A stretch of DNA of 64,000 bases, from NCBI GenBank assembly GCA_964016885.1, contig OZ024742.1, positions 210,738,001-210,802,000 of the forward strand, given 5' to 3'. The notes beneath the pieces are model-generated. The model was not told the DNA's origin. It saw nothing but the letters and a program-made list of their open reading frames with translations, and did not search any database. Origin of the DNA: Eledone cirrhosa (lineage: Eukaryota). The position numbers were made by a program, and so were the translations under genes. Shown piece after piece: positions 1 through 64,000 of this stretch; the stretch's first letter is position 1; every line of letters starts with the position of its first letter.

Positions 1-7
1 TATACAT

Positions 8-3000
8 ATGTATGGGAAAGGTCAACAGTTGACATGATAGTGATTTTGACGATTTTGATTTTGTATCAGTACTGTCGGTAATATATGTATATATATGTGT
101 TTGTGAGTGGTGTGTGTGATTGTATGCATGAATGAGTGTTAGTATGTGTGGTTGTGGTTTGTATGCGTGAGTATTGGTGTGTGAGTGTTTGTGTGTGCGT
201 CGTGTCAATAAGTTTTTTTTTTTTTTTTTTTTTTTTAATGACCATGCCTGTAAAATGGAGGGGTAGAGAGGGCCCTTGAGTCTAGTAAGACATCCTCTCT
301 AGTGCTGGTGGCACAAATAAAAGCACCCAGTCCATGCTGTAAAGTGGCGCTGGTGTTAGGAAAGGCATCCAACCAGTGTATCAATGCCAAAAAGCTTATC
401 AGCACAGCAACAAAACAGCATAGGAAAATATGAAGATGTCGCATCTCAGAGTTGCAACACTTAATGTTGGCACTCTCAGAGGTAGATCTGCTGAAATAGC
501 GGAGATGCTGGAGAGAAGGCAGGTGGATGTGTGCTGCGTGCAAGAGGTGAGATGGAGAGGTGCCTCTGCGAGACTAGTCGTAGGCAAACGTCTTAGCTAT
601 AAGCTATTCTGGGTAGGTAAGGATGATGGGTTAGGGGGAGTAGGCATTTTCCTGGCTGAGAGATGGATCAATAAGACAATAGAGGTAGTTCGAGTTAGTA
701 ATCGAATAATTAAGCTTAGATTAGTTGTAGGTAGGAGACTACTGACAATCATCTCGGTCTATGCTCCCCAAGCAGGCCTAGGCAAAGATGAGAAAGACTG
801 CTTTTATGAGCAACTTTTGCAAACAACCACAATGACAGAGGACGGAGACATCGTTATGCTAGCAGGAGACTTCAATGGTCATGTTGGACAGCTCCAGGAT
901 GGTTACACTGGGGTACATGGTGGGCACGGTTACGGTTCAAGAAATGAAGAAGGAGTGAGACTTCTTGAATTTTGTGATGCGAGTACATTGACTATTTGCA
1001 ACACAAACTTCCAGAAACCTGCCAATCACCTAATAACCTACAAATCTGGTGAGCACATAAGCCAGATTGACTTCCTGCTAGTTAGGCAGCGGGACAGGCA
1101 GATAGTGTCTAATACCAAGGCATACCCTGGGGAAGAATGTACCCCACAGCATAGGTTAGTTGTTAGTGATATCTCAGTAAGCAAGAGATGGAATGAGACA
1201 TATAGGAAGGTGTGGAGAAGAAAGGTCTGGAAGCTAAAAGACCTTTCACTAAAATACAAATTTAGGAAAGCCCTTCAAGATGTATATGACAAAAAAGAAG
1301 ACGATTTAGAGACGTATGACATAGATAATAACTGGAAGTTCTTACGTGACAACTTGCTGAAGGCTACTGATGAAACCTGTGGCTGGAGCAGAGCTCCAAC
1401 CAGACAGAGAGTGACCTGGTGGTGGAACAGCACAGTAGATAAGGCTATTAGAGACAAAAGACTAGCATGGAAGGCTTGGAAAAAGGGTGGGAGTAGGGAA
1501 GAATATACAGCCACTAAGAGAGAAGCTAGACGTCAGGTGTACTTAGCACGCAGGGAGGCAGAGAGTAGGAGGTTTGCCAATGTTCTGCGATGGGAAGATC
1601 AGAGGCGTGCGGTGTTCCACATTGCAAGGCAGTGTGTCAATGCAAATCAGGATGTTGTTGGAGATAAATGTGTCCGGGATGATGCCGGTGTACTTAGTGT
1701 CACGAATGACCAGAAAAAGGAGGCCTGGAAATGTCATTATGAGAGACTGATGAATGTGGAGAATGAATGGGAGAGAGAGAAATTACCCTTGGTAGATCTG
1801 ACAGAGGGACCAGCTATTGAGATTGACGAATATAGGGTCCAAGAGGCGATTAGGGAAATGAAAAATGGTAAGGCGGCCGGACCATCGGGAATAGTTGCTG
1901 AGATGCTGAAGGCATCAGGGGACGTAGGCACTAAACTGGTTGCACGCATCATCAATCAGGCTATATATGGTGGTGTCATACCCAAAGACTGGTGCAGCAG
2001 TATTCTCATAAATTGCTACAAAGGTAAAGGGGATGCTTTGGAGAGGAGCAATTGTAGGGGTATAAAACTGATAGATCAGGTTATGAAAGTGGCAGAAAGG
2101 ATTTTAGCACAACTAATTAGAGAAAGGGTCAAACTAGATGAGATGCAGTTTGATTTTGTGCATGGGAAGAGTACAACAGATGCCCTCTTCTTGGTGAGAC
2201 AAATGCAAGAGAGGTTCTTAGAGAAGAATAAGCCACTATACTTAGCCTTTGTTGACCTAGAGAAGGCCTTTGATAGAGTACCCCGATCTGTCATCTGGTG
2301 GTCCCTAAGGAAGCTAGGTGTTGAGGAATGGCTTGTGAGGACAGTGCAAACTTTGTACAGAGGTACTGTCAGTAAAGTCAGGGTAGGAATGGAGTTTAGT
2401 GAGGAATTCCAGATACAAGTAGGAGTACATCAAGCTTCGGTCCTCAGCCCGCTCTTGTTCATTATAGTCCTCCAAGCCATAACAGAGGAGTTTAAGACTG
2501 GCTGTCCATGGGAACTTCTCTATGCTGACGATCTTATAGCAGAATCAGTAGAGGAGCTAGAGAATAAATTCTGGTTATGGAAACAGCAGTTGGAATCAAG
2601 AGGACTGAGAGTGAACCTAGCTAAGACAAAAGTGTTGATGAGTAGAAAAGAGGACAAAACTCTGATTCCGTCAGGGAAATGGCCATGTTCGATATGCAGA
2701 AAAGGAACTGGCATAAATTCTATAAAATGCACACAATGCAGGTCCTGGGTACACAAGAGATGTAGCGGGATAGCAGGCAAACTAACAGGTAGGGAGAAAT
2801 ATGTATGCAGTAGATGTACAGGGAAATTAGACATTAGAAGTCGCACTGATAGACACATTTTTCAAATGCGAGAGGGCGCTATAGAAGTGGTGGATAGCTT
2901 CCGGTACCTAGGAGATCAGATTAGCATGGGAGGAGGGTGTTCCGAGGCCATAGTATCTAGAATAAGGACGGGTTGGAAGAAGTTTAGGGAGCTGCTTCCT

Positions 3001-3493
3001 CTGTTGACGAAGAAGGGTTTCTCCCTGCGTACGAAAGGCCGGTTGTATGATGCCTGTGTGAGGAGCGCGATACTGCATGGTAGTGAGACATGGGCAGCAA
3101 CCGCAGAGGATATGCGACGGCTGGAGAGAAATGAGGCAAGCATGCTCCGTTGGATGTGCAGTGTAAATGTGCGTGAACGACCCAGCATAAATGTGTTGAG
3201 AGAGAAACTGTGTCTGAGAGGGATAGAATGTAGTGTACGGGAGAGGAGACTGAGGTGGTATGGACATGTGATGCGCATGGAGGATGACCGATGGGTGAAG
3301 AAGTGCCAGGAAATGCCAGTTGAAGGAAGACGTGGTAGAGGTAGACCACGAAAAACATGGGCGGAGGTGGTGAGAACAGACCTCAGATCATTGAAGCTCA
3401 CGGTGGAGATGACGAGGGACCGTGACGAGTGGAGAGATGCTGTGCTGAATAAGACCCGTCCCACCCTTGCAAGCAGGGAAAAGCGGACGTAAA

Positions 3494-3532
<39 letters not shown>
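8..3532 (+). mobile_element. Apparently full-length RTE LINE, family A copy 1
   Basis: The ~420-nt 5'UTR is shared with the copy at 49372. The stop codon is followed directly by an (ATG)n tail at 3494-3532. Confidence 0.9.
430..3492 (+). CDS. RTE-clade LINE ORF: APE endonuclease + reverse transcriptase with inserted PHD-type zinc finger (family A)
   Basis: Uninterrupted 1020-aa ORF. APE motifs TLNV, VQEVRW, VYAPQ, GDFNGH, QIDF, QHRLV. RT motifs FVDLEKAFDRV, HQASVLSPLLF, YADD, FRYLG. RTE C-terminus RLRWYGHV..GRPRKTW. C4HC3 cluster CSIC..CTQC..HKRC..CSRC. Confidence 0.96.
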   Translation: MKMSHLRVATLNVGTLRGRSAEIAEMLERRQVDVCCVQEVRWRGASARLVVGKRLSYKLFWVGKDDGLGGVGIFLAERWINKTIEVVRVSNRIIKLRLVVGRRLLTIISVYAPQAGLGKDEKDCFYEQLLQTTTMTEDGDIVMLAGDFNGHVGQLQDGYTGVHGGHGYGSRNEEGVRLLEFCDASTLTICNTNFQKPANHLITYKSGEHISQIDFLLVRQRDRQIVSNTKAYPGEECTPQHRLVVSDISVSKRWNETYRKVWRRKVWKLKDLSLKYKFRKALQDVYDKKEDDLETYDIDNNWKFLRDNLLKATDETCGWSRAPTRQRVTWWWNSTVDKAIRDKRLAWKAWKKGGSREEYTATKREARRQVYLARREAESRRFANVLRWEDQRRAVFHIARQCVNANQDVVGDKCVRDDAGVLSVTNDQKKEAWKCHYERLMNVENEWEREKLPLVDLTEGPAIEIDEYRVQEAIREMKNGKAAGPSGIVAEMLKASGDVGTKLVARIINQAIYGGVIPKDWCSSILINCYKGKGDALERSNCRGIKLIDQVMKVAERILAQLIRERVKLDEMQFDFVHGKSTTDALFLVRQMQERFLEKNKPLYLAFVDLEKAFDRVPRSVIWWSLRKLGVEEWLVRTVQTLYRGTVSKVRVGMEFSEEFQIQVGVHQASVLSPLLFIIVLQAITEEFKTGCPWELLYADDLIAESVEELENKFWLWKQQLESRGLRVNLAKTKVLMSRKEDKTLIPSGKWPCSICRKGTGINSIKCTQCRSWVHKRCSGIAGKLTGREKYVCSRCTGKLDIRSRTDRHIFQMREGAIEVVDSFRYLGDQISMGGGCSEAIVSRIRTGWKKFRELLPLLTKKGFSLRTKGRLYDACVRSAILHGSETWAATAEDMRRLERNEASMLRWMCSVNVRERPSINVLREKLCLRGIECSVRERRLRWYGHVMRMEDDRWVKKCQEMPVEGRRGRGRPRKTWAEVVRTDLRSLKLTVEMTRDRDEWRDAVLNKTRPTLASREKRT

Positions 3533-3942
3533 TATGCAAAAGGTAAACAGAAATAACAACACAATCGGTACAGTATATGGAAGGTATATATTAGGTTAAC
3601 GCTTGATATAGCAGGAAGAGGGTCTTAACATTTGGGATGAGAGAGAGACAATAAGGAAGATGGGAAGTTAAGTATAGATTATTTTTAATTTTTTACCAAA
3701 ATTTTTTTGGGATGGGCCTCAACGGGTAAAAGTCCAGACCTGGGGGTTTGGCAAATGAAGGTTGAGATAGAGACTCAGATTTATAGCAAAGAGAATAGGA
3801 ATTCGTACATACTTGTGTCATCATCATAGTTTTAATCTCCGCTTTCCCTGCTAGCAAAGGTTGGACGGATCTACATAGACCAAGTCATCTTTCTCTTTTA
3901 CTGTTTCTATATATATATATATATTTATCTATCCATTCATCT

Positions 3943-3989
3943 TTGTATTTGTCCCCTTCTTTTGTGCCCCTGTGGCTAATAAAGAAATA
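3943..3989 (+). mobile_element. 47-bp retroposed 3' tail with 17-bp TSD
   Basis: tatctatccattcatct at 3926-3942 and 3990-4006 flanks an insert ending aataaagaaata. The same sequence recurs at ~60450-60500. Confidence 0.8.
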
Positions 3990-4392
3990 TATCTATCCAT
4001 TCATCTGTTTGTCAAAAATGTTCCCTTTTCCAAATGGATCATTGAATTATAAATATAGACTTCACTCTCTGGTCGGTAGAGTAAATCACCATTGAATTAT
4101 ACCCCCTAACAGTAGAATCTATGTACCCAAAAAGGGTTAAGAGAACTCTTTAGCTGTGTCAAGGGTACAACAACCTGACTAGTGTTGGTGACACAATAAA
4201 ATGCACCTGTTGCACTCAGTACAATATGGGAATGTATCTAATTGAGATGGTCAGGGGTCGCAAATATGTATTGACTTGGTCTGTGACAACCCATCCAAGC
4301 CCTGCTAGCAGGGAAAACAAACATTAAATGATGATGATATATATATCATCAGTGTGTGAATAATGATGTGTGTGTATATATATATGTGTGTG

Positions 4393-6518
4393 GAAAAGGA
4401 AGGTCTGGAAACTAAAAGCCCTTTCACTAAAATATATATTTAAGAAAGCCCTTCAAGATGTGTATGACGAAAGAAAAGGTTTTAGAATCGTATGACATAG
4501 ATGATAACTGGAATTTCTTACGTGACAACTTACTGCAGGCTACTGAAGAAACTTGTGGCTGGAGCAGAGCTCCAACCAGACAGAGAGTGACCTGGTGGTG
4601 GAACAGCACGGTAGATAGGGCCATTAGAGACAAAAGACTAGCATGGAAGGCTTGGAAAAATGGTGGGAGTAGAGAAGGATACACAGCCGCTAAGAGAGAA
4701 GCTAGACGTCAGGTGTACTTAGCACGCAGGGAGGCTGAGAATAGGAGGTTTGCCAATGTTCTGCGACGGGAAGATCAGAGATGTGCGGTATTCCGCATGG
4801 CAAGGCAGTGTGTCAGTGCAAATCAGGATGTTGTTGGAGATAAGTGTGTCTGAAATGATGCTGGTGTACTTAGTGTCACGAAGGATCAGAAAAAGGAGGC
4901 CTAGAAATGTCATTATGAGAGACTGATGAATGTGGAGAACGAATGGGAGAGAGAGAAATTACCCCTAGTAGACCCGACAGAGGGACCAGCTATTGAGATT
5001 GACGAATATAGGGTCCAAGAGGCAATTAAGGAAATGAATAATAGTAAGGCAGCTGGACCGTCAGGAATAGATGCTGAGATGCTGAAGGCATCAGGAGAAG
5101 TAGGAACTAAACTGGTTGCATGCATCATCAATCAAGCTATATATGGCAGAGTCATACCCAAAGACTGGGGCAGCAGTATTCTCATAAATTGCTACAAAGG
5201 TAAAGGGGATACTCTAGCGAGGAGCAATTATAGAGGCATAAAACTGATGAATCAGGTTATGAAAGTGGCAGAAAGGATATTAGCACAACTAATTAGAGAA
5301 AGGGTTAAATTAGATGAGATGCAGTTTGGTGTTGTGCCTTGGAAAAGTACAACAGATGCCCTCTTCTTAATGAGACAACTACAAGAGAGGTTCTTAGAGA
5401 AGAATAAGCCACTATACATTAGCTTTTGTTGACCTAGAGAAGGCCTTTGATAGGGTACCCCAATCTGTCATCTGGTGGTCCCTAAGGAAACTAGGTGTTG
5501 AGGAATGGCTTGTGAGGACAGTGCAAGCTTTGTACAGAGGTGCTGTCAGTAAAGTGAGGGTGGGAATGGAGTTTAGTAAGGAATTCCAGATACAAGTAGG
5601 AGTACATCAGGGTTCGGTCCTCAGCCCGCTCTTGTTCATTATAGTCCTCCAAGCAATAACAGAGGAGTTTAAGACTGGATGCCCATGGGAACTTCTCTAT
5701 GCTGGTGATCTGGTTCTTATAGCAGAATCAGTAGAGGGGCTAGAGAATAAATTCTGGCTATGGAAACAGCAGTTGGAAGCAAGAGGAGTGAGAGTGAACA
5801 TAGCTAAGACAAAAGTGTTGATAAGCAGAAAAGAGGACAAAACTCTGATTCCGTCAGGGAAATGACCATGTTCAATATGTAGAAAAGGAACTGGCATAAA
5901 TTCTATAAAATGTACACAATGCAGATCTTGGATACACAGATTAGCATGGGAGGGGGGGTGTTCCGAGGCCATAGTATCTAGAATAAGGATCGGTTGGAAG
6001 AAGTTTAGGGAGCTGCTTCCTCTGATGACAAAGAAGGGTTTCACCCTGCATACGAAAGGCTGGTTATATGATGCCTGTGTAAGATGTACCATGCTGCACG
6101 GTAGTGAGACATGGGGAGCAACTGTAGAGGATATGCAATGGCTGGAGAGAAATGAAGAAAGCATGCTCCGTTGGATGTGTAATGTCAATGTACGTGAATG
6201 ACCAAGCATAGATGAGTTGAGAGAGAAACTGTGTATAAGAGGGATAAGTTGTGTGCAGGAGAGAAGGCTGAGATGGTATGGACATGTGATGCGCATGGAG
6301 GATGACCGCTGGGTAAAGAAGTGCCCAGAAATCCCTGTAGAAGTAAGACCACGAAAAACATTGGCGGAGGTGGTGAGAGTGGACCTCAGATCGCTGAAGC
6401 TCACGGAGGAGATGACGAAGGACCGTGGCAAGTGGAGAGATGCTGTGCTGAATAGGACCCATCCCACCCTTGCAAGCAGGGAAAAGCGGACGTAAAATGA
6501 TGATGATGATGATGATGA
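4393..6518 (+). mobile_element. 5'-truncated, degenerate RTE family A copy
   Basis: ORF fragments 4458-4853, 4926-5432, 5512-5865 and 6217-6495 match the 430-3492 protein, with stops, frameshifts and a deletion through the PHD. (ATG)n tail present. Confidence 0.93.
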
Positions 6519-6539
6519 TATATATATATATATATATAA

Positions 6540-6948
6540 GTCAATGTCACTGGATCGAGATCTTTGGCGCCATGCAGTTGTACAGAAGACCTGCTTTCCC
6601 TTGGATACAAACGTACAGTCAGTAGGGACCTCTTAACCCAATATACACCCCACCCCCTACCCCATCCTTCCATTTCCATCCACCATCAGGAATAGTTGTG
6701 TTGATGACACAACAGAAAGCACCCAGTCCCCACTGTAAGGTGGTCATGTAGGAGACACGGTAAAAAGGCTCCCAGTCCACACTGTAAAGGCGGTTGGTGT
6801 TAGGAAGGGCATCCAGCCATAGAAAACCTGCCAGAGACATTTCTGTATGAGTGAGACACGCTCTCCCGACCATTCCTGCATCAAATGGAACAAAACCGTT
6901 TAACCCATGCTAACGTGGAAGATGGCGGTTAAACGATGATGATGATGA
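6540..6948 (+). mobile_element. 3' end of RTE family B (long 3'UTR)
   Basis: Encodes DRDLWRHAVVQKT, then the aggaagggcatccagc block, ccatgctaacgtgg stem and (GAT)n tail. Confidence 0.8.
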
Positions 6949-6968
6949 TATATATATATATATTCTCA

Positions 6969-9432
6969 CATCATCATCGTTGTCATTTTAATGTCCACTT
7001 TCCCTGCTAGCAAAGATTGGATGGGTCCATATAGACGAAGTCAGCTCTGGAGTGGAGCCACTGATCTCCCAGGCAGGCTAGGCATCTGCACGCTTATGTA
7101 CGGCCTCACGTTCCATCAAGTGCTCAGGAGAGGTTGTCATGCCTTTGACAGAACTATGAGTCCTCCCAACCCTTTGTTTGGTAAGATTCCTATAGCTAGA
7201 TGCCCTTCCTATTTCCAACCATTTTACAGTGTGTTTACCGTGTAGATCACCAACACTAGGGAGGTTGTCATGCTCTTGACACGACTGGAGGGTCCTCCCA
7301 ACCCTTTGTCTACCAAGTTTTCTATGGCTGGATCCTCTTCCTATCACCAACCACTTTACAGTTACTGGGTGCATTTACTGTGTAAATCACCAACAGTAAG
7401 GAGGCTGTCATGTCCATGACACGATTAGAGGGTCCTCCTGACCCTTGCGGTCTTTAGTCACATCTATTGTACAGTTTAGCTTTCTAAGGTCAGTCTTTAC
7501 ACCCTCATCCCATATCTTCCTAAGTCTCCCTCTCCCATGGGTCTCAGCCACTGGAGTTTCTTTGCATTTCTTTTTGGAACTGCCATCTTCCATGTACAGC
7601 ACATGGCCATACCAACACAGTCTTCTCTCTTGCACACTACATTCAATTACTCTTATGCCAAGTTTTCCCCTCAGTTTGCTTATGCTATGTCACTCATGCA
7701 CAGTAACATTACACATCCATCAGAGCATACTTGGCTCATTTCTTCCTAGCCTCCGCAGATCTTCTGCAGTCAAGGCTCATGTTTCACTGCCACATAACAT
7801 TGCAATTTGCACACAGGCATCATACAGTCTACCCTTCACTCTGAGAGAAAAGCATTTTGTTGTTAGCAGTGGTAATAGATCCTTAAACTTCTTCCTTCCT
7901 GTTCTTATCCTAGCTATCACACCTTCAGTGCATCCTCCCCACTACTAATTTGATCGCCTAGGTTGCAAAATCTGTCCATAACTTCATGAGTGTTCTTTGT
8001 GTTTACTTCCCCTGAGCATCTGTCACATATAAAGTCGTCTATGTTTCCCTTAGTCTACTTGCAATCCCACATCTCTTGTGTGTTCATACTTTACATTACG
8101 TGCACCTTATGGAATTTCTACCCACCCCTTTCGATATATCGAGTATGGCCACTTTCCTGGCTTCTGACCTACTTATTAGGACTTTTATCTTCGTATATTT
8201 ACTTTTAGACTTTTCAGCTCTAGGTTCTTCTTCCATGCTTGAAATTTTGCTTCCAACTCTCCTACGGACTCATCTACGAGAACTAGGTCGTCAACATAAA
8301 GGAGCTCCCATGGAGCGCCAGTTTTAAACTTCTCAGTGATGGTCTAAAGTACAATGATAAACAGGAGTGGACTGAGGACTGGTCACTGGTAAATTCCCAC
8401 CTGCACTTCAAATTCATCATTGTACTCATTTCCAACTCTTACTCTGCTGGTTGCTCCTTTATATATGGCTTGCATGGCCCTCACAAGCCATTCGTCTACA
8501 CCTAGCTTCCTAAGTGCTCACTAGATTATAGAGCATGGAACCCTGTCAAAGGCTTTCTCTAGATCTACAAATGCTAGGTACAGTGGTTTCCTCTTAGCTA
8601 AATACCTCTCCTGAAGCTGTCTCACCAGAAAAAAAGGCATCAGTAGTACACCTGTATAACATAAATCCAAACTGCATCTCATCTACCTTGATTGTCCCTG
8701 ATTTGTTGTGCTATAAACCTTTCAACAATTTTCATGACTTGGTTGATCAGCTTGATGCCGCTTTAGTTACTTCTCCCTTTGTCCTTGTAGCAATTTACAA
8801 TGATACTGCTACGCCAGTCGTTGGGTATGATACCATTCTGTATTATTCGATTAACTATGCATCTGACTACCATATCCTACCATGCCAGATGCTTTTAGTA
8901 TCTCAGTGACTATACCACATGGTCCACCTGCTTTCTCTACCTTCATGTCCTTAATTGCTTTATCTATTATACTGCTATCAACTTTTATGGCTGGTCCCTC
9001 AGTAGGGTCTACATGGGGTAGGCCCTCACTATCCCATTCATTTTCCTTGTTCAGCAGTCTCTTATAGTATGTCTTCCATGCCTCCTTGTCATTCCGCCAT
9101 CATGTCACCCTCTGTCTTGGTGGGACCTTGCTTGTGGTTTCCAGTAGGTTGTCCTATAGAATTTTCCAATGTTTCTGTCCCCAGCTCTTCTTCCTTACTG
9201 TCATAAGAGTCAAGAAGGATTTCTCTAAATGTTTTACCTAGAGATTTCTCTCAGCTTCCAAGTCTTCCTTCTCCAGACTGGCTTTTGTCGCTTGGTCCAT
9301 CTAACTCTTACTCTAAGGTCCCTGACAACTAACCTATGTTAGGAGGAATATTCCTCTCCAAGCAAGGACTTGGTATTTATGACCATTTATTGTTTCGTTT
9401 CCTGGTGAAGATGAAGTCTATTTGGTTTGTCA
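6969..9432 (-). mobile_element. Old, degenerate RTE LINE with tandemly repeated 3'UTR
   Basis: Minus-strand fragments QERRLCWYGHV..GRGRLRKIW, FVDLEKAFDRV and QIDF. Repeated ~130-bp units at 7110-7445. (CAT)n at the left end. Confidence 0.88.
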
Positions 9433-9699
9433 TTGTTGGTGGCTCGCCTTACCTATGTATCAGGTAATGCCGAGAGTGTTTGGTTATTCCAGTACCTTAG
9501 CTTTGCTATCACCCATGACAATCTTGTGTTTAGCTTTAAAAATAATTTGAAGGAAACTCCAGCGCCATTTGTTGAGCGGTGTAGAAGTCTTCTCCCACTA
9601 TTTTTTAAAATATAAATTATTTGTATGCATGTGAAATAGAGTTTTTTTCTTTAACGGCTTAACAAAGTACACCATGAAAAAACACACACACACACATAA

Positions 9700-9918
9700 T
9701 AAATGGGCCCCCGATACGCTTGCCAAGCAAAGTGGTAAAGCTGGCAGGGCCCTCTCCTTTACTGAATGGAGGATGACATCCCGATTGATGGAATTGAAAC
9801 CTTCCTGGGATCTAACTTGAGGATAAGTTGGTAAATTCCCCGGTGGCGTGAGCGGCAGCCTCACAGCCCAGCTTGGTACCCACCCCTAGTTGAATAGGGA
9901 AAAATTCGGAGGAATGTC
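9700..9918 (-). mobile_element. CRE-like non-LTR RT fragment
   Basis: Minus frames give PIQLGVGTKLGCEAAAHAT..KLD..FNSINRDVIL, homologous to PVQLGVGVSGGCEGVAHAT..ELDMRNAFN at 13 kb. Confidence 0.8.
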
Positions 9919-11049
9919 ACATTAATTGACAATTAAAAATCAAATCAAATCAGCGAGTAGACCCATCATGTTCGTTGCTCGATCTGCAGTCAGATGACAT
10001 ATTTTTAAAAAAAAGGAGAGAATGTAATCTCTATTTTATAAAAAGAGAGGATGGCTATGTGTGGAGTACCTTTGATCAAAGGTCTGTTCAATTAGAATAT
10101 GAACAAGAATTAAACAACTATTGAAAATAATCACCAGTGCGAATTCATTTTAAAATGATAACTGTATGTAGTCGTCCAGTGGATCGATAAGAAGAAATGA
10201 ACAATACAAATAGAAATCAGTTATTGTTATTAGGTCAAATAGTTAACCTGTTTGAGACTGGTTTACATTTTTGGCAAAGAAGACGGTGCACAAATTCAAA
10301 AGTTAATATTTAAAATTAGTCCCAGTACCGTCTAAAAAATACTTGTCTAGTATCTAAGATGGAAAGAGTAAAATTTGGGAAATTTTGCAGTACACTACTA
10401 TTGGTATTTTATAATGATAGCATATTGGGTGAAAAGCAAATTTTGCATTAGCTTGGTTTGAACTCAGAACTAACATATACCACATGTGTACAGAATTATT
10501 ACACTAATATACCCTAACACACAAAAATTTATACGTACACAGGGATAATACCACACACTCCGGAGATCCATAAACACAAGCCAACATGTAAGTATTCACG
10601 TGATCGTTCGACATGCTAGAAATAGCAAGCAAGTTTCTCTGATCTCACAATCTTAATTTACCATCTTAATAGAAGAACAACACGCTGGATAATGAAATCT
10701 TAGATACACTACGCCTGAAACAAAAAACAAAAACAAAACAGGATGACCAGAGCTGAAAATGGTTTTCATCATATGACTGCTCAATCATGGCTGCTAACCT
10801 GCGCTTAACTAACAAGAAATAACAAAATATAAGATTGTGTGAGTGAATGTAAACAAGTATGAACAGAAGGGAGAGAAAAAAAAGTACTTTAAATTCTACT
10901 TTCAATATTGAAAATAAAGTTAGATTTTATTTTTTTCACAATTTTTATTTTCTAAGTTTCACCAACATACTTGTATAAAAATATAATAATATAATACTTA
11001 CAGAATGAAAACAAATGATATATACAAATAAAAACGCATAAAGGAGAGA

Positions 11050-11454
11050 TTAAAAAAAAACATGAAAGGGGGAGGAGGTAGTTCATCACCAAGTGCGACA
11101 ATTGGCCGCACCTCACATCTTACGAGTTAACTTCGAGGCAAGCCAATATGCTCGCATCATCACAACGGGTGATGGCGAGGCTGAGGAAATGAAACAACCA
11201 GGCACTCCACGGCATCACCTGACACCTCAGTAAGGTGAGCCGCCAGCGATGACAAGAACTTCGCTGTCAGCGGCCCAACTTCCACCAAACGTCTAGAACG
11301 CCACAGGTTGGAAAAAATAATTATAAGATAAATCCAGGTATTTCCGAATTTTATTCCGTTCGGCAACAGAAGCAGTGGTCCCCACATCCACCATGATGTA
11401 GGAGTGAACAAAAGAGTCACTGACTGTGACGTCCCAGATGAGACATCTACCCTC

Positions 11455-11455
<1 letters not shown>
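11050..11455 (-). mobile_element. CRE-like restriction-like endonuclease C-terminus and 3'UTR
   Basis: Minus strand reads GRCLIWDVTVSDSF..AERNKIRKY..FQPVAF..LSLAITR. Confidence 0.82.
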
Positions 11456-11504
<49 letters not shown>

Positions 11505-11509
<5 letters not shown>

Positions 11510-11703
11510 CGATGCTCAGCTTTATAATATTTGAGAGTAAAGAGCGACAGAGAGAGTAAAGCAGTTAAATTATAGAGAGGGGGAATGGTCTATTATAGAG
11601 AGAGGGAAGAGCGACGGAGAGAGTAAAGCTAAGAAACTATAGGGAGGTATGTAGGATACATACGTACATATACATACATACGACACTCAGCTTTATAATA
11701 TTA
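11505..11703 (-). mobile_element. Probable non-autonomous Helitron 5' fragment
   Basis: taatattataaagctgag followed by (tatg)n on the minus strand. The motif occurs twice. Confidence 0.4.
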
Positions 11704-11704
11704 A

Positions 11705-11740
<36 letters not shown>

Positions 11741-11859
11741 TTAAAGTTTGGCTCATTTGGCCGGGGCTTATTTTGATTTCATTTGCCTTAAGTAGCAGAG
11801 AGTATATGACGCCAGTTCACCGCGTGGTTAAGCCCCAGCTGGTGTTGCTGGTAATTTTC

Positions 11860-11992
11860 AGCTGAGTAGACTAGAGAATCGTGAATTGAAGTGTTTTGCT
11901 CAAGAACACAACACACTACTCAATCCAGGAACTGAACTCATGACATTACGATCGTAAGCTCATCACCTTAACCATTAGGCCACATGCCTTCA
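11860..11992 (-). mobile_element. tRNA-derived SINE head (family 2)
   Basis: Minus strand: A box tggcctaatggttaagg, B-box-like gagttcagttcc, then gtgttcttgagcaaaacactt, as in the 47190 copy. Confidence 0.75.
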
Positions 11993-12003
11993 CACATATC
12001 TGT

Positions 12004-12226
12004 ATGCAATTGGAGCTAAACCCCTTCTTCAAGAGAACTTTGGCCCGGGAAAACATCCCTTCAATTTTGGAACCGTCTGAGTTGTCCAGAATTGATGAGA
12101 AAAGACCTGACGGCCTTACCCTGTGCCCCTGGTCGAGAGGTAGGTGCCTTATCTGGGACGACACAGTTTGTGACTCTTGCTTCTTTCTACATCCTGGATG
12201 CTGCGGTTAAGGCGAGAGCCACAGCT
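12004..12226 (+). mobile_element. CRE-like endonuclease fragment, inverted relative to the adjacent RT
   Basis: LEPSELSRIDEKRPDGLTLCPWSRGRCLIWDDTVCD (PD..D nuclease motif). Confidence 0.85.
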
Positions 12227-14007
12227 ACCGGCAAAGCCAGTGAGATCGGGGACCGGAGGACAAGGTCGCCATACCTCACAGGTAAAGTGGCCTGTTGCTA
12301 TCCAATGTCGTCAAACCTGACGTTGCATATCTCCTCGGCTGCTTCTCGGATACAAGTATCGAGGTCAGCGAGGAGAGATGTGTGGGTGTCGCACGGAGCG
12401 CTGCGAAGGGTATAGAGGAGCTTCGGCATAGCGAAGCAGTTCTCCAACAGAAAGAGGGCTGGGTGGCCGTCGATCAAGCCCAGTCGGCTCGTGAGAGTCT
12501 GGAGTTGTTGAAGCCTGGACCTGATGGTAGTGCGGATGGCCGGCGGGTGGATCGGTGACCCGAAGATGAGGACATCCTCTTTGGGGGTCATCTGTACCTG
12601 GTGGAGAATGGACCGCACGGCCGAGACGGAGGCTGCAAAGATCTCAGCATCGTGGCTGACATTCGCTACGACCTCTGACTTGGCCGAGTTGACCCGGAGG
12701 CCGATTCCTGCCAAGGCAGGAACCACCGATTGTAGGTCATGGCAGACAGTCTGTACGGGCCCGCCCAACGTAGCATCCAGATACCAAACATTGAGAGGGG
12801 CTGTGATACTCCGGGCGATGTGGTCTATACCAAGGGCAAACAGTGGCCGAAGGTATGACCATATCAGCAGCAAGGAGCATGCTCGGGGCTCCATACGACA
12901 GGTAGGCCAGCGGGTAGGCAGAGAGGTCTCGGCTGAGGCAGGCTTCGAGCAGATGGTCCCGAAGTAAGCAGTTGAAGGCATTCCTCATGTCAAGCTCGAC
13001 AATGAGGTACCTGGAGTCCCTGGATGCTGGTTCCGGTGGGCAGCTTCTGAAGAACTTCCTGGTTGCATGTGCGACCCCCTCACAGCCACCGGACACGCCG
13101 ACACCCAGTTGCACCGGACTGAACTCCTCAGCCAGTTCGGGTGTTATGGACCTGCAGACCACCTTGGCAGCCAGCCCCCGGAAGACATTGCCCACTAGCG
13201 GTGAGGCTAGCCGAAAAATGAGGCCTCGGGCGTGAGGGTCCAGGGTGCCATGGATGAGCCTATTGGTGAGCGCCACAATTGCACTCAGAAGGCGGCGCCC
13301 GGCCTCAGCGAAGAGGGGGATAGGAGCTCCTAGAGGTGGCCTGGTCGGAGACCATCAAGACCTCCGCTGCTGCTAGCTTGGAAGAACTTGATGGCGGACA
13401 TGATGTCTGCATCAGAAGCCACAAGGAGCAAGTGGTGGTCGGGTGGGGGTATGGGTCTGAGATCAGCGGATGGCTCAGGGTGCTTGAGTCGCAGGGCAGC
13501 CAGGACCTCCTCGGTGGGTTGGAGGACAGTGACCTTTAAGGCAACCACTCTGACTGCGGCCGAGACATCACCCATGATTAATTTAGCACAAAGGTTCTCA
13601 ACGGGGGTGGGGGGGTTGGAGGGGGGGGGGGGGGGGTGGAAGGCTCTTTACTTTGGTAAGTTTTATAAGCCATATTTGTATGTCTTCGAGACAGCCAGTG
13701 TGAATGCATTTGAATGAGCTTGCAGACAGCATAACTATAGTCTGACCTGTGTGCAGGCGTGTCCGGTAATTGAGACATTAACTGGTAATTGAGATCCTAA
13801 AAATGGAAAAAAACACAGTCAACGGGGTCAAGGACACTTTGAGCGCAGACAGTTAAAATCTTATCTTCCTTCACCGATAACAATGTATTACATGTCTGAA
13901 ATTATTGACTCAACCGTAACGAGTTAACACTATATAGATCTATTTTATTCCCTATTGTATAAATAATATTACAAATTAAAAAAAAGAAAAGAAAAAAACA
14001 GAAGCGG

Positions 14008-14187
14008 GTAGCAGACACATCTAGGATCACATACAACACATAAGCAGGTAATACACACATCTAGGACCACATGCAACACATAAGGAGGTAGCACACACAT
14101 CTAGGACCACATGCAATACATACATCTAGGACTACATACAACACACAGGCAGGTAATACATACATCTAGGACCACATACAACACACA
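14008..14187. repeat. ~39-bp minisatellite inside the hAT element
   Basis: About five copies of acatctaggaccacatacaacac, with variable ends. Confidence 0.85.
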
Positions 14188-15251
14188 TTGTATCATGTGC
14201 TACGGACGACGCAAGAGCAATGGTCGGCCAACATAAGGGCTTCGTCACTCTCCTGAAGAGAGAACATCTATCTGTATTTGCTGTTCATTGTGTCATTCAT
14301 GGACAACACTTGGCTGCGAAGAAACTCAGCAAGCCGCTGAGCAAGTCCTTGCAGGTGGCCATTGATGTCATCAATTTTATCAAACGGCATTCCCTCAATG
14401 AACGAATTTTCCGGCAACTGTGCCAAGATAATGACGAAGAATTCGTCAAGTTGCTCCTTCATACTGAAGTGAGGTGGCTTTCAAAGGGCAAGTGCCTTAC
14501 TCGCTTCTTTGAACTATTCGACTCTATCATTGAGTTTCTGTGAGGACGCAACACAGAACTGTACAATAAAACCCTCGATGCGTGGCAAGACTGCGCCTAC
14601 CTCGTCGACATCTTCGACAAATGCAATAACATCATTATGGCTTTGCTGGTGAAGAAGATTACCTTGCTTAAAGCAAGGAATGCTGTGAAAACATTCCTGG
14701 CCAAATTGAATGTCATCGAAAGGAATCTTTGTTGACGGGAATTCTATAATTTTCCTAGTGTCGCCAATGTTCAAAACATTGTAAGTGATGACCAACTCCA
14801 AATTTATACCACTCACTTCCGTGCGCTACAAGACAACATGAGAGAATGGTTTGTCGACCTTTTGCCGATGGACATCCCAATGTGGATAGCAGATCCTTTC
14901 ATAGCTAACGTCGACGATTTGGACGTTAAATTTCAGGAAGAATTCATTGAACTTCAAGCAGATGACATGATCAAAATTAGATTTCCCAAAATAGGTGAAC
15001 CTCTTTTTGGAATGCAAGAGGAAATTCAGCGTTGATTTCCACACCTATATGCAGAGGCTAAGAGATTTGCTCTGCCTTTTCCAAGCTCATACTTAGTTGA
15101 GAGGAGGTTTGGTGCCGTTTCCAGACTGCACAGTAAGGCTCGCAACCGCTACAATGTAATTACACGTGGAAATCTCTGGCTACATCTTAGGAAAATTGAG
15201 CCTCACGTCAAAGAGTTAGCTAGACTCCATGAAGCTCAAGGGTCCCATTGA
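14188..15251 (+). pseudogene. hAT/Buster transposase C-terminal half, disrupted
   Basis: HCVIH, LLLHTEVRWLSKG, W..DPF and LPFPSSYLVER..QGSH* motifs, with stops and frameshifts. Confidence 0.9.
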
Positions 15252-16855
15252 AATGAGGTAAAAGTTAAAGTAAGTTGATTTATCCGAAAACTTGGATATG
15301 CTATTGTTACAAAGCAAACTAACAATTTTTTTATTTGTAGTTGCAGTCTGACTGGACTGGAAACCATCTACTACAATTCACTTACTCATTTGTTGTATAT
15401 ATTTTACCATTTATTAATAAATATACCCTCCAGCGTGGTCACGAAAACCCGCTTCCGTGGTCTCTAAGCTCACAAAGCAGAGGGGACATCAAGTTAGATA
15501 TCAACATTTATTCTGTCTGTTTCATTAAAGGGAAAATTGGAAAGCTTTGAAATGATATAATTGCCACTTTCTTCCAGATAAGAGCACTCTTGGAATAGAC
15601 AGAGTTGTTCTTGTATAAATGTTCAAAATAGCTGGTATCGCCTGGTGGGAATATAACAAATTCAACTGGTCCTTATTCATAAAAAAGAACATTTATGTTC
15701 CTTTTTTTTAAATTTATATATTTCCTTTCAAGGAATGTATTTATACTCTCAGCTGCCTGCAATGGTATCTTTGGAGTATTGTTAATCAATTTTTTTAGTA
15801 ATATACTGATATCAAAATCAGTAGTATATTGGAAAATGGAAAAATAGGGTAGGGGGGCGTTTCGTGATTTCGAGGGGCAAAAGGGGGCGTTTGGCCTAAA
15901 TGGGTTGAGAACCTGTGATTTAGCATTTACGCGGGCGCGCAAATTCTTGGTGCTAGCCTAAGGGGTGGAGGATTGGGGGTACCCGAGGGTGGAGTGTGTG
16001 GCGTCCCTGGGCACGCTTGGAATGAGCGCTTGCCCAAAGGACGAAACATTGGCCTTGACGAAGGCTGCTGTCGACCGGCCGCCCCGGTCAGCGCCAGAGC
16101 TGGGGAAGCCGAGAGCGAGTGGGGCGAAATAAAAGAGTCGCTCCCAGTCGATGGCTCGATTGGAGTCCAGGGCGCTCTCAACTGAGGAGGCGAGGGCATC
16201 GGCTACTGGTACCCGGGCCGCTCTCGGGATCCTGAGTGGGATCTTCTGGAGCCGTCTGAGCTGAGCGATGTTGACCAGCGAGGCTTGGGCGTCAGGCAAG
16301 CTCGCTGTCTCATCTGGTGGTGTGCCAGACGGACGTGGCTGGGCAAAAGAGGGAAAGAGGCAGTTCCTGCATCTCCACGCTGCGAGGGCACTGGAGGCTC
16401 GACGTGTCAAGCCAACACAGGTGAGGTGGTGGAAGCAGCCGCACCCGGAACAGTTCCGGCCCCTCTTCCGTCTGTTAGTGGTTCTGCAAGTGCTGCAGGT
16501 GTCGGCTTGAGGGGAAGGGGCTGGGCGAGGGGCCGGGGACTGGGGCACTGCGCGGCATCGGGGGTGAGTGGCTGGCGTGTGTGGATGGAAGGGAAAGTGC
16601 TGGTAAGAAGGCCTCACAGCTCACCTACATCAGATATAGAGGCATCAGAAGACAAGAGAGAAAAGAAGGGGTGCATGGAGGGGGACATACAAGAAGGTAG
16701 AATGTTAGCAAAGGAATGAGTGAATGGATGAATGTACAAAAAAAAACAAAAAACAAAAAACAAACAAAGGGGTGGGGGGACAGGGGGTTCAACTGTTGAC
16801 TTACGAAAGAGTTCGTATAAAGAGTTCGTATAATTGAAGCCGTGTGTTACTGTTT

Positions 16856-16997
16856 AGCATCGAACTACGGCCCTCCACGCTCCGGGCCCAAATCCCGCCG
16901 AGGTCAACCCTGTCCTTTATCCCCACGGAGCCGACAAAACAAGGCACCAGCAATGCGCTGGGACAATCGCTGTCCCGTGCCAAGAACAGAATAATTA
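16856..16997 (+). mobile_element. SINE family 1 copy with dense T>C changes (A>G on the minus strand)
   Basis: Collinear with the copies at 20493, 28895 and 43331, but with about 17 T>C substitutions in ~100 aligned nt. Confidence 0.85.
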
Positions 16998-17033
16998 CTA
17001 TTTTTATAGTTGTTGTTTTATTGAGGCAGCCTT

Positions 17034-17405
17034 CATAATGTCATAATGCAGACATCCAGACATACAGACAGATATTATAAGGGCGCAACGCTGAGGTTGA
17101 CTTTGCCTTTCATCCTTACGGGGTCGATAAAATAAAGTACCAGTAATGCACTGGGTATTTGCTGGCCTTGTGCCTAACGCAGAAACAGTTATATCTATCT
17201 AAAAAGAAAGACTAAGAATTATAGAGAGAGATCGCTAAATCGCCTAATGCGGTCCCTAGGGCATTGAAAATTTGAAATATTTATTGCTCAAAACAGTCAC
17301 AGGACGATAAGTATTACATGTGAAAAGGTTGAAAACAATCGGATGGGTGGTTCTCGAGTTTTAGGGAGTCAGACAGACAGACATTCTCTGTTTTAGATAT
17401 ATAGA
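17034..17405 (-). mobile_element. Non-autonomous Helitron 5' part with a SINE fragment (17091-17190) inserted
   Basis: Starts TCtatatatctaaaacagagaatgtctgtctg on the minus strand. Homologous to 56742-57017, which lacks the SINE piece. Confidence 0.75.
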
Positions 17406-19611
17406 TTTGTTTGTGCTTTCATTCTGTAAGCATTGTATTACTATATTTCTTTTTATACAATTGTGTGTGTGTGGGGGGGGGGGGGGGGTATGTATGTGTG
17501 TGTTTGTATGTATGCATGTATATGTATGCATGCATGTATGTATGTATATGTATGCATGCATATATGTTTCACAATTTTTTTATGCATGCATATATGTTTC
17601 ACAAATTGTTGCCAATAGAGGGAGAGTCGGTTTCTAACATAGACACAAAACTCACTCATTGGAATTTACACAACATCAACGAGGTAGATATGCATGCGTG
17701 TGTAGATATGGATGTTATTGTATGTGTGGATGTGTATGTTTTGAGTTGTATGTGTGCATGTGTATATGCTTAGTATCTGTACATGTGTATATGCAGTTAT
17801 TAGATGTAAAATGTTTGGAATGTTTTACATATTTTTACTGTTCCATTAATGGATTGTACTTGTAATTTCATAACCAGTTGTGTTCTTTCTGTTCCTGTGA
17901 AGCCCAGCTTCTCAAGATTTGTATTGAGGCAGTTACTAACATATCCCAGTGCCCCAATAATCACAGGCATAAATCTGAAGGTGTAATCAGGGTGGAGTAT
18001 CTGCAGATTTCTCATCAGTTCTGCATAAATATTCTCCTTTTCGCTAATCTTTGATATTATATTGGCATCTGCTGTACAGCTAATTTTGACTACTGTGCAT
18101 GCCTTCTTTCCCTGTCCCATATCATAATATCTGGTCTGTTATGCCTGCATTTTATTGGGATTTTGACTGGAACATTCCACCAGTAATCTTTCATCATATT
18201 ATGCATATGTATGTCTTCAACATTGTTGTAGCTTTTAATGTGTTTATTATCGGGGCTATCTTTTCTACGGATTGCATTGTACAGTGTTTTGGCCACTACA
18301 TCATGCCTCATAGGTAGATAGTATCGCGATGACATCTTTGGACAGTTGCTTATGACATGGGTGACATCTTCGATGTTAATTCTGCAGAGTCTGCACTTGT
18401 TGTCACATCCAAGTGTTTTGCCTGCATCCCTATCTCTTTTGTGAATCAGGTATTTCGTGTTGATTTCCTGTTCTTGGATTGCAAAAGCGTATCCTTCAAA
18501 GTGGGAGCCAATATAGCGGTTGTTGGTCCAGGATAGACTACTTTCCTTATCTATATTACTCTCACTCTGGAGCTTCCTGGCAATATATCCATGCATGATT
18601 TTTTGCTGATAAGCATGCTGTTTTTCATCCCTGGATTCACTGCGATACTGCTGAGCAACATCCCTGGGTGTGAGTTTTGATTATCACACAGGGAATATCT
18701 CTCGAGAAGTTCCTTCCCAACTCTCATGATCTTATCTGTTTCATGCAGATAGACTTGCTCGAGAGACGGGCTCCTACGCTTTGAGGTTCGTAGATATTGT
18801 CGGAGAGATATGATGTGACATTCAAATGCTGTCTGGACTGACGTTAGGCCTCTGCCTCCCTGCTTACGTTTCAAGTAAAGGCAGTCTGTCACTATTGATG
18901 TGGAAGTTTCCGGTGTTGTTTAGTATTTTTCGAGTTCTAACATCAATCGCTTGGATTTCGTCTATCGTCCAATTGAGTATTCCAAAAGTTGGTGTTAGGA
19001 CAGGCACAACAAACACATTGTGAGCCACTGTTTTGTTTTGCGCGGAGAGTTCCGATGACCATATCTTTCTTAATCGGGTGTAGTATTCACTGGTTATGCG
19101 TTCCTTATTACAGATACCATTATAGGATATGTTCTCATCTATCCCCAGGTATCTGTAGCAGTCCTCATCAGATATCGGTGAAACAGTTAGGCCATTGATA
19201 CAAATGTTGCTAGATTGGGTTGTTGTTTTTCCCCGCTTTACAGTCATATATGAGCATTTATCTTGGCCAAACTCCATTCCTATATCCTTTGAGAATGCTG
19301 TAACCAGGTCAAGATTTTTCTTCATCCCTTCCATGTTCTTGGGATAGAGTTTCAGATCATCCACAAAAAATTATGGGTTAGGTTCGTATTTCTGTTCTCC
19401 TGTGAGCCAATGATGTATCCTTTACATTTCTTGAGCAGAAAGGACAAGGGGTTTAATGACAGGATGAATTATATCACAGAGAGACTGTTTCCCTGAAATA
19501 TACCCCTACGATATTTTATTCTATCAGTGAAAATAGAGTTCTCCTTCTCTGTCTTTAACTTTAGGATAGTAGCTCAAGAAGAAGACACCTTCTCTATGGC
19601 TCTGATAATAA

Positions 19612-19796
19612 TTGTTTCTACTTTAGGCACAAGGCCAGCAATTACCCAGTACATTACTGGTACTTTATTTTATCGACCCCGTAAGGATGAAAGGCAAAGT
19701 TAACCTCGGCGGGATTTGAACTCAGATTGTAAAGGGACGTAACTATGCTAGAAAGCATGGCGTCCAACCCTCTACCGATACTGCCAATTCACCGCC
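19612..19796 (-). mobile_element. SINE family 1 nested in the R4-like RT
   Basis: Full SINE with imperfect TSD tctga(t/c)aataat. Confidence 0.9.
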
Positions 19797-20492
19797 ATCT
19801 GACAATAATGTCTGGGACTTTAGCAAGTTGGTGGGCCTCTATCGTCCAAGAGTGGGGAACAGAATCGAAAGCTTTCCTGTAGTCCAGCCAGACTGTAGCC
19901 ATATTCCTCCTACGTTGTCGCACCTCCGACATCGCAGTTTTGTTGATTAGGAGTTGTTCAGCACATCCCCAAACCCCTTTCTTTCCAGCTGCTTGTTCAT
20001 CTGTGATGATGTTATTATTTTCACAGTGATCTTGGAGGAATAGGTTCAGGCAGGCTGTATACATCTTATACATCAGGTTCTGGCATGCAATGGGTCGGTA
20101 GTTTTTTGCCAAGTGGGTGTCTTTGTTCTTGGGGACCAGTAATGTTTGTGCTAATGTCAACCATTCTGGTATAAGTGTATCTCCCTTAAGAACCTGTTGG
20201 TAGATGTCAGTAAGATACCTCCGATAGAATATCAGGTTTTGTACCAGTAGCCACAACCATGTCTCTTCCTGGTGTTTTCTTATCTTGGAGTTTTCCTATC
20301 ACAGTCTCAAGGGTACCCTCACTTATTTCGTATGTTTTTGTTGTAGTGTAGGAGCAATAGTTCTTTTGGATTTCTTTTAGCCACGCTGCATCTTGATTGA
20401 AATTCTTCTTTTGACCCCATATTTTTCTCCAAAAGGAATCTATGTCTTTCTGGGATGGGGCCTCAGTGACACTTATTATTTTGTTCTTCATA

Positions 20493-20677
20493 GGGCGGTG
20501 GATTGGCAGTATCAGTAGAGGGTCGGAAGCCATGCTTTCCAGCATAGTTACGTCCCTTTACGATCTGAGTTCAAATCCCGCCGAGGTTGACTTTGCCTTT
20601 CATCCTTACGGGTTCGATAAAATAAAGTACCAGTAATGCACTGGGTAATTGCTGGCCTTGTGCCTAAAGTAGAGACA
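20493..20677 (+). mobile_element. SINE family 1 (tRNA head, Meta-like core) nested in the R4-like element
   Basis: A box tggcagtatcagtag, B box gagttcaaatcc, core ctttgcctttcatccttacggg..gataaaataaagtaccag. Perfect 18-bp TSD attattttgttcttcata. Confidence 0.93.
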
Positions 20678-21282
20678 ATTATTTTGTTCTTCATATCTCT
20701 ATAGACTGATGTTTGGTTTCGTCTGAATCTTTTATTAAGCACTTTTCTTTCATCTACCTTTTTCAGGTATCGGCGTTTTTCGCTAACAGCTCTCAATTCT
20801 TGTTTGAGGATGATCAGCTTATATTGGAGAGTTCTGGTTCTACTGTTACCAAACATCATCTCTATTTTATTTTTCACTCTTTGTTGGTGAGGAGTAAAGT
20901 TTTTTTGTGTTTGTTTGCATGTAAGGAGCATTGTCACATATCCTATGGTTTTTCGTAGGTCAGCACTCTTTTTTTCTATTTTAGTTATATATGATGGTAT
21001 TTTTGGTGTTATTTTATTCTTGTTAATATCTCTGCTATCACCAAGATAATACTTCACTGTCGTTGCTAAGGCATATAAACAGGCGTTGATTTATCAAAAT
21101 GTTGGGGGTTTTATCCGTCGTAAATATTCATCCCCTATTTCGTCAATAACACGTAATATCTCATTATTTGTTTTTTTATTAAATATTGTTGTTTTAAAAC
21201 GTTCAGCAAAAGAAATATTTATACATGAATTAATTTCTCTCTGGAAGATTCCGTTGTGGGAAATTTTCAATTGTTTATACTT

Positions 21283-21437
21283 TTGATTATCATTATCGAT
21301 AGTATTTTCCACAATAGTCGAGGTAGAGTCGGATGGTATACGTGGTGTCAAATTTCTTCGATTATTATTATTATCGATAGTGTTTTCCCCAGCATTCGAG
21401 GTAGACTTAGATGGTACACGTGGTGTCAAATTTCTTA
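21283..21437 (-). repeat. 78-bp in-frame tandem duplication in the R4-like N-terminus
   Basis: RNLTPRVPSKSTSNAGENTIDN / RNLTPRIPSDSTSTIVENTIDN. Confidence 0.85.
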
Positions 21438-22341
21438 CAGGCATAGTTGTTTCAAGGCACTGTTCGACCTGGCTGCTAGGAAGTAGTAAGTGTAGTTGAA
21501 CCTGTAGTACGTGTTGTTGAATCCATGTTTGTTGTGGGGACTTACAATTAATAATATTTATCTCATTTTTACGTCCAACAAACGTCGCTTGTTGGCGTAA
21601 TTGTTTCGCTGTGAAGTGATTTAGCTCTGTGTGTATTTCGTCCCAGTGTAGCTTCTTTCTGTTCATATAGCCAATGGAGGGAGTTTTTTTGCCATTTTAT
21701 AACAATTAAATAAATCATCATTAAGTTCGCAACTCCAAGAGAAATGCAATTTATAATTTCGGTTTCTTCTGTAGCTACAACTGAATAAATTTTGTTTACC
21801 GTTCTCGTTTTTCTTTGGTACGGTACTCCTCTGATGTTGTTGTTGATGTTGTGTTCAGCCATGCTGTTTGTAGCACATCCTTGTAAAATGAATTATGTAT
21901 TTAGTCGGATATCTCTACGAATTCGAATAAAAGGTGTCTTCAGTAGATATAGTTAGAAGAATATCCAGTTATTCAACATGACTGGTAGTTGTGGCATTAC
22001 TTTCATTATTATAATATTTTTTAAAATTTCTCAGAGAAAGAATAACATTAAAAAAAAAACAAATAAACAAATAATTAAAGCATACTTTCAAACAATTCCC
22101 TAGGGAATTAAATAGAATCCAAAATATGATAGTGCTAACAATTAGTCACTGACTTACTGTATTCATTTATGTCATCATACATACATGGACACACACACAC
22201 ATATATATGTGTGTATATACTTACACATACACACGAGCTGCCATGAGCTGCTGGACAAATAAAGTTTTATATCAATGGGTTAAAGACATGTAAAATCAAT
22301 TAGTGGTCAGTTCTTCAGTCCCTAGGGAGAATGAGTCAAAT

Positions 22342-22532
22342 AATTATTCCTACTTTTGGCACAAGGCCAGCAATTATCACAGTACATTACTGGTACTTTA
22401 TTTCATCGACCCCGTAAGGATGAAAGGCAAAGTTAACCTCGGCGGGATTTGAACTCAGAATGGCAAGGGCCGTAACTCTATGCGTCAAAGCATGGCGTCC
22501 GACCCTCTACCGATACTGCCAATTCACCGCCC
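22342..22532 (-). mobile_element. SINE family 1
   Basis: Full copy. TSD aatgagtcaaataat on both sides. Confidence 0.92.
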
Positions 22533-23427
22533 ATAATGAGTCAAATAATGTTTGTACAAGTTGAAAACATGTATGTATACATATATATAAATCTATATAT
22601 ACACATGTACACACACTCCCAGATATATATACTGAGTGAGTGTGAAATACCAAAGGTCATTATTGAAAGCCTCTGGATATGTATACTTTTTATTGGAGAA
22701 GGTAAGACAGTATACTATACATACATTCACAATTATTTAAAAATTCAATTATAACATTCTGTATTAACATTTGAACTACTGTATACTGCCAGTAATATGT
22801 ACAATATATATATACATTATAATTAGTAAAAAAATACACATTTTTTTCTCGCAAAAATTTGATTGCACTGTTTTGTTTTCACTTATGTATTTTTTGAAAA
22901 TGTTATTTATTCATTATAAAAAATTAAACGATAGCATTCTATATATGGGTGGACCCCCTTTATCTCCTGGCAACCAATATATTTAGACCCAGTCCGCCAT
23001 TGTATGTATGTGTTTATGCAGAACAACCACTCTCTTAACATTTCCCTCTGTTCATTATTTCATGTGTATAACCAACGTAACTACTACACTTCCCTCCCTA
23101 TATGTAAATTTGTTCATTATAAGCCGAGCCAGGTGAGATGAATATACTTCGATTAGGAGATTTGTCATGTTCGAAACATATCTGCTGATTTCAGTAGCTG
23201 GCTATAAGGCAAGAACCGCTCCTTACTGCATTGTGCCGTGTTCGCCAAAACTTAGATTTACTTATACTGTTGGAGTTACTTCCCTTGCTTGGTGTTTTTG
23301 ATTTTAACCAACCCGCAGGGAGAAATCTTGTCATCAAACTGCAAGGATAACTCAATTGAAAGACGTTTTTCAGCTCACTGTATTTTACATGAGACCCTAT
23401 GGTGTGTCTTTTCTACGGAAATACTTA

Positions 23428-23460
<33 letters not shown>

Positions 23461-23464
23461 CACA

Positions 23465-23770
23465 CAGTGTGTTTGCTTTTTACGCGAAGATGTGTTCGTG
23501 AACGCGGCGCGTAAAACAAATTCGCGTAATTCAATTTTTTTTTATTTCTGATACAAAAAAAATATTAAAAGCCACACGCGTTATAGCTTGTTATTTAATA
23601 ATTGTTTCTACGTTAGGCACAAGGCCAGCAAATACCCAGTGTATTACTGGTACTTTATTTTATCGACCCCGTAAGGATGAAAGGCAAAGTTAACCTCGGC
23701 GGGATATTTTTTCATGAGGCGTTAAGGCGAATTCGCGTACTTCAAGTTCGCGTAAAAAGCGAACAGACTA
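23465..23770. mobile_element. Tc1/mariner-type (pogo/Tigger-like) MITE with a nested SINE fragment (~23597-23705)
   Basis: Imperfect TIRs cagtgtgtttgctttttacgcgaa / ttcgcgtaaaaagcgaacagact. Confidence 0.7.
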
Positions 23771-24159
23771 TATATATAATAGAAATATGTAAAATCTGAC
23801 CACGTCGCCAAGTGGTTTCGGCTTGTGTTCACCAAGCCTCATTAAGGTGTATATAATATGTGTGTACGTGCGTATATGTATGTGTGCGTGTTCGTGTGTG
23901 TGTGTATCTCACATGTAAAATATAGTGAGCTGAAAAACTTCATTTAATTGAGTTATCCTTGGACTTTGATGTCATATATATAGGGCCTGGAAATTTTGCA
24001 GGTGTGGGAACTAAACTATTTTCTGGGGTTATGGAAAGGGAAGAGGACTTACTCCCAAAATTAGACTTTTTTAGTGGGTGGGAGGAAGTGTTAACTATTC
24101 ATTACCCAGCCCCAAACTTGACTTCCCGCTCTCTAGATCAATGTATGTGGTGTAAGTGT

Positions 24160-24460
24160 GTAGCTTCGTGGTTAGGATATTCAGTTTACCATAGTAAAAT
24201 GGACAGTTCGATTCCCTGCGTCACGTTGTGTCTTTACGAAAGATATTTTATGCTTCAGTTCACTCAGCTGGCAAAAATGAGTTGTAGTTGCCACATACCG
24301 TTCTTGTCACATACTGTCATGCTGAATTTCCCTGCGAAATACGGTAATGGTTCACGTACCTATGGAATGCTCAGCTACTTGCACTTTCATTTCACGAGAA
24401 GGCTGTTCCGTTGATCGAATCAACTGGAATACTCGTTGTCAGAACTGACAGAAGTCCAGC
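24160..24460 (+). mobile_element. Diverged tRNA-derived SINE (family 2-like)
   Basis: tagcttcgtggttagg, gttcgattcc and cagttcactcagctggcaaaaatgagt. Confidence 0.65.
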
Positions 24461-24880
24461 ACTTGCATGTATGTATGTTTGAATGTGAGTTCGACTAATA
24501 TCAAGTTATTGTTGTTGTTTAGTCCCGAATTTGCCCTCGTTAAGCAAACCTATGATCAAAAGCGTTCCAGACTCAACCATCTTACTCTTCCTTTTGGGGG
24601 TATCAACGAACACATTATGCAATGCGTCTTCCAGTTCTCAAGTTGTTAGAGTGTAATGTGAAAACGATTTGACTCATATTTCTAGTAGGGCGGGCGACCA
24701 CATGGAGACCCTGTTGATAGCACGCACTCGCAAATGTTCTATAGAGCTTATACAAGCTTTGCATTTCTACAATGTAACAGAAATTGCTTGCCTCAATACT
24801 ATTGAACATCGATGCTAGTACTGGGTGAAACGAGTCATCCAATAGCAGTCAACCAGCGACAGCAGTGGCTGTATAGATAC

Positions 24881-24925
<45 letters not shown>

Positions 24926-25333
24926 ACTATGTGCACGCGTCTATTTACCAATGATGTACATTACGTACATATATGTATACGCAAACACGCACACACATGT
25001 ATAAATATATATGCTTTCTCTTCTTCTTTTTCACCCTCCCCGCCGATTAATACCTTGCTGCTATAGTAGCTAGCGATGGCGATGACTGGGTTATCATCAC
25101 ACAAGTGGCACTTCAATACAGGTGATATCTACTCTGATGCCAAATGTATTTCGTACTTTCATTGCAAACCTTTTGTTTATAATTCTATAAGATCGCCTGG
25201 TCGCTCCGCTTTTATACTTCAACTATGCTAGATATGCTCAAGTGCCGTCAAGTGAATGCAACAATTCCAATACTGAGTAAGTATTACACATATGTATTTA
25301 TTGTCGTGCAGGTTCCACACATATACACACACA

Positions 25334-25418
<85 letters not shown>

Positions 25419-26435
25419 ATTGGTGTGTGTATATATTGTTGGTGTGTATGTATTGTAGCGTGAAATGTTTTGTTGTTTCTCCATTAGTAAGAATGGGAAA
25501 ATATCATTCATCGTAGTCAAATTTTGATGAACATGCCATCTAACATAACTGTGATGTTTATATCTGCATTTATATGTACCGTCTGTATCAACTATTACAC
25601 ATGCACTGCATATATCTATGTCTCACATCTAAATGTGTAATCATTTATTCTTATATCTAACATTTCATATATATATATACATACATATTCTTATTATGAT
25701 CTTGTTTAGCAAATAATTTTATCTGATATCGTGTTAGACTAAGACAATTTTATCATGGTAGAGTCGTTGTCACCATTCAAAACTACCCATAACACTAGCT
25801 ATATTTCACTTTTACTATAGATTTTGTAATAATAATACATAATACGTTTCGAATTATTTCAACCTACATCTATGACCTGGTCTACTCGATTACATCTATC
25901 TATATATTTACTATATTATTCGTATAAATATATATATTACATCTACATATTTAATTATTTCTCATATACTCTAATTTGTTAATTTATACTATTTATTACT
26001 ATTATCATTGGCATCTCGTATTGTTATCGAGGTAAAAATCAGTTTAGTCTTTTTCTTTTTTTTTCCGCTTGTAATCATCTTGCTTAGCAAACCCGATAGG
26101 TTGTTGTTTGCTGCTGCTGTTGTATCTAATACAAGACTGATAGAAAATAAACATGCTGCAACCACTTCAGTGCTAGTGCGATGTTTCCTGATACCTGCTT
26201 TAAAGAAACAGAGATGTGTTACTATTTGTTGTATACTTTTTAAATTAGCATTTACTCTAAAATAATACTGTAAAGATGGCAGATCTCTGCTTCAACTATT
26301 TTGTGTGTGTGTGTGTTATTTTTTCACTATTTCTCGCACTTTCTTTCGTTCTTTATCCATGAAGGTCTCTCTCTTTCTCTCCCTCTCTATTTGCGACATG
26401 TGATTCATTTCCTTTCCTGCGTTTCCATATATATA

Positions 26436-26466
<31 letters not shown>

Positions 26467-27278
26467 CATTTACTTTTATTGGTTCAATCATTAGACCGTA
26501 TCATGTTGGGGCAGCGATTTTAGGGATTTACTCGAGCATATCTTATTGACAATCTGTTACTTATTTTATCGATCTCTAAGTTATGGGACATATAAGGAAC
26601 ACAACAACAACAACTCCCATTTCTTGACAGGTGTAAACAAATGGACAGACAAATATGGACACACAGGTACACACTCACACATACATATACACACATATTG
26701 GCTAGGATTAACACCAGTAGTCACTTGCCACTATCAAATAAAGGACCCCTGAAAAAAAGAATCGCCGAGAATAATATATTTATAAAACAGAATATCTCAA
26801 TCTTATCTAGTCTGACATGATCTTAACATTGAAACATTTTGCTGTTTGTGTTTCGCTCTATATGAGCTCATCAAAACATATGAGGTAATCGGTTCAATTA
26901 ATAAAAAATATAGCAGAAAACGGGAAGGCTGTCTGACCACGGATTTTGTAACAATACAAGCTAAAGAAATGAAAAAGTGAGGAGAGTGTCAATGGTAGAA
27001 TTGTATTTTGGTATATAAGGATTGGACCTCAAATGCAAGACGTAAACAATTATCTTGTGAAAATAGACAAATACACACACATTCATACATGTACATGTAC
27101 ACATATGTGTATTCTATGTAAAATAAATGTTTCTTCTCTACAAATATATTGAGTACACTATTTAACTGTGTTTTTTTTTCTGCTCCTCTTCAGGAAACCA
27201 ACCTGAATTATATATATATATCACTTCTCCAAAATGGCTTCTCTAAAAACATTTTTCCCTCTTCTATCTTTCATTCTA

Positions 27279-27314
27279 TCTTCTGATGAAGGACTAACGT
27301 CTGAAACATTAAGA
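27279..27314 (+). ncRNA. Minimal type I hammerhead ribozyme motif (Penelope-type), one helix III change
   Basis: tctt CTGATGA a ggac taac gtct GAAA ca tt aaga. Confidence 0.6.
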
Positions 27315-27641
27315 CTACCGCATCAAGCATTAACGTAATATATATATATATAATCATCGTTCTGCGTTGTTCTCCCGTGTTCTTTTTATTTGGTTGACTT
27401 TTCGCATTCCTTTTGCTATTCATTGTTGTTATATATTATGGCTGCATACACCTGGTCTATATGTTATCCATGGTGTTTCCCTTGTATAACTTAATGTGTT
27501 CACTCTGATGGAGGAATTAATTCATTTCTCACATCATTCAGTGTTTAGGGACTATTTCAAATAATTTGACTGGTGTTGCCTTATTACAGCTTTAGCTTTG
27601 ATGTGATACTTGAAATTATATATATATATATATATATATAT

Positions 27642-28570
27642 CATCATCATCATTTTACGTCCGCTTTTCCCTGCTTTCAAGGGTGGGACGGCCCCTCTTC
27701 AGCACAGCATCTCTCCATTCGTCACGGTCCCTCATCATCTCTGTGAACTTCAGCGATGTGGGGTCAGCTCTCACCAACTCCGCCCATGTTTTTCTTGGTC
27801 TTCCTCTACTGCGATTTCTTGGCACTTCTTCGCCCAGCGGTTATCTTCCATGCGCATCACATGATCATACCAAGGCAGTCTTCTCTCCCGCACACTACAG
27901 TTTATCCTTCTTATACACAGTTTTCACTCTCAACTCATCCATGCTTGATCGTTCACGCACATTGACATTGCACATCTATCGGAGCATGCTTGCTTTATTT
28001 CTCTCCAGCCGTTGCATATCCTCCACAGTTGCTGCCCATGTCTTACTATTGGCAAACCTCCTACTAGCCTCTTTTTTTGCTCCAGCTACAAGTCTCTTCA
28101 GTTGCTTGCAGTAGGTTGTCACGTAAGAACTTCCAGTTATCTTCTATGTCATACAATTCTAATTCGTCTTCTTTCTCGTCATACACATCTTGAAGGGCTT
28201 TCCTAAATTTATATTTAAGTGAAAGGTCTTTTCCATACCTTCCATACCTTCCTGTGTGTCTCTTGCTTATTGAGATGTCACTAACAACTAACCTATCTTG
28301 GTGGGTACATTCTTCTCCAGGGTATGCCTTAGTATTTGAAACCATCTGCCTGTCTTGTTACCTAACTAGCAAGAAGTCAATTTGGCTTATGTGCTTGCCT
28401 GATTGGTAAGTTTCCTGAAGTTAGTGTTGCAAATAGTTTGTTCACTTGCATCACAAAATTGAAGAAGCCTCACTCCTTCTTCGTTTCTTGAACCATAACC
28501 ATGACCACCACATACCCCAGTGTACCCATCCTGGAGCTGTGCAACATGACCATTGAAGTCATCTGCTAGT
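27642..28570 (-). mobile_element. Internally deleted RTE family A-like copy
   Basis: 3' end with (CAT)n at 27642, fused to APE/linker sequence (DFNGHVAQLQDG, YPGEECT). Confidence 0.88.
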
Positions 28571-28894
28571 ATGCATGTGTGGCCATATATAAATGTCGTC
28601 ATTTGGCAAATCAGAGGAGATTGTATATATATACATATATAGTTGCATGTGTGTGAACTTACTTTCTCAGTATAGGGAGTGCATACACAGGTGTGAATAT
28701 GTGTATATGTTGGCTTATGGAGTGTTTTTTGTACATAGGTGTTTATGCATGTAAGCATACCTTGTTCATGTGTTCACATGTGTGTGAATGCATGATAGTG
28801 TGTGTGTGTGTATCAGCATGTCAGCATGTGTTCACACACAACCATATATTTGTTTGGTCATTTAACTAGTCAAGGGAAATTACTTGCTACTCAT

Positions 28895-29076
28895 AATTGT
28901 TTCTACTTTAGGCACAAGGCCAGCAATCACCCAGTGCATTACTGGTACTTTATTTTATCGACCCCGTAAGGATGAAAGGCAAAGTCAACCTCGGCGGGAT
29001 TTGAACTCAGATCATAAAGGGACGTAACTATGCTGGAAAGCATGGCGTCCAACCCTCTACCGATACTCCCAATCCA
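28895..29076 (-). mobile_element. SINE family 1
   Basis: Full copy. TSD acttgctactcataat. Confidence 0.92.
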
Positions 29077-29471
29077 CTTGCTACTCATAATGATCTGGTC
29101 TTTTCATTCTTTCTATTTGGAGTCGTAATTTTCTCAATGCAGCAATCAACTTCCAGCTTCAACATAAGGCTATAGAGTGATGTATACAGCTGTAAAATGC
29201 ACTGTCCATGCATTGCAAATGTTACAGTACAGAAAAATGCATGAAACAATTTGTATTGTAAACATTGTCTGGGAAATGTGTTCCCATTAAAAAACATTTA
29301 ACTCTACAATCACAATGAGTGGGTCACTTAGCATGCTATATATATATATAATATTAGGATGCATATAAAAGCATAAATGATATGTTTATATGTAATAAAC
29401 ATAGTATATTTTTGCTATGAATTCTTTTAAGCTGTGATCATGTCACAGCTATTTCAGCATCCAATGAGAAG

Positions 29472-29512
29472 GCCAGCCAGCTGTTTCTGGATTATTATCC
29501 ATCGTCAGTGGC
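29472..29512 (-). ncRNA. Type I hammerhead ribozyme motif, U16.1>G
   Basis: Minus strand: gcca CTGACGA tggat aata atcca GAAA cagctg gc tggc. Confidence 0.75.
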
Positions 29513-30034
29513 ATTTACTCACTTGGTATTGAGATGACAATAGGCTAAGGCCTAAATGGTTTTTGCACATGAATCATCGACTGAGGATGATTATTTGCAT
29601 GTTGTGTTAACTTGACTAGGTAAGGTTAATTAGAAGTGGCACTAAGATAGCGTGGTTCATAATAAGGGTTATATGAAAGCATATACAATATGTTTATGTA
29701 TAATAAACATACAAGTGTCTCACTATGAATTTTTTTTAGCTGTAATCATATACACTCCTATTATGAACCTCTCTAGTGACTGGCAGATAGAATCATCATC
29801 ATCTTCTTCTTCTTCTTCTCCCCCCCCCCTCCTCCTCCCCCTCCTGCTTTCAGAGTCCTCCAGCACACCTTCCAGTGGGTCCTGTCAAAGGCAGCCATCT
29901 TCAACTACAGATAACATCAGCAATGGAATTACCAATGGAAACAGTTTCCTTGGTCTGATCAAATGACTCGCTCCTTTCCTTTTTGAAAGGTGAACTAAGA
30001 ACACACTTTGTCAGTGTGCATACACACACATCAT

Positions 30035-30170
30035 TGTTCAATGTTCATTTTCCATGCTAGCATGGGTTAGATGAGTCGTCCCATTTGAGGCAAGTAAGGT
30101 CAGGTGACCATGTTTTGCTCATATAGAACTGTTTCTGCAGCTGGATGCCCTTCCTAACACCAACCACATA
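30035..30170 (-). mobile_element. RTE family B tail fragment
   Basis: ttttccatgctagcatggg and ctggatgcccttcctaacaccaacc. Confidence 0.75.
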
Positions 30171-30363
30171 TAGTATATCCAACTTTCATAATAAATATCC
30201 AAAGTTGGTAGAGCACTCCATATACAGAAACACAAAACATTCACATCAATTGCATTCAGGTTTTATATGTGTGTGAGCATTTATATACCTCACATATGTG
30301 CACATTGCTGGCCTGAATTAATACTAAACCTATCCATTAAGTGCCTGTGCATCAAAAAGTATA

Positions 30364-30563
30364 TGGTTTCTAATTTAGGCAAAAGGCCAGCAAGTTGATG
30401 AAATCGACCCCTGTATGTTACTGGTACTGTATTTTATTGACCCCATAAAGATGAAAGGCAAAGCTAACCTTGGAAGGATTTTGAACTCAAAACGTAAAAG
30501 GCCGTAACTCTATGCCACAAAGCCAGTCGTCCGATGCTCTACTGGTACTGCCAATCCAACACC
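30364..30563 (-). mobile_element. SINE family 1, diverged
   Basis: Same core and boxes as the other copies. Confidence 0.85.
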
Positions 30564-30586
30564 CTCATCAAACAGAAATTGTTATA

Positions 30587-31508
30587 TGTTAATGTAGCCG
30601 GAGGCATTCAGACTTACCTTGCGTCTCTCTGGTCCACGTGGGGGTACTTTCCGCTCGCGTCTGTCTTCACACATCTGTCACCTCGCAGGGCGTGTAGCTA
30701 AGGGGCCTCTGTTGACCGCCTGGTCCCTCGAGTCGCCCCCACCCCCCCGTCCTCCTGCTTCCGGTCAGGCATCCCCCAACTTCCAGCAATCCCCCTCCCA
30801 CAGCAGCTCTACCCCCCCTCATTCTCACGGCAGCCCCCCCCCCCATCTCAAGGATCAATCCCCCCATCACACTGCTCCATCTCAAAATCCGCCATCCACC
30901 TAGGTTGACGGCGGCTCTGTTGCGATCTCCGCACTGTTGGGGCAGCACTTTCGTTTTCCTCTTCCTCGGAGTCCGTCACCACGTCTCTACGGATGTCCAA
31001 GACGTGACGTGGCATTCCGTCCACAGACACGTTGTTTTGGGAATTTATGGCGGTTACCATTCCCTTTCCCCATTGAGATGTGCAACGCGCGTTCGGGGGC
31101 TTGACCCATACCTCTTCACCCACTCGTACGAATGCGCTCTCTCTCTCTCTCTCCACTGGCTGCTGTGGTACCGTGTACGGGTGTCGCCATTTATATCTGT
31201 ATATTGCCCTGTGTGGCACTGACTCCTCGGCCTGTCCCACCCGCGGAGACATGTTGTACCAGGACACTGCCTCCGTTGGCGAAATGTGCCCCCTTTCCGC
31301 CATGGCCTTGATCATGTGATGCACCTGTCTTCACTAGTCCATCACCTCGCAGGGCGTGTAGCTAAGAGGCCTCTGTTGACCGCCTGGTCCCTCGAGTCGC
31401 CCCCTGTCATCCTGCTTCCGGTCAGGCGTCCCCCAACTTCCGGCAATCGCCCTCCCACGGCAGCTCTACACCCCCCCCCCCCCCCCTCTATCTCACGGCA
31501 GCCTCACA
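30587..31508 (-). mobile_element. Deleted Gypsy-type LTR retrotransposon (two LTRs + integrase C-terminus)
   Basis: Direct repeats ~30660-30838 and ~31325-31503. TG..CA termini. Internal IKAMAER..WYN..P..VGEEVWVK..SQW..RH. Confidence 0.8.
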
Positions 31509-31513
31509 GTTAA

Positions 31514-31721
31514 CTCATTAGCATTTACATTAATCTATATATACTATTATAATTTTGTGGTAAAAACTTAATCTCACATAATATCTAATCTATGACATTT
31601 TTATATTATTTATGTTGAGAAGAATACCTTAACATCAGTATCAGCAGCTGGTTATGGCTGGTTTGAACAGAAAGAGTTGAGAGAATTCTGGCTGGATATG
31701 GCCAGTTTAAATGCTAAAGGG
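31514..31721. mobile_element. piggyBac-like MITE
   Basis: TTAA on both sides. TIRs ctcattagcattta / taaatgctaaaggg. Confidence 0.65.
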
Positions 31722-32002
31722 TTAAAGAATAGATTGTTGTCAAAGAAATCTTATTTGTTCATTAATAACATCAATAAACTACAATTAAATTATACTAATT
31801 CTTCACATGGTTAAGTTACAGTCCATGATACATATAATTATGTAGGCATATTATACTAGTGAGATGTCAGTAGTGAAATTGTCTCTCCTGCATATCATTG
31901 TTAGCTGAGATGTATTGAAATTTGTAATTAGAGCATATATATTCAACCTCGTCTTACTTTTGGCTGTTAATTACTGATTCACATACGGAAATTATATATT
32001 TG

Positions 32003-32075
<73 letters not shown>

Positions 32076-32257
32076 GAATGTCTGTATTTATGTATGCACA
32101 CACACACACATACACTCATTCACATATACATACATAATACATACAAGTATAATACATACATCATACACACATACATACCTTAGTAACATGCATACACACA
32201 CACATACATCATACATACATGCACACATACATATATACATACATACACCTCGCTATG

Positions 32258-33760
32258 TGCTGTAATCTGGTGGGCTCTTAGAAAACTAGGAGTAGATGAA
32301 TGGCTTGTAAAAGCGGTACAAGCCATGTATAGGGGAGCAATCAGCAAAGTTAGGATTAGCAATGAGTATAGCGAGGAATTTAGCGTACAGGTTGGGGTCC
32401 ACCAGGGCTCTGTTCTTAGCCCCCTCCTGTTCATCATAGTCCTGCAGGCAATAATGGAGGAGTTTAAGACCGGATGCTCATGGGAACTCCTGTATGCTGA
32501 TGACCTCGCATTCATAGCTGAATCTATGGTAGAACTAGAGAATAAATTCCAAACCTGGAAGCAGGGACTAGAAAGAAAGGGTCTCAAAGTCAACATGACA
32601 AAGACTAAGGTCCTTGTAAGTAGACGAGAAAACAGAACCCAGATCCCCTCAGGGAAATGGCCTTGCTCAGTATGTAGGAAAGGTGTAGGTAGGAACTCCA
32701 TTCTCTGCCCCAAATGCAAACAATGGGTACACAAGAGATGTAGCGGGATCTCAGGAAGCTTAATTAAGAATGTAGGCTTCACATGCAGCAGCTGTGCTGA
32801 GACAGCAAGCAGCAAACAGCCACAGGAAACAAGTACCACCAATCTCTGGGAGGGCTCTGTAGAAACAGTAGACAGCTTCTGCTACCTAGGTGACCGAATT
32901 AGCAGCGGAGGTGGGTGTTCAGAAAGTACAATAACTAGGGTAAGAACGGGATGGAAGAAGTTTAGGGAACTACTACCACTGCTAGCTGCAAAAGGCTTCT
33001 CCCTCAGAATGAAAGGCAGACTCTATGATGCGTGTATCCGAACAGCAATGTTGCATGGTAGTGAGACCTGGGCGCTGAAGGTGGAAGACTTACGTAGATT
33101 AGAGAGAAACGAAGCCTGCATGCTCCGATGGATGTGTAACAGTAATATACGTGAACGACAAAGCATAAATGAATTGAGAGAGAGACTGAGCATAAGAGGA
33201 ATCAAATGCTGTGTGCAGGAGAGGCGGTTGCGCTGGTATGGACATGTGATGCGTATGAAGGATGACAACTGCATAAAAAGGTGCAGAGCACTAAAAGTTG
33301 ATGGAAACCGCGGAGTGGGGAGACCCAAGATGACCTGGGATGAGGTGATAAAAGCCGACCTTACCCAATTACACCTCTCAAAGGCAATGACACATGACCG
33401 TGACTTCTGGCGTCACGCAGTAATACAGAGTACCCGACCTCCCATGGGTACAAGCTGAAGCATATAGACAATATGCCCCCCCCCCCACCGCAAGGTGGTC
33501 GTGGAGGTGCCACGGCAAAAAAGCACCCAGCCCACACTGTAAAGTGGACGTGTAGGCGCCACGAAAAAGCACCCAGCACTCACTGTAAATGAGGTTGGTG
33601 TTAGGAAGGGCATCCAGCTGTAGAAATCAAGCCAAATCAGTTCCTGTATGAGCAAGGCATGGTCAGCCGACCAGACACTGCCCACAACAGGACAACCCGT
33701 CTAACCCATGCTAGCGTGGAAGAATGGACGTAAAACGGTGATGATGATGATGATGATGAT
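32258..33760 (+). mobile_element. 5'-truncated RTE family B copy (open RT C-terminal half with PHD) with ~280-nt 3'UTR
   Basis: ORF 32325-33458 with HQGSVLSP, YADD, CSVC..CPKC..HKRC..CSSC and YLG. (GAT)n tail. Confidence 0.93.
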
Positions 33761-33946
33761 GACACACATACATACATACATACATGCACACACAGATACA
33801 TACACACATACATACACACATACGTACATGCACACACAGATACATACATCAAACACACATGCATACATATAGCTCTTGTTAGCAGAGTAATCAGACATTA
33901 AATGATGATGATGATGATGATATATGTGTATATATATATATATATA

Positions 33947-34883
33947 TTAGAGAATAAATTCCGGCTATGGAAACAGCAGTTGGAAGCAAGAGGACTGAGA
34001 GTAAATCTAGCTAAGACAAAAGTGTTGATGAGTAGAAAAGAGGACAAAACCCTGATTCCGTCAGGGAAATGGCCATGTTCGATATGCAGAAAAGGAACTG
34101 GCATAAATTCTATAAAATGCACACAATGTAGGTCCTGGGTACACAAGAGATGTAGCGGGATAGCAGGCAAACTAACAGGTAGGGAGAAATATGTATGCAG
34201 TAGATGTACAGGGAAATTAGACAGTAGAAGTCGCACTGATAGACACATTTTTCAAATGCGAGAGGGCGCTATAGAAGTGGTTGATAGCTTCCGGTACCTA
34301 GGAGATCAGATTAGCATGGGAGGAGGGTGTTCCGAGGCCATAGTATCTAGAATAAGGACGGGTTGGAAGAAGTTTAGGGAGCTGCTTCCTCTGTTGACGA
34401 AGAAGGGTTTCTCCCTGCGTACGAAAGGCCGGTTGTATGATGCCTGTGTGAGGAGCGCGATGCTGCATGGTAGTGAGACATGGGCAGCAACTGCAGAAGA
34501 TATGCGACGGCTGGAGAGAAATGAGGCAAGCATGCTCCGTTGGATGTGCAGTGTAAATGTGCGTGAACGACCCAGCATAAATGTGTTGAGAGAGAAACTG
34601 TGTCTGAGAGGGATAGAATGTAGTGTACGGGAGAGGAGACTGAGGTGGTATGGACATGTGATGCGCATGGAGGATGACCGATGGGTGAAGAAGTGCCAGG
34701 AAATGCCAGTTGAAGGAAGACGTGGTAGAGGTAGACCACGAAAAACATGGGCGGAGGTGGTGAGAACAGACCTCAGATCATTGAAGCTCACGGTGGAGAT
34801 GACGAGGGACCGTGACGAGTGGAGAGATGCTGTGCTGAATAAGACTCGTCCCACCCTTGCAAGCAGGGAAAAGCGGACGTAAA

Positions 34884-34914
<31 letters not shown>
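33947..34914 (+). mobile_element. 5'-truncated young RTE family A copy
   Basis: Nearly identical to 2559-3532, with an open frame to the stop at 34882. Confidence 0.95.
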
Positions 34915-34915
<1 letters not shown>

Positions 34916-34917
34916 AT

Positions 34918-35390
34918 AAGGGCAAATTAGAGAACATAGAGATAAAAATAGAATCTACATACAGAAAAGATGCAATGCTAAGACAAATCACAGAGGCAAC
35001 AAACATAAATGAACTCCAACCAAAATTAAATAGAAAACATGAATGGAATAGCAACATCACAACTTATAATTAAGGACAAAATGAAAACACACACACATAG
35101 AACAAACAACCAACTAGTAACATGTAAATAAACAAATAAATAAACAAATAAAAACACACACAGACACCCGGATGTAACACATGCGCAAACTAAGCACACA
35201 GCACACACAAAAACAAGATGGCGTAGGACAGAACAAAGGAGAGGCACAAAACAAAGAAAAGAATCCCCAGTCACTGAAGAGGTCACAGAATGTGTAACAA
35301 AAGAAATTTGACAATTTATGAACAACTATCCGGTTGTGGAACCAACCAACCAACCGGAAATTTATAAAATTTATAATAAAGTGAAAGCAA
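34918..35390 (+). mobile_element. Penelope-like element 3' remnant (GIY-YIG C-terminus + pLTR with decayed hammerhead)
   Basis: 34921-35073 reads ..DAMLRQITEATNINELQPKLNRKHEWNS..*. gtca CTGAAGA..tgac at 35270-35312. Confidence 0.65.
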
Positions 35391-35589
35391 CTGGTGCATG
35401 TGTTTCATATTGGCAACATGGCCCTCCCAAAGCATAACAATATATATATATATACATATATATATATCATCATCATCCGTTCTTCCACGCTAGCATGGGT
35501 CAGACGGGTTGTCCTGTTGTGGGCAGTGTCCAGTCGGTTGTCCTGCTCATACTGGAACTGATTCTGGCTTGATTTCTTCAGCTGGATAC

Positions 35590-35684
35590 CTATATATATA
35601 TACACGTATATATACGTATATATATATGTATATATATATATTTATATATATATATGTATATATGTATATATATTTATATATATA

Positions 35685-35755
<71 letters not shown>

Positions 35756-35814
35756 GTATATATATATAAATATATATATATACATATATATATATAAATA
35801 TATATATATATATT

Positions 35815-35845
<31 letters not shown>

Positions 35846-35918
35846 GTATATATATATATTTATATATATATATTTATATATATATATATGTATATATATA
35901 TATTTATATATATATACG

Positions 35919-35949
<31 letters not shown>

Positions 35950-35964
35950 TTATATATATATACG

Positions 35965-35996
<32 letters not shown>

Positions 35997-36198
35997 CGTA
36001 TATATATATAAATATATATATATATATTTATTTATATATGTATATATATATATATATTTATTTATATATGTATATATATATATATTTATATATGTATATA
36101 TATATATATATTTATTTATATATGTATATATATATATATTTATTTATATATATATATATATATGTTTATTTATATATATATATATATATATATTTATT

Positions 36199-36229
<31 letters not shown>

Positions 36230-36628
36230 ATATATATATGTCCAAAACAAATGAAATCGTGTAGGTGTCACGACAAAAAACACACAGTCCACGCTGTAAT
36301 GTGGCCGTGTAGGCAACACGGTAAAAACCTCCCAGCCCCACACTGTAAATGTGGTTGGTGTTAGGAAGGGCATCCAGCTGTAGAAAACACGCCAGACAGT
36401 CCTATGCGAGCAATGACAACCACTCTTGCCTCAAGTGGGAAAACTCCTGTCCAAACCCATGCAAGCGTGGAACATGGACGTTAAACGATGATGATGATGA
36501 TGATATATATATATATTTATATATATATATGTATATATATATATTTATATATATATATGTATTTATATATATTTATATATATATACGTATATATATATAT
36601 ATGTATATATATATATTTATATATATAA

Positions 36629-36659
<31 letters not shown>

Positions 36660-36664
36660 CGTAT

Positions 36665-36706
<42 letters not shown>

Positions 36707-36762
36707 CGTATATATATATGTATATTTATACATATATATATACGTATATATATATGTATATA
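35590..36762. repeat. Long imperfect (TA)n microsatellite containing an RTE family B tail (36240-36502, +)
   Basis: Direct inspection. Further RTE tails abut both ends (35468-35590 and 36762-36840, minus). Confidence 0.95.
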
Positions 36763-37513
36763 TCATCATCATCATTTTACGTCCGCTCTTCCCTGCTTGC
36801 AAGGGTGGGATGGGTGTTATTCAGCACAATATCTCTCCACTAACAATATCAGTTTCAACACACGTTTGTTTTCAGATAAAGAATCTTGCTAAACAAATTC
36901 AGAAACGAAATATATATATATTTATATATACTGACAAGGACATATGCTTGCTTGTGTGTTTGTATGATTATTCATGCTGTTAAGTTTGGTACACTGTCTT
37001 ATTGTATATATAACTTGTACCAGCATACACCACTCAACTAATAATGATGCTTATAATGCTATAAAGAATGTGTATGTGTATATATTTATATCTATGTATA
37101 TATGTGTGTAAAATATAGATAGATATGCATTTATATATATGTACATATGTGTGTGTATATGTATATATGTGTGTGTATATGCACACGTGTGTGTGCATAT
37201 GTGTACATGTACATGCTAGCCTAGAAGAATGCTTGTTAAATGATGATACTCATGTAGCGTGATGAGATTGCTTTTCAAATTTACTAAATAGAGCAAATCA
37301 ACAATGTGTGTTGTAGCTACTTTTTCTTTCATTCTCTTTAATTGACTCATTGATTAGGCCGTTTATTCATTTATTTTTCTGATTTCTTTTAAGTTTCACA
37401 TATTTTAGCATATTTTTTTTCTTTACCCACCTGATATCACAACCATCAATATTCATATTAGAGTTAAATGTCTAACTCTCTAATGCTCATAACATAATCC
37501 CTTCTCTGTGTTT

Positions 37514-38938
37514 CATCATCATCATCATTCTACGTCCGCTTTTCCCTGCTTGCAAGGGTGGGACGGGTCTTATTCAGCACAGCATCTCTCCACTTGTCAC
37601 GGTCCTTCGTCATCTCCACTGTGAGCTTCAGCGATCTGAGCTCTGTTCTCACCACCTCTTCCCATGTTTTTCGTGGTCTACCTCGACCACGTCTTCCTTC
37701 AACTGGCATTTCCTGGCACTTCTTCACCAATCAGTCATCCTCCATGCGCATCACATGTCCATACCACCTCAGTCTCCTCTCCCGTACACTACATTCTATC
37801 CCTCTCAGACACAGTTTCTCTCTCAAGACATCCATGCTGGGTCGTTCACGCACATTGACATTGCACATCCAACGGAGTATGCTTGCCTCATTTCTCTCCA
37901 GCCGTCGCATATCCTCTGCAGTTCCTGCCCATGTCTCACTACCATGCAGCATCGCGCTCCTCACACAGGCATCATATAACCGGCTTTTCGTACGCAGGGA
38001 GAAACCCTCTTCATCAGCAGAGGAAGCAGCTCCCTAAACTTCTTCTAACCCGTCCTTATTCTAGATACTATGGCCTCGGAACCCCCCCCCCCCCCTCCCA
38101 TGCTAATCTGATCTCCTAGGTACCGGAAGCTATCCACCACTTCTATAGCACCCACCTGCATTTGAAAAATGTGTCTATCAATGCGACTTCTACTGTCTAA
38201 TTTCCCTGTACATCTACTGCATACGTATTTCTCCCTACCTGTTAGTTTGTCTGCTATCCCACTACATCTCTTGTGTACCCAGGATCTGCATTGTGTGGAT
38301 TTTATAGAATTTATGCCAGTTCCTTTTCTGCATATCGAACATGGCCATTTCCCTGACGGAATCAGAGTTTTGTCCTCTTTTCTACTCATCAACACTTTTA
38401 TCTTAGCTAGGTTCACTCTCAGTCCTCTTGCTTCCAACTGCTGTTTCCATAGCCAGAATTTATTCTCTAGCTCCTCTACTGATTCTGCTATAAGAACCAA
38501 ATCGTCAGCATAGAGAAGTTCCCATGGACAGCCAGTCTTAAACTCCTCTATTATGGCTTGGAGGACTATAATGAACAAGAGCAGGCTGAGGACCGAAGCT
38601 TGATGTACTCCTACTTGTATCTGGAATTCCTCACTAAACTCCATTCCTACTCTGACTTTACTGACAGCACCTCTGTACAAAGTTTGCACTGTCCTCACAA
38701 TCCATTCCTCAACACCTAGTTTCCTTAGGGACCACCAGATGACAGATCGGAGTACCCTATCAAAGGCCTTCTCTAGGTCAACAAAGGCTAAGTATAGTGG
38801 CCTCTCTTGTAATTGTCTCACCAAGAAGAGGGCATCTGTTGTACTTTTCCCAGGCACAAAACCAAACTGCATCTCATCTAGTTTGACCCTTTCTCTAATT
38901 AGTTGTGCTAATATTCTTTCTGCCACTTTCATAACCTG
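37514..38938 (-). mobile_element. 5'-truncated RTE family A copy
   Basis: ORF pieces 38045-38938, 37731-37964 and 37530-37730, with HQASVLS and YADDLVL. Confidence 0.94.
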
Positions 38939-38987
38939 TGTGTGCATGTAATTATGTATGCATGCATGTATGTGTATCTGTCTATAT

Positions 38988-40246
38988 ATCATCATCATCA
39001 TCATCATCATCGTTTAACGTCCATGTTCCACGCTTGCATGGGTTTGGACGGGAGTTTTCCCACTTGAGGCAAGAGTGGTTGTCATTGCTCGCATAGGACT
39101 GTCTGGCGTGTTTTCTACAGCTGGATGCCCTTCCTAACACCAACCACATTTACAGTGTGGGGCTGGGAGGTTTTTACTGTGTTGCCTACACGGCGACATT
39201 ACAGCGTGGACTGTGTGTTTTTTTTGTCGTGACACCTACACGATCTCATTTGTTTCGGCCTGGATGTTGTGGCACCAACATAACTTTACATTGAAAGGGG
39301 CGGTGTTGTGGATGGGGTGGGGGTGGTGGGACGGGGGTGTATTTTGTTAGAGATGCCTACTGACTGTAGTAGGTTTTACTTTGTATTTAGGTAAGGCGGG
39401 TCTTCTCTATTACTGAGTACCGCCAAAGGTCTCGGTCCAGTGACATTTTCTTGGAGAGGTGTAAGTGTGTGAGGTCGGAATTTATCAGCTCGTCCCAGGT
39501 TTTTCTGGGTCTGCCTACTCCGTGGCTACCGTCTATCTTTATTGCCCTGCACTTTGTTATACAGCTGTTGTCTTTCATGCGCATCACGTGACCATACCAA
39601 CGTAGCCTTCTCTCGAGTAAACAACATCTGATCCCTCTTATTTCTAATTTTTTCCTTAGTTCGTTTATGCTTTGCCGTTCACGTATATTACTATTACACA
39701 TCCAGCGGAGCATGCAAGCTTCGTTCCTCTCTAGTCTGCGTATATCCTCTGCACACAATGCCCAGGTCTCACTGCCATGCAACATTGCTGTTCGTATGCA
39801 GGCATCATACAACCTGCCTTTCATTTTTAGGGAGAACGCTTTAGCGGCTAATAGTGGTATAAGCTCTCTGAACTTTTTCCATCCAGTTCTGACTCTAGCT
39901 ACTGTACTTTCAGAGCACCCTCCCCCACTGCTGATTTTGTCACCCAGGTAACGGAAGCTGTCCACTATTTCTATAGAACCCTCTGCGCAATTGAAAGAGC
40001 TAGTATTTTGTGGGCACTTGCTGCTACTTATTGCACCAGAGCACCGGCCACATGTAAAATCTATGTTCTTAGTTAGCTTACCTGTGATCCCATTACATCT
40101 TTTATGCACCCATACTTTGCATTTCGGACATAAAATGGAGTTTCTACCTATGCCTTTCCTACACACTGAGCATGGCCATTTCCCGGAAGGGACCGGCGCC
40201 TTATTTTCTTTCCTACAAACTAGAACTTTAGTCTTAGCCAGGTTAA
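38988..40246 (-). mobile_element. 5'-truncated RTE family B-like copy
   Basis: Open frame NLAKTKVL..PHD..YLG..RLRWYGHV ending at 39387, followed by the 3'UTR and tail. Confidence 0.93.
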
Positions 40247-40289
40247 TTTTATATATCAAATTAATTTTATATATCAAATTAAATAGTGC

Positions 40290-41810
40290 GATTATCAATA
40301 CTATTATATCCGACTCCTACGAAGTCGCCGCGTGATCGGTTATAGGTATGGCTTACTATAACATTCGTCTTATGAGGGGGGGGGGGGGGTTCTGGAGCTA
40401 GCGTTAGGGATGTAGGAAATTCCTCGGTTATAGCCACGCTTATCAAGGCTCTATTATAGTAATCTGACGCTTTGTTGAAGATATCCTCATTGGCGGAAAG
40501 CCTCGAGATCCTATATGAGATGCTATAGACTATGGAGTTGAGAGTCTGCTTAGGGTGGTTGGAGGCATAATTAATATAAGAAAGGCTCTCTCCAGGCTTA
40601 TGGTATGACTTGTATAGGCCCACACTCAACTCCAGGGTCACGTCCAGGAAGATGACAACCTGGTGGTTGAGGTTTATAGTTACGGATAGGCCGTATGACT
40701 TGAAGAACCTGTGTATGTGCTTGTTAATGTTCTCTATCCTACGAGGGCTATGGTTCCTAATGGTAAACAGGGTGTTGTCCCTATATACACCTCCTTGTAG
40801 GGCCGGTATCTCGTCCCTAAACTTATGGAGGAGGTATATTCCGACCAGGTCAGTTGCTTGCGCTGAGTCGCTGGACCCCATCGTGATATCGAAGTTATCA
40901 GGACGGTTGGTTCTGGTCCAGTGGGAGCCTTCGAACTGGATAATTGTTCTAGGTGCCGCTAGAACTATGTCTATTTCTTTTTTAGTGAGGCTAGTGTTAG
41001 ATTTAGCTAATATGAGTGCCTTATTTAAGAGTATGGGGAAGATAGAGGCGTAGTAACTATCTATGTCAAACTGGATGAACTTCAGGGTCGCTTTATCAGG
41101 CAACTCGGTGAACCAATTTATGACCTGGTCGGTGTTGCCCCAGAGGCAGACCTTAGCCTTTCTATTAAGCTCCAGTAGTACTTTATCGAGGATCACTATA
41201 CTAATCTTACCTATATCAGATGTTGAGGGACATATTAGTCTAATAGAGGGGCTTTCATTAAAGTTACATTTGTGATCCTTAAGAGAGAATCTAGGCGTCA
41301 GAGGGACATATGGGTTTGTGTACTTTTCTATTTCTAAGCTGGTGACTATAGCCTTCCCTACTCTATTTATGTCATTTAGGGTACTAATGGGTGTCTTTTT
41401 GTAGTCTTTGTGTAGTTCCTTATAAATGAATTGTTTATACTTGCTCACGTCCATCTTGTACAGCTTCTTGGTTTTGTCGGAGGTGACGAAGAGGTGCGGG
41501 TCATTCTTGATCTTAGTGATGAGTGTATCAAGGGACGTTAAGAATGGATTGCTGCATCGGTGTTTCTTTTTGAACTTAACGTTTTTGATCATTTTCAGCA
41601 GGTCCTCCTCAAAAGAGTCTAGTAAGGTGTTGTGCGGTGGGTTTCGGTATGTTTTGTAGCCATACCTCTCTTTAGGTTCAGGAAGGTTACGGGTGTTCTT
41701 ATCCAGGTGGTAGGCCTTCCATCTGACTCTCCGTAAAAACAAGTTAGTATCGTCTATAAGTTGTTCGAGGTAGGTTTTTCTGCTGGGTAAGGGATACACT
41801 TGAGAGACAT
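40290..41810 (-). pseudogene. Penelope-like RT, Naiad-like clade, inactive and 3'-truncated
   Basis: MSLKCIP/LPS, RVRWKA, SDKT, KDHK.NF, RLICP, FDIDSYY.SI, FDITMGS, YRDN (catalytic DD lost), FLDVTL and SNHP. Frameshifts near both ends. No GIY-YIG domain retained. Confidence 0.88.
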
Positions 41811-42095
41811 GGGTAACGGCTGATTCTCCAACATTATGGCAAATAAAGTGAGATGCTCTACAAAAGGGACACGGTAATAGAGTATTCACGTATCGAGAGA
41901 GAGAAAAAAGGAGGAATAGGTGATACATGTAGTTATTTGCCAAATAGCGTATGCAGAGGGTGCTCAATGCTAGTGCCGGCAGTATTAAATATTAGAAGTG
42001 TTAATATCTAGTGGGCGAGAGAATTAGCAGAGCGTAAGCACGTGGAAAAATAAGAAAGAGGAGAACAGACCGTTAAAACATGTTTATTTAAAACA

Positions 42096-42131
42096 GCACC
42101 TACGTACGTTTCGCCTGGATGGGCTTCTCAT
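42096..42131 (-). ncRNA. 5'-truncated hammerhead in the upstream pLTR of the Penelope-like element
   Basis: Minus strand: TGAGA a gccc atcc aggc GAAA cgtacg TA ggtgc, followed by aataaa. Confidence 0.65.
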
Positions 42132-42574
42132 AACTAAAAGTGTTCCTTACATGGCCTGGAAAGTGTTTTTGGAGTAAGTTCACGTCAGAGTTCATTCTTC
42201 GCAAAAAAAGCGTGTTTTGATTTTGCAGTAGGTCAAGGGAGGTAACTCTGGCCGGTGTTAGGGCAGTCTTTCCCGGACAAATGTTTTTATCCGTTACAAG
42301 ATGTGGTTACAACCTTACCATTGTCGATACGCACAGGGTCAGGTAAGCAACGTTTGTTTTGAGACGTTTGTTTACTGCACCTGCCCGCCTGGGTTATTTG
42401 AAGCTGGGTCTGGGATGCATGGTTAGTTTCCGGATGTTTTTTGCAGCGCCTGCCCGCCGGGGTGTTAAAGCTTGTTGCAGGGAGACCCGGTATACGGTTT
42501 CACTCCTCATCCTTATCCCATCTGAAGAAGGATATTTTTAAGCGATGTGTACAATTGCACCACTCAAAAGTAGT

Positions 42575-43004
42575 GACACAGGATCAAGATCTTTGGTGTT
42601 ATGCAGTAGTACAGAAGACTCACCTTCCCATGCGGATGAGTTGAAGCCTACGTCTAGTATGCACGACTTAACCCCTATCCTTCCTTCCCCTTCCATGCCC
42701 TAACATTCCACCCACATCCTAATCACCCCACCCTTCTCCCATGCCTTTACACCACGACCCCTGCCCCAGTCTCCAGTCCACATTGTAAAGTGATCATGTA
42801 GGTGTCACAACAGAAAGCACCTAGCACACACTGTAAATGTGGTTGGCATCAGGAAGGGCATCCAGCCATAGAAATCAAGTCAGAAACAGTTCTGTATGAG
42901 CAAGACATGATAACCTGAACTGACTTGCCTCAAATGGGACAACCTGTCTAACCCATGCTAGCATGGAAAATAGACGTTAAACGATGATGATGATGATGAT
43001 GATG
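42575..43004 (+). mobile_element. RTE family B 3' end
   Basis: DQDLWCYAVVQKT, 3'UTR blocks, ccatgctagcatgg and (GAT)n. Confidence 0.85.
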
Positions 43005-43330
43005 AATACTGAAGTAGGGGGCTGATGTGAGGCAAAACACAAGGATTACCTGGTGCTAAATATATACTGGCTCACTTGTTTTTAGACAAAAATGAGTAAT
43101 TTGTAGAGAGATTTGGCGGTTCTTTCTAGCATGTGTTGTGACCATTTAGTGGATTAGTTGATTTCAGACCTGGAATTTGATTGATTTTAATGTAACAAAC
43201 TGATATTTATAAAATGCTCTCTCTCTCTCTCTAATATTTTATAAAACATTCTGGCATGTTTATTTGATTCAAAAATTCTTCCCATATTTTCTACAGTAAT
43301 ATTAATTTTATATTGATAAACATATTATTA

Positions 43331-43552
43331 GGGCAGTGGATTGGCAGTATTGGTAGAGAGTTGGACACCATGCTCTGAAGCATAGAGTTACGGCCCTCTA
43401 CGTTCTGAGTTCAAATCCTGCCGAGGTTAGCTTTGCCTTTAATCCTTACGGGGTTGATAAAATAAAGTATTAATAACACATTGGGGTCGATTTAATCGAC
43501 TTTCTTCCCCCCCCCCCCCAATTGCTAGCCTTGTGCCTAAATCAGAAACCAT
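43331..43552 (+). mobile_element. SINE family 1 (long variant)
   Basis: Full copy with an extra gtcgatttaatcgac hairpin. Confidence 0.9.
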
Positions 43553-43619
43553 TAATAAACATATGTGTTGCATGGGATATTAGAAATCGATTGACAAGAT
43601 CCCAGACAAGAAACAATAT

Positions 43620-43790
43620 TTCTATTGGTCTTTCCATTGGTGATACTATCTACCAGTCCCAACACCTGGCAGAAGGAACAATATGAAGTCTCCTGCTCAA
43701 GGACATAATGCATTGCCCAGTCCAGGAATCGAACTTGCAACTTCACAGTTGTAAACCCAATTCTCTAACCACTGAGCCAGGTATCTTCAG
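43620..43790 (-). mobile_element. tRNA-derived SINE family 2
   Basis: Minus strand: tggctcagtggttagag, gttcgattcc and tgtccttgagcagga. Confidence 0.75.
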
Positions 43791-43881
43791 ATGGGATAAT
43801 GGGATATAATTATTCATTAATAATTATAGGAAATTAAGGTTATTATACATTCTGCTTCGACATGAAAATTACACCAACTGA

Positions 43882-43930
<49 letters not shown>

Positions 43931-43935
<5 letters not shown>

Positions 43936-44163
43936 AGATCAAAAGATGGTTAAAAGAGTTCCAAGTATTTTATTATGCGCATTTCAAAAACAAATATCAT
44001 CATGAGATGATATCTGCGTTTTCATGAGATAAAATAAGGATACAAATGAAGGTTAAAAATCACTTGTGAATAGTGAAGTTTTATCATCTCATGATGATAT
44101 TTGTTTTTGAAATGCGCATAATAAAATACTTGGAACTCTTTTAACCATCTTTTGATCTTATAT
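43931..44163. repeat. Perfect 82-bp inverted repeat with 69-bp spacer
   Basis: 43931-44012 is the exact reverse complement of 44082-44163. Confidence 0.95.
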
Positions 44164-45145
44164 TATTTATACTCCAGTCCTACAAACTGTAGAGTGCTAC
44201 TTATTCGACATTTGCATTGCTTTATTGTGCTACAATAAAACTCACCTCCTACATATATATATATATATATATATGTGTGTATGTATGTTTCTCTCACTTT
44301 CTCTCTCTCTCTCTCTTCTATCTCTCTCCTCTCTCTCTTTCTCTCACTCTACAGATGATATATATATGGCATTTTCTTGGAAAGAATACCCTGGAGTGGC
44401 TTCATACTGCTTTCTCTGTGTCCTAGAAATTATTTTTAGGCCTGTCACTCTTTAGATATATTGTGGTCCTCTACTATCAACTGCCAAGGTTAAATACCTC
44501 TGCTTGACACAACTAAGTAACAGTGATAAGGTATAGACTGAAAACCTTTCAAATTATAGGTCTGCATCTCAGTAACTCAGCAAGTTATAACTTACACACC
44601 CTACTTCATAATCTTCATAAGTATATGACGAGAAAAACTTTTGCATTAAATAACAATTTAGCTTTAATTGAATGTTATGATCACCATCATTGTTTAACAC
44701 CTTCTTTCCCTGCTAGTAAGGGCTGGACAGATCTACATAAACCAAATAAATACTGAAGTAGGGCTACTGACCTCCCAGACGAGCCGGAGGGTCTGCAGCT
44801 CACTTATGGTTTTATGTTCTATCTTGTCTTTGTTTGGCAGGCTTTCTATGGCTGCTTACCTTCCTATCACCAACCACATTACAGTATGTACTGGATGTGT
44901 TTATCATGTAGATCACCAACACTAGGGAGGTTGTCATGTCCTTGACATTACTAAAGAGTCCTTGAATGAAGAACAATATCACTATCGCAATCTCTACAAT
45001 CGTGATGGTAATGGTGATATTTATTCTCATGAATTGGTGGAAATATATTACTGTTGGAAGCCTTACTCTACCTACTGCCTAGTTCTCAACTGGTAAGTAG
45101 AAGTATCTATACTCACTTAGACAAGTCAAGCCAAGCAGTATAATA

Positions 45146-45520
45146 TCATCATCATCATCACCGTTTAACATCCATTTTCCATGCTAGCATGAGTTAGACA
45201 AGTTGTTCTGTTGTGAGACAAGTCAGGTCAGGTGACAGTGTCTTGCTCATACAGAACTGTTTCTGACTTGGTTTTTGCAGCTGGATGCCCTTCCCAATGC
45301 TAACTACATTTACACTATGGACTGAGTTCTTTTTCTCGTGGCACCAAAACGACTAACTGACAGGTTGGACTGGGTACTTTTTCATCATGTCACCAGCACA
45401 ACCACTTTACAGAGTGGACTGGGTATTTTTTGTTGTGTCACCAACACAAGCACTTTAGCAGATGGACCAGGTGCTTTTTATTGTTGACCACTTTATAGGT
45501 TGGGCTGGTGCTTTTTGTTG
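45146..45520 (-). mobile_element. RTE family B tail with ~40-bp tandem units
   Basis: (CAT)n, ccatgctagcatg and repeated ggactgggtgcttttt units. Confidence 0.8.
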
Positions 45521-47188
45521 TGCAAAATAAATTGCTTGATCTTTTGATTTTATAAAGTAGAGGTCTCAAACACACAGCCTGCAAACTACTATCCTTATGG
45601 CCCACAGCATCTACTTACTATCATATGGATATGCATTTTAATGTAAGAAAAAATAGCAGCCTATCAGCTGTATTACAGATTAGCATTATAACTGGTGGAA
45701 ATCACACTCTACCTCTCATCTTTGACTTGCTGTGCCACTTCCCCCAGACATAATCCCTCTAAATTCTTCATTGTTTTCAAAATGATTAAAAAACTATAGG
45801 TAGTGTCTTTCTTTCAAAATATAACAAAAGAGTTAACCTTATAGCTGTGATGTCTTATATTTTATAGTCCAGTGACAATTATAAAGAATGACTTATTAAT
45901 ACAGTAAGATTTCCTCATTGACTATTGTGTTTTTCTCGAGAATTGAGGCAAGTTACCTCTAGATCTATATGTGTCAAACGTGTGTGTCAGTCAGTCTTTC
46001 TATCTTATAAGAAACTAAAGACAGATCTCCACATGATAGTTAGTTATGCTCAACTCCTAGTGATAACTTACAATGACAGCGATTTAATAGTGACACCTCT
46101 TTTTATGGTTTAGTCTGATAGAAGGGGTTATGTTCATTCTTTCTGTTGGCCTCCAAGACCAATGCAGTTGGTATTGTTCAATAACACGCTGGTGACTAGG
46201 AAAAAAATTTCAGAGAAATTACATCCTAGGGAAGAAAGGTTAGGCATAGAAATTAGTGCTGGGTTGAGAATGTAGTTTTCAACACAATATTGATTATGAA
46301 AATAAGTAAAAAGAGTAATTTATATGGGTTTGGGTGCTTGTGATACAAAACCTAACTCCAAGGAGCAGCAGCCACTGTAGGAATGATAGAGCAAGGAGAC
46401 AGCTCATCTGTAAGCCAGAGGTTGTATGTGTTAGTGAGAAAATCCTTGACAATTTCATGTGATCTTTTGGGGGAAAACAATCTAGGATATTTGTATGTAA
46501 TCAATTGAGTGGTGTATTTTTTAATAGTAGATTCACATCAAACTAATGGCAAGCAATTATATGACCTACTTTCAATAACTAGTTTTAGTATTTCACTTCA
46601 CATATATTTCTAATGCTCTTGAGAAAAGCACGAACAGTCACATTTTTTTTCTGCTTTATTTAACCAAAGATATATATATCCTTATATCTATATGAGTAAG
46701 TAATCATTTTTCTTAAGATTTGATTTGCTTTTCCCACAGCTGTTACAGAGGGAAATGTTTATAAAACTTTAAACTTTCTATATGGATTTGTTTTCATAGT
46801 ATAGCAAGCAGATGTTCTGTAAACTTTACATCACTGATGATCTTCGAGCTCACCATAATAATGATAATAGAAAAAAACTAGATATATTTGTCTAATAATT
46901 TATCGTAATGTTTATTTAAGTACTTAATCTATATTAAGATTTCATTCAGTTCATTTCCTAACAAGGGAGATAATCTGAAAATGTTTCTTTCAGTCATTAT
47001 TGTATCTATTCTTTTAGCAAGACAAACAACGGACATTATATTCCTCATTAATTCGATCGAAAAAACAAACAAAAAAAACATGAGGGAATAAAAATAGCAT
47101 CAGGTTCTAAGTTGATGAGTCATACTATTATATTTCTTTTTCATTTCACTCTATCGGTAAGAATACATTTCACAAAACTAATATTAAT

Positions 47189-47487
47189 ATGGCTTAATGG
47201 TTAGAGTGTCGGGCTTACAATCGTGAGGTTGTGAGATCAATTCTTGGACCCGGCTTTGCATTGTGTTCTTGAGCAAGACATTTTACTTCACGTTGCTCCA
47301 GTTCGATGTCACTGATGCCAAGCTAATCGGCCTTTGCCTTTCCTTTGAACAACATCAGTGGCATGGAGAAGGGAGACTGGTATGCACAGGCGATTGCTGG
47401 TCATCCACAAACAACCTTGTCCTGACTTGTGCCTCAGAGAGGAACTTTCTTAGTGCAAATCCCATGGTCATTCGTGACTGAAGGGGA
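47189..47487 (+). mobile_element. tRNA-derived SINE family 2
   Basis: tggcttaatggttagag A box, tgtgttcttgagcaagaca core and an RTE-like tail. Confidence 0.78.
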
Positions 47488-47516
47488 TTGTAATGCATGT
47501 ATATATGTATGTATTG

Positions 47517-48070
47517 TCCTCAACACAAACTGAAAATGAGGTACAAGGACAGCATCAAGAACAACCCCAAAGAGCTGGCATCTGATGTAGACAACTGGGA
47601 AGAGATAGCTCTAGAAGGCTGCGTGGATAAAGTGCGTAAAGGGCAGTTGCAAAACATAAACAACTGAAGCGTCAGCTCCGTAAGGACTGTGCTCACAGTC
47701 TTGATGAAGTCATCAGTAGTTGGACGTGCAAATTCTGTCAATGCGTACTCCTCTCGAAGGTTGGTTGTGTTAATCACCTGAAGTCACATGAAAAGATAAT
47801 CATCCGCAACACCACTTAACAAAGACCTGGCAAAACAACATGCGTAAAACTAGTTCCAGACTAAAATAAAACACATGGTGGTGCATAAAGATTGTGTTCC
47901 ACAGGGTGACCCCACTGGTCCTATGGAAAGCACAACTCTCTTCTGTCACCTGTGTCATAAACCATGCAGATCTACAGCTGGTCTACAAAGTCATCTACGA
48001 AATCATGGACGCAGATGGGGTGACAATGAAGAATCAATAAGAGACAGCAATCGTTTGCAAAGATGCTACA
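47517..48070 (+). mobile_element. RTE-BovB-type 3' fragment with C-terminal C2H2 zinc fingers
   Basis: RYKDSIKNN..DNWEEIAL, CKFC..NHLKSH and CHLCHKPCRSTAGLQSHLRNH. Confidence 0.72.
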
Positions 48071-48892
48071 ATCTTATATGTATATATGTATGTATATACA
48101 TATATATATACATATATATATATACACATATATATATATGTAGTGATAGGGGTCACCATCATGTAGTGAATAGGGTCATGTCCATGTAACTGTTAAGATG
48201 TATACTTTGCAGGATGAATGATAAAAAGAATGAAGAATTGTGATGTTGTTGACGTTTATTTTGTAATAAAAGCGTGATACAATTATCTCTACATCAGTTG
48301 TTTTACTAGCTACCTCGAGCTGGCGTAAATGCATGTATCAAAGAAAACGATACAATAGTAGTTGTGTGTTGTACTTTACAGTAGTATAGAAATGACAGGA
48401 AGTCGAAAGAGTAGATAAAGTGTAGAATGAAACAATAGAAGGAAACCTACTGTGTGTGTGTTTGTCCCTAGAAAATGTAGTTTCTGTAGTAGTGGTCATT
48501 CCATCTCTCTAATTAACTATCTGTCTGTTGAGCGAGTGAGAAATGTGAGAGAATAGTAGGTAGAAGACTGTATTCATGAAGGGAATCCATAGCTTCTGTC
48601 TTCTGTTTTAGCCACTCTCTCTGGTTCGGTTCTTGAAGCGGTTGTATTTATAAGAATACTATAGCTAGAAGGATGTGTATATGGTTTTTTGAGACATTAG
48701 TGGCCATTGGCCTATCGTCTGTCTGGTGTCACAGGTCAAGTGGTATATAACATTTATCATAGTTGTCTTTTGATAGGACAATGGTAAAAATACCTAATAA
48801 TAGGTGGTTTTAGAGGCGAGAATTTTTAGATTCGATTTCGAATCTCCACCAGGCAAAACATAGAAGAATTCAGTTACATATATATCATTTAG

Positions 48893-48963
<71 letters not shown>

Positions 48964-48980
48964 TCTAAATGATATGTATA

Positions 48981-49426
48981 TGGATGCCCTTCCTAACACC
49001 AGCGCCACTTTACAGCATGGACTGGGTGCTTTTATTTGTGCCACCAGCACTAGAGAGGATGTCTTACTGGACTCATGGGCCCTCACTACCCCTCCCTTTT
49101 ACAGCATGGTCATAAAAAAAAACCCCCACTTATTGACACTCACGGCACACATACACACTCACTCACACACCAACACTCATGCATACAAACACACACGCAC
49201 AGATACATACACATATATATATATATATATATACATATATATTACCGTCAGTACTGATACCAAATTATGTCAACTGTTGACTTTTCCAGTTCAGTTTTTC
49301 ATATAATAATAATAATTGTTTGCTTTACAGCATAGAGCAAACAATTATTATTATTATATAAAAAACTGAACTGGAAAAGTCAACAGTTGACATAATTTGG
49401 TATCAGTACTGACGGTAATATATATG

Positions 49427-49459
<33 letters not shown>

Positions 49460-49744
49460 GTATGTATGTATGTATGTGTATGTGTGAGTGGCGTGTGTGT
49501 GTTTGTATGCATGAGTGTTAGTGTGTCAGTGGCGTGTGTGTTTGTATGCATGAGTGTTGGTGTGTGAGTGAGTGTGTGTGTGCCGTGAGTGTCAATAAGT
49601 GTTTTTTTTTTATGACCATGCTGTAAAATGGAGGGGTAGAGAGGGCCCATGAGTCCAGTAAGGCATCCTCCCTAGTGCTGGTGGCACAAATAAAAGCACC
49701 CAGTCCATGCTGTAAAGTGGCGCTGGTGTTAGGAAGGGCATCCA
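48981..49744. repeat. ~760-bp imperfect palindrome formed from the RTE family A 5'UTR
   Basis: 48981-49327 is the reverse complement of 49333-49744 apart from microsatellite length and a few substitutions. 5-nt loop cagca. Confidence 0.93.
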
Positions 49745-52487
49745 ACCAGTGTATCAATGCCAAAACGATTATAAGCACAGCAACAAGTATATAGGAACAA
49801 CAAAAATATGAAGACGTCGCATCTCAGAACTGCAACACTTAACGTTGGCACTCTCACAGGTAGATCTGCTGAAATAGCAGAGATGCTGGAGAGAAGGCAT
49901 GTGGATGTGTGCTGCATGCAAGAGGTGAAATGGAGAGGCATTTTCCTGGCTGAAAGATGGATCAATAAGACAATAGAGGTAGTTCAAGTTAGTAATCGAA
50001 TAATTAAGCTTAGATTAGTTGTAAGCAGGAGACTACTGACAATCATCTCTGCCTATGCTCCCCAAGCAGACCTAGGCAAAGAAGAGAAAGACTGCTTTTA
50101 CGAGCAACTTTTACAAACCACCACAATGACAGAAGACGGAGACATCATTATGCTAGCAGGGGGACTTCAATGGTCATGTTGGACAGCTCCAGGATGGTTA
50201 CACTGGGGTACATGGTGGGCATGTTTATGGCTCAAGAAATGAAGGAGTGAGACTTCTTGAATTTTGTGATGCAAAATTTTGCAACACTGACTATTTGCAA
50301 CACTAACTTCCAGAAACCTGCCAACCACCTAATAACCTACAAATCAGGCGAGCACATAAACCAGATTGACTTCTTACTAGTTAGGCAGCGGGACAGGCAG
50401 ATGGTGTCAAATACCAAGGCATACTCTGGGGAAGAATGTACCCCACAGTATAGGTTAGTCGTTAGTGATATCTCAGTAAGCAAGAGATGGAATGAGACAT
50501 ACAGGAAGGTGTGGAGAAGAAAGGTCTGGAGAAGAAAGGTCTGGAAGCTAAAAGACCTTTCACTAAAATACAAATTTAGGAAAGCCCTTCAAGATGTGTA
50601 TGACGAAAGGAGATGATTTAGAGTTGTATGACATAGATAATAACTGGAATTTCTTACGTGACAACTTACTGCAGGCTACTGATGAAACTTGTGGCTGGAG
50701 CAGAGCTCCAACCAGACAGAGAGTGACCTGGTGGTGGAACAGCACAGTAGATAAGGCCATTAGAGACAAAAGACTAGCATGGAAGGCTTGGAAAAATGGT
50801 AGGAGTAGGGAAGGATACACAGCCGCTAAGAGAGAAGGTAGACGTCAGGTGTACTTAGCACGCAGAGAGGCTGAGAGTAGGAGGTTTGCCAATGTTCTGT
50901 GACGGGAAGATCTGAGGCGTGCGGTGTTCCACATTGCTAGGCTGTGTGTCAATGCAAATCAGGATGTTGTTGGAAATAAATGTGTCCGGAATGATGCCGG
51001 TGTACTTAGTGTCACGAATGATCAGAAAAAGGAGGCCTGGAAATGTCATTATGAGAGACTGATGAATGTGGAGAATGAATGGGAGAGAGAGAAATTACCC
51101 TCAGTAGATCCGACAGAGGGACCAGCTATTGAGATTGATGAATAGAGGGTCCAAGAAGCGATTAAGGAAAGGAAAAATGGTAAAGCTGCTGGACCGTGGG
51201 GGATAGTTGCTGAGATGCTGAAGGCATCAGGGGACGTAGGCACTAAACTGGTTGCACACATTATCAATCAGGCTATATATGGTGGTGTCATACCCAAAGA
51301 CTGGTGCAACAGTATTCTCATAAATTGCTACAAAGGTAAAGAGGAGCTATTATAGGGTTATAAAACTGGTGCTGTCAGTAAAGTCAGGTTAGCAATGGAG
51401 TTTAGTGAGGAATTCCAGATACAAGTAGGAGTACATCAAGCTTCGGTCCTCAGCCCGCTCTTGTTCATTATAGTCCTCCAAGCCAAAACAGAGGAGTTTA
51501 AGACAGGCTGTCCATGACGATTTGGTTCTTATAGCAGAATCAGTAGAAGAGCTATGGAAACAGTAGTTGGAAGCAAGAGGGCTGAGAGTGAACCTAGCTT
51601 AGACAAAAGTGTTGATGAGTAGAAAAGAGGACAAAACTCTGATTCCGTCAGGGAAATGGCCATGTTCGATATGCAGAAAAGGAACTGGCATAAATTCTAT
51701 AAAATACACACAATGCAGATCCTGGGTACACAAGAGATGTAGTGGGATAGCAGGAAAACTAACAGGTAGGGAGAAATACGTATGCAGTAGATGTACAGGG
51801 AAATTAGACTGTAGAAGTCGCATTGATAGACACATTTTTCAAATGCAGGCGGGTGCTATAGAAGTGGTGGATAGCTTCCAGTACCTAGGAGATCAGATTA
51901 GCATGGGAGGGGGTTGTTCCGAGGCCATAGTATCTAGAATAAGGACGGGTTGGAAGAAGTTTAGGGAGCTGCTTCCTCTGCTGATGAAGAAAGGTTTCTC
52001 CCTGCGTACGAAAGGCCGGTTATATGATGCCTGTGTGAGGAGCGCGATGCTGCATGGTAGTGAGACATGGGCAGCAACTGCAGAGGATATGTGACGGCTG
52101 GAGAGAAATGAGGCAAGCATGCTCCGTTGGATGTGCAATGTCAATGTATGTGAACGACCCAGCATGGATGTCTTGAGAGAGAAACTGTGTCTGAGAGGGA
52201 TAGAATGTAGTGTGCGAGAGAGGAAACTGAGGTGGTATGGACATGTGATGTGCATGGAGGATGACCGATGGGTGAAGAAGTGCCAGGAAATGCCAGTTGA
52301 AGGAAGACGTGGTAGAGGTAGACCACGAAAAACATGGGCGGAGGTGGTGAGAGCAAACCTCAGATCGGTGAAGCTCACAGTGGAGATGACAAAGGACCGT
52401 GACAAGTGGAGAGATGCTGTGCTGAATAAGACCCGTCCCACCCTTGCAAGCAGGGAAAAGCGAACGTAAAATGATGATGATGATGAT
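49372..52487 (+). mobile_element. Degenerate full-span RTE family A copy with internal deletions
   Basis: Same 5'UTR as copy 1, ATG at 49808, many stops and deletions, (ATG)n tail. Confidence 0.94.
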
Positions 52488-52644
52488 ATATTTAGGGATT
52501 GCAACATCCAGTTACTGTAGGTTCATTCTGTCATTGCCATAACACAAATCCAACAAGCTTTTGATTCCAGAGTCGGGCCAGATCAATACAGATCGAGCCT
52601 TGAGCTGATCAATCATGCAACACGTGTCCTTTTTATTATTATTA

Positions 52645-52690
<46 letters not shown>

Positions 52691-53071
52691 TTCTTTGTCT
52701 CTCTGTCTGTCTGTTTCCTTACACATTCTCAAATGGCTCAACCAAATCAAATTTTACAAGGTATTAAACACTAGGATTAACATGTAATTTTTAATTTCAT
52801 TTGGATTAAAGCAATATAACATTTTATCAGAAATAATCTTTCTATAGTCAACTATAGTAAACAACATTTTATAACACCACCATGATGACGACGACAGCAT
52901 CACATTTTTTATATGAGTGTGTTACATTAGGCCTTAGTAAGTTGCACACACATCTTCACACACAGAGAATTAAACACACACACACACACATCTACACATA
53001 CATATACATATGTGATGACTGACAAGTATGTGTGTGAGTATTCATACATTTCTGTGATGACTGACATAATG

Positions 53072-53132
<61 letters not shown>

Positions 53133-53313
53133 CTAAAGAGAGAGAGAAAGAGAAATAGGCCGTTATACAGAGAGAGATACAATTAAAGTTTTAGATATTC
53201 AGAGAGAGAGGGAGTGACGTCCCACAAAAGTCTAGAATCGGCTTAAACTATAGATCAAAGTATCAGTTGAATGTTTAACAATATTGTGTAAGCTTTTATA
53301 AAGCGTACATACG

Positions 53314-53366
<53 letters not shown>

Positions 53367-53551
53367 ACATGTGCATACTTACATTTATGTATCAGCTGTG
53401 CTAGGCTAAGAAATAAAATTCTAATTTTATTTCTAATATTCGGCAAGGCCAGCCATAACTCACTCGGTATGCAAATGAGGCTACTCAGCTGATGTGTACT
53501 TAAGAAAATACTATATATTTTCAACCGTTCAACAGATTGACAGAAGTATAT

Positions 53552-53591
53552 AGTCCTGACGAAGGGTAATGACCCATAAACATGTTGATTG
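53552..53591 (+). ncRNA. Decayed type I hammerhead motif
   Basis: agtc CTGACGA a gggt aatg accc atAAA catg TT gatt. Confidence 0.55.
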
Positions 53592-53946
53592 TTCCTCAAA
53601 GCCAGTGTTGAACAAACAGGTAACAATCGGTCACCGGCACAGCTTCAAATTGGACCATTTGTTTACAAACGAATATAACATTATTATTAATGTTTGATAT
53701 AACCCATACGTACATTTGTATGTATGTATATATATATATATATATATGTGTGTGCATACTTACATTTATGTATCAGGTTGTGCTAGGGCGAGAAATAAAA
53801 TTCTAATTTTTTTTTTTTTCTAAAGTCATTTTACACCAGTCTTTGATTTTACCGAACACAGAAAAAATTGATACTATTTGAAATTAATCTACGGTGTATA
53901 TTAATTTAGCTTTTTGAGGATAGTGTTATATTATTATTGACCTAAT

Positions 53947-54358
53947 TCAGAATATGAGACGGGAAACAGAAAGGTTAAGACAACAAGAAAAACGATCACA
54001 ACTTTCTGAAAGTGTACAGAACCTAAGACAGGAAACAGAAAGATTAAGGCAAGAAGAAAGACTATCGATTGGTAGCATGGATATTACACTTTGCATGTGT
54101 TGTTTAGGAGGAAAGGTCAGACTTCCACTGATAGAAGACCCTCCAGCTTTTATCCATATACTGTTTACAGACCATACTAACAAAGATAAACACTTCAGAA
54201 GCAATGTTATACGGTATATTGCTGCATTTCAGATGACATCCTTTGGAGCTGAAAAAGATCATACGGACTATGGTTATTTCACAACATTTAAAATCCAAGG
54301 CAAATGCTACCATTTAATTGGCAGTTTACTCACTCAGTCTAATAAGGAAGTTTTATGA
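53947..54358 (+). pseudogene. Helitron Rep/Helicase N-terminal fragment
   Basis: CC.GGKV.L...PP, HF..N...Y..AFQMTSFG and FKIQG..YHLIGSLL. Confidence 0.88.
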
Positions 54359-54498
54359 TTGTTTTTTTTTATGTCTCTCTCTCATACGCACACATTACAG
54401 TCTCACCTCATACTGTAAACCAAACAACACACCCAATACAGTCGTTTTCTCTTTTATCCATCTTCTCTTAACTGTTCTCCCTTAACTGTGTATATATA

Positions 54499-54848
54499 TC
54501 ATCATCATCATTCATCATCATTTCATTTTACGTCCGCTTTTCCCTGCTTGCAAGGGTGGGACGGGAACTGATTCTGGCATGATTTCTACAGCTGGATGCC
54601 CTTCCTAACACCAACCTCATTTACAGTGAGTGCTGGGTGCTTTTTTGCCGTGGCACCTCCACGACCACTTTGCAGTGGAATGATAGAGACCCCAGTCCCT
54701 ATCATCTCATTTCTACAGCTGAGTAAACTGGAGCAATGTGAAATAAAGTCTCTTGCTCAAGGAAACAACACATCACCCGGTCTGAGAATTGAACTCACAA
54801 CCTTTCGATTGCAAGGCCAATGCTCTAACCACTAAGCCATATGCCTCC
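54499..54848 (-). mobile_element. SINE family 2 head adjacent to an RTE tail mosaic
   Basis: Minus strand: tggcttagtggttagagc..gagttcaattc head, then a family B 3'UTR block joined to the family A terminal stem. Confidence 0.7.
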
Positions 54849-55127
54849 ATATATATATGTATATATATATGTGCATAGAATGCTTGTTTTGGTACCACCA
54901 CCAGTAATTCACTGAATCACCTACACTATATATGTATGTGTATATATGTATGTGTGTGTGTTTAAAAAACTTTATTGGATGGCTGTTGACTCTCTTGAGT
55001 TCCTCTGCTCTTTGATGGGACAGAATAAAGGAGCTTTGATGATAATCAACAACTAAACAACCATCTGGTAATTAAACTAATCGACTGGGAAATCACAATA
55101 ATAAATTGAAGTGAAATCCAACAGGTG

Positions 55128-55390
55128 CATCATCATCATCATCATCATCGATTACCATCTGTCTTCCACACTAGCATAGGTTAGACGGGTTTGTCCCATT
55201 TAGAGGCAAGTTGGGTCGGGTGACTGTGTCTTGTTCACATGGGAGTGTTTCTGGCTGGATGCCCTTCCTAACGCCAACCACATTGACAGTGTGTACTGTG
55301 TGCTTTTTGCTGTATCTTTTACACGTCCACTTTAAAGTGTGGACTGGGTGCTTTTTGCCGTGACATCTACACGATCACTTTACAGTGTTG
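55128..55390 (-). mobile_element. RTE family B tail
   Basis: (CAT)n, ctggatgcccttcctaacgccaacc and ~40-bp units. Confidence 0.8.
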
Positions 55391-56233
55391 GCTGTGGAGT
55401 TATTCGCAGTTCCTAGAATGTGCCTAAAAATGCTAGCGACCCTGGGTGCCCATACTAGATTTTCAACAGCAACCTTTGCTCGGTGTGATTATGGCAGATC
55501 AATTTTTTGTGCGGAACTATCAATAGCTGTTTAAGTCATGAGTCCTTCTTCCATCCAGCTTTCTTCATTCAGAGTGAATAAGCCGGGGAAGTTTGAGCTT
55601 GAAGAGTATTGAACTTATTTAACAAACCTATGTGTAAGAATAGCAAACTTACTGCCTTAGCACTCAAGAACAAACACAGAACAATTGAGGAAGTCATCAC
55701 AATTATTGAAGAAATTATAACTGAGTGAACAGATTCAGGTACTGTTCAAGCACCCTGTATATCACTGTTTGCCCAGAATGACTGAAACAATTCAATAAAA
55801 CCATCCCATTTTCCCCCTATAGTAGATATAACCCAAGAAAACACACCATAATAAGTCGGAAAAACAATCAGATGTGTTGTCCCTAAAGAGGGCTTTTTAA
55901 CGTTCACTATTGCAAAGTGTCAATAATGGGGGAGAAGTTACATCTTAATTCGTGTTAATCTTCCCACGATCCGACACCTTGAAATATCGACAAAATAAAC
56001 TCTATTCTCAAAGACGGCATGTTACAATTAACATGCTGGGAGTACGAATATTCGTCAACATACGATTTGGGTTTTATTCTTCGGACTAATCTCATGGTAA
56101 GCCAACTTCCTGGTCATTAATCATCACACTTTTTTGTAACTTATCACTGATTCCTACAGTTGACCTTATTGTGACCTAAGCATGTGCATGTCTTCAGAAT
56201 CCATATCAGTGGATGTGATATATATATATATAT

Positions 56234-56365
56234 ATAGGAACGAGTAGGACCCCGATGGCTGAGTTCAAGCCGTTTTGACGGCTAATTCTGGACTAAATGC
56301 ATTTCGTCCAGAATTAGCCGTCGAAACGGCTTGAGCTCAGCCATTGGGGTCCTACTCGTTCCTAT
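56234..56365. repeat. Near-perfect 132-bp hairpin (foldback/MITE-like)
   Basis: ataggaacgagtaggacccc...ggggtcctactcgttcctat, with 4 non-Watson-Crick positions. Confidence 0.92.
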
Positions 56366-56440
56366 TACCCACTCTACTACCCTAAGTATTGAGTACTTTG
56401 GTGCGTTATGGTCCATCTGGTTCCTTACCACATTTCCTTC

Positions 56441-56475
<35 letters not shown>

Positions 56476-56741
56476 GACATCTGTTCAATCGTCAACCAAA
56501 ATTACATTGTTGTCTGCTTTGTTTGAAATTTCTTTATGTATATTTCTAATAAGTTGTTGCCTTGTTTGGAGGACTGAATTGTGGGAGGAAGGGTTTAACA
56601 TAGAGTAATAGTATCTCCTTTTCTCCTTCTCAAAAGAAAGAATGAGAAGTAAGATAGATTGAGAGAACGGGCAGGTTGGAATTGGAAATAATGTCTTTAG
56701 ATAGAAATAACAGGTCCATTCATGTTGACATCTCTTGCATA

Positions 56742-57651
56742 TATATGTATCTAAAACAGAGAATGTCTGTCTGTCTGACTCCCTAAAACTCGAGAACGAC
56801 CCAACTGATTGTTTTCAAACTTTACTATACTTATGGTCGTGTGAGTGTTTTGAGCAAAAAATATTTCAAATTTTCAATGCCCTAAGGACCGCATTAGGCG
56901 AAAAAGCGATCTCTCTCTATCTTTCTTAGTCTGTCTTTTTAGATAGATACATAGATATAACGTTGCGCCCTTATAATATCTGTCTGTATGTCTGGCTGTC
57001 TGCATTACGACATTATGACACTATCTGTGTGTGTGTGTGTATATATGTATATATAGTGTGTATATATATATATAGTGTTTAACGTTTTTCGAAATATTTA
57101 CTTCTGCGTTCACAGATTGATTTTTCTAGTTTCAGAAGATCCCGTTAAGGGTGAAAGCAGCGATTCTTCGCTTAAACTTTAATCTGTTATTTTAATATAT
57201 ACATATATATAATTATATATTCGTGTACAGATATTTTTGCATACACAATAACAAAATATAAACAAACGTATTTATTTCACAAGACTCAATAAGGATAAAT
57301 ATATATCAAATATATAAGAACCCTAGAGCAAATATTGTTCTCATTGCTGACGAGGCAGAAAGGGATATACAAGATTGGATGAAGAAGGGTGAGACTGTGT
57401 TAGTAGTACGACCAATGGTTGCTATCACACCAACAGCAGCAAAAACAACAACAAAAAAGAGAGCGAATGCTTTTGAATGCTTTTGAAAAATCTTAATGGA
57501 AAATTATTTGCCTATTCACCGAAGGCGACTTCACTTTTTATTAGGACTTCTGCATCAATTGGTGAACATACGACGAAACTGTTTCAGAAAGGAGGGATAA
57601 ACATGCCAATCTATGTTTAGAATCCCGAGCAATGCCGGGCCATTCTGCTAG
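56742..57651 (+). mobile_element. Non-autonomous Helitron
   Basis: 5' end homologous to the 17405 copy. 3' hairpin cccgagcaatgccggg followed by CTAG|T. Confidence 0.78.
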
Positions 57652-57676
57652 TATATATATAAATATAAATATATAT

Positions 57677-58990
57677 CATCATTATCATCATCATCATTTT
57701 TACATTCATTTTTCCATGCATGGGTTGAATGGGTCTTTTTCAGCACAGCATCTGACCACTCGCCGTGAACTCCTTGATGAACTCCTACCTGTACCTTGAA
57801 TTCCTCACTAAACTACTCTCACTTTTCTAACAGCTCCTCTGTACATGGCTTGCACTGCTCCTACAAGACATTCTTCAACACCTAATTTCTTTAAGGACCA
57901 CCAGATAACACATCGGGGTACTCTATCAAAGGCCTTTTCTAGATCAACAAAAGCTAAATATAGTGGCTTATTCTTGGCTAGGAGATTCTCTTGTAGTTAC
58001 TCACTAAGAAGAAGGCATCTTTAGTACTTTTCTCAAGCATGAAACCAAACTGCATTTCATCTAATTTGACCCTTTCTATAATTACTCTTTGCATAACTTG
58101 GTCCATTAGTTTTATTCCTCTTTTTTGTTGCTCCTTTCTAGAGCATCACCTTTACCTTTGTAGCAATTTATGATTGTACATCTGTGCTAGTCATTGGGTA
58201 TGACACTGTCTGTATTACCTGATTGACTTTGCAGGTTACTATTTTGACTCTTACTTCTCCTGAGGCTTTTAACATCTCAGCAACTATCTCAGATGGTCAC
58301 ACAGCTTTACCATTCTTGATCTCCTTGATTTCTTTTTTGACCTTCTAACCATTTATTTCAATAGTTGGTCCTTCTGTTGGGTAAGTTGGGGTAGTTTCTC
58401 TTCCTCCCATTCATTCTCTACATTCATCAATCTCTCGTAGTAACATTTCCAGGCCTGTTTCTTTTAAGCATCATTAATGCTAAGTACGCCAGTGTGATTT
58501 CAAACACATTTTTCTCCAACAACATCTCGATTTACACTAACACACTGCTTTGCAATGTGAAAAACTTCACGTCTCAAGACATTGGCAAATTTCCTTTTCA
58601 GCCTCTCTCTGATCTATATATCCCTATCGTCTCACCTCTCCCTTGGCAACCTGGTACTGGTTTCTGCTACCACAATTTTTCCAGTCTTTCCATGCCTGTC
58701 ACTTGGCTTTAATGGCTCTATCTACTGTGCTGTTCCACCACTAGGTTAGCCTGTCTAGCTGGTGCTATACTCCAGCCACATGTCTTGACAGTAGTTTGCA
58801 AAAGGTTGTCATGCAGGAATTTCCAGTTATCCTCTACGTTTTGTGCACTTAGCTCGTCACCCCGCTCATCAATTGCATCATTTAACTGAAAGGTCCTTTA
58901 GCTTCCAAACCCTCCATCTCCATGTTTTTCTGCATAGCTTGTCTTGTGTTTATTTTGATGTCGCTAATAACTAACTTGTGTTGAGCGGTG
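57677..58990 (-). mobile_element. Degenerate, internally deleted RTE copy
   Basis: Minus strand FVDLEKAFDRV, MQFGF and CGWS..WWN. Tail at the left end. Confidence 0.85.
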
Positions 58991-59033
58991 CAAGTGTGGA
59001 AAAACAAATGTAAAAACAATGATGATGATGAGA

Positions 59034-59080
<47 letters not shown>

Positions 59081-59087
59081 TGTGTCA

Positions 59088-59375
59088 GGTCACCAGTTGG
59101 TGCTACTGGTAACATGTATCCCAGTACAACCTGTCTCATGGTCGGGTCGTTGGCGACTAAACTGGCAACCCCACCAAGGTTTCTTGGTGAGGAGGGTGGC
59201 TTTGGACATCCTGCAGGACTAAAAACAAAACCTGTCAAAAGGCAAAGGGGCTCTTAAGAGTCAATAGCCATCCAAAATCACCGGGAGAGATGACCCCTTA
59301 GCCTTTGTCAAGGCAGAATTCTAGGAGAAGGAAAACTCTGATATAACACCTGCAACCCTGATGGTATCCAATGAT
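59088..59375 (+). mobile_element. RTE-type 5'UTR fragment beginning with an HDV-like ribozyme candidate
   Basis: ccagt..acc tgtctcat ggt..gttggcgaCTAA actgg, with downstream ctaggagaaggaaaactctga resembling RTE 5'UTRs. Confidence 0.5.
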
Positions 59376-59836
59376 GTTGAATTGTTCTTCTTTTTGGTAA
59401 ATATCATCTTGGTTGCAGTGCCTTTGCTCACTATAAAAGCTTCACAGCACAGGCATTGCTTTATATCTGGAGATCTCTCTGCACTTGTCGTCACATGGTA
59501 CCATTGGCCCAGCACTATGTGTCAATAATTGTCACAAGTGTAGTCTTTGTACCAGAGTTTTCAAGTCGCTGGCTGGACTAAAAAGTCACATTCGTTCAGC
59601 ACATCGGTAGGGGTTCTCCTACATGGATATAAAGTAGTGGCCGTACTCGAAAACGAGTTGGCAGCCACCATGTATGTATGTATGTATGTATGTATGTATG
59701 TGTATGTATGTATATATATATACATATATATATATACATACATATATATATATATATATAATTTGTGTTTGATGCTTAAAGCGTCCGTATGCGGTAGGTC
59801 GTATGAGCACCCGATACCCTCATGGAGCAGAGTATG

Positions 59837-60210
59837 ATATCACAGAAAAAAAAGAGAATCAGTGTTGTGACGAAAGGAATTTATTGGACATATTACAACT
59901 GTTTCTCGGGCGACCAGCTCGAGGCACGATCGATGTGGGGATTAAACCTGACTCTGAAATCGCGCGGTCCTTGGATACATCTCGATTCTACGAAGCAGAT
60001 TTTCCTATAGGAAAATCTGCTTCGTAGAATATATTTATATATCAAATAAAATATAATTGTAGAATCGAGACATATCCAAGGACAGCGCGATTTCAGAGTC
60101 AGGTTTGATCAACACATCGATCGTGCCTCGAGCTGGTCGCCCGAGAAACAGTTGTAATATGTCCAATAAATTCCTTTCGTCGCAACACTGATTCTTTTTT
60201 TCTGTGATAT
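59837..60210. repeat. Head-to-head inverted pair of hammerhead-bearing units with an internal perfect 46-bp palindrome
   Basis: ~155-bp arms. 59985-60030 is self-complementary. Arms are homologous to 61490-61616. Confidence 0.88.
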
Positions 60211-61525
60211 ATATATATATAATATATATATTGTTAATTGCTGTGTTGTTTATACATAAAAGTTGTGTAATGACATGTTTTTGATAAATATTGTTTAAGC
60301 AGGTAACACCATTCCACATCAGTTGTATCTATCCAAGTTAAAGGTGGTGATCAAACGTTACGGAGTTATCATGTATGAAATAAACGTTAAGACATGTTAT
60401 ATAATTATATAACATTTTACACGTTTTTATTGTATGTAAACTTCCCCCTTTGTATTTGTCCCCTTCTTTTGTGCCCCTGTGGCTAATAAAGAAATATATA
60501 TTTATTATTATATGTATTTCTTTGAAACCAATATGGAGCTATTATGCAATTGTTACAACAGCGACCTGCACCTGTGTGATGTCAACAGATATTAACACTA
60601 TTATGTTGTTAATATGTTGTTGTCTAACATGACCATGTTAGCAAAAGCCCGGACAACATACACACATATATATATGCAAAACATAAACAGACCAAACGAC
60701 ACGGTACAATGAATAAATACATTAGTTTTATGCTTGATATAGTATGAAAAGAGTATAGATATATATGTGTATGTGTCTGTGTCTGTGTGTATATATATAT
60801 TTATGTATATGCATACACATATACACCCACTATTAAATTTTATTTGATATATAAATATGTATGTATGAATTAATTATCATATATGCTAGCCAATGTTAAA
60901 GTTAAATACTGTCATTCATTGTGATTATGTTCATACCAGTACTAGTATATACATTTATGTGTGTGTACATAGTCTTACTTGTCATATAACAAGTAGAAAT
61001 GCCTTTGTCGTTGTAGACAACATCAGGTAATTATTATCATTTTTTCAAATTTCATGGTACTTCTTTAAAATAATTTAATGAAGGCTAATTTTGAAAATCA
61101 AAGTAGTTATTAAATTTAAATTAGTTAAATAATGTAATAAATCACTACAGCTATATTCAGCTAAAATGATTCTTAATATCTCAAAGGACAGAAAAGAAAT
61201 TGAGAAATGATATATACATTTTTCTATGTATATTCCCTTTATAATAAAAAAAGAGTGAAAGGAAAATGTGAGTGATGGGAGGCCATATATACAACATTTG
61301 GTAATGGAGAACACTTGCCTTTGTCAATATGCTGCAAGTTCCTATCATGAATTTAAAATATATAAATTACTTCTATGTTGGCATATCGAGGGCATTCTTT
61401 TGTAATATGAAATCACATGCACACACACACATACGCATGTATACACACACACATACATTTATATATATATGTATATAATAATTAGGGAACAAAGAATCAG
61501 TGTTGCATCATATACATAATTAATT

Positions 61526-61616
61526 ACATATTACATATGTTTCACTGCCGATCAGCTCGAAGAACGATCAATTATGTTCGTTCCTGACTCTGGAATCAAA
61601 AGCTCCTCAGATACGT
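61526..61616 (-). ncRNA. Type I hammerhead ribozyme, intact core, extended helix II
   Basis: Minus strand: acgtat CTGAGGA gcttttgat..gaacga/tcgttc..atcggcagt GAAA catatg TA atatgt. Confidence 0.78.
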
Positions 61617-61679
61617 GTGTTCACATTTAGAATCACTCCTACTACTATATATACATATGTATGTATGTGTGTTTGTGTG

Positions 61680-63030
61680 TGTTTCTCTTTCTCTTAATTT
61701 CGAGTACATTTTTGACCAGCCACCTTCCTGGTGGCAAGGTTGTAAAAGAAAAGAAATTATCATCCCTTGAATCACAAGAATGTTTTGCAAATTTTGAAGG
61801 TGCCAGCTATCGCAGCCATTTGTAGACTATGAATTAGGGAGCTGCGCTCTTTGTCCACAAATCCAAGTTCAGTTATACATTGGTCCAAGTGGGTTGGCAT
61901 ATAACTTGTAGCTCCAATAATGATGGGTATGAAGCTGAAGGTGTATCTCGGATACTGGATCTGCAAAAAACTCTTCATTAATGGTCCGTAGATGTCCTAC
62001 TTCTCTTGTACTTTTCTTAAAAAATTGATATCAAGTGGGCAGCTGATCCCTACAACAGAGCATGTTTTCAATGTGTGGTCCCAAACAACAAGATCAGGCC
62101 GGTTGTGCTTTAATTTGGTGGTAGTTTTTTTATTTTCAGGTTCCACCAGTATTCTTTAGAGCTATCTATCTCAACATATTCCTCCTCATTTGTTTTTAAT
62201 TTTGTTTTCTTAAGTGCGCTTCAGATGGTGCTAGCTATCACATCGTGTCTCATAGGGAGGTAGTAGCGAGACAACATTCTTTCACAGTATGTATGTATGC
62301 ATGCATATATGTATGTTCTCTATTTCTCTTAATTTTGAGTTTATTTCTGACCAACCATCCTCCCGGTGGCAAGGTTGTAAAGAAAAGAAATTGTAGCTTA
62401 TGAATTAAGGAGTGACATTCTTTCTCCACGAGTCCAAACTCAGTTATACTTTGGTCCAGGTGCTGGTATATAAACTGTAGCTCCAATAATGACAGGTATG
62501 AAGCTGAAGGTGTATCTTAGATACTGGATCTGAAAACTCCCCATCAATACTCCATAGATATCCTCCTTCCCTTGCATTTTTCTTACTACATTGACATCAA
62601 GTGTGTAGCTGACTTATACAACAGATCATGTTTTCAATGTGTAGTACCAAACAAGAATATCAAGCCAGTTGTGCGTTAATTTGGGGGGCAGTTTTTAATT
62701 TTAGGTTCGACCATTATTCCTTTGAGACATCAGCCTCAACATATTCCTTCTATTTGATTTGATTTTCATCTTCCATAATGCCTTCAAGATCATTCTAGCT
62801 ATCACATCCTGCCTCATAGGGAGGTAGTAACGAGAAGACATTCTTTCACAGTTGGCAATAATGTGGCTAACATCTTCAATCTCTGTTGTGCATAGCCTAC
62901 ATTTATTGTCAACTGATGACCTTCTTTTGTACAGTAGGTACTTGGTGGGGATTTCTTGTTCCTGGATTGCATGGAGGTATCCTTCAATGTGGGATTTAAT
63001 GAACTTGTTGGAACTCCATATCAAGCTTTA
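61680..63030 (-). mobile_element. Two tandem 5'-truncated R4/Dong-like 3' fragments
   Basis: EGYLHAIQEQ, CRLC..H..NC, NRPD and KICKTF motifs. Duplicated 3'UTR with gccacc..ggtggc stem at ~61690-61757 and ~62325-62392. Confidence 0.85.
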
Positions 63031-64000
63031 ATATGGTTCATCCTCTATGTATGTATTTGTGTGTGTGTGTGATGAGGTTTAATTATGTCCCACAGAGTCA
63101 ATTAAAAGTAAATTAAAAGGTGGATACCATACTTAAAAATGAAGTATAGGCTGGTGCCTGGAAGGGCATCCAGCCATAGAAGAAAAAAAAACTGCCTTAA
63201 AAACTCTCGATCAACTCATGGAAAAGTGGACATAAAACAAGGATGATAATGAAATATGTGTGTGTGTGTTTGAGAAAGAAAGAGAGAAAGAGTTTATTTC
63301 AATGATTTTTGTGTGATTTTTTTTTTTTTCGTATTCAAGGAAAGAAAACAACTATTCGTGGGTAGTGTGACAGTGTGATCTATTTTCTCTGAAAAAGTAT
63401 AAAAATCAAAAGGTTATACTTTATTCTGTTAACTTGTTTGAACATATAACTTAATGTTTGATGATATTGACTCACCTTTAGTGTACTCATTCATGCAAAA
63501 TATATTGACCTATATTTCTGGCAATAATTTGAAGCTTAGAAATTTAGTATGAAAGCTTTGATATTGTAGATAATCTGTCTGGGTTTTTTTCCTTTCCACT
63601 GACCAGCCATTATTTTAGTCACATTGAATTTAAACTAAAGAAACTGAACAGTTATTTAGCTGCATTATGGATAAAACATTCAAAAGAAATGTTAATAAAC
63701 AAGTATATCAATTGGAAATATTACTTAAGTAACTTGCATATCAAACTATTTGTAATGTATCTAGAAATATCCTGTGACTTATGTGCTAGCCTTCTTTGCC
63801 TTCAAATTTTTGAGGTCATTGAAATAATTTTATACTGATGAGGATTTCTAAAATTGGCACAAGATTACACAACTGATGTGAAGGCTCAGTCACTTAACTC
63901 TTTCGTTGCCAAACTGACTGAAACTGGCTTTCGTTCTATGAAACAAAACCATCCATTTTAAATGGTTCTTATTTAAAATTTCCAACATCATTTTGTATAA

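Follow-up and report, generated by a model that had tools for sequence, protein, structure and literature searches.

Antisense SINEs in LINE leaders of Eledone cirrhosa carry stepwise A-to-G changes that probably record ADAR hyper-editing fixed by reverse transcription

Deaminase editing that has become fixed in genomic retroelements is known from the APOBEC enzymes, whose "DNA editing" is reported from vertebrate LTR retrotransposons and, in the available text of the same reports, was absent from the 19 invertebrate genomes screened (PMC4866542, PMC2873906). The sequences from Eledone cirrhosa described here resemble that system, as those texts present it, in having a clustered and strand-biased deaminase signature with a neighbour preference, kept in integrated retroelements. 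In the same accounts, APOBEC acts on the cDNA of LTR elements and leaves G>A on the sense strand, whereas here A is replaced by G on the strand of the host RNA and in SINE-derived duplex only, the hosts are non-LTR and Penelope-like elements, and the changes were acquired stepwise. By the mark of APOBEC-type editing, G>A on the sense strand of the element, our sequences do not belong to that class, as they show A>G on the host-sense strand.

In transcriptomes, dsRNA derived from repeats has been found hyper-edited by ADAR, most strongly, in the available text of that study, in octopus and a frog (PMC5625713). Our sequences have in common with it the dense A>G clusters, the disfavoured upstream G and the inverted repeats as substrate. 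However, the hyper-editing of that report consists of mismatches between RNA and genome, whereas here the G stands in the assembled genome and is common to hundreds of copies. The turning of RNA editing into DNA sequence via reverse transcription has a parallel in the retroprocessing of plant mitochondria, in which the copying back of edited transcripts removes editing sites (PMC5748713). As set out in the available portion of that paper, retroprocessing concerns C-to-U, organellar, site-specific editing and gene conversion of host genes, unlike the nuclear A-to-I hyper-editing, spread by retrotransposition, that we propose.

The feeding back of A-to-I editing into the inherited genome has so far been argued mostly as a hypothesis. 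A-to-G hypermutated retroviral proviruses, reported from infected cells and from single clones, are attributed to ADAR; as in our reading of the present copies, these are ADAR edits on retroelement RNA fixed by the RT of the element, but such proviruses are not known as inherited, amplified families driven by an inserted SINE. Human L1 is restricted by ADAR1 through an editing-independent effect, with no A-to-I change in the L1 RNA sequenced, according to the available text of PMC5224506. There, too, ADAR meets the RNA of a non-LTR retrotransposon; unlike in that system, the edited LINE RNA here appears to have been retrotransposed successfully many times. In octopus, the available part of PMC9115989 describes an RTE element that is transcribed and may be active. 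In the literature searched, mainly open-access main texts, we found no report of ADAR-edited sequence fixed in animal non-LTR elements, and supplementary note S4 of PMC4866542, which deals with invertebrates, could be relevant to this novelty.

The window, that is, the whole stretch of 64,000 nucleotides analysed, contains at 16856 to 16998 (minus strand) a 5'-truncated SINE that lies antisense in a LINE leader and bears 22 to 24 A>G on the host RNA strand, as found by alignment to a SINE family with ordinary copies elsewhere in the window. One 30-mer of this family has 109,777 exact matches genome-wide. The consensus was taken from ordinary copies of the window and of fetched loci; the collection held 207 SINE-like units, 199 of them distinct and 86 ordinary, and the 19 columns polymorphic among the 86 ordinary copies were masked before counting. 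On the plus strand, the masked comparison yields 22 T>C, 4 A>G, 4 C>T, 3 G>A and 1 A>C (34 in total), and with the masked columns included there are 24 T>C against 14 others. As the SINE is antisense to the host ORF, a T>C read along the SINE corresponds to an A>G in the RNA of the element. The first-pass annotation had counted about 17 A>G against about 7 others, which is right in kind and slightly low (22 against 12 in the masked count). The strand asymmetry that it claimed is upheld: T>C makes up 42 of 500 substitutions in the ordinary copies, with at most 3 in any of the 86, against which the excess in the window SINE has a binomial p of 4e-16, and the symmetry test of T>C versus A>G gives p = 5e-4. 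The 4 A>G on the SINE strand, among the 12 other changes, lie above the background of 34/500.

On the minus strand of the window SINE, the adenosines changed were 8/11 after U, 9/14 after A, 3/8 after C and 2/6 after G. The earlier claim that nearly every A after T is changed and most As after G or C are spared agrees with these fractions in direction, but within this one copy the bias stays below significance (Fisher p = 0.09). The changes disrupt an internal motif of the SINE that we take to be B-box-like. For comparison, an ordinary unedited fragment of the SINE lies outside the leader at 17089 to 17192 (plus strand), inside another repeat (17033-17399, also 56748-57018).

The strand with the edits runs opposite to the SINE but is the sense strand of a CRE-like ORF, at 16620 to 15918 and 13588 to 12229, an orientation that had been noted in the first pass. 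Along the minus strand, the SINE is preceded by an outer remnant of the common leader (16999 to 17027), homology with sister copies ending at 17027 in the window copy, and followed by a leader segment in common with an RTE-type LINE family (16789 to 16855), in which a ~22-nt AT-rich piece beside the SINE is missing from the window copy. Then come the 5' untranslated part of the CRE-like element itself, common to the CRE-linked copies (16621 to 16788), the N-terminal part of the ORF, with a PHD finger below the Pfam cut-off (15918 to 16620), and the broken RT part (12229 to 13588), which lacks the 3' endonuclease part of sister copies. An insertion at 13589 to 15917, presumably hAT-like, splits the ORF; its short ends are inverted, and 8 bp of target are duplicated (13581-13588 and 15918-15925). 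A CRE-like sister copy (L031) gave an RVT_1 match below the cut-off and RT-containing Atlas clusters; endonuclease motifs of the CRE-like ORF were read by eye from translations, and their labels are our assumption. A 3' fragment of a different CRE-like lineage occupies 10960-11460, with a short inverted match to its tail ~6.4 kb off at 17410-17460. We had considered this fragment as the 3' end of the window CRE copy and rejected it, finding no matching stretch in the 15 other CRE-linked loci.

The RTE-type family is also present in the window, with a copy at 21 to 3492 (plus strand) whose ORF, at 424-3492, codes for endonuclease, RT and PHD, whose leader is related to the edited-SINE leader family, and whose 3' tail is an ATG repeat at 3494-3532. 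The single RTE-type ORF combines endonuclease and RT (Pfam Exo_endo_phos and RVT_1). We assume the clade names RTE and CRE from domain layout. Despite belonging to unrelated clades, the RTE-type and CRE-like LINEs have a common outer 5' leader of ~0.5-1 kb, joined at a short palindrome, which we read as a leader or promoter swap between two LINE clades. At 48981-49744, directly upstream of the start of an RTE ORF, the RTE 5' leader forms a large fold-back (inverted duplication) centred at ~49335, at the junction just before the edited SINE, with arms almost identical save for microsatellite lengths. The leader and its surroundings are an insertion hot spot, as ordinary unedited SINEs of various subfamilies have repeatedly entered AT-rich sites there, in the orientation of the edited SINE (L043, L045, L050, L052, L053, L055, L058-L061, L064, L071, L092, L099 and L231).

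A search with the window segment returned 40 scored loci, 77-100% alike, around which 10 kb of context was fetched for each (5 kb for one). The hosts of these best 40 loci were a CRE-like ORF in 16, an RTE-type ORF in 15, the RTE leader only in 6 and neither in 3. The ORF was antisense to the SINE in every ORF-linked locus save L037, a rearranged CRE-linked locus with inversions and a tandem duplication of leader and ORF pieces. Two junction patterns, with 421 and 165 exact matches, put the number of copies at 586 at least. Inward from a junction at ~16789, the CRE copies continue with their own UTR and ORF and the RTE copies with the RTE leader. The consensus of the 12 RTE-linked copies and that of the 16 CRE-linked copies each carry 22 T>C, the same set; they differ in a single A>G and in three letters bordering a CRE-specific deletion. 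For all 24 T>C sites of the window copy, the change is present in 7-12 of the 11-12 RTE-linked copies that cover the site. The CRE body has decayed in an ordinary manner, with 14 T>C in 577 changes (12 copies), and the ORF part at 15918 to 16620 shows 4 T>C in 35 changes against sister copies, again with no excess. T>C exceeded A>G in all 115 leader copies, out of 136, that passed the coverage filter, and the flanks of the SINE in the leader are nearly unchanged, the A>G excess being confined to SINE-derived sequence.

These counts bear directly on the first-pass reading of a single hyper-editing event written once into the genome by the CRE RT. In its favour, a CRE-like ORF on the edited strand accompanies the window copy, and 16 of the 40 best matches are CRE-linked. 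However, 21 of the best 40 loci lie with an RTE ORF or leader, the two consensus sequences have their 22 T>C in common, and less-edited leader copies occur. The reading is largely refuted, and we leave it only a slim probability. The CRE copies carry the same edits, a point that the earlier note had proposed to check, and as the same T>C set stands in the RTE-linked consensus, the CRE-like family inherited the changes; their attribution to its RT is not supported. The evidence supports an RTE-type LINE family with the SINE antisense in its 5' leader, which the CRE-like family probably captured later.

The single event also fails on the gradation of the edits, as the leader SINE is a multi-copy stretch in which changes were built up stepwise, the load ranging from 3 to 23 T>C. 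Using a low-edit leader copy as search seed, we fetched 14 new places. At the lower end, L229 holds a full-length SINE at the same leader site with 3 T>C, followed by L225 with 5, L219 with 9, L218 with 11, L200 with 12 and a middle group with 14-18. In the listed part of a tree built from the flanks only, which is short, keeps 99 of 136 rows and is rooted on L229 by our choice, L218, L225 and L200 adjoin L229 via common flank characters. From the SINE consensus to the middle group there are 15 T>C and 4 others, from the middle group to group B 6 T>C and 7 others, and from B to group C 3 T>C and 3 others. The branch from the middle group to group A has 1 T>C among 5 changes, and that from A to the young group D none among 9; along the latter, 3 A>G were gained and three earlier T>C lost. 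One copy of group A, L148, has 8 private T>C among 12 changes, 8 more than its subfamily consensus. The graded loads, together with fresh bursts in single copies (8 additional changes in L148 and 16 in L160, described below), point to repeated rounds of editing.

Recombination has also shaped these copies. The edit sets of the low-edit copies are imperfectly nested (L219 versus L218 and L200), and in chimeras half of the edited SINE has been swapped for ordinary SINE (L161, L163, L166, L175, L180 and L181), which suggests template switching or conversion with SINE RNA. Given the imperfect nesting and the chimeras with ordinary halves, some of the low counts may reflect recombination rather than early stages. 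A junction pattern aimed at unedited leaders returned a young subfamily with back-changes (30 of 421 examined). This young leader subfamily (L100-L129), at ~2% divergence, has lost three earlier T>C, and about half of its 30 copies have a ~50-nt internal deletion between two short repeats.

The presence of a nearly unedited SINE at the same leader site is also relevant to the idea of an older C-rich SINE subfamily, from which ordinary SINEs would have drifted by C>T with no editing at all. C>T and G>A do prevail in the decay of ordinary copies, and SINE site 95, where C is found in 5 of the 78 ordinary copies, may represent a CpG variant of some age and may be ancestrally C. Against this stand the near-unedited full-length L229 and the leader context of all 40 best matches to the window segment, so that the independent C-rich subfamily named in the first pass as an alternative was not found. 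Moreover, the events described below differ in the T sites changed and in the SINE subfamily of origin, and the sense arm of a hairpin shows A>G, not T>C. We consider an older subfamily extremely unlikely.

The first pass had proposed a scan of the genome for clustered, strand-specific A>G in copies of transposable elements, and pattern searches found separate events in other hosts. The patterns demanded 3-4 changes at TA sites in an otherwise ordinary SINE, so the additional events are ascertained. T>C patterns returned 23 and 21 loci, in overlapping lists, and the A>G pattern 1 locus; for the three-site T>C pattern, ~0.2 loci would be expected against the 21 found (109,777 x 0.012 cubed, at 1.2% per site). 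In 18 of the 23 loci, the host is a second LINE family, with another edited SINE lying antisense in its leader. From its motifs we take this family to be R4-like; a Pfam search of its ORF fragments gave no named match. In 2 of the 23, the host is a GIY-YIG (Penelope-like) element, with the edited SINE directly after its ORF and in antisense orientation. The other T>C loci of the 23 are L165 and L169, and L182, which is the partner of the single A>G match, and the second list adds L185, L199, L200, L205 and two more loci of the second family. The change was A>G on the host sense strand in all 5 events whose host direction could be read; for the hairpin and L199, direction was taken from a 90% match to the RTE leader and from a microsatellite tail. 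The edited copies keep the diagnostics of different SINE subfamilies. At L165, two T>C-rich SINEs stand ~730 nt apart (540-660, 1050-1250, 1387-1576 region), the microsatellite between them looks T>C-converted, and an inverted counterpart lies beyond the second SINE.

Ten SINE pieces outside the RTE leader together hold 141 edits, 6 mirror changes and 41 others, sites required by the patterns included. With the required sites left out, the fractions edited by 5' neighbour were 25/60 after U, 55/122 after A, 13/81 after C and 9/51 after G, a bias of U and A over C and G that is significant when the ten pieces are pooled (p = 2.4e-7); ordinary SINE copies lack this trend. The pooled bias agrees with the depletion of upstream G, given in the available text of PMC5625713 as a preference common to ADARs.

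A short non-autonomous element at L160 (C17:942.9-943.1 kb) contains two SINE parts, first an antisense fragment and then a sense SINE. The predicted RNA folds into one long stem (z -9.6, 100 shuffles). The sense arm has 18 A>G and zero other unmasked changes; in the antisense arm there are 15 edits, which read A>G on the strand changed in the sense arm, and 2 others. Changed adenosines were 17/27 in the stem and 1/17 in the loop. A sister hairpin copy (L185, the same locus as L208) has part of the L160 set, private G numbering 16 in L160 and 2 in L208. Twelve copies of the host element were fetched: 9 are empty at the hairpin site, and L211 has an unedited antisense SINE fragment there. A G at L160:1303, considered as an edit of the host flank, turned out to be a common host variant. 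The AT-rich, self-complementary site of the short non-autonomous host (L207-L217:1650-1680) shows scattered A>G in empty copies, too few for an editing call.

If the process had acted on DNA or cDNA, one would not expect it to change both arms in one direction on one strand and to spare the loop. Misincorporation by the RT under an imbalance of nucleotide pools, or deamination of cDNA in an RNA:DNA hybrid, would likewise require retrotransposition and give strand-biased transitions, and later branches do show some A>G on the other strand. Yet the changes end at the edges of the SINE or of the stem, with the CRE body unaffected and the leader flanks nearly so, and deamination of cDNA adenosines would be expected to yield T>C, not A>G, on the host-sense strand; we hold such a process to be very unlikely. 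An artefact of assembly or sequencing, or edited cDNA mixed into the assembly, would be conceivable in that the window bases rest on the assembly. For the hairpin, the listed contigs gave no span, and two RAD DNA runs, with almost no depth at the unique L160 junction, contain some reads with G alleles on the antisense arm. In run X3, of unrecorded kind, the ratio of edited-type antisense arm to ordinary SINE exceeds that of X1 ~70-fold, a figure we do not count as evidence. The changes recur in hundreds of copies spread over many contigs; the flanks of these copies differ, ordinary decay has altered them by 2-6% after they were inserted, and they have later transposon insertions and a subfamily structure, which leaves the probability of an artefact close to nil.

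The best explanation of the sequence data, which we hold with high confidence, is ADAR hyper-editing of SINE-derived dsRNA in LINE transcripts, fixed by reverse transcription. In this respect, the core of the first-pass proposal, that a SINE lying antisense in a LINE leader was hyper-edited as dsRNA and reverse-transcribed, is supported by the strand asymmetry, the pooled neighbour bias, the hairpin edited on both arms and the events in other hosts. Weighing against it are the 4 A>G on the SINE strand of the window copy, the 3 A>G gained on the branch from A to D, the neighbour bias short of significance in the window copy by itself and the imperfect nesting of the low-edit copies. We infer live RNA editing, ADAR as its enzyme and the duplex partner of the leader SINE from these patterns. 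The antisense leader SINE would pair with sense SINE RNA, either from a partner in the same transcript or from abundant SINE transcripts in trans, and ADAR would deaminate about half of the SINE adenosines. The RT would then copy inosine as G during retrotransposition in the germline, and the new copy could serve as source element and be edited again, as in a ratchet. The CRE-like element would have acquired the leader later, by recombination or a template switch, and spread it.

As for the partner, no inverted SINE in cis was found within the leader, and local inversion occurs in 3 of 56 leader loci. We gave up the idea that the AT-rich bases beside the SINE are what is left of an inverted SINE arm, since a target site joined to sequence of the SINE itself accounts for them no less well. 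A leader folding back over its full length was judged an unlikely source of duplex because the non-SINE flanks hardly changed. Only one event has two arms, and those with an antisense SINE alone are more numerous, as would suit a partner supplied in trans by SINE transcripts, on small numbers and with patterns of differing sensitivity. Selection to escape pairing with SINE RNA was also considered and is not supported, as the predicted energy of the window duplex, at -207 kcal/mol, falls within the range of 44 ordinary copies (mean -240, weakest -192).

Beyond the locus, the present traces can be counted and dated, since they comprise separate events, a hairpin edited on both arms and one lineage at hundreds of copies across two LINE clades. 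The question can be tested in any animal by scanning its genome for strand-specific A>G clusters in retroelement copies. ADAR hyper-editing as the source would imply ADAR activity on retrotransposon RNA in germline-forming cells, and calls for caution, as some repeat "subfamilies" and some reference G alleles in editing studies may be fixed edits. More broadly, ADAR may act in this genome as a recurrent germline mutator, with any SINE inserted antisense in a retrotransposon transcript being targeted in trans by plentiful SINE RNA, hyper-edited and rewritten into DNA, and G added at each cycle, a proposal for and against which we find the chances evenly balanced. If it is true, LINE families of several clades would hold an inherited, stepwise record, a fossil of ADAR specificity and germline activity.
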